A stretch of DNA of 23,474 bases, from contig JBHLLP010000053.1 in NCBI GenBank assembly GCA_048885525.1, positions 1 to 23,474 on the forward strand. Reading direction: 5' to 3'. Positions 1 through 23,474 of this stretch are shown here, piece after piece; position 1 is the stretch's first letter; each line of letters begins with the position of its first letter. The position numbers were made by a program, and so were the translations under genes. This DNA comes from Candidatus Hermodarchaeota archaeon (GTDB lineage: Archaea > Asgardarchaeota > Lokiarchaeia > Sigyniarchaeales > SOKP01). The notes below the pieces were generated by a model. The model did not search any database and was not told the origin of the DNA. It was given only the letters and a program-made list of their open reading frames with translations.

Positions 1-1
1 T

Positions 2-235
2 TGGATTGATTATACTGGTCCTTTTGATTTATCTAGCTATGCATATGGTTATTACATTATCTCATACCACGCAATTGATTTAGTAAATAATATAGAGACT
101 GATCATACTTGTTTAGTGATATTGGTAGAATTACAAAGTCAACCGAGCATACAAGGATATAATATATTTCTACTGATGGGTATAACCTATGTGGTTTCTG
201 TAATTCTCATTAAAAGACGAAATAAAAATAAATAA
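2..235 (+). CDS. Partial (3' end) surface protein with a Loki-CTERM-like sorting signal
   Basis: Not in the ORF track. Frame 2 reads WIDYTGPFDLSSYAYGYYIISYHAIDLVNNIETDHTCLVILVELQSQPSIQGYNIFLLMGITYVVSVILIKRRNKNK-TAA(233-235). It has an Ig-like 'Y-x-x-D-x-x-N-N-x-E' strand, then IQGY (cf. the IPGY motif of Loki-CTERM), a TM helix and a basic tail. Confidence 0.8.
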   Translation, partial: WIDYTGPFDLSSYAYGYYIISYHAIDLVNNIETDHTCLVILVELQSQPSIQGYNIFLLMGITYVVSVILIKRRNKNK

Positions 236-390
236 TAAGTTTTTAATTTATTTTTTCTTTCTATTTTTCTTTTGGTTTTTTAGCGATATTTTAGGTTAGT
301 TCGCATCTAATTGTTAAGAGCTTGGAGTCAATTATAAATATAACGTTATCTACATATAGTTTAATTCTTTTAATCCTAAAATTCGAGATC

Positions 391-1074
391 ATGAAAAAAA
401 TGAAAATAAAAGATGCTGAAAAGTCAGAAAACGAATACTTAGAAGCATTAGGAAAATATAAAGAGTTAGTTGAGAAGAGTCCCGATATCTATTTGCCAAA
501 GATTGCGATGACACAGAATAACCTTGGAATATTATATTGGAAACTAGGAAGGTATGAGGAGGCTGAATTCGCATATCATGAAGCGTTAGGATTAGTTAAA
601 GAGTTAGCTAACAAAAATCCCGATGTGTATAAACCTTTTGTTGCTAGAACACAGAATAATTTTGGATTATTATATGCTGATTTAGGAAGGTTTGAGGAAA
701 CTGAGAACGCATATCAAAAAGCGTTAAAAATATATAAAGAGTTAGCCGACAAGAATCCCGATGCATATAAACCCAATGTTTCGATGGTGCAGTATAACCT
801 TGGAATATTATATTGGAAAGTAGGAAGGTTTGAGGAGGCTGAACACGCTTATCTAGAAACCTTAGAAATAGATAAAGAGTTGGCAAAAAAGAATCCTGAT
901 GCACATAAACCCATTATTGCGATGACACAGAAGTGTCTTGGAAGATTATATGATGATCTAGGAAGGTATGATGAAGCTGAACACGCATATAAAGAAGCGT
1001 TAGAAATCTATAAAGACTTAGGTATCAAAAGTCCCGATGTGAAAAAAATTTTTGAAAAAAGCAAGAAAACTTGA
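391..1074 (+). CDS. Tetratricopeptide repeat protein (long 46-aa TPR units)
   Basis: Four full PD-x-Y-x-P-x-x-A-x-T-Q-N-N-L-G...GR-Y/F-EEAE-x-AY-x-EAL repeats. ATG at 391 (MKKMKIK) is a more plausible start than the TTG at 322. Confidence 0.9.
   Translation: MKKMKIKDAEKSENEYLEALGKYKELVEKSPDIYLPKIAMTQNNLGILYWKLGRYEEAEFAYHEALGLVKELANKNPDVYKPFVARTQNNFGLLYADLGRFEETENAYQKALKIYKELADKNPDAYKPNVSMVQYNLGILYWKVGRFEEAEHAYLETLEIDKELAKKNPDAHKPIIAMTQKCLGRLYDDLGRYDEAEHAYKEALEIYKDLGIKSPDVKKIFEKSKKT
481..1032 (+). repeat. Four tandem 138-bp coding repeats (units start at 481, 619, 757, 895)
   Basis: Each unit begins cc(c/t)gat and shares aggaaggt, gcatat/gcttat and aaagag/aaagac. A fifth partial unit starts at 1033. 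Confidence 0.9.
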
Positions 1075-1214
1075 GAGAGAATCGGAGAGGCATATGTTTA
1101 TTTTAATTCATTTTTTATTTCTATTTTCTTCTTAATTTTTTTGTAATTTCTCTATGGTGAATGGACTAATCGATAAAATAAGTTTTATATATCTTCCTTC
1201 ATTGTTTAGGACCC

Positions 1215-1859
1215 ATGAGATCAGATTTAACTAAGAATCTAATTGAGCTTGAACGCGATAAAGTTTTATCTGAAGTAAAAGAGCGCCTCATTCAAGGAGA
1301 AGACCCAATGAGGATATTCAACGAATGTAAGCAAGGTATGGAACTGATTGGTGAGAGATACAAAAATAAAGAATATTTTCTTGCCGAATTAATGCTTTCA
1401 GGTGAGCTTTTTAAAGAGATAACAGAACTAATCGAACCTTATTTAGGTGAAAAAACAACAGAGGGAGATACTAAAGGTAAAATAATACTTGTTACAATGC
1501 AAGGAGATATTCATGATTTAGGTAAAAATATCCTTGCTACTCTTCTTAAATTAGAGGGTTTTAAGATTTATGATTTAGGTGTGGATGTCGATCCAGATAT
1601 TGTTATTGAGAAGGTAAAAGAGATTAAACCGGATTTTCTTGGATTTTCAGCGCTTCTTACCACAACTTTTGATCCGATGAAATATGTTGTTGATAAATTG
1701 AAGGAAGTCGGACTTCGCGACAAATTGAAAATAATGGTGGGTGGAGGTATTACAACTACACTTGTGAAAGATTATATTGGAGCGGATTTTCAAACTCTCG
1801 ATGGTATGGAAGGAGTTCAATATTGCTTGGATGTATTTAAAGCAAAGGGAGGAAATTAA
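1215..1859 (+). CDS. Corrinoid (cobalamin)-binding methyl-carrier protein, MtaC/MttC-like
   Basis: N-terminal cap domain (GMELIGERY..KEYFLAELMLSGE) plus B12-binding motifs DIHDLGKN (DxHxxG), DLGVDV, SALLT and VGGG. Confidence 0.95.
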   Translation: MRSDLTKNLIELERDKVLSEVKERLIQGEDPMRIFNECKQGMELIGERYKNKEYFLAELMLSGELFKEITELIEPYLGEKTTEGDTKGKIILVTMQGDIHDLGKNILATLLKLEGFKIYDLGVDVDPDIVIEKVKEIKPDFLGFSALLTTTFDPMKYVVDKLKEVGLRDKLKIMVGGGITTTLVKDYIGADFQTLDGMEGVQYCLDVFKAKGGN

Positions 1860-1861
1860 AG

Positions 1862-2998
1862 ATGAAGGAAGAATATATGACTCCAAAAGAGAGAATGACT
1901 GCTGCAATAAATCTTGAAAAGCCAGATCGGGTGCCAATTAATCCTCTTATAGGCATGAACTTAGCAGCGACATATTATGGATTAAATACAGTGGAAATGA
2001 ACAAATATCCAATTAAAGGCCTTGAGATAATGCTTAAATTTTTTGATGAGTTTGGAGGTTGGGATGGATTTCCAAACACTCCCCTTGTAAAATCGGCTTA
2101 TATACTAGGCGGATTTAAAGTTAATACACCAGGACAAGAATTACCCGATAATTATTTTGTGCAGTTTGATGAAGGAGAGTGGATGAAAGTAGAAGATTAT
2201 AAAACTATTGCCGATATTGGCTGGTCAAAATTTGTTTTAAGTGAGTATATCTATCGGATCACTGACTGGACACCTGAGGATGTAGATAATGCTAGAAAAG
2301 AATTCATGGAGCTCATGTTAAGAGCTGGCAAAGAATGGTTAATAAAAAGAAAAGTTGGATTAAATGTTGGAGCCAATCGGCTACATCCTTTTTTTACCCT
2401 TTCGCTAAGCCGGACAATGCTAAAATTCACCCAAGATCTCTATTATAGACCTGAATTGGTTGAGGCCGCACTTGATACAATGACAGAAGAATATATAATG
2501 CGGGTTAAAAAGCTGTGTAAACTTACTGGTGGAAAGGTGGTTTTTTTACCTGAAGAGAGAGCAGAAGGAGCTATCTATCCATTGAAAATTTTTGAACGAT
2601 TTTGGTGGCCATATACTAAAAGAATAGTAGAAGGCTTAAATGATGCAGGAATTATACCTTGGTTTCACCTTGACCAATGTTGGGATTTAAATATTCATTA
2701 TTTTAAGGAACTACCAAGAGCTTCATGTATAATTGATCTTGATGGCCTTACAGATATATTTAGAGCAAAAGAAATCCTTAAAGATCATTTATGTATCATG
2801 AGTGATGTAAGTGCTTCTCTATTTTCTATAGGGACACCAAAACAAGTTGAAAATTACGTCAAAAAACTTATTGACAAACTAGGGGTTGATGGAGGGCATA
2901 TATTAGGATCTGGTTGCGAGGTTCCTCCCAATTGCAGACCAGAAAATTTTAAAGCTTTTCTTAAAATTGGTAGAACTTATCAGTTATCAAAGAGCTAA
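1862..2998 (+). CDS. URO-D-fold corrinoid-dependent methyltransferase (MtaA/CmuA/O-demethylase MT superfamily)
   Basis: MTPKERM..A...EKPDRVP N-terminus, FERFWWPY, FHLDQCW and C-terminal GGHILGSGCEVP..C.PEN. It starts 2 bp after the corrinoid gene, with a GGGAGG RBS. Confidence 0.9.
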   Translation: MKEEYMTPKERMTAAINLEKPDRVPINPLIGMNLAATYYGLNTVEMNKYPIKGLEIMLKFFDEFGGWDGFPNTPLVKSAYILGGFKVNTPGQELPDNYFVQFDEGEWMKVEDYKTIADIGWSKFVLSEYIYRITDWTPEDVDNARKEFMELMLRAGKEWLIKRKVGLNVGANRLHPFFTLSLSRTMLKFTQDLYYRPELVEAALDTMTEEYIMRVKKLCKLTGGKVVFLPEERAEGAIYPLKIFERFWWPYTKRIVEGLNDAGIIPWFHLDQCWDLNIHYFKELPRASCIIDLDGLTDIFRAKEILKDHLCIMSDVSASLFSIGTPKQVENYVKKLIDKLGVDGGHILGSGCEVPPNCRPENFKAFLKIGRTYQLSKS

Positions 2999-3084
2999 TA
3001 CTATTTATTTTTTCTTTCCATTTTTATTGTAATTTTCAGGGGAATTTAAATCAACGCAGAATCAGCTAATATTAAAATGGTAGG

Positions 3085-3321
3085 TCAAGTTAACTTTTTT
3101 CTTCTAGTTATTAGCCAATTTAATACTAAGATAAGTCTAAGAAGCATTAGAATTATAGCAAAAACTATCAGACCTTGAACTCTAGCTCCTCCCAGACCAG
3201 CTAGAGCTGCCGAACCCCACTAACTGTAAAATGTCCATAACCCGATACCTATATACAGGAACATCACTCCTGCAAATAATAATATCAATCCTAAAATGCC
3301 TTGTTTCAGAATTTTATTCAT
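3085..3321 (-). pseudogene. Small two-TM membrane ORF with an in-frame TAG at codon 34 (pseudogene or read-through)
   Basis: Not in the ORF track. Reads MNKILKQGILGLILLFAGVMFLYIGIGLWTFYS-[TAG 3220-3222]-WGSAALAGLGGARVQGLIVFAIILMLLRLILVLNWLITRRKKLT-TGA. Basic N- and C-ends flank two hydrophobic helices. Confidence 0.7.
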
Positions 3322-3400
3322 TTTATTCAAGTCTTTAAAACTATTATACAGTTTTGTCAATATCATTTAAATATATTTAAAACATATAAATTAAAGTCAG

Positions 3401-3480
3401 TAGAACTTGTACTTTCATTTTTCAGCATATTTTTAAAAATTCCCTATTATACACTAATGTATATATAGAAATTTTACTTA
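3401..3480 (+). promoter_or_regulatory. Conserved 80-bp upstream element, copy 1 (TATA-like TATATATA overlapped by a TATACA-N4-TGTATA palindrome)
   Basis: 69/80 ungapped identity to 5097-5176. The last 26 nt (taatgtatatatagaaattttactta) are identical. Confidence 0.75.
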
Positions 3481-3529
3481 CTCTTTTAAAAATAATTCAA
3501 GTCGAAAATTTTGGGATAGAACCATAATC

Positions 3530-5026
3530 ATGAGAAAGAAGTATTTTATTTCGCGTATAATTATAATAATAATCGTTTCGGAATTAGTAACTGCTTTTAT
3601 GCTTTTTCCTTTCTCTATAGTTCATTCCTGTATTCCTATGGGTCCGATTGAATGGGTGAAAACTTGGGGTGGAGATAATCAAGAAATAATGTTTGAAATG
3701 GTTGTAGATTCTTCGGAGGATATTTTTATCGCAGGTGAAATTTGGAGTTATGATGAAACTTTTAATGATATATTTATAGTTAAGATAAACGAAACTTTTA
3801 GTTTTAATGCCACGTGGGGAGATGTAATGCAACAAGAATTTAGTGGAATGGTTTTAGATTCAGAAGAAAATATTTTCATCACGGGTTCCAGTACGGGCTA
3901 TTTACCAGGAATAAAAGAAGTTTTTTTATTAAAATATAACAATAATCTTACATTAGAATGGTCTACTACCTGGGATGTTATAGGATTAGATTTTAGCGCT
4001 GGTATAGTCGTTGATTCCTTAGATAATATATATATTTCGGGAATGACGAATTATCCTAATTGTGACGTTTTTCTTATAAAATACAATAATTCAGGAGCTA
4101 TACAATGGAACTATACCTGGTCTACAGAATCAAATAATACCTCTGAAGAAGTATTATCAATGGTAGTTGATTCTATGGATAATATCTTCCTTGGAGTAAA
4201 TACAAATACCACTGGATCAGAATGGTTTTTATTAAAATATAATTCTTCGGGAAGTTTGTTATTAAATCGTTCATATAATAAATTTATTCCGATAGAGCAA
4301 TTAGTTATAGATTCTTCTGATGATTTGTATGCTCTTGGATCTTATAATAGCACTTATCTTACAAAACTCAATAATGAAGGTAATGTAGAGTGGAATTTAA
4401 CGTGTATACAAAATGTTTTAAGAGGTACAGAAAAATTAGTAATAGATTCATCTGATAATGTATTTGTTATAGGAAATGAACTTATCAATCTGTCAGCAAT
4501 TGTTCATGGGTATAATATGACTGATTACGATACATATTTGATGAAATTTAACGAAACTGGAGATTTATATTGGAATCATACAATATCTTATAGTAATAAT
4601 ATATACCCAGAATTATTGACATTTGATCCCTTAGGCAATATCTATTTTGGAGGATCGCTAGGGATGATTGCACCAGGAGGTTTGGGTTATTCTATTATAA
4701 TTTTAGATAATTTAGGTTACTGTATAAGAAGCGAAAGTGGTGGTTGTACAAAAGGAAATTGTTATTGTAAAGGAATATACGCAGAATCACCAATTAATTT
4801 TATTGCTGCCATAAATTCACCTTGTTGCGGAGAAGATTATTATGATATAATGTTAATTAAATATACTAAATTTGATATTAGTCATTGTCTCCCCGTTCCT
4901 AATCCTTGGCTTATTGGTATACTTCAAATTGGAATAAGTACAATTTTAGTAATAATAGGAATATCTTACTTGGTTAAAAAAGAGAAAAGGCGTAAGGTTC
5001 AAAGATCTTTATTTAAAATCATTTAA
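3530..5026 (+). CDS. Membrane-anchored beta-propeller (SBBP-like repeat) surface glycoprotein, paralog 1
   Basis: N-terminal signal/TM segment. Repeated W..TWG...E...MV(V/L)DS.DNI(F/Y)I.G ... DVFL.KY blades, many N-x-S/T sequons, and a C-terminal TM helix followed by KKEKRRK. Confidence 0.85.
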   Translation: MRKKYFISRIIIIIIVSELVTAFMLFPFSIVHSCIPMGPIEWVKTWGGDNQEIMFEMVVDSSEDIFIAGEIWSYDETFNDIFIVKINETFSFNATWGDVMQQEFSGMVLDSEENIFITGSSTGYLPGIKEVFLLKYNNNLTLEWSTTWDVIGLDFSAGIVVDSLDNIYISGMTNYPNCDVFLIKYNNSGAIQWNYTWSTESNNTSEEVLSMVVDSMDNIFLGVNTNTTGSEWFLLKYNSSGSLLLNRSYNKFIPIEQLVIDSSDDLYALGSYNSTYLTKLNNEGNVEWNLTCIQNVLRGTEKLVIDSSDNVFVIGNELINLSAIVHGYNMTDYDTYLMKFNETGDLYWNHTISYSNNIYPELLTFDPLGNIYFGGSLGMIAPGGLGYSIIILDNLGYCIRSESGGCTKGNCYCKGIYAESPINFIAAINSPCCGEDYYDIMLIKYTKFDISHCLPVPNPWLIGILQIGISTILVIIGISYLVKKEKRRKVQRSLFKII

Positions 5027-5096
5027 GACTATAATACTAATACTTATTTTAAGATACAAACATCTATGAAAACAATTAAAATTATATTATAGGATT

Positions 5097-5176
5097 TAGT
5101 ACTTCTACTTCCTTTTTTCGGTATATTTTTAAAATATCCTTATTGTACAATAATGTATATATAGAAATTTTACTTA
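5097..5176 (+). promoter_or_regulatory. Conserved 80-bp upstream element, copy 2
   Basis: Ungapped match to 3401-3480. The palindrome variant TGTACA-ATAA-TGTATA lies at 5144-5159. Confidence 0.75.
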
Positions 5177-5251
5177 TTTAAGAGAAAGAAATTTGATTCA
5201 TAAAGTGGTTTTAAAATTATAACCAAAAAGCAATATTACGCATTAGTTATT

Positions 5252-6724
5252 GTGCTTCTAATTGGAGTTTCGGGAACTGGTTCCATCTACTTTGCCATTA
5301 CTCCTTCGATTATATGTCCTCCTGGTTCACCTATCGATTGGGAGCAAACATGGGGCGGAAATGATAATGAAATATTGTATGAACTGGTCGTAGATTCCTT
5401 GGGTTATTTCTATTTAGCGGGAGAGACATGGAGTTATGGTAATGGTAGTAGTGATTTATTTTTAGTTAAAATGAATGGAACAGTTGCAGAAAATAATACA
5501 TGGGGTGGCGTAGAATCTGAAGAATTTAGTGGAATGGTTTTAGATTCAAATGATAATATCTATGTCGCAGGATCAACTTTAAGCTACGGAGCTGGGGAAA
5601 AAGATGTTATTTTATTAAAATATAATACAAGTGTTAAATTAGAATGGGATGAGCTCTGGGGGACAAATAATTCTGATATCTGTCGTAGTATCGCTGTAGA
5701 TTCTTTTGATAATGTATACATCACAGGTATTAATAACAATCCATACTATGACATTTTTCTAGCAAAATATGATAGGCTGGGAATTCAACAGTGGAATCGC
5801 ACATGGAGTACTGAGCGCTTTAATATAACTGAAGAAGTTTTTTCATTAGTAATTGATTCTACTGATAATATATTCCTTAGTGTAAAGACAAACTTCACGG
5901 GATCAGAGTGGTTCTTATTGAATTATAACAGTTCAGGTAATCTATTATTAAATATATCATATAGTAAGTATCACCCTCTTGAATTATTAGTTTTAGATTC
6001 TTTAAATAATTTATATGCAGCTGGTTCATATAATGACATGTATCTATCTAAATTGGATAATAATGGCAATGTAGAATGGAATGTTTCATGTATTCAAAAT
6101 GTTTTAAAAAGCTCTGAAGTTTTAGCAATAGATCCTTTTGATAATATTGTTATTGCAGGCAATGAACTCATCAATGCTTCAGCTAATCTTTATGGTTACA
6201 ATATAACGGATTATGATACTTATTTAATGAAATACAACAATACAGGAGTAATAGAATGGAACCATACCATACCTTATAGTAATAATTTATTCCCTGAGAT
6301 AATAGCATTCAACTCATTGGGTTATATATATCTCGGAGGTTCGTCTGAGTTTATTGCTACAAAAGAATTGACCCTTTCTGTGGTTGTTTTTGATCAATCT
6401 GGCAATATACGAAGAAGTGAGGGAGGGGGTGAGATTAAATATTGTGAGGGAATATATGGAGAATCAGTTATGAATTTTACTGTAGCAGGATATGGATATA
6501 GATACTTGTATCCCACAGGTACTAGTACTGATTATGATTTAATATTAATAAAATATAAAGAACCAGAATATTATTGTCCATATGATCCACTTAATCATTA
6601 CATCCCGGTTATGATAATTTTTAACATATTGTTTTATATTTCTTGTATAATAGGGGTAATTTTCTTAATTAAACAACGCAAGACCCGTTTAAAAACAATA
6701 AATTTCTGGATGTTTCGATATTAA
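5252..6724 (+). CDS. Membrane-anchored beta-propeller (SBBP-like repeat) surface glycoprotein, paralog 2
   Basis: Collinear with 3530-5026 (EFSGMVLDS, TGSEWFLL, CIQNVL, GNELIN, TDYDTYLMK, WNHTI.YSNN). The frame is open upstream to 5204, so the true start may be ATA at 5219. Confidence 0.85.
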   Translation: MLLIGVSGTGSIYFAITPSIICPPGSPIDWEQTWGGNDNEILYELVVDSLGYFYLAGETWSYGNGSSDLFLVKMNGTVAENNTWGGVESEEFSGMVLDSNDNIYVAGSTLSYGAGEKDVILLKYNTSVKLEWDELWGTNNSDICRSIAVDSFDNVYITGINNNPYYDIFLAKYDRLGIQQWNRTWSTERFNITEEVFSLVIDSTDNIFLSVKTNFTGSEWFLLNYNSSGNLLLNISYSKYHPLELLVLDSLNNLYAAGSYNDMYLSKLDNNGNVEWNVSCIQNVLKSSEVLAIDPFDNIVIAGNELINASANLYGYNITDYDTYLMKYNNTGVIEWNHTIPYSNNLFPEIIAFNSLGYIYLGGSSEFIATKELTLSVVVFDQSGNIRRSEGGGEIKYCEGIYGESVMNFTVAGYGYRYLYPTGTSTDYDLILIKYKEPEYYCPYDPLNHYIPVMIIFNILFYISCIIGVIFLIKQRKTRLKTINFWMFRY

Positions 6725-6885
6725 AGTTTCATTTATAATACTTTCAAGTAATTTCTTTTGATTAAGTTAGCATATTTTTGCATAATTAAATTTTACTAAA
6801 ACAATTAAAAATATATAAAATAAATTTTTAAAAAGATAGTGTTAGAAATAGACTTTAAAACTCTAAATAATTATCCTTTTGAAAA

Positions 6886-7347
6886 ATGGCAGTTCTTGAA
6901 ATTGGAATTAACCTTGGTATGAAAAATTTAGTTGATATTAGGTACTATTCATCATCAGATAAGGTGTTAGATCCTAATATACGAGCTAAGTTTCTAACGG
7001 GATTAAAAAGCTTCATTACAGAGGTATATGGTGATAAGATTAATATTATATCTTTTTCGGACTTTGAAATTGTGTGTTATTTTAAAATGATTGAATTACC
7101 AAGTAAAGAAGCTACTGAAACTCAGCCTTTATTATCATATGCTATTATTGAAAAAGGTACAGATCCGAATTTTGTAAAACGGCATTTAAAGGAAATTAAC
7201 TCTAATTTTCTCAATCGTTATGCTCTCAATGATATTTTTTCAAAAGAATCTAAATATTTTAAAAAATTTAAACCTAGGGTTGATGAAATACTCGGAGATT
7301 TAAAGTTAAAACTAGGAGATCGTATTGAATCTATTTTTAAACATTAA
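6886..7347 (+). CDS. Soluble longin-like domain protein
   Basis: Asgard longin pattern: two beta strands, then FLTGLKSFITEVYGDKINIISFSDFEIV, a further strand, the helix VKRHLKEINSNFLNRY and a terminal F..F...VDEIL helix. Confidence 0.75.
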   Translation: MAVLEIGINLGMKNLVDIRYYSSSDKVLDPNIRAKFLTGLKSFITEVYGDKINIISFSDFEIVCYFKMIELPSKEATETQPLLSYAIIEKGTDPNFVKRHLKEINSNFLNRYALNDIFSKESKYFKKFKPRVDEILGDLKLKLGDRIESIFKH

Positions 7348-7426
7348 ATGTCATCTTACCATTACAAAAATCACAAATTTCCTTTCAATCATACAATAAA
7401 GAGAAAATAAAAAGAATAATATTTGT

Positions 7427-8110
7427 TTATTTAATCAAGAAACCTTTAAATATAGTTATCGTCGCAATATCAACAGATATTAAAGCAAAAACTTCAATTA
7501 GGATAAAATCGAAGGCTCCTCCAACTAAGTCTACAAGAAGAGCTATAAAGATGAAAATAATTCCTATAAAAAACCATTGTACTCTTTTTTTAGTTTCCCC
7601 TTCTAAATTTCTAGACATTAGAGCATATTTATATACAACATAAATTAATAATGCCGCCCTGATAGAAATGATTGAAATGAACCAAGGAAGTGGAGTTTTA
7701 GTATCAACAATATCTAGTGTATATCTTTCCATATTTAAAGTTGGACGCCAGATAAGATACCCGGTACTCATAATAATAAATATTACAATCATTATTCCTA
7801 GATATCTTGGACTCATGGCAACCTTTTCATATTTTTCTAATACAAATACTGTCATCATTAAGGAAATAAAAATTAAATTGAAAAAGATCTGAGCAGTTAT
7901 CATCATTGGAATAATAATCTGTGAATAATTCAATATTAAATGATAAATTGTGTAAATTAAAAATCCTAAAGAAGAGGAAATAAAGAATAAAGTAAACCAT
8001 TTATTTAACAAGTTATCCGGATTTAAACGTAACACTCGAAATCCTACGGTAAATGAAATAACAACAGTTATTGCTGCAGCGATTATTTTAATTAGGTTAT
8101 TAATATCCAT
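7427..8110 (-). CDS. Stand-alone seven-transmembrane protein resembling the HisKA_7TM-type sensor domain
   Basis: Seven hydrophobic segments. It has the 'NPDNLLNKWF' N..F motif after TM1 and a basic KKR before TM6. No cytoplasmic output domain. Confidence 0.7.
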   Translation of the reverse strand: MDINNLIKIIAAAITVVISFTVGFRVLRLNPDNLLNKWFTLFFISSSLGFLIYTIYHLILNYSQIIIPMMITAQIFFNLIFISLMMTVFVLEKYEKVAMSPRYLGIMIVIFIIMSTGYLIWRPTLNMERYTLDIVDTKTPLPWFISIISIRAALLIYVVYKYALMSRNLEGETKKRVQWFFIGIIFIFIALLVDLVGGAFDFILIEVFALISVDIATITIFKGFLIK

Positions 8111-8193
8111 AATATATTCTTTTGATATAGTTAAATAAAAAGGTTTTCATAAAAGTATATTAATAAAAAAGGAATTTCAAGGAAAAATTACTT

Positions 8194-10383
8194 TTAATCT
8201 TCTTTGAAAACTTCTTCAAGCTTTCTATGATTTTCTTCAATCTTAAAGTTTTGGAGTGCTCCAGTCCAATCTTTTAAAATATGCTTATATTTCTCTTCGA
8301 ACCAGCTAATGAATTCTTTTAATGGAGCCCTAACTTCAGCAGATTGAGTACCTTTTATAAAGAGTGCTCCAAATATACGTTCACCATACTCTATAAGTAT
8401 TGTAATATCTCCATGGTCAATTTTCTTCAAAGCTTCTGTAGATTTCGTCATTTCTTTAATAAAGGAAGTAATAGCAGAGAACATTCCAGAGACTAGTCCA
8501 GGATCTTGTTCAACATCTTTTTGGAAAGCATAGTTATAAACTCCTCGTCCATCATCATATATAATATAAAGCCCTTGCTTTTCTACAGATTCGAAAATAT
8601 AGCTTAACTCCGGTTTCCAAATACTTATTAGATTATTATTAAAGAGATATCTTAATGTAAAATAGAATCTCCTTTTCTCATTTTCTTCTAAAGGTCTTAA
8701 TTCTTTTAGAAATCTATCTTCATCTAGCTTATCTAATAGAATTTTTACCTCTTCACGTTCCCTATCTAGATTTTCCGTGATAATTTCTTCATTCTTTGTG
8801 ATTAAATATTGAATTTCGCTTTGATTATAATCATTATATTTGATAAAATCATCTATCGTGGCGAAGATAATTTTTTCTTCATGTCTTTCATCCATAGAGA
8901 TTATTTTGCTTTTAAATGATTTTCCTATGTAAAAAATTATCAGGCTCCATATAAATACGTTAAATACAAATCGAGTATATAAATATGGTATAGCTAATAC
9001 ATTTAAGATGCCTGAAAATGTTGCTTCTAAACTAGCAGTTCTAAATGTAAAGAAAAGCGAATTAAAAATGTTTAGGTAACTCAATTGGCCTGTTAACCAG
9101 TACTCCTGTCCAGCAAATATGAACACTGAAATTATAATTATAATAGGTAGATAAATGATATATCCTATAAACTTACTTTTTGCGTATTTTAAACTCTTAG
9201 ATAAGAAAAGTCCTACTATTATAACAGGTGCTAGAACTTGTAAAAAGCCTAGAGAGATTAGTAGTTCAAATTTTAAGGAGTTTATTAAATTTGGACTAGC
9301 TTCAGTAAAATTTGCTTGTGATAATATAGTGGGTTCACTTAAATATGGAAAAAAAAGAAAATTAGAGATTGCAAAATATACAATAAAAAAGAGTCCAATA
9401 GCAACTAAACTATAGAAAATAATGAGTAGAATATTACTTGAATCGATATTTTTCATTTTCTCTTTTTTTGTTTTCCACCAATCAATTGTTTTTACTAAGA
9501 TGAGTATAGAAATTGGTTCAAAGATTTTAAGGAATAAAACGAAAATTATCGAAGCCATTATAAAATATGCAAAGAAAAAGATGATAATTAAAATTGAATC
9601 AAAATATTGAGCAAGAAACAATAAGATTGATAAAATTGATATAGGAGCTCCAACTGTGTAAAGACTTTTAAAAGTTTGCCTCCTTATTTCTTCTCCAAAA
9701 TATTTACCTTTTAATGCTAGTTTAGAGCTAAACACTAATTCAATACTAAATATAAACATGGCAAGATAAACAAATAAAATCTCGAGAAACCATCCTAATG
9801 CAGTATTTCCGGTTGTGAGAGATTCATGCTCTAATCCAGAAACAGATAATATCACTTGCAATATATAGAGTGAAATAGGCAAAAGTACAATCATTAATTT
9901 AAGAATTTCTTTTTCTCTTGAAAAATCTCTTTTAGCAATCTCGTCTCGTATCATTTTATAAGGACTTTTATCTAAATGATAAGAAATTTGTTTTAAATTT
10001 TCTTTAATAGTACCTTTTTCTTTTCTCAAATGATTCCATACAATTATTAGAGAAATAAAAGGAGCCACAAAAAATATAAAAGGTAAAGTAACCAATGGAT
10101 ATGTTGCAAATAGGGTTAGTAATGTTCCGATACGTGCGCCTATAAACTGAATTGCTAAAGTAGTATCTCCTCCAGTTAATTCTTTTGGTTCAGTATTAAT
10201 TTGAAAAATAATTGGTAAAATCCAATAAATCAAATAGAATACTACAATTCCTAAAAAAATTCTAAAATACAATTTACCTATAGTTTTTTTCCAAATGAAA
10301 ATTAGAGGTATAATTAAAATAAGTATTGGAAGCGCGTTTAATAATATCGTAAGAAAAATTACTATACCATTCATAATAGTCAC
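8194..10383 (-). CDS. Polytopic membrane protein (about 12 TM) with a C-terminal longin domain
   Basis: About 490 aa of hydrophobic helices, then a soluble linker, then a longin domain at about 8194-8580: GLYIIYDDGRGVY...QDPGLVSGMFSAITSFIKEM..LKKIDHGDITILIEYG..FEEKY...LKDWTG...F. Confidence 0.85.
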   Translation of the reverse strand: MTIMNGIVIFLTILLNALPILILIIPLIFIWKKTIGKLYFRIFLGIVVFYLIYWILPIIFQINTEPKELTGGDTTLAIQFIGARIGTLLTLFATYPLVTLPFIFFVAPFISLIIVWNHLRKEKGTIKENLKQISYHLDKSPYKMIRDEIAKRDFSREKEILKLMIVLLPISLYILQVILSVSGLEHESLTTGNTALGWFLEILFVYLAMFIFSIELVFSSKLALKGKYFGEEIRRQTFKSLYTVGAPISILSILLFLAQYFDSILIIIFFFAYFIMASIIFVLFLKIFEPISILILVKTIDWWKTKKEKMKNIDSSNILLIIFYSLVAIGLFFIVYFAISNFLFFPYLSEPTILSQANFTEASPNLINSLKFELLISLGFLQVLAPVIIVGLFLSKSLKYAKSKFIGYIIYLPIIIIISVFIFAGQEYWLTGQLSYLNIFNSLFFTFRTASLEATFSGILNVLAIPYLYTRFVFNVFIWSLIIFYIGKSFKSKIISMDERHEEKIIFATIDDFIKYNDYNQSEIQYLITKNEEIITENLDREREEVKILLDKLDEDRFLKELRPLEENEKRRFYFTLRYLFNNNLISIWKPELSYIFESVEKQGLYIIYDDGRGVYNYAFQKDVEQDPGLVSGMFSAITSFIKEMTKSTEALKKIDHGDITILIEYGERIFGALFIKGTQSAEVRAPLKEFISWFEEKYKHILKDWTGALQNFKIEENHRKLEEVFKED

Positions 10384-10475
10384 TTTTTTTAGTGATAAAA
10401 GTAGAGTTTATTTAAAATAAATGTATGTAATTGTTATTATAATAATTTAGTTATTCTTGATTATTTACTTTTGCA

Positions 10476-11573
10476 ATGACACAAAATAATAAAATTGGAT
10501 TAGTAATAGATAAAGATTTTGCTATAAAAAATGTTCCTCCTTATCCATATCCTACATTTCTTTCGTATGAAACACCCTTAAGGATCAAATCAATCTTAAG
10601 TTATTTAGAAAAGAAGGCGATTTTTAAAAATGAGAAAATTATTGAAATAAAACCAATCGCAGTAGAGGAAGATATTATTCATTTAGCACATACAGATTAT
10701 CATATTAATTCAATTAAAACACTATCAAGTAGGGGAATTGGATTATTAGGGGAGGAAGTTTATGTCACTGAAGATACTTTTGAATTAGCTAAAAAAGCAT
10801 TAGGTGGTGCTATAACTTCAATTACTAGTGTAATAAATCATGAAGTTAATCAATCTTTTGCATTTATAAGGCCCCCAGGACATCATGCTTTACGAGAAAT
10901 GGCTTCTGGGCTGTGCATTTTTAATAATATAGCAAATGCTATAATCTATTTGCGCACAATACTTCAATATAATAAAAAAGTAGCAATAGTGGACATAGAT
11001 GCTCATTTCGGGGATGGACTTGTTCAATATTTTTATGATGATCCAAGTGTATTATATTTCTCTATTCATGAATATGATTTTGTAGAAGGAGAAATAGGAT
11101 TTATTGACGAATTAGGTACAGGAGATGGTCTTGGGACAAGTATCAACTTTCCTATTCCATTAAATTCTACTGATAATGAATTTTTAGAATCGATAGAAAT
11201 ACTTGAGCCTGTCTTAAAAGAATTTAAACCAGATCTTATTATTATTGCCGCAGGATTTGATATGTATTTTGATGATCCCATAGGAAACTGTCTATTAACA
11301 ACAGTTTCTTATTATAAATTTACTGAATTATTACTGAAAATAGCTGAGGATATTTGTGAGGGTAAATTAGCTTTTATACTTGAAGGTGGTTACAGTTTAA
11401 TAGGATTATCTGTTTGTATATTTTCTGTGATCAAAGCGTTATTAAAAGAGGATTATAAGCCCCCACTATTTGAAAATTTAGATTTTTCAAACAATTCCAA
11501 AAAAATTGAACTTGGTAAAATTAAATCTAGTTTAAAAAAGCTTTTATCTAATTATTGGAGTTCAATAGGATAA
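10476..11573 (+). CDS. Zn-dependent histone deacetylase superfamily protein (HDAC/AcuC/APAH)
   Basis: RPPGHHA, GLCIFNN, DIDAHFGDG, SIHE, AAGFD and catalytic LEGGY motifs are all present. Confidence 0.95.
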   Translation: MTQNNKIGLVIDKDFAIKNVPPYPYPTFLSYETPLRIKSILSYLEKKAIFKNEKIIEIKPIAVEEDIIHLAHTDYHINSIKTLSSRGIGLLGEEVYVTEDTFELAKKALGGAITSITSVINHEVNQSFAFIRPPGHHALREMASGLCIFNNIANAIIYLRTILQYNKKVAIVDIDAHFGDGLVQYFYDDPSVLYFSIHEYDFVEGEIGFIDELGTGDGLGTSINFPIPLNSTDNEFLESIEILEPVLKEFKPDLIIIAAGFDMYFDDPIGNCLLTTVSYYKFTELLLKIAEDICEGKLAFILEGGYSLIGLSVCIFSVIKALLKEDYKPPLFENLDFSNNSKKIELGKIKSSLKKLLSNYWSSIG

Positions 11574-11589
11574 AAAAGATAAAAAAAAT

Positions 11590-11991
11590 TTAGACAAAAT
11601 CCTTTAATTTTAAAGCATATTCTTGAGCTGCGAAGAGAGCATCTCTAGGACCTGCCTGAGGATTTATATAACAAACTAATGCTCCTGTGCCTCCAATTGG
11701 AACAGGACAGATGATAAGATGCCCTTTACCAGTAATGTTTGTCCCTATCTTTCGTTCTTCTGTATTCTCTACTATCATATATTTGATGCCTTGTATGGTA
11801 ATACTACTGATCCCTTTTTCACCTAATTCCAGTTTTTGATTAAGCAACTCATTGATAAGATCAAGATCATTAGTCAAATCCCAATTTTCTGTTTGGGTGA
11901 TTAAATTGCCATCTTTGCTTATGATACCTACTCCAAATATATTTTGCTCTTCGTTTAACAAATCATCAATTAATGCTTCAATTTCGGACAT
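11590..11991 (-). CDS. Loki-type profilin (actin-monomer-binding eukaryotic signature protein)
   Basis: ITQTENW, the 'Loki loop' KLELGEKG, IQGIKYMIVENTEERKIGTNITGKGH and NPQAGPRD closely match my recollection of the characterised Loki profilins. ATG at 11991 is preceded by GGTGG; the track's TTG start at 12000 is the alternative. Confidence 0.92.
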   Translation of the reverse strand: MSEIEALIDDLLNEEQNIFGVGIISKDGNLITQTENWDLTNDLDLINELLNQKLELGEKGISSITIQGIKYMIVENTEERKIGTNITGKGHLIICPVPIGGTGALVCYINPQAGPRDALFAAQEYALKLKDFV

Positions 11992-12000
11992 TTCCACCAA

Positions 12001-12096
12001 ATATTTATTATTAAATTATTATAATAACATAAATAAAATCAATCATAAATTTAAATATAATTTAAAAATAAAAGGAAAAAATCACGGTGAAATTAA
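12001..12096. promoter_or_regulatory. Short AT-rich divergent promoter region shared by profilin and the ABC operon
   Basis: Head-to-head genes about 100 bp apart. Contains TATA-like tttaaata/tttaaaaa and a GGTGA RBS before TTG 12097. Confidence 0.55.
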
Positions 12097-12639
12097 TTGG
12101 CTTTTAGAATGTGGAGAAAGGCTATTCTTCTATCTTTACGTGAAAAAAGAGTATTTACAGTTTTTACATTAATCTATACAACTTTGATATTTTTAACATC
12201 GTTTTTCATAGATTTGGGACTTGAAGGCGGATTTGGAGAAATGGTATGGTATTTTGTTTTAATCTTTTTTGGAACTTCGTTATTTCTCTCTTTACTCTAC
12301 GCATGGATTTTAGTCTCAAGAAAAAGACGTGTTTGGGCTACATTTAAATGTATAGGATATACAAATAAGAATATATTATCATTAGTTTCAGGTATGATCT
12401 TTTTTACAACTTTAGTAGGTTTTTTTATCGTAATTGAAGTTCTATTTCATTATGCTGCTGCTATTGCTTATATTAATCAAACCCCCATAAATTTTTCTCT
12501 TACAATATTAGTTGATTTAGTTCCTGTAGTTTCTACCAGTGTAATTTTTATATGTGTTCAAATAGTTGCTTTTATTTTAGCATACAGAAAAGTGCTGAAA
12601 GTAAGGCCAATAATAGCCCTGAAAAAAGTAGGAGAGTAA
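12097..12639 (+). CDS. Minimal FtsX/MacB-family (type VII) ABC permease
   Basis: Amphipathic N-helix plus 4 TM. RKRRVWATFKCIGYTNKNI matches the FtsX 'R..E.G..KA.G' coupling helix, and the C-terminus is KVRPIIALK. Confidence 0.85.
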   Translation: MAFRMWRKAILLSLREKRVFTVFTLIYTTLIFLTSFFIDLGLEGGFGEMVWYFVLIFFGTSLFLSLLYAWILVSRKRRVWATFKCIGYTNKNILSLVSGMIFFTTLVGFFIVIEVLFHYAAAIAYINQTPINFSLTILVDLVPVVSTSVIFICVQIVAFILAYRKVLKVRPIIALKKVGE

Positions 12640-12654
12640 GGAGGTTATAGAGAA

Positions 12655-13341
12655 ATGTCTGATAAAGATATAATGATTGAAGCAGTAGATGTTAATAAAG
12701 AATACAGAAGAGCTGGTGCTATTATTAGAGCGTTAGCTGATGTAAATCTAAAAATCAAATCTGGAGAATTTGCTATCGTTCAAGGCCCAACTGGTTGTGG
12801 GAAATCTACACTTCTTAATGTCCTGTCAGGATTAGACTTACCGGATTCTGGTAGAATCATTTTTGATGGGGAAAATATCGCTAGGTCAACTGAGGATAGA
12901 CTAAGCAGACTTAGAAGACAGAAAATAGGTTTTGTATTTCAAGATTTTAATCTTGTTAATACTTTAACAGCTATAGAAAATGTGGAATCAGTATTATGGC
13001 CTACAGTTTTACGCCAAAAAGAAATTGAAAATCGAGCAATTTCTGCTTTACGTGACGTTGATTTACTTGATCGTAAGGATCATTTTCCTGTCCAGATGTC
13101 TGGTGGAGAGAAACAGAGATGTGGTATCGCACGTGCCATCATCCATAGACCAAGAGTTATTCTAGCAGATGAGGCTACTGGAAATTTAGATCCAGAATCT
13201 GAAAAGCAAGTTATGGATCTATTAAAGAAAATTAATAAAGAAATGGAGACAACCATTATTTTTGTCACACATAGAGATTTATCTAAATATGGAACAAAAA
13301 CAATTCTTATGGATAATGGTCGAATCACTAAAATTCAATAA
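12655..13341 (+). CDS. ABC ATP-binding protein, LolD/MacB/FtsE family
   Basis: Walker A GPTGCGKS, IGFVFQDFNL, signature MSGGEKQR, Walker B ILADE, TGNLD and VTH. GGAGGT RBS upstream. Confidence 0.95.
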   Translation: MSDKDIMIEAVDVNKEYRRAGAIIRALADVNLKIKSGEFAIVQGPTGCGKSTLLNVLSGLDLPDSGRIIFDGENIARSTEDRLSRLRRQKIGFVFQDFNLVNTLTAIENVESVLWPTVLRQKEIENRAISALRDVDLLDRKDHFPVQMSGGEKQRCGIARAIIHRPRVILADEATGNLDPESEKQVMDLLKKINKEMETTIIFVTHRDLSKYGTKTILMDNGRITKIQ

Positions 13342-13548
13342 AATGAAATGTATTTTTTATCTTTACTTTTAAATCTTTTTTAGTATTTTTTTAAAAAATC
13401 TGTATCTCAAAAGTTTACAGTTTTATTCTTCTCAAAATTAATTTTGAACTAGATTGAATTTTATGCCAAAAATATAAATATTCAGAGCATTTTTGATTAG
13501 TAATAAGGAAATTAAAATCGTTTAATTACATATTGTTAGGGGATAATT

Positions 13549-14328
13549 GTGGGATGGGGTCGTGTAATAAAATCTGGTTGCGCTGGTATGTGTTGTCTTA
13601 TTCCTATGGCATACATTTCATTTAGGTTTCTCAACTTAACAGAAGGGGTTACAGGTGGCTTAATTGAGAATGTAGATGATGCGATAGCCAATTTAATGAC
13701 AACTCTTGGTCTTGGTGCATTAGGTCTTTTTATACAAATAATTGCAGGTATGGTAATTGGTGCATTACTCATTTTTTTATTCCCAATACATTGGTGTATT
13801 TTTTATCGGCCAGAGGATGTTATGCTGCTCATTGCAGTAACTCTTCCTTGGATTCTATGTTGTGTCATAACTAGTGCTATTTTTGCTCATTCTCCACGTG
13901 GAGGTTTACATTCTAGTCTTGCAATTGGAATAGGTTATTCAATTGGTTTATCAGTAGTTTATATAATACTTGCTATCGTTGCACCATTCGGTATTGGAAC
14001 AGCAATATTAGATGGGTTACTATTAGGTTTAACAGATTTACCTTATTTGGTTGCTGTTCTTACTGCAGTTTTTGAGGGATGTTTAGTTGGAGGAGTGTTT
14101 GGTGCTTTTATAGGAAGTTTGAAATATAAAGGTAAGGGTGCTATAAAAGAGAAAAAGAAGAAGAAAAAGAAAGTTAAAGAAGAGGTATCAGAACCCTCTG
14201 AAATGTTCCCCAGAGAAATTGTAGAAGAAAAAACTACACTTACTCCAGCATCTAATATCTGTAGAAATTGTGGTGCTAAACTTACGACAGATGATTTATT
14301 TTGCACTAATTGTGGCGCAAAAAAATAA
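13549..14328 (+). CDS. Multi-TM membrane protein with a polybasic linker and C-terminal zinc ribbon
   Basis: About 5 Gly-rich TM helices, then KEKKKKKKKVK, then CRNCG-x9-CTNCG. Confidence 0.85.
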   Translation: MGWGRVIKSGCAGMCCLIPMAYISFRFLNLTEGVTGGLIENVDDAIANLMTTLGLGALGLFIQIIAGMVIGALLIFLFPIHWCIFYRPEDVMLLIAVTLPWILCCVITSAIFAHSPRGGLHSSLAIGIGYSIGLSVVYIILAIVAPFGIGTAILDGLLLGLTDLPYLVAVLTAVFEGCLVGGVFGAFIGSLKYKGKGAIKEKKKKKKKVKEEVSEPSEMFPREIVEEKTTLTPASNICRNCGAKLTTDDLFCTNCGAKK

Positions 14329-14471
14329 AATTTAATTATTTTTGAAGTTAAAAAATTTTATCTCTAATCTCTTTTTGTTGAAACTCCGATTAATTTCGAT
14401 ACAAAATATATTAATTATTAAATTATAGTATTTTATATTAATATTAAAAATTCAATGTATTAATACAAATT

Positions 14472-15476
14472 ATGTCAAGAGAAATAAAAGGAATTATACT
14501 TAGTCGCTTAATCGTTTTAGCTTCAATAATTTTAGTCCCTATTGTAATCTTTATAATATATAACTTAGCTAATTTTAATTTATGGTTTTCAAACGATCTA
14601 ACATTGAAAGTAGTATTAATAAAGGTTTTATGTCCCATTGTGTTTAGTATTTCATGGTTGTTTTTCTTAATTCTTTTTGTTAATCGTTTTGCAAATACTA
14701 TTGATGATTTTGATAAAGTTATAAGTGTTGTCCCATCGAGATTAAAATTTTTTTATGGAATCAATGCCATTTATATTCTTTTTATTTTTGTTTTCCCAAT
14801 AATCACACCCGTAATAGCGGTATTAAGTTTTGCATCCTTTGCATGGAGATTAACTACATTCAGGAAAAAAAGATGGGAAGAAGATACAAAAGTTACGTTA
14901 ATAACATGGATTATGATGGGTATTGCAGCCCTTCTTCCAATTTTTTGTGCTATTATAGTTCTACCAGAGTTTTTTGCTCTTGCGTCTTTTTTATGGAGGG
15001 TAATTTGGGTACCAAATTTAGATTTGCTATTTACCATCTCTTATTCGTTGTTTACAGCATTGGCTATTGGTTCTTTTATTTTGTTATTTTTAAATTCAGG
15101 GATAAGTGAATATGAACAACTTTTTGTAGAGCCTTCGAAAAAACAGAGCTTTTTGATAGTTAAAATTATTGAAATTGGATTATTTGGCTTTTTTTTATTT
15201 TTAGATCTTTACAACTATGATGTTATTGATTTATTTTATATAGCAGGTTTTGTTTTTATAATTATCACCTCAATAGTAAACTTCTTTCAAGGAAAAATAA
15301 AAGTTAAAAGTTTTAAGAGTCATTTATTTGGATATATTATAGCAGCAGTATTTATTGGCTCTAATGTTATTTTCTCAACTACGGAAATATCTGGATTTTT
15401 AAGAGTTTGGAGTTTGATTATTTCAGCAGTTTTATATATTGTTGTATTTTTTTATACTTTTTTCCAAGTAGAATAG
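14472..15476 (+). CDS. Uncharacterised polytopic membrane protein (about 9-10 TM)
   Basis: 334-aa ORF that is almost entirely hydrophobic helices with short charged loops. No family motif recognised. Confidence 0.8.
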   Translation: MSREIKGIILSRLIVLASIILVPIVIFIIYNLANFNLWFSNDLTLKVVLIKVLCPIVFSISWLFFLILFVNRFANTIDDFDKVISVVPSRLKFFYGINAIYILFIFVFPIITPVIAVLSFASFAWRLTTFRKKRWEEDTKVTLITWIMMGIAALLPIFCAIIVLPEFFALASFLWRVIWVPNLDLLFTISYSLFTALAIGSFILLFLNSGISEYEQLFVEPSKKQSFLIVKIIEIGLFGFFLFLDLYNYDVIDLFYIAGFVFIIITSIVNFFQGKIKVKSFKSHLFGYIIAAVFIGSNVIFSTTEISGFLRVWSLIISAVLYIVVFFYTFFQVE

Positions 15477-15789
15477 AATAAAAATTATATTCTATAACAA
15501 AATGTTAATTTAAAAGGTATTTTGAATGAAAGTTATAATCAATTTTTAATATGCGAATAATATGTCATTGTATTTTCTTTTAACGTGGTCGTATTATAAA
15601 ATAATTATAATAAATATGAAAAGGTAGTTATTTGTGAAATTTTAAATGGAATTTTTTCATAAAAATTTGTTTAATGCTAAGAAATTTAAAGATTCTAGTA
15701 TAATAGAATAAAAATTATTAAAAAGCCATGTTTTGATTGTTAACTTAATACAATCTGTAATATTTCAAATAACAAAGCATGTGTGAAAG

Positions 15790-17841
15790 ATGAAAAATTT
15801 AAATACAAAATCGTTATTGGTTATTACGATTGTTCTTTCTTCAATTTTTACTATGCCTATGGCTGTTATGGGTGAAGAAAAAGATTACAATGATGTTTTC
15901 GAATTCAACCAGCTTGATGTAGGAATTTTTCAAGGGTTTATGGGAGGGTTTGGAGGAATTTTTAGTAATAACTTAGGATATGCGGGACAGATACTCGGAA
16001 CTATTTTTGAAACATTACTTACTCAAGGATTAGATATTAGTGCTTATGAAAAATTAAAGAATGTATATGTATTAAGTGCAAATAAATCTCAGACTTTCTC
16101 GGGTGTTAGAACCTTTGGTCCTGGAAATAATAAAGAATATTATTTTCTTCCAAATAATTATATTACTCCATCTAATGAGGGATTTGCGTATTGTGAGGTT
16201 ACTAAAGATGGTAGTTATGCTTATGAATTAGAAGTTGGTGCTGCAGTAACACTCGTTATTTGGGATAATGATAGATCTTTCATTGATGCAATAACCAGAC
16301 TATTGAATACTATCAGGAGAATTATGTATCGTATTTCTTTAGGGGAGGGTGTTCCAACTGATCTTATAAAGGAAGGACTTCATACCCTTATTTGGTTTTT
16401 AATTCATATAAATGATATATTTACTGGAGATGAATTATTTGTTTTAAATCCTATAACATGGCAGAAATTAAACATAACTCCAACAGGTTATACAGTTACT
16501 AAGGTATGGAAAATGTCGGGTTCTGATTATACTATTGATGTTAATGATACTCTAGTACCAGCTCCAGTATTAACAGCATGGAGTGATAACGCATCAACAT
16601 GGAATGATAGTTATATGCAATGGTTGTTAAATCCTATATCCCCAGGACCATTAGCTGAAACCATTTGGACTCAATTTTCTTTTGATTTAATTCAATTATG
16701 GATAAAGAATTTTGAGCTTCATATTGATGTTGCAGAAATAGTCAGCGCTGCACAGGGAGGTGGAGCACAAGCAATCGCTAGTGCTTTTGGAGGTTGTGAT
16801 ATTGAATTATACTTATTCACCCATCATTTAGCTGGAGCTTTCTTATATGATGATTCAATCATTAATGACCAAAAAATATCTGCTAGCTACGTGAATCTAA
16901 CTAATGACGTTGGAGAAACACTAACAGACGCATCTGGGGATCCAATTCAAATTCCTGATAGTTCTGAGCTCACTCACAGGCTTATTTTAGGTACTGTTGA
17001 GAATTTCATTTTCAAAAAACCAACGATTAATCCAAGTAATAGAAGTATTTCATGGGGATTAACATTAGAAAACGCTAATGTATCAGCAGTTCCTATTTTT
17101 GTCGATTTGGATTCATATTTAAAAACTCCAGAAGAAGAACTTGCGTTTATTTACTTTGGTTTTACATTCGAACCAACTGTAGATGATGAATTAAAAGTAG
17201 CAAGAGGAAATGTTAAATTAGACCAGTATTTTGCACCATGGAATGGTGGAGCTGGACCTAACGCACCTATAACAGGTTTAGATTTAGCGATTATTTATGT
17301 ATCGACTATATTACATTTCCATCTGAATGTAGGTTTAGAAGAAGTTCCTGATAGACCTAATGAGATGTTAAATCCAAATGAAGATTATGTTGAATCAACC
17401 CATGAATTGAAAGTAGGAAATTATATTGGCAGAAAAACAGGTCAAAAACTAGATTTTGTTGATATCGCAGGACGATATTATGAACTTGGTATGGATAGAT
17501 CTACAGCTACTAAGTATAATGCTAGTACAAATACCTTACCACTTATGTTATGGAAGTGGGAAATGGATAGACATGATACATTTACACTTGGAGATGAATC
17601 TACATCTCAAACATTTGCTTCAGAGATTAGAATTAAAACGGAATTTAATGTATTAGTATATGCAGTATGTTATCCCGAGTTTGATGGTTCTGGTCAAGGG
17701 GTTTGGCATGATCCTACGTTCTCAATTTATATGGTGTTTGAAGGAGAGGGTTTCTGGGCATTAATAGTTTTAATTGCTGGTGTTGGATTGGTAGGTGTAG
17801 CTACTATCTTGATCAAACGAAGAAAGGACCAAAGATTTTAA
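15790..17841 (+). CDS. Large secreted, C-terminally anchored surface protein with an HDP motif
   Basis: Signal peptide MKNLNTKSLLVITIVLSSIFTMPMAVMG, an acidic beta-rich ectodomain, YAVCYP...VWHDPTF just before the TM helix, and a KRRK tail. Confidence 0.8.
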   Translation: MKNLNTKSLLVITIVLSSIFTMPMAVMGEEKDYNDVFEFNQLDVGIFQGFMGGFGGIFSNNLGYAGQILGTIFETLLTQGLDISAYEKLKNVYVLSANKSQTFSGVRTFGPGNNKEYYFLPNNYITPSNEGFAYCEVTKDGSYAYELEVGAAVTLVIWDNDRSFIDAITRLLNTIRRIMYRISLGEGVPTDLIKEGLHTLIWFLIHINDIFTGDELFVLNPITWQKLNITPTGYTVTKVWKMSGSDYTIDVNDTLVPAPVLTAWSDNASTWNDSYMQWLLNPISPGPLAETIWTQFSFDLIQLWIKNFELHIDVAEIVSAAQGGGAQAIASAFGGCDIELYLFTHHLAGAFLYDDSIINDQKISASYVNLTNDVGETLTDASGDPIQIPDSSELTHRLILGTVENFIFKKPTINPSNRSISWGLTLENANVSAVPIFVDLDSYLKTPEEELAFIYFGFTFEPTVDDELKVARGNVKLDQYFAPWNGGAGPNAPITGLDLAIIYVSTILHFHLNVGLEEVPDRPNEMLNPNEDYVESTHELKVGNYIGRKTGQKLDFVDIAGRYYELGMDRSTATKYNASTNTLPLMLWKWEMDRHDTFTLGDESTSQTFASEIRIKTEFNVLVYAVCYPEFDGSGQGVWHDPTFSIYMVFEGEGFWALIVLIAGVGLVGVATILIKRRKDQRF

Positions 17842-17890
17842 ATTTAATTAATTTTTTACTCTTTTTTTATTCTTTTTTTACATTTTTCTG
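17842..17890 (+). terminator. Oligo-T archaeal terminator-like tract
   Basis: Several T6-T7 runs immediately after the stop codon. Similar tracts occur at 241-280, 1101-1142, 3003-3030 and 13352-13392. Confidence 0.5.
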
Positions 17891-18016
17891 GGCTTTTTGA
17901 TAGATTAAGATGATTTTTAAGCGAAAGTAGGTATTTTTTATGCTTTTAATTCTTACAAAGTTTTAAATTTTGAGAAATGTAAGTGACATAAAGAAAAGTT
18001 TTTAAATTCAAATTCT

Positions 18017-19816
18017 GTGAGTAAAAAAATGGCATTAAAAATGCAGAAACCATTTTATGTTAATGAAAACAAACGATGGTTTAAGAAGTGGTGGCCAGAA
18101 GGCGTTCCTTTTAATACAACATTTGAAGAAAAAACACTAAATGAATTACTAGATGAACAAGTTGATAAATATTCAAATGAAAACTTTATTTGGTTCTTAG
18201 ATACTTGGATTACTTATAAAAAGTTTCAAGGATATGTAAAGTCCTTTGCAACAGCTTTATCAGATTTAGGGATTAAAAAGGGTGATGTTATAGCTTTATT
18301 TATGCCTAACTGCCCTCAATATATAGTTGCGTATTTTGCTATCACTAGAATTGGTGCTATTGTGAGTGGAATTAATCCTACTTTTCAAGCCGTAGAGGTT
18401 CTCCACCAACTTGATATAATTAAGCCAAAAATGCTCATTGTATTAGATGCTTTATATAAAGCATCAATACAACCAATAATTCAAGATTCAACAATAGAAA
18501 TCGTTGTTTATACTAGTCTTACAGATTTAACAGAAATTAAGGGAGTAAAAAAAGCTATAGGTAAATTTGTTAAAAAAATACCTACAGGTAAAGTTGATTT
18601 CCCTGGTGCCCTCAAATATATTGAACTTGTAAAAACGAAGGAGAGGGTTCCAAAAGTTAATATTGATGTAAAAGAACATCCTGCTACATATATTATGACT
18701 GGTGGAACAACAGGCTTACCAAAAGCAGCAGTATTGACCCATTTTAACGTAGTATCAAATGCTAAACAATGTAAATTATGGTTAGGAGGTGAAAAACCAG
18801 GTATAGGAAATATTGGAATACTTCCCTTATTCCATAGTTTTGCTCATACCGTAGTTATGAATACGACTTTAGCAGTTGGAGGCTGGATAATGCTTTTTCC
18901 AACACCTCCATCGCAAGCTGAACTATGTCAACAAATCGAGATATTACCTTGTAAAGAAGGATTAATTTACGCTGGTACTGAAATATTGTTTAAAAGGCTT
19001 GCAGAACTCAAAAATCTAAAGAGGAGATTTCCTGGAGTAATGGGAAAGCTCATTTTATGTATTTCAAGTGCCGGACCATTACATAAACCAGTTCGGGATA
19101 GTTTTGTGGAAAATACAGGAGGTAGAATTGTAGAAGGATATGGTCTATCAGAAGCGGGTCCTGCTGTAAGTGCGGGAAATTTATTCGGACAAAGCCCAAT
19201 TGGAAGTATAGGAATGCCATTTACAGGAACAGAATGGGGGATTTGGCCTATTGACGACTTTAAAAAAGGACCAATATGTTTAGGAAATCCTGACGATACA
19301 AATTTTGGAATTGAGCATACTGGGGAGATTTGTATCTCTGGACCTCAAGTAATGTTAAAATATCTTGATAAACCCGATGAAACAAAAGAAACTTTATTTG
19401 AATATGAGGGCAAATTATGGCTCTTAACTGGAGATATTGGATTCATGAATGAAGATGGAACTATAGAAATAAGAGATAGGAAAAAGCAACTTATAAAATG
19501 TAAAGGCTATTCTGTATTCCCTAAAGAAGTAGAAGAATTATTAATGAAACATCCGGACATTACAGAGGTTGCTTGTGCAGGACTACCTGATGAAAATTAT
19601 GGTGAGATCATCAAAGCTTGGGTTGCTATAAAAGAAGATTGCGATTGTTCACCACAAAAAATAAAGGAATGGGCAAAAAACAATATGGCACATTATAAAG
19701 TTCCTCATAGTGTTGCAATTATTGGTGAATTACCTAAAAATTTGATAGGTAAGGTCCAGAGAAGAGCATTGCAAGAAGCTGATCCAATATGGAAAAAGAA
19801 ATATGGAAATAGCTAA
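18017..19816 (+). CDS. Long-chain fatty acid--CoA ligase (AMP-binding, FadD-like)
   Basis: YIMTGGTTGLPK P-loop, LPLFH, EGYGLSE, GEICISGPQVM, TGDIG, DRKKQLIK and PKNLIGK. The start could be ATG 18029 or 18041. Confidence 0.93.
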   Translation: MSKKMALKMQKPFYVNENKRWFKKWWPEGVPFNTTFEEKTLNELLDEQVDKYSNENFIWFLDTWITYKKFQGYVKSFATALSDLGIKKGDVIALFMPNCPQYIVAYFAITRIGAIVSGINPTFQAVEVLHQLDIIKPKMLIVLDALYKASIQPIIQDSTIEIVVYTSLTDLTEIKGVKKAIGKFVKKIPTGKVDFPGALKYIELVKTKERVPKVNIDVKEHPATYIMTGGTTGLPKAAVLTHFNVVSNAKQCKLWLGGEKPGIGNIGILPLFHSFAHTVVMNTTLAVGGWIMLFPTPPSQAELCQQIEILPCKEGLIYAGTEILFKRLAELKNLKRRFPGVMGKLILCISSAGPLHKPVRDSFVENTGGRIVEGYGLSEAGPAVSAGNLFGQSPIGSIGMPFTGTEWGIWPIDDFKKGPICLGNPDDTNFGIEHTGEICISGPQVMLKYLDKPDETKETLFEYEGKLWLLTGDIGFMNEDGTIEIRDRKKQLIKCKGYSVFPKEVEELLMKHPDITEVACAGLPDENYGEIIKAWVAIKEDCDCSPQKIKEWAKNNMAHYKVPHSVAIIGELPKNLIGKVQRRALQEADPIWKKKYGNS

Positions 19817-20097
19817 TAACTTATGGATATAATTGTTAAAAAGTAAATCAGATTCATATTTTATATATTTATTATTTTTAGATATCCAATGTCAAGTACT
19901 CTAATTAATAGAATTTATTTTAAAATGTGATAAAGAAAATAATTCAAAATATTTCAAAATATGGGGTTGTTGGATAGAAAGGTAAATAAAGCTAGAATTT
20001 CTAGTATAGTAGAATACAAATTTTATTAAGATTATTTGAATTTTTTAATAATATATTATTAGATAATAATTAATACAAATCAAAGAGTATTTTAATA

Positions 20098-21036
20098 TTG
20101 TCTGAAAAATCAGAAATAGAAAAGTTCTTAATAGAGAGCGCGAAATTAGAAGCTGTAGAAATTACAGATTCTGAACTTAAACTAGTAGATAACATTATTC
20201 TCGATTTTGCCCCAGAAATTGCTTATTTGTATCAAATTAGAGAAGATGAATCAGAAGAGCAACAAATAAAAACAGGGCGTCTTCACGAAAATCGTATCTT
20301 AGGTATTATATTGAAATTTTATCTAGAAGGAAAGAAAAAGATAACAACTGGGGAAGTTGAGGACGAGTATAAACGTTATTTTAAAGACATTGCTAGATCT
20401 ACAATTTCGACATATCTAAATATGCTGAAAAAAGAATCTATTTTATATAAAGAACGAGATGGGAGAATAGTATATTATATTTTCTATGAAGAACCCCCAG
20501 TAGGTATAAAACCTTTTTGGTTTACTCGAATCTTTTGTATAGTTCCAGCGTACTTTGATAGAGCAATAAATTTTTCTAATCTATATAATAACTCAAAAAA
20601 CTATGTACAACAATATATAAGGGAATTTGGTAGTGAAGAGAAAGATATTTTGCTTCGAAATTTTAAATTTATTACAGGGTTAATAATACTAAATATATTT
20701 AAAAATCGAGTTTCAAAATGTGTTCTTTGTCAATTTAGTAAGAGAGAAATCTATAACAAATTGAAAGAAATAATTAGTGTTGCAATAAAAGATAGATCTG
20801 ATGTATTACCAGAAGAATTATTAGAAGATCTAATTGAAAAATACTCTGAATTACCAATGTTTAATGGGATCGATATCAAAACTGAGGATATTGAAGGGGC
20901 TATAGTTAAAGAAATAAATAGATGTGCTGATGTGTACAAAAAAGATCTTGATTTTCAAATTATGGTATCTCTTAGAAGAAAAGATTTAAGGCTAAAGCAG
21001 AAATTGATATTAGAGGAACAGAGTGAAGATTCATAA
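20098..21036 (+). CDS. Winged helix-turn-helix (ArsR-like) protein with an unknown helical C-terminal domain
   Basis: ITTGEVEDEY....IARSTISTYLNMLKKESIL.KERDGRIVYY is a wHTH with wing. There is a CVLC motif in the C-terminal part. Confidence 0.75.
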   Translation: MSEKSEIEKFLIESAKLEAVEITDSELKLVDNIILDFAPEIAYLYQIREDESEEQQIKTGRLHENRILGIILKFYLEGKKKITTGEVEDEYKRYFKDIARSTISTYLNMLKKESILYKERDGRIVYYIFYEEPPVGIKPFWFTRIFCIVPAYFDRAINFSNLYNNSKNYVQQYIREFGSEEKDILLRNFKFITGLIILNIFKNRVSKCVLCQFSKREIYNKLKEIISVAIKDRSDVLPEELLEDLIEKYSELPMFNGIDIKTEDIEGAIVKEINRCADVYKKDLDFQIMVSLRRKDLRLKQKLILEEQSEDS

Positions 21037-21114
21037 TTTGAAGAATTATTATTAAATACTCTCTTTTTATCTATAATAAAGATTAATAATCGAGAAGGAT
21101 ACACTTTTTTTATT

Positions 21115-21645
21115 CTAAAGCAAATTAGACTTTTGCATCATTAATCGAGATAAAGCTTCAAATGTTTCTTCTACATTCTCACCGGTCTTCGAGCTACATT
21201 CTATAAAACCATCTACATTTCTAGATCTTGCGATATTAATACCTTCATCTCCTGTGACTTCACGATCATCTATAAGATCTGCTTTTCCTCCAACCACTAT
21301 TATAGGAAATTGATCTTCGAGTCTAAGTTCTTTTCTTATTACCATTAACCAATCGTCTATATGTGCGAGAGAACTATAATTAGTAACGTCATACATAAAT
21401 AATGCTCCATTAGATCCTCGTACGTAGGTGGGTAGTAAAAATCGAAATCGTTCTTCACCACCGAAATCCCAAATCTGAAGTTTAATTTTTTTACCGTTTA
21501 TATCAAGGCTTTTAACCTCAAAATCTACTCCTATTGTCATTTTTGAATCAGATTTAAATAAATTAGTTAAAAATCTTTGAGTTAAAGTAGTTTTTCCACA
21601 ACCAGCATCACCAAAAATTACGATTTTGTACGTCGCATCATACAT
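21115..21645 (-). CDS. Rab-like small GTPase
   Basis: G1 GDAGCGKT, G2 TIGVDF, G3 WDFGG, G4 GKAD and G5 CSSK. RabF-like motifs IGVDF, KLQIW, RFR, YVRG and MYDVT. Strong GGAGGGAGGT RBS upstream. Confidence 0.95.
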   Translation of the reverse strand: MYDATYKIVIFGDAGCGKTTLTQRFLTNLFKSDSKMTIGVDFEVKSLDINGKKIKLQIWDFGGEERFRFLLPTYVRGSNGALFMYDVTNYSSLAHIDDWLMVIRKELRLEDQFPIIVVGGKADLIDDREVTGDEGINIARSRNVDGFIECSSKTGENVEETFEALSRLMMQKSNLL

Positions 21646-21929
21646 TTGCTAAATACCTCCCTCCTTAAAGTACTTTATAAGTGACAATGATTTCATGTAT
21701 TTTGAAGTCATGTAAAGAGATTATTTGTTTTTTTGATTTAATCACATTTAAGATTTCTTTAATTAATATCTTTTTCTAAATATTTAAAATAATTTGATGT
21801 GTTATATTAAAAAGATTATAATATATGTTTAAAATTTTATGTCATTATAATTTATAGATTTGTCAATTAAAATCGTCTATATACTCAAGTTTAATCTTTT
21901 TATTCTAATTTAGCTAAATTACAACTATT

Positions 21930-23237
21930 ATGGTAAGAAAATTAGATTGGTCCAAATATTTTAAAATTGAACAGAGTAAGATTGAAACCATTAAAAATGC
22001 TATTGGCGTAAAAAAAATTTATGCTATGGGATTAATGCCCATTAGAGGACCAAAAGGTTTCAGAAAATTAGATTATGAATTCGCTGAAAGGGATTTAAAT
22101 GTAATTAAAATCATGAAACAACTTGAAGAAGCACATTTTAATACACTTGGAATTGTAATCAAAGATACAGATGGAGCTTGTACGTGGAATACAGAAGTAG
22201 GTTGGAATCCAACAGATCGAGATATCTTGGGAGAATTTTGCGATGTAGGAACTGAAACCAACATTAAAATAAACGTTTCATTTACAAGTATGAATGATGC
22301 TTACCAAGGGTATTTACACCCAGAAAGAGTAAGTGTTCATGGGAAAAGTGGAGAAAAGCATAGATTTACTTCCAAAGAAGGTGAAATTTCAACACATTTA
22401 GAGGGAGAAATGAGAGTAGAGTTACGCCAAGGAGTGTCTTTTGAAGAATATCAGAAAAAAATTCCATTTTTAACTGATCAAATTGATGAAAAAGTTGGTA
22501 AATCTCGAGATGCGCGAGGTAAAGGATACACTCCTCTAACAAGTTTTATGTGTCCTAATAGTGAGCATGTAAATTATTTATTAGACCTTGCTAAAGAAGT
22601 TGTAAAAAATTATCCTATTAAAGGCTTTTTTGCTGATTATATCAGATATGATGGAGCATTTACAGATTTGTGCACTTGCCACCGTTGTAAACAGAAATTC
22701 AGAGATAAATATGGGATTAAACCAAAATTATTAAAAAGTGATGAATGGTATGAATTTAAGGCTGACACTATCGCAAATTACGCTCAAAAACTCCATGATA
22801 CAATAAAGTCTATAAATAATACTTGTATTACTGGATGGTTTTGTCTCCCAGGGCCTAAGAAATTGTTTTCAAGAAAGAGACTGGGACAAGATTGGACTAA
22901 ATTATCTTCCATTCTGGATATTGTTTCACCTATGGAATATCCTTACTTAATGGGTACTAGAGATGATGGATGGTATTGGGGTAAGGTTGCTGATTTTTTC
23001 TATTGGTATTTTATTAGAAACATGAAAAAAAGAGCTAAGGAGTTTAGAGCTCCAGCTTTAACTGTTACTAATTCTGTAGAATGTAATGTTGATGAAATGC
23101 TCAAACAAATGAGAGGGTTTGATTTTGGGTTAGGAATTGCCGTATTTAAATATTTTGGGACTTCTGATGAACAGTGGAAAGCTTTAAAAAAGTATGCTGA
23201 AGAAGAAATTGGATTAGAAAATTTAAAGTTTACATAG
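21930..23237 (+). CDS. Putative glycoside hydrolase-like TIM barrel (GHL10/DUF187-like)
   Basis: FMCP.S..V.YL.DL.KEV..NY.I.G..ADYIRY, CTCHRC, GQDW and SPMEYP. No signal peptide. Confidence 0.75.
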   Translation: MVRKLDWSKYFKIEQSKIETIKNAIGVKKIYAMGLMPIRGPKGFRKLDYEFAERDLNVIKIMKQLEEAHFNTLGIVIKDTDGACTWNTEVGWNPTDRDILGEFCDVGTETNIKINVSFTSMNDAYQGYLHPERVSVHGKSGEKHRFTSKEGEISTHLEGEMRVELRQGVSFEEYQKKIPFLTDQIDEKVGKSRDARGKGYTPLTSFMCPNSEHVNYLLDLAKEVVKNYPIKGFFADYIRYDGAFTDLCTCHRCKQKFRDKYGIKPKLLKSDEWYEFKADTIANYAQKLHDTIKSINNTCITGWFCLPGPKKLFSRKRLGQDWTKLSSILDIVSPMEYPYLMGTRDDGWYWGKVADFFYWYFIRNMKKRAKEFRAPALTVTNSVECNVDEMLKQMRGFDFGLGIAVFKYFGTSDEQWKALKKYAEEEIGLENLKFT

Positions 23238-23246
23238 TACCACTGA

Positions 23247-23474
23247 TTAAATTTCCTTTACTGAGACACTTACGGCTGCATTGCAGACTATAATCTTATC
23301 CGAAGTATCTCCTAATTCTTTAATCAAAATACCTTGTGCTATTAAACCTCCTTTCACAACTTCTATAGATTTTTCACCATAAGGTACTGATTTCAAAATT
23401 TTTTTTCATTTACGTTTTCTGGATATGGTGCGCCAATTTTTATATGGACCTTCATTCTTAATAAATCATTTGGT
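23247..23474 (-). pseudogene. Lin0512-family protein, 3' part, frameshifted at an A8 run
   Basis: Not in the ORF track. PNDLLRMKVHIKIGAPYPENVNEKK stops at TGA, but the -1 frame continues ILKSVPYGEKSIEVVKGG...LGDTSDKIIVCNAAVSVSVKEI-TAA. The PYG, GG and NAAV.V motifs are typical of Lin0512. Confidence 0.75.

Follow-up and report, generated by a model that had tools for sequence, protein, structure and literature searches.

An Asgard archaeal locus with longin, deacetylase and profilin genes: probably a layered neighbourhood rather than one signalling module

Results

Gene content and layout of the locus

The DNA analysed here (the window, 23,474 nt in full) had been described in an initial annotation as carrying five adjacent genes for a soluble longin, a 7TM protein, a membrane-tethered longin, a deacetylase and a profilin. 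All five ORFs are present, and the domains assigned to them were correct. The features of the locus are as follows.

6886-7347, + strand: soluble longin-fold gene, 153 aa (AlphaFold2 fold)
7427-8110, - strand: orphan membrane gene, about 7 TM helices, 227 aa (hydropathy)
8194-10383, - strand: 729-aa membrane protein gene with a C-terminal longin-like domain (hydropathy and profile evidence)
8914-10383, - strand: membrane region of the 729-aa protein, residues ~1-490, ~11-12 TM helices
8602-8859, - strand: winged-helix-like linker of the 729-aa protein, residues ~509-594
8242-8577, - strand: C-terminal longin-like domain of the 729-aa protein, residues ~603-714
10476-11573, + strand: Zn-dependent deacetylase of the class II (HDAC6/HDAC10/HDAH) type (PF00850)
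11590-12000, - strand: Loki-type profilin (match to PDB 5yed/5yee)
12097-13341, + strand: short FtsX-like permease (180 aa) and FtsE/LolD-like ABC ATPase (228 aa) (PF02687, PF00005)
21115-21645, - strand: Rab-like small GTPase (PF00071)

The coding strand switches at each junction except that between the 729-aa gene and the 7TM gene, thus at most one two-gene operon is possible. Between these two co-oriented genes the gap is 83 bp, with the 7TM gene downstream, and they may be co-transcribed. The 729-aa gene and the HDAC gene are divergent (92 bp between them), the HDAC and profilin genes are convergent (16 bp), and the profilin gene and the FtsX-ABC pair are again divergent (96 bp). A scan of the locus for bacterial-type promoters and terminators was uninformative (the host is an archaeon).

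In the 3.58 Mb of the source genome, Ras-superfamily loci number at least 50, and so do longin-like ORFs, some of which encode longin-GTPase, longin-wHTH or TPR-longin fusions. With a count of 50, the chance that two longin-like genes lie within 1.5 kb of each other is about 4% per gene, so that one or two close longin pairs are expected per genome.

Young genes at the locus: soluble longin and 7TM protein

The AlphaFold2 model of the soluble longin (pLDDT 74.8) has, by DSSP, the order beta-beta-alpha-beta-beta-beta-alpha-alpha, with a five-stranded sheet and no N-terminal helix. The best 50 PDB structure matches (VIA) were longin domains in 50 of 50 cases. The protein thus has the longin fold (Z 10-15.5 over 117-130 residues) known from the SNAREs VAMP7, Sec22b and Ykt6 and from the GTPase platforms Mon1-Ccz1, TRAPP (Bet5/Trs23) and Fuzzy-Inturned, with VAMP7 and Sec22b reaching Z 15.5 at an rmsd of 2.5-2.6 A over 119-122 aligned residues; Foldseek matched the model to longins at E 2.7e-4. 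Identity to any solved longin was 6-15%. No family of Pfam or NCBIfam, longin models included, was matched by the protein; a language-model lead pointed to a PF19036 cluster (score 0.89), and three close homologues carry PF27631.

A second longin gene, encoding 151 aa, is located on another contig of the source genome (C9:82062-82514), and its product is 63% identical to the soluble longin. In the tree the copies from the locus and the C9-type copies form two clades, and no genus but g1, to which the source genome belongs, yielded a second copy. These sequence comparisons indicate that the gene at 6886-7347 is a genus-specific duplicate of the C9 gene. Identity within the genus was 57-79% for the locus copy and 77-93% for the parent copy, which suggests that the duplicate evolves faster. 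It is present at the locus in 8 of the 11 genus g1 genomes, adjoins the 729-aa gene in seven of them, and was found at the locus in no other genus.

The parent gene has a conserved neighbour of its own. A DRG-type GTPase gene (MMR_HSR1 + MMR_HSR1_Xtn + TGS) follows it on the same strand after 25-112 bp in five genera of two families (g1, g13, g14, g18 and f2 g2). Eukaryotic DRG GTPases have partner proteins, the DFRPs. The archaeal gene pair is similar in that a small, putative partner protein is encoded beside a DRG, whereas DFRPs are not longins and the locus copy of the longin has left the DRG locus.

The 227-aa product of the 7TM gene shows about seven hydropathy peaks and no soluble domain, and no family was found for it in Pfam, NCBIfam or a PDB profile search. 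An atlas lead (score 0.89) pointed to a cluster in which 10% of the members carry PF16927 (HisKA_7TM), but none of 35 members of the 7TM family matched PF16927 at E<=1, and the window contains no kinase gene. A paralogue at C23:19982-20662 shares 67% identity with the protein, and the 7TM gene at the locus is likewise a genus-specific duplicate, with its parent copy on C23. It occupies the locus in 4 of the 11 genus genomes and in no other genus. The parent copies of the two young genes are not adjacent to each other, being on contigs C9 and C23. For the genes to the left of 6886 no related locus has a counterpart, so that the two young genes are placed where synteny breaks off. A soluble longin and a 7TM gene beside the 729-aa gene are a feature of genus g1 only, and the 7TM gene, taken originally as a component of the locus, is missing from it in 7 of the 11 genomes.

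The 729-aa protein carries a longin-like tail

Hydropathy predicts ~11-12 TM helices in the 729-aa protein, followed by a soluble tail from about residue 495. The membrane region had no match in Pfam or the PDB, a PDB profile search with the whole family returned nothing significant, and NCBIfam had no match for the protein. Full-length orthologues occur in 54 of 201 sampled Asgard genomes, representing 15 of 59 genera. The linker is the sole confidently modelled stretch of the tail (pLDDT 76-91); its best VIA matches were winged-helix/RRE-type domains with Z <=6.7, values within the stated noise range of the tool.

Residues ~603-714 form a mobile domain that occurs, in many architectures, in at least 990 cluster representatives; in 4 of 45 sampled relatives it is attached to MFS transporters. 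When 63 diverse copies of the domain were aligned to the soluble longin family, hhalign gave a probability of 93.2% (E 3e-7, 98 columns), while direct comparison of the two shallow orthologue alignments had given 14.7% only. An HMM of the domain matched, in the source genome itself, an ORF carrying PF19036 Fuz_longin_1 (2.8e-8). The best PDB profile matches were Trs23, MglB and Bet5, none of them significant. The AlphaFold2 model of the domain has a pLDDT below 50, with an order of secondary structure elements that fits a longin; Foldseek found no PDB match at E<=0.001, and Pfam assigned no longin family to any of 45 proteins carrying the domain. Like the soluble longin, the 729-aa protein matches no longin model of Pfam. 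Judged from the profile comparisons, the tail is longin-like and homologous to the soluble longin family. The literature, of which coverage was incomplete, yielded no account of a 12-TM protein with a longin-like tail or of MFS transporters carrying such a domain.

Pairing of the two longins had been proposed, and the multimer check was passed, at the level of 'weak support': the median score was 0.55 against 0.03 for the best of three controls, the runs shared at least 74% of contacts, and the partner pLDDT was at least 72. Taking into account that the two domains are homologous, that the soluble longin gene is kept beside the 729-aa gene in 7 of the 11 genus genomes, and that the duplicate diverges faster than its parent, one may consider that in this genus the duplicated soluble longin and the tethered longin form a membrane-anchored heterodimer, with or without the 7TM protein. 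In the calibration of the test 58 of the 80 solved complexes attained this mark, as did 2 of the 110 mismatched pairs, but scores of 0.60 or below comprised 7 of the 80 solved complexes and both passing mismatches, and by this calibration a pass at such a level, lacking a strong prior, is more often wrong than right. Solved structures include many longin-longin dimers, and likeness to these may account for the pass; close cousins of a true partner pass too. The complete genus genome G005 has the HDAC, the profilin and the soluble longin and no 729-aa gene, and with ~50 longin-like ORFs in the source genome the pairing may not be specific. We consider such a heterodimer rather unlikely.

Profilin and its FtsX-like/ABC neighbours

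The profilin scored 22.9 bits against PF00235, just below the 25-bit cut-off, and matched PDB 5yed/5yee with E 1.1e-63 over residues 5-136 and 5zzb with 7e-62. It aligns end to end with Loki profilin-1/-2 (5yed/5yee, 5zzb), all being 136 aa long, and nothing in the protein is notably different. It almost certainly binds actin, as does the Loki profilin whose crystal structure was solved (Akil and Robinson 2018, as cited in PMC10933270). Profilin matches were obtained in 39 of 41 related genomes.

The adjacent permease and ATPase were identified by PF02687 (6.5e-8) and PF00005 (5.6e-33), respectively; the ATPase also matched TIGR02673 FtsE (4.3e-59, under the family cut-off), and the permease had no match in NCBIfam. 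The pair adjoins profilin in all 29 loci of the family in which the flank is present and in 10 of 10 out-of-genus loci of the order, and is the most conserved neighbour of profilin. In 20 loci of other Asgard families no profilin was detected beside FtsX/ABC with the HMM built from orthologues of the order, which may be a limit of its sensitivity.

The deacetylase and its association with the 729-aa gene and profilin

The HDAC gene was assigned by PF00850 (244 bits, E 2.6e-72); NCBIfam had no match. The product is of the class IIb type and resembles HDAC6/HDAC10, HDAH and APAH over a single catalytic domain of ~320 residues. In an alignment with HDAC6 CD1 and CD2 the motifs GHH, D-x-H, GFD and GGY were all present, and the catalytic His-His, the Asp/His/Asp zinc ligands and the GGY tyrosine are intact. 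Unlike HDAC6, it has neither a ubiquitin-binding zinc finger nor tandem catalytic domains, and the residue following the zinc-binding His is Phe in place of the His of HDAC6.

HDAC adjoins profilin in g1, g13, g14, g16, g18, one of the two g15 genomes, f2 g5 and f2 g10, and is not beside it in g12, f2 g2, f2 g9 and f4. The 729-aa gene adjoins HDAC in g1, g13, g14, g15, g18, f2 g5 and f2 g10; the two stand head-to-head with a spacer of 86-280 bp in six genera of two families. It was found without shared neighbours in families f5, f11, f15, f17, f23 and f24 and in f2 g2. All three genes are together in at least seven genera of two families. In g16 the HDAC-profilin adjacency is kept and no 729-aa gene was found.

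The block kept between families consists of the 729-aa gene, HDAC, profilin, FtsX and ABC genes and a 259-aa gene.

This distribution could mean that the 729-aa protein and the deacetylase, sharing a divergent promoter, act on the actin system of profilin. The recurrent head-to-head arrangement and the tail-to-tail position of HDAC and profilin across most of the family are consistent with this, as is the finding that the nearest solved relatives of the deacetylase are the catalytic domains of HDAC6, a cytoplasmic, cytoskeleton-directed deacetylase of animals. On the other hand, bacterial amidohydrolases score about level with single HDAC6 domains (HDAH 7e-47; the two HDAC6 domains 4e-39 and 9e-43), the source genome has three further HDAC paralogues, g16 retains HDAC-profilin without the 729-aa gene, and the genes are apart in g12, f2 g2 and six other families. 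Such a three-gene core is in our estimate unlikely. As for the suggestion that the deacetylase tunes actin, adjacency alone connects HDAC to actin.

Discussion

The synteny around profilin is nested. Beyond the genus the FtsX/ABC pair, HDAC and the 729-aa gene are kept beside profilin, in two families, and the soluble longin and the 7TM gene are not; the five genes as such do not form a conserved unit. The initial annotation had allowed that the linkage might be only conserved synteny, and this caveat of its own is the better reading. We therefore interpret the locus, with a probability of roughly 60 per cent, as a layered neighbourhood of separately transcribed genes rather than one signalling module. 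The oldest layer is the profilin gene divergent from the FtsX-like/ABC pair, common to the order. In the second layer HDAC stands tail-to-tail with profilin, and head-to-head with HDAC stands the gene of the Asgard-wide polytopic 729-aa protein with its cytoplasmic tail; these two genes were added to the block in the family and in part of a sister family. The youngest layer, confined to the genus, consists of the 7TM and soluble longin duplicates, which landed at the edge of the block.

The products may work as follows. Profilin would regulate Lokiactin, as the crystallised orthologue does, and the deacetylase is predicted to be catalytically competent, with protein lysines, histone tails or polyamines as candidate substrates. 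The 729-aa protein would hold a longin platform at the membrane, which may recruit a partner (a longin or a GTPase) or report the state of the membrane domain. The soluble longin is probably a diverging copy of a DRG-type GTPase partner, and in the genus it may have been recruited as dimer partner of the tethered longin.

Some observations argue against the layered reading. Five to six genes on mixed strands have stayed together between families whose proteins share only 35-66% identity, which is more than one usually sees after neutral decay. Some coupling, e.g. through shared divergent promoters, may exist. The longin-longin test was passed, if weakly (see above), and the soluble longin is kept at the locus in most genomes of the genus.

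The pathway envisaged originally, in which the 7TM protein senses, the longin dimer is a GEF-like platform for the Rab-like GTPase, profilin and actin provide the output and the deacetylase tunes it, could appeal to the adjacency of all five genes here and in three other genus genomes, to longin folds that are real and to the weak pass of the complex test. It is already largely refuted by synteny: the longin and 7TM genes are not at the locus in other genera, the 7TM gene is missing from most loci even within the genus, and G005 is without the 729-aa gene. The alternating strands also speak against it. Moreover, the Rab-like gene (PF00071, E 1.4e-46) loses its collinearity outside the genus, and its distance of about 9 kb is no more than chance would give (a GTPase is expected within 10 kb by chance in ~24% of cases); we judge it not to be linked to the locus, and the conserved partner gene of the soluble longin family encodes a DRG-type GTPase instead. 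We regard this pathway as highly improbable.

Both locus longin genes belong to the Asgard longin expansion. A Loki composite genome has 41 longin-like domains (PMC4917890), and the Asgard longin/roadblock repertoire includes longin-GTPase fusions (PMC4917890; PMC10933270). Compared with eukaryotic platforms and SNAREs, the locus longins lack a SNARE motif as well as a second longin or a DENN module, and unlike eukaryotic GEF platforms they have no partner Rab linked by gene order. The absence of a linked Rab fits the pattern in MK-D1, whose GTPase genes, as stated in PMC10933270, do not as a rule share operons with longin or roadblock genes. No description of the locus was found in the literature, coverage of which was incomplete.

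A bolder proposal is that the 729-aa protein founds an Asgard-wide class of membrane-embedded longin platforms, made up of polytopic or transporter-like proteins (MFS fusions among them) whose cytoplasmic longin domain recruits partners, either longins or GTPases, and that in this order the 729-aa protein is coupled, in genome and in function, to an HDAC6-like deacetylase and profilin. We hold it to be quite improbable. If it were true, membrane-anchored scaffolds that regulate GTPases would have a prokaryotic forerunner in this membrane-longin class, and the coupling to HDAC and profilin in the order would point to a membrane-to-acetylation-to-actin axis.

Central to the debate on the origin of eukaryotic membrane and cytoskeleton control are the longins, small GTPases and profilins of Asgard archaea, in whose genomes regulators are hard to assign to partners. 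The analysis removes an unsupported five-gene story and leaves three leads: a membrane protein that bears a tethered longin-like domain and is widespread, occurring in 15 of the 59 Asgard genera sampled; the conserved pairing of a longin gene with a DRG GTPase gene; and profilin with a short FtsX-like/ABC pair as its only deeply conserved neighbour. Each of these could give the first experimentally tractable partner for an Asgard longin or profilin.

Layout of the locus

The window is contig C53 of a Lokiarchaeial genome (3.58 Mb, 99% complete, ~29% G+C). Positions 6886-12000 contain five ORFs on alternating strands, beside which lies a pair of transporter genes.

Genes of the locus and its right flank
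6886-7347, + strand: soluble longin, 153 aa
7427-8110, - strand: 7TM protein, 227 aa; 83-bp gap to the 729-aa gene, which is upstream
8194-10383, - strand: membrane-longin protein, 729 aa
10476-11573, + strand: deacetylase (HDAC), 365 aa; head-to-head with the 729-aa gene, 92 bp
11590-12000, - strand: profilin, 136 aa; tail-to-tail with the deacetylase gene, 16 bp
12097-13341, + strand: short FtsX-like permease, then ABC ATPase; head-to-head with the profilin gene, 96 bp

The initial annotation had recognized the five genes correctly and its domain calls were good. Co-transcription within the row is possible only for the 729-aa gene and the 227-aa gene.

Conservation of gene order

Gene order was compared in three sets of genomes, anchored on profilin (10 genomes from within the genus and 10 from other genera of the order), on the 729-aa gene (20 genomes across the phylum) and on the permease (30 family genomes). 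Among loci having the flank, profilin adjoined the FtsX-like/ABC pair in 10/10 out-of-genus loci of the order and in 29/29 loci of the family. The deacetylase gene was located beside profilin in the window's genus (g1), in genera g13, g14, g16 and g18, in one of the two g15 genomes, and in g5 and g10 of the sister family, and was not beside it in g12, g2, g9 or family f4. The 729-aa gene was head-to-head with the deacetylase gene, at 86-280 bp, in g1, g13, g14, g15, g18, g5 and g10; full-length orthologues were also present in families f5, f11, f15, f17, f23 and f24 and in g2, where they had no neighbour in common with the window. The soluble longin gene was found at the locus in 8 of the 11 genus genomes (the window counted) and the 7TM gene in 4. 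One genus genome that is 100% complete, G005, lacks the 729-aa gene and has kept deacetylase, profilin and longin. These distributions do not bear out a five-gene synteny around profilin. In four other genera a longin homologue was on a different contig.

Genes left of 6886 had no counterpart in any relative compared, thus the longin and 7TM genes sit at a breakpoint. On that side, 3530-6724 holds a tandem pair of paralogues for surface proteins, which carry SBBP beta-propeller repeats and are TM-anchored at the C-terminus; the pair had a counterpart in 0/10 same-genus loci, which places the synteny breakpoint directly left of the longin gene.

A layered neighbourhood describes the stretch best. 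Profilin and the ABC pair would form an old core, to which the deacetylase and membrane-longin genes would have been added at the family level and the two duplicated genes at the genus level.

The short FtsX-like/ABC pair is encoded by 84 of the 201 sampled Asgard genomes. Its divergent upstream neighbour in the window's order is profilin (11590-13341 in the window); across 10 loci of family f9, which come from at least 8 genera, and in part of f28, a Rab-like GTPase stands in profilin's place, 0.5-1.1 kb from the pair (L111-L130). In genome G022 (contig C1, locus L027) a 38-residue N-terminal profilin fragment, 68% identical, adjoins the FtsX gene at ~13354-13467, and an intact profilin lies 3 kb away; the profilin/FtsX promoter region is split there by a local rearrangement or insertion.

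Profilin and deacetylase

The 136-aa protein scored marginally below the Pfam cut-off, and its matches to the crystallised Loki profilin (5yed/5yee, 1.1e-63; 5zzb, 7e-62) identify it as an orthologue; 5yee is a profilin/actin complex, as cited in PMC10933270. At E 1e-8 to 1e-11, the profilin query also matched ~110 N-terminal residues in ORFs of 205-240 aa and of 410-450 aa, in nearly all related genomes and in the window's own (C5:32074-32382 and C32:22028-22339). These longer ORFs look like a family whose N-terminal domains are profilin-like or roadblock-like.

A PF00850 match (2.6e-72) identifies the 365-aa protein as a deacetylase, whose closest solved relatives are bacterial HDAC-like amidohydrolases and the two catalytic domains of HDAC6. 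In the alignment it has all of the His-His, Asp/His, GFD and GGY motifs. Three further HDAC paralogues are encoded in the genome.

Soluble longin and 7TM protein

No Pfam family was assigned to the 153-aa protein, but its AlphaFold2 model (pLDDT 74.8) matched VAMP7 and Sec22b (Z 15.5) and synbindin (14.9), and all of the top 50 rows were longins, the Lokiarchaeial longin 8yqg among them. Its predicted fold is that of a textbook longin. The genome has a second copy (C9:82062-82514, 63% identical). When 121 members of the family were placed in a tree, they separated into two clades, one of 153-aa proteins, including the window's copy, and one of 151-aa proteins. The extra copy was confined to the window's genus among 201 Asgard genomes searched. 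The 7TM gene also has a second copy (C23:19982-20662, 67% identical). The soluble longin and 7TM genes are young duplicates. Within the genus, identity was 57-79% for the duplicate longin versus 77-93% for the parent copy, and the duplicate evolves faster.

By hydropathy, the 227-aa protein is made up of about seven hydrophobic helices and lacks a soluble domain, and neither a curated family nor a solved relative was found in Pfam, NCBIfam and PDB profile searches. Its 'HisKA_7TM-like' label came solely from a sub-threshold language-model lead.

The 151-aa parent longin lies 25-112 bp upstream of, and on the same strand as, a DRG-type GTPase (MMR_HSR1 + MMR_HSR1_Xtn + TGS). The pair was seen in five genera of two families: the window's genome (G000:C9:82062-83730, equal to L136:6063-7731), g13, g14, g18 and sister-family g2, the last at 35-40% identity (further loci L134, L137-L139, L141 and L152); the two genes were not adjacent in families f14, f21 and f29 or in genome G030. 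The kept gene pair suggests that archaeal DRG has a longin as partner. Some 2.4 kb before the 151-aa longin gene, L136:2113-3624 encodes a protein of 507 aa that has an actin-family domain and weak zinc-ribbon matches; a prenyltransferase-like gene and FolD follow it, an order conserved across the family (L131-L134).

Membrane-tethered longin-like protein

Hydropathy of the 729-aa protein indicated ~11-12 TM helices and a soluble tail, in which residues ~509-594 form a winged-helix-like unit, confidently folded in the model. Residues ~603-714 are a mobile domain, for which exhaustive HMMER searches returned at least 990 cluster representatives, with protein lengths from 145 to 4,052 aa; 4 of 45 sampled carriers were MFS transporters. 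A profile of 63 diverse copies matched the soluble longin family (93.2% probability, E 3e-7) from helix 1 through the C-terminal helices. In the window's genome the domain HMM matched an ORF carrying PF19036 (Fuz_longin_1), as well as longin-GTPase, longin-wHTH and TPR-longin fusions. Since its own model was poor (pLDDT below 50), the domain is termed longin-like on the strength of profiles and secondary-structure order, not of a fold match. Of the 59 Asgard genera sampled, 15 have the tethered architecture, and no description of it was found in the literature searched. In family f5 (L061-L063, genomes of ~1.4 Mb) the 729-aa orthologue has a Rab-like GTPase gene ~2 kb upstream, separated from it by a single gene of 363 aa; all three loci are from one small-genome Asgard genus and count as a single observation.

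Proposed longin pairing and GTPase partner

Ras-superfamily loci and longin-like ORFs each number at least 50 in the genome. A given longin-like ORF has a ~4% chance of another within 1.5 kb (recalculated for 50 ORFs; 2.4% for 30), so that chance would be expected to give one or two pairs of this kind in a genome. The proposed pairing of the soluble with the tethered longin passed complex prediction (median 0.55; best of three controls 0.03), with runs agreeing in at least 74% of contacts and partner pLDDT of at least 72. In calibration, 58 of 80 solved complexes attained the mark, as did 2 of 110 mismatches; only 7 of those 80 complexes attained it with a score of 0.60 or under, and both passing mismatches were in that range. 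Dimers of longins are frequent in solved structures, and relatives of a true partner pass as well. The prediction thus lends the pairing weak support, raising it only a little.

The Rab-like gene ~9 kb away had been put forward as an example of a GTPase partner. A GTPase is expected within 10 kb of any point ~24% of the time, and with the parent longin beside DRG, the GTPase tied to the longin family by gene order, if any, is DRG, not Rab. In MK-D1, GTPase genes are generally outside operons with longin or roadblock genes (PMC10933270). An integrated route from membrane to actin through all five products is unsupported, as the synteny is nested and the young genes are confined to the window's genus. 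Of continuing interest are the membrane-tethered longin-like architecture, the longin-DRG gene pair and how constantly profilin is accompanied by the FtsX-like/ABC pair.
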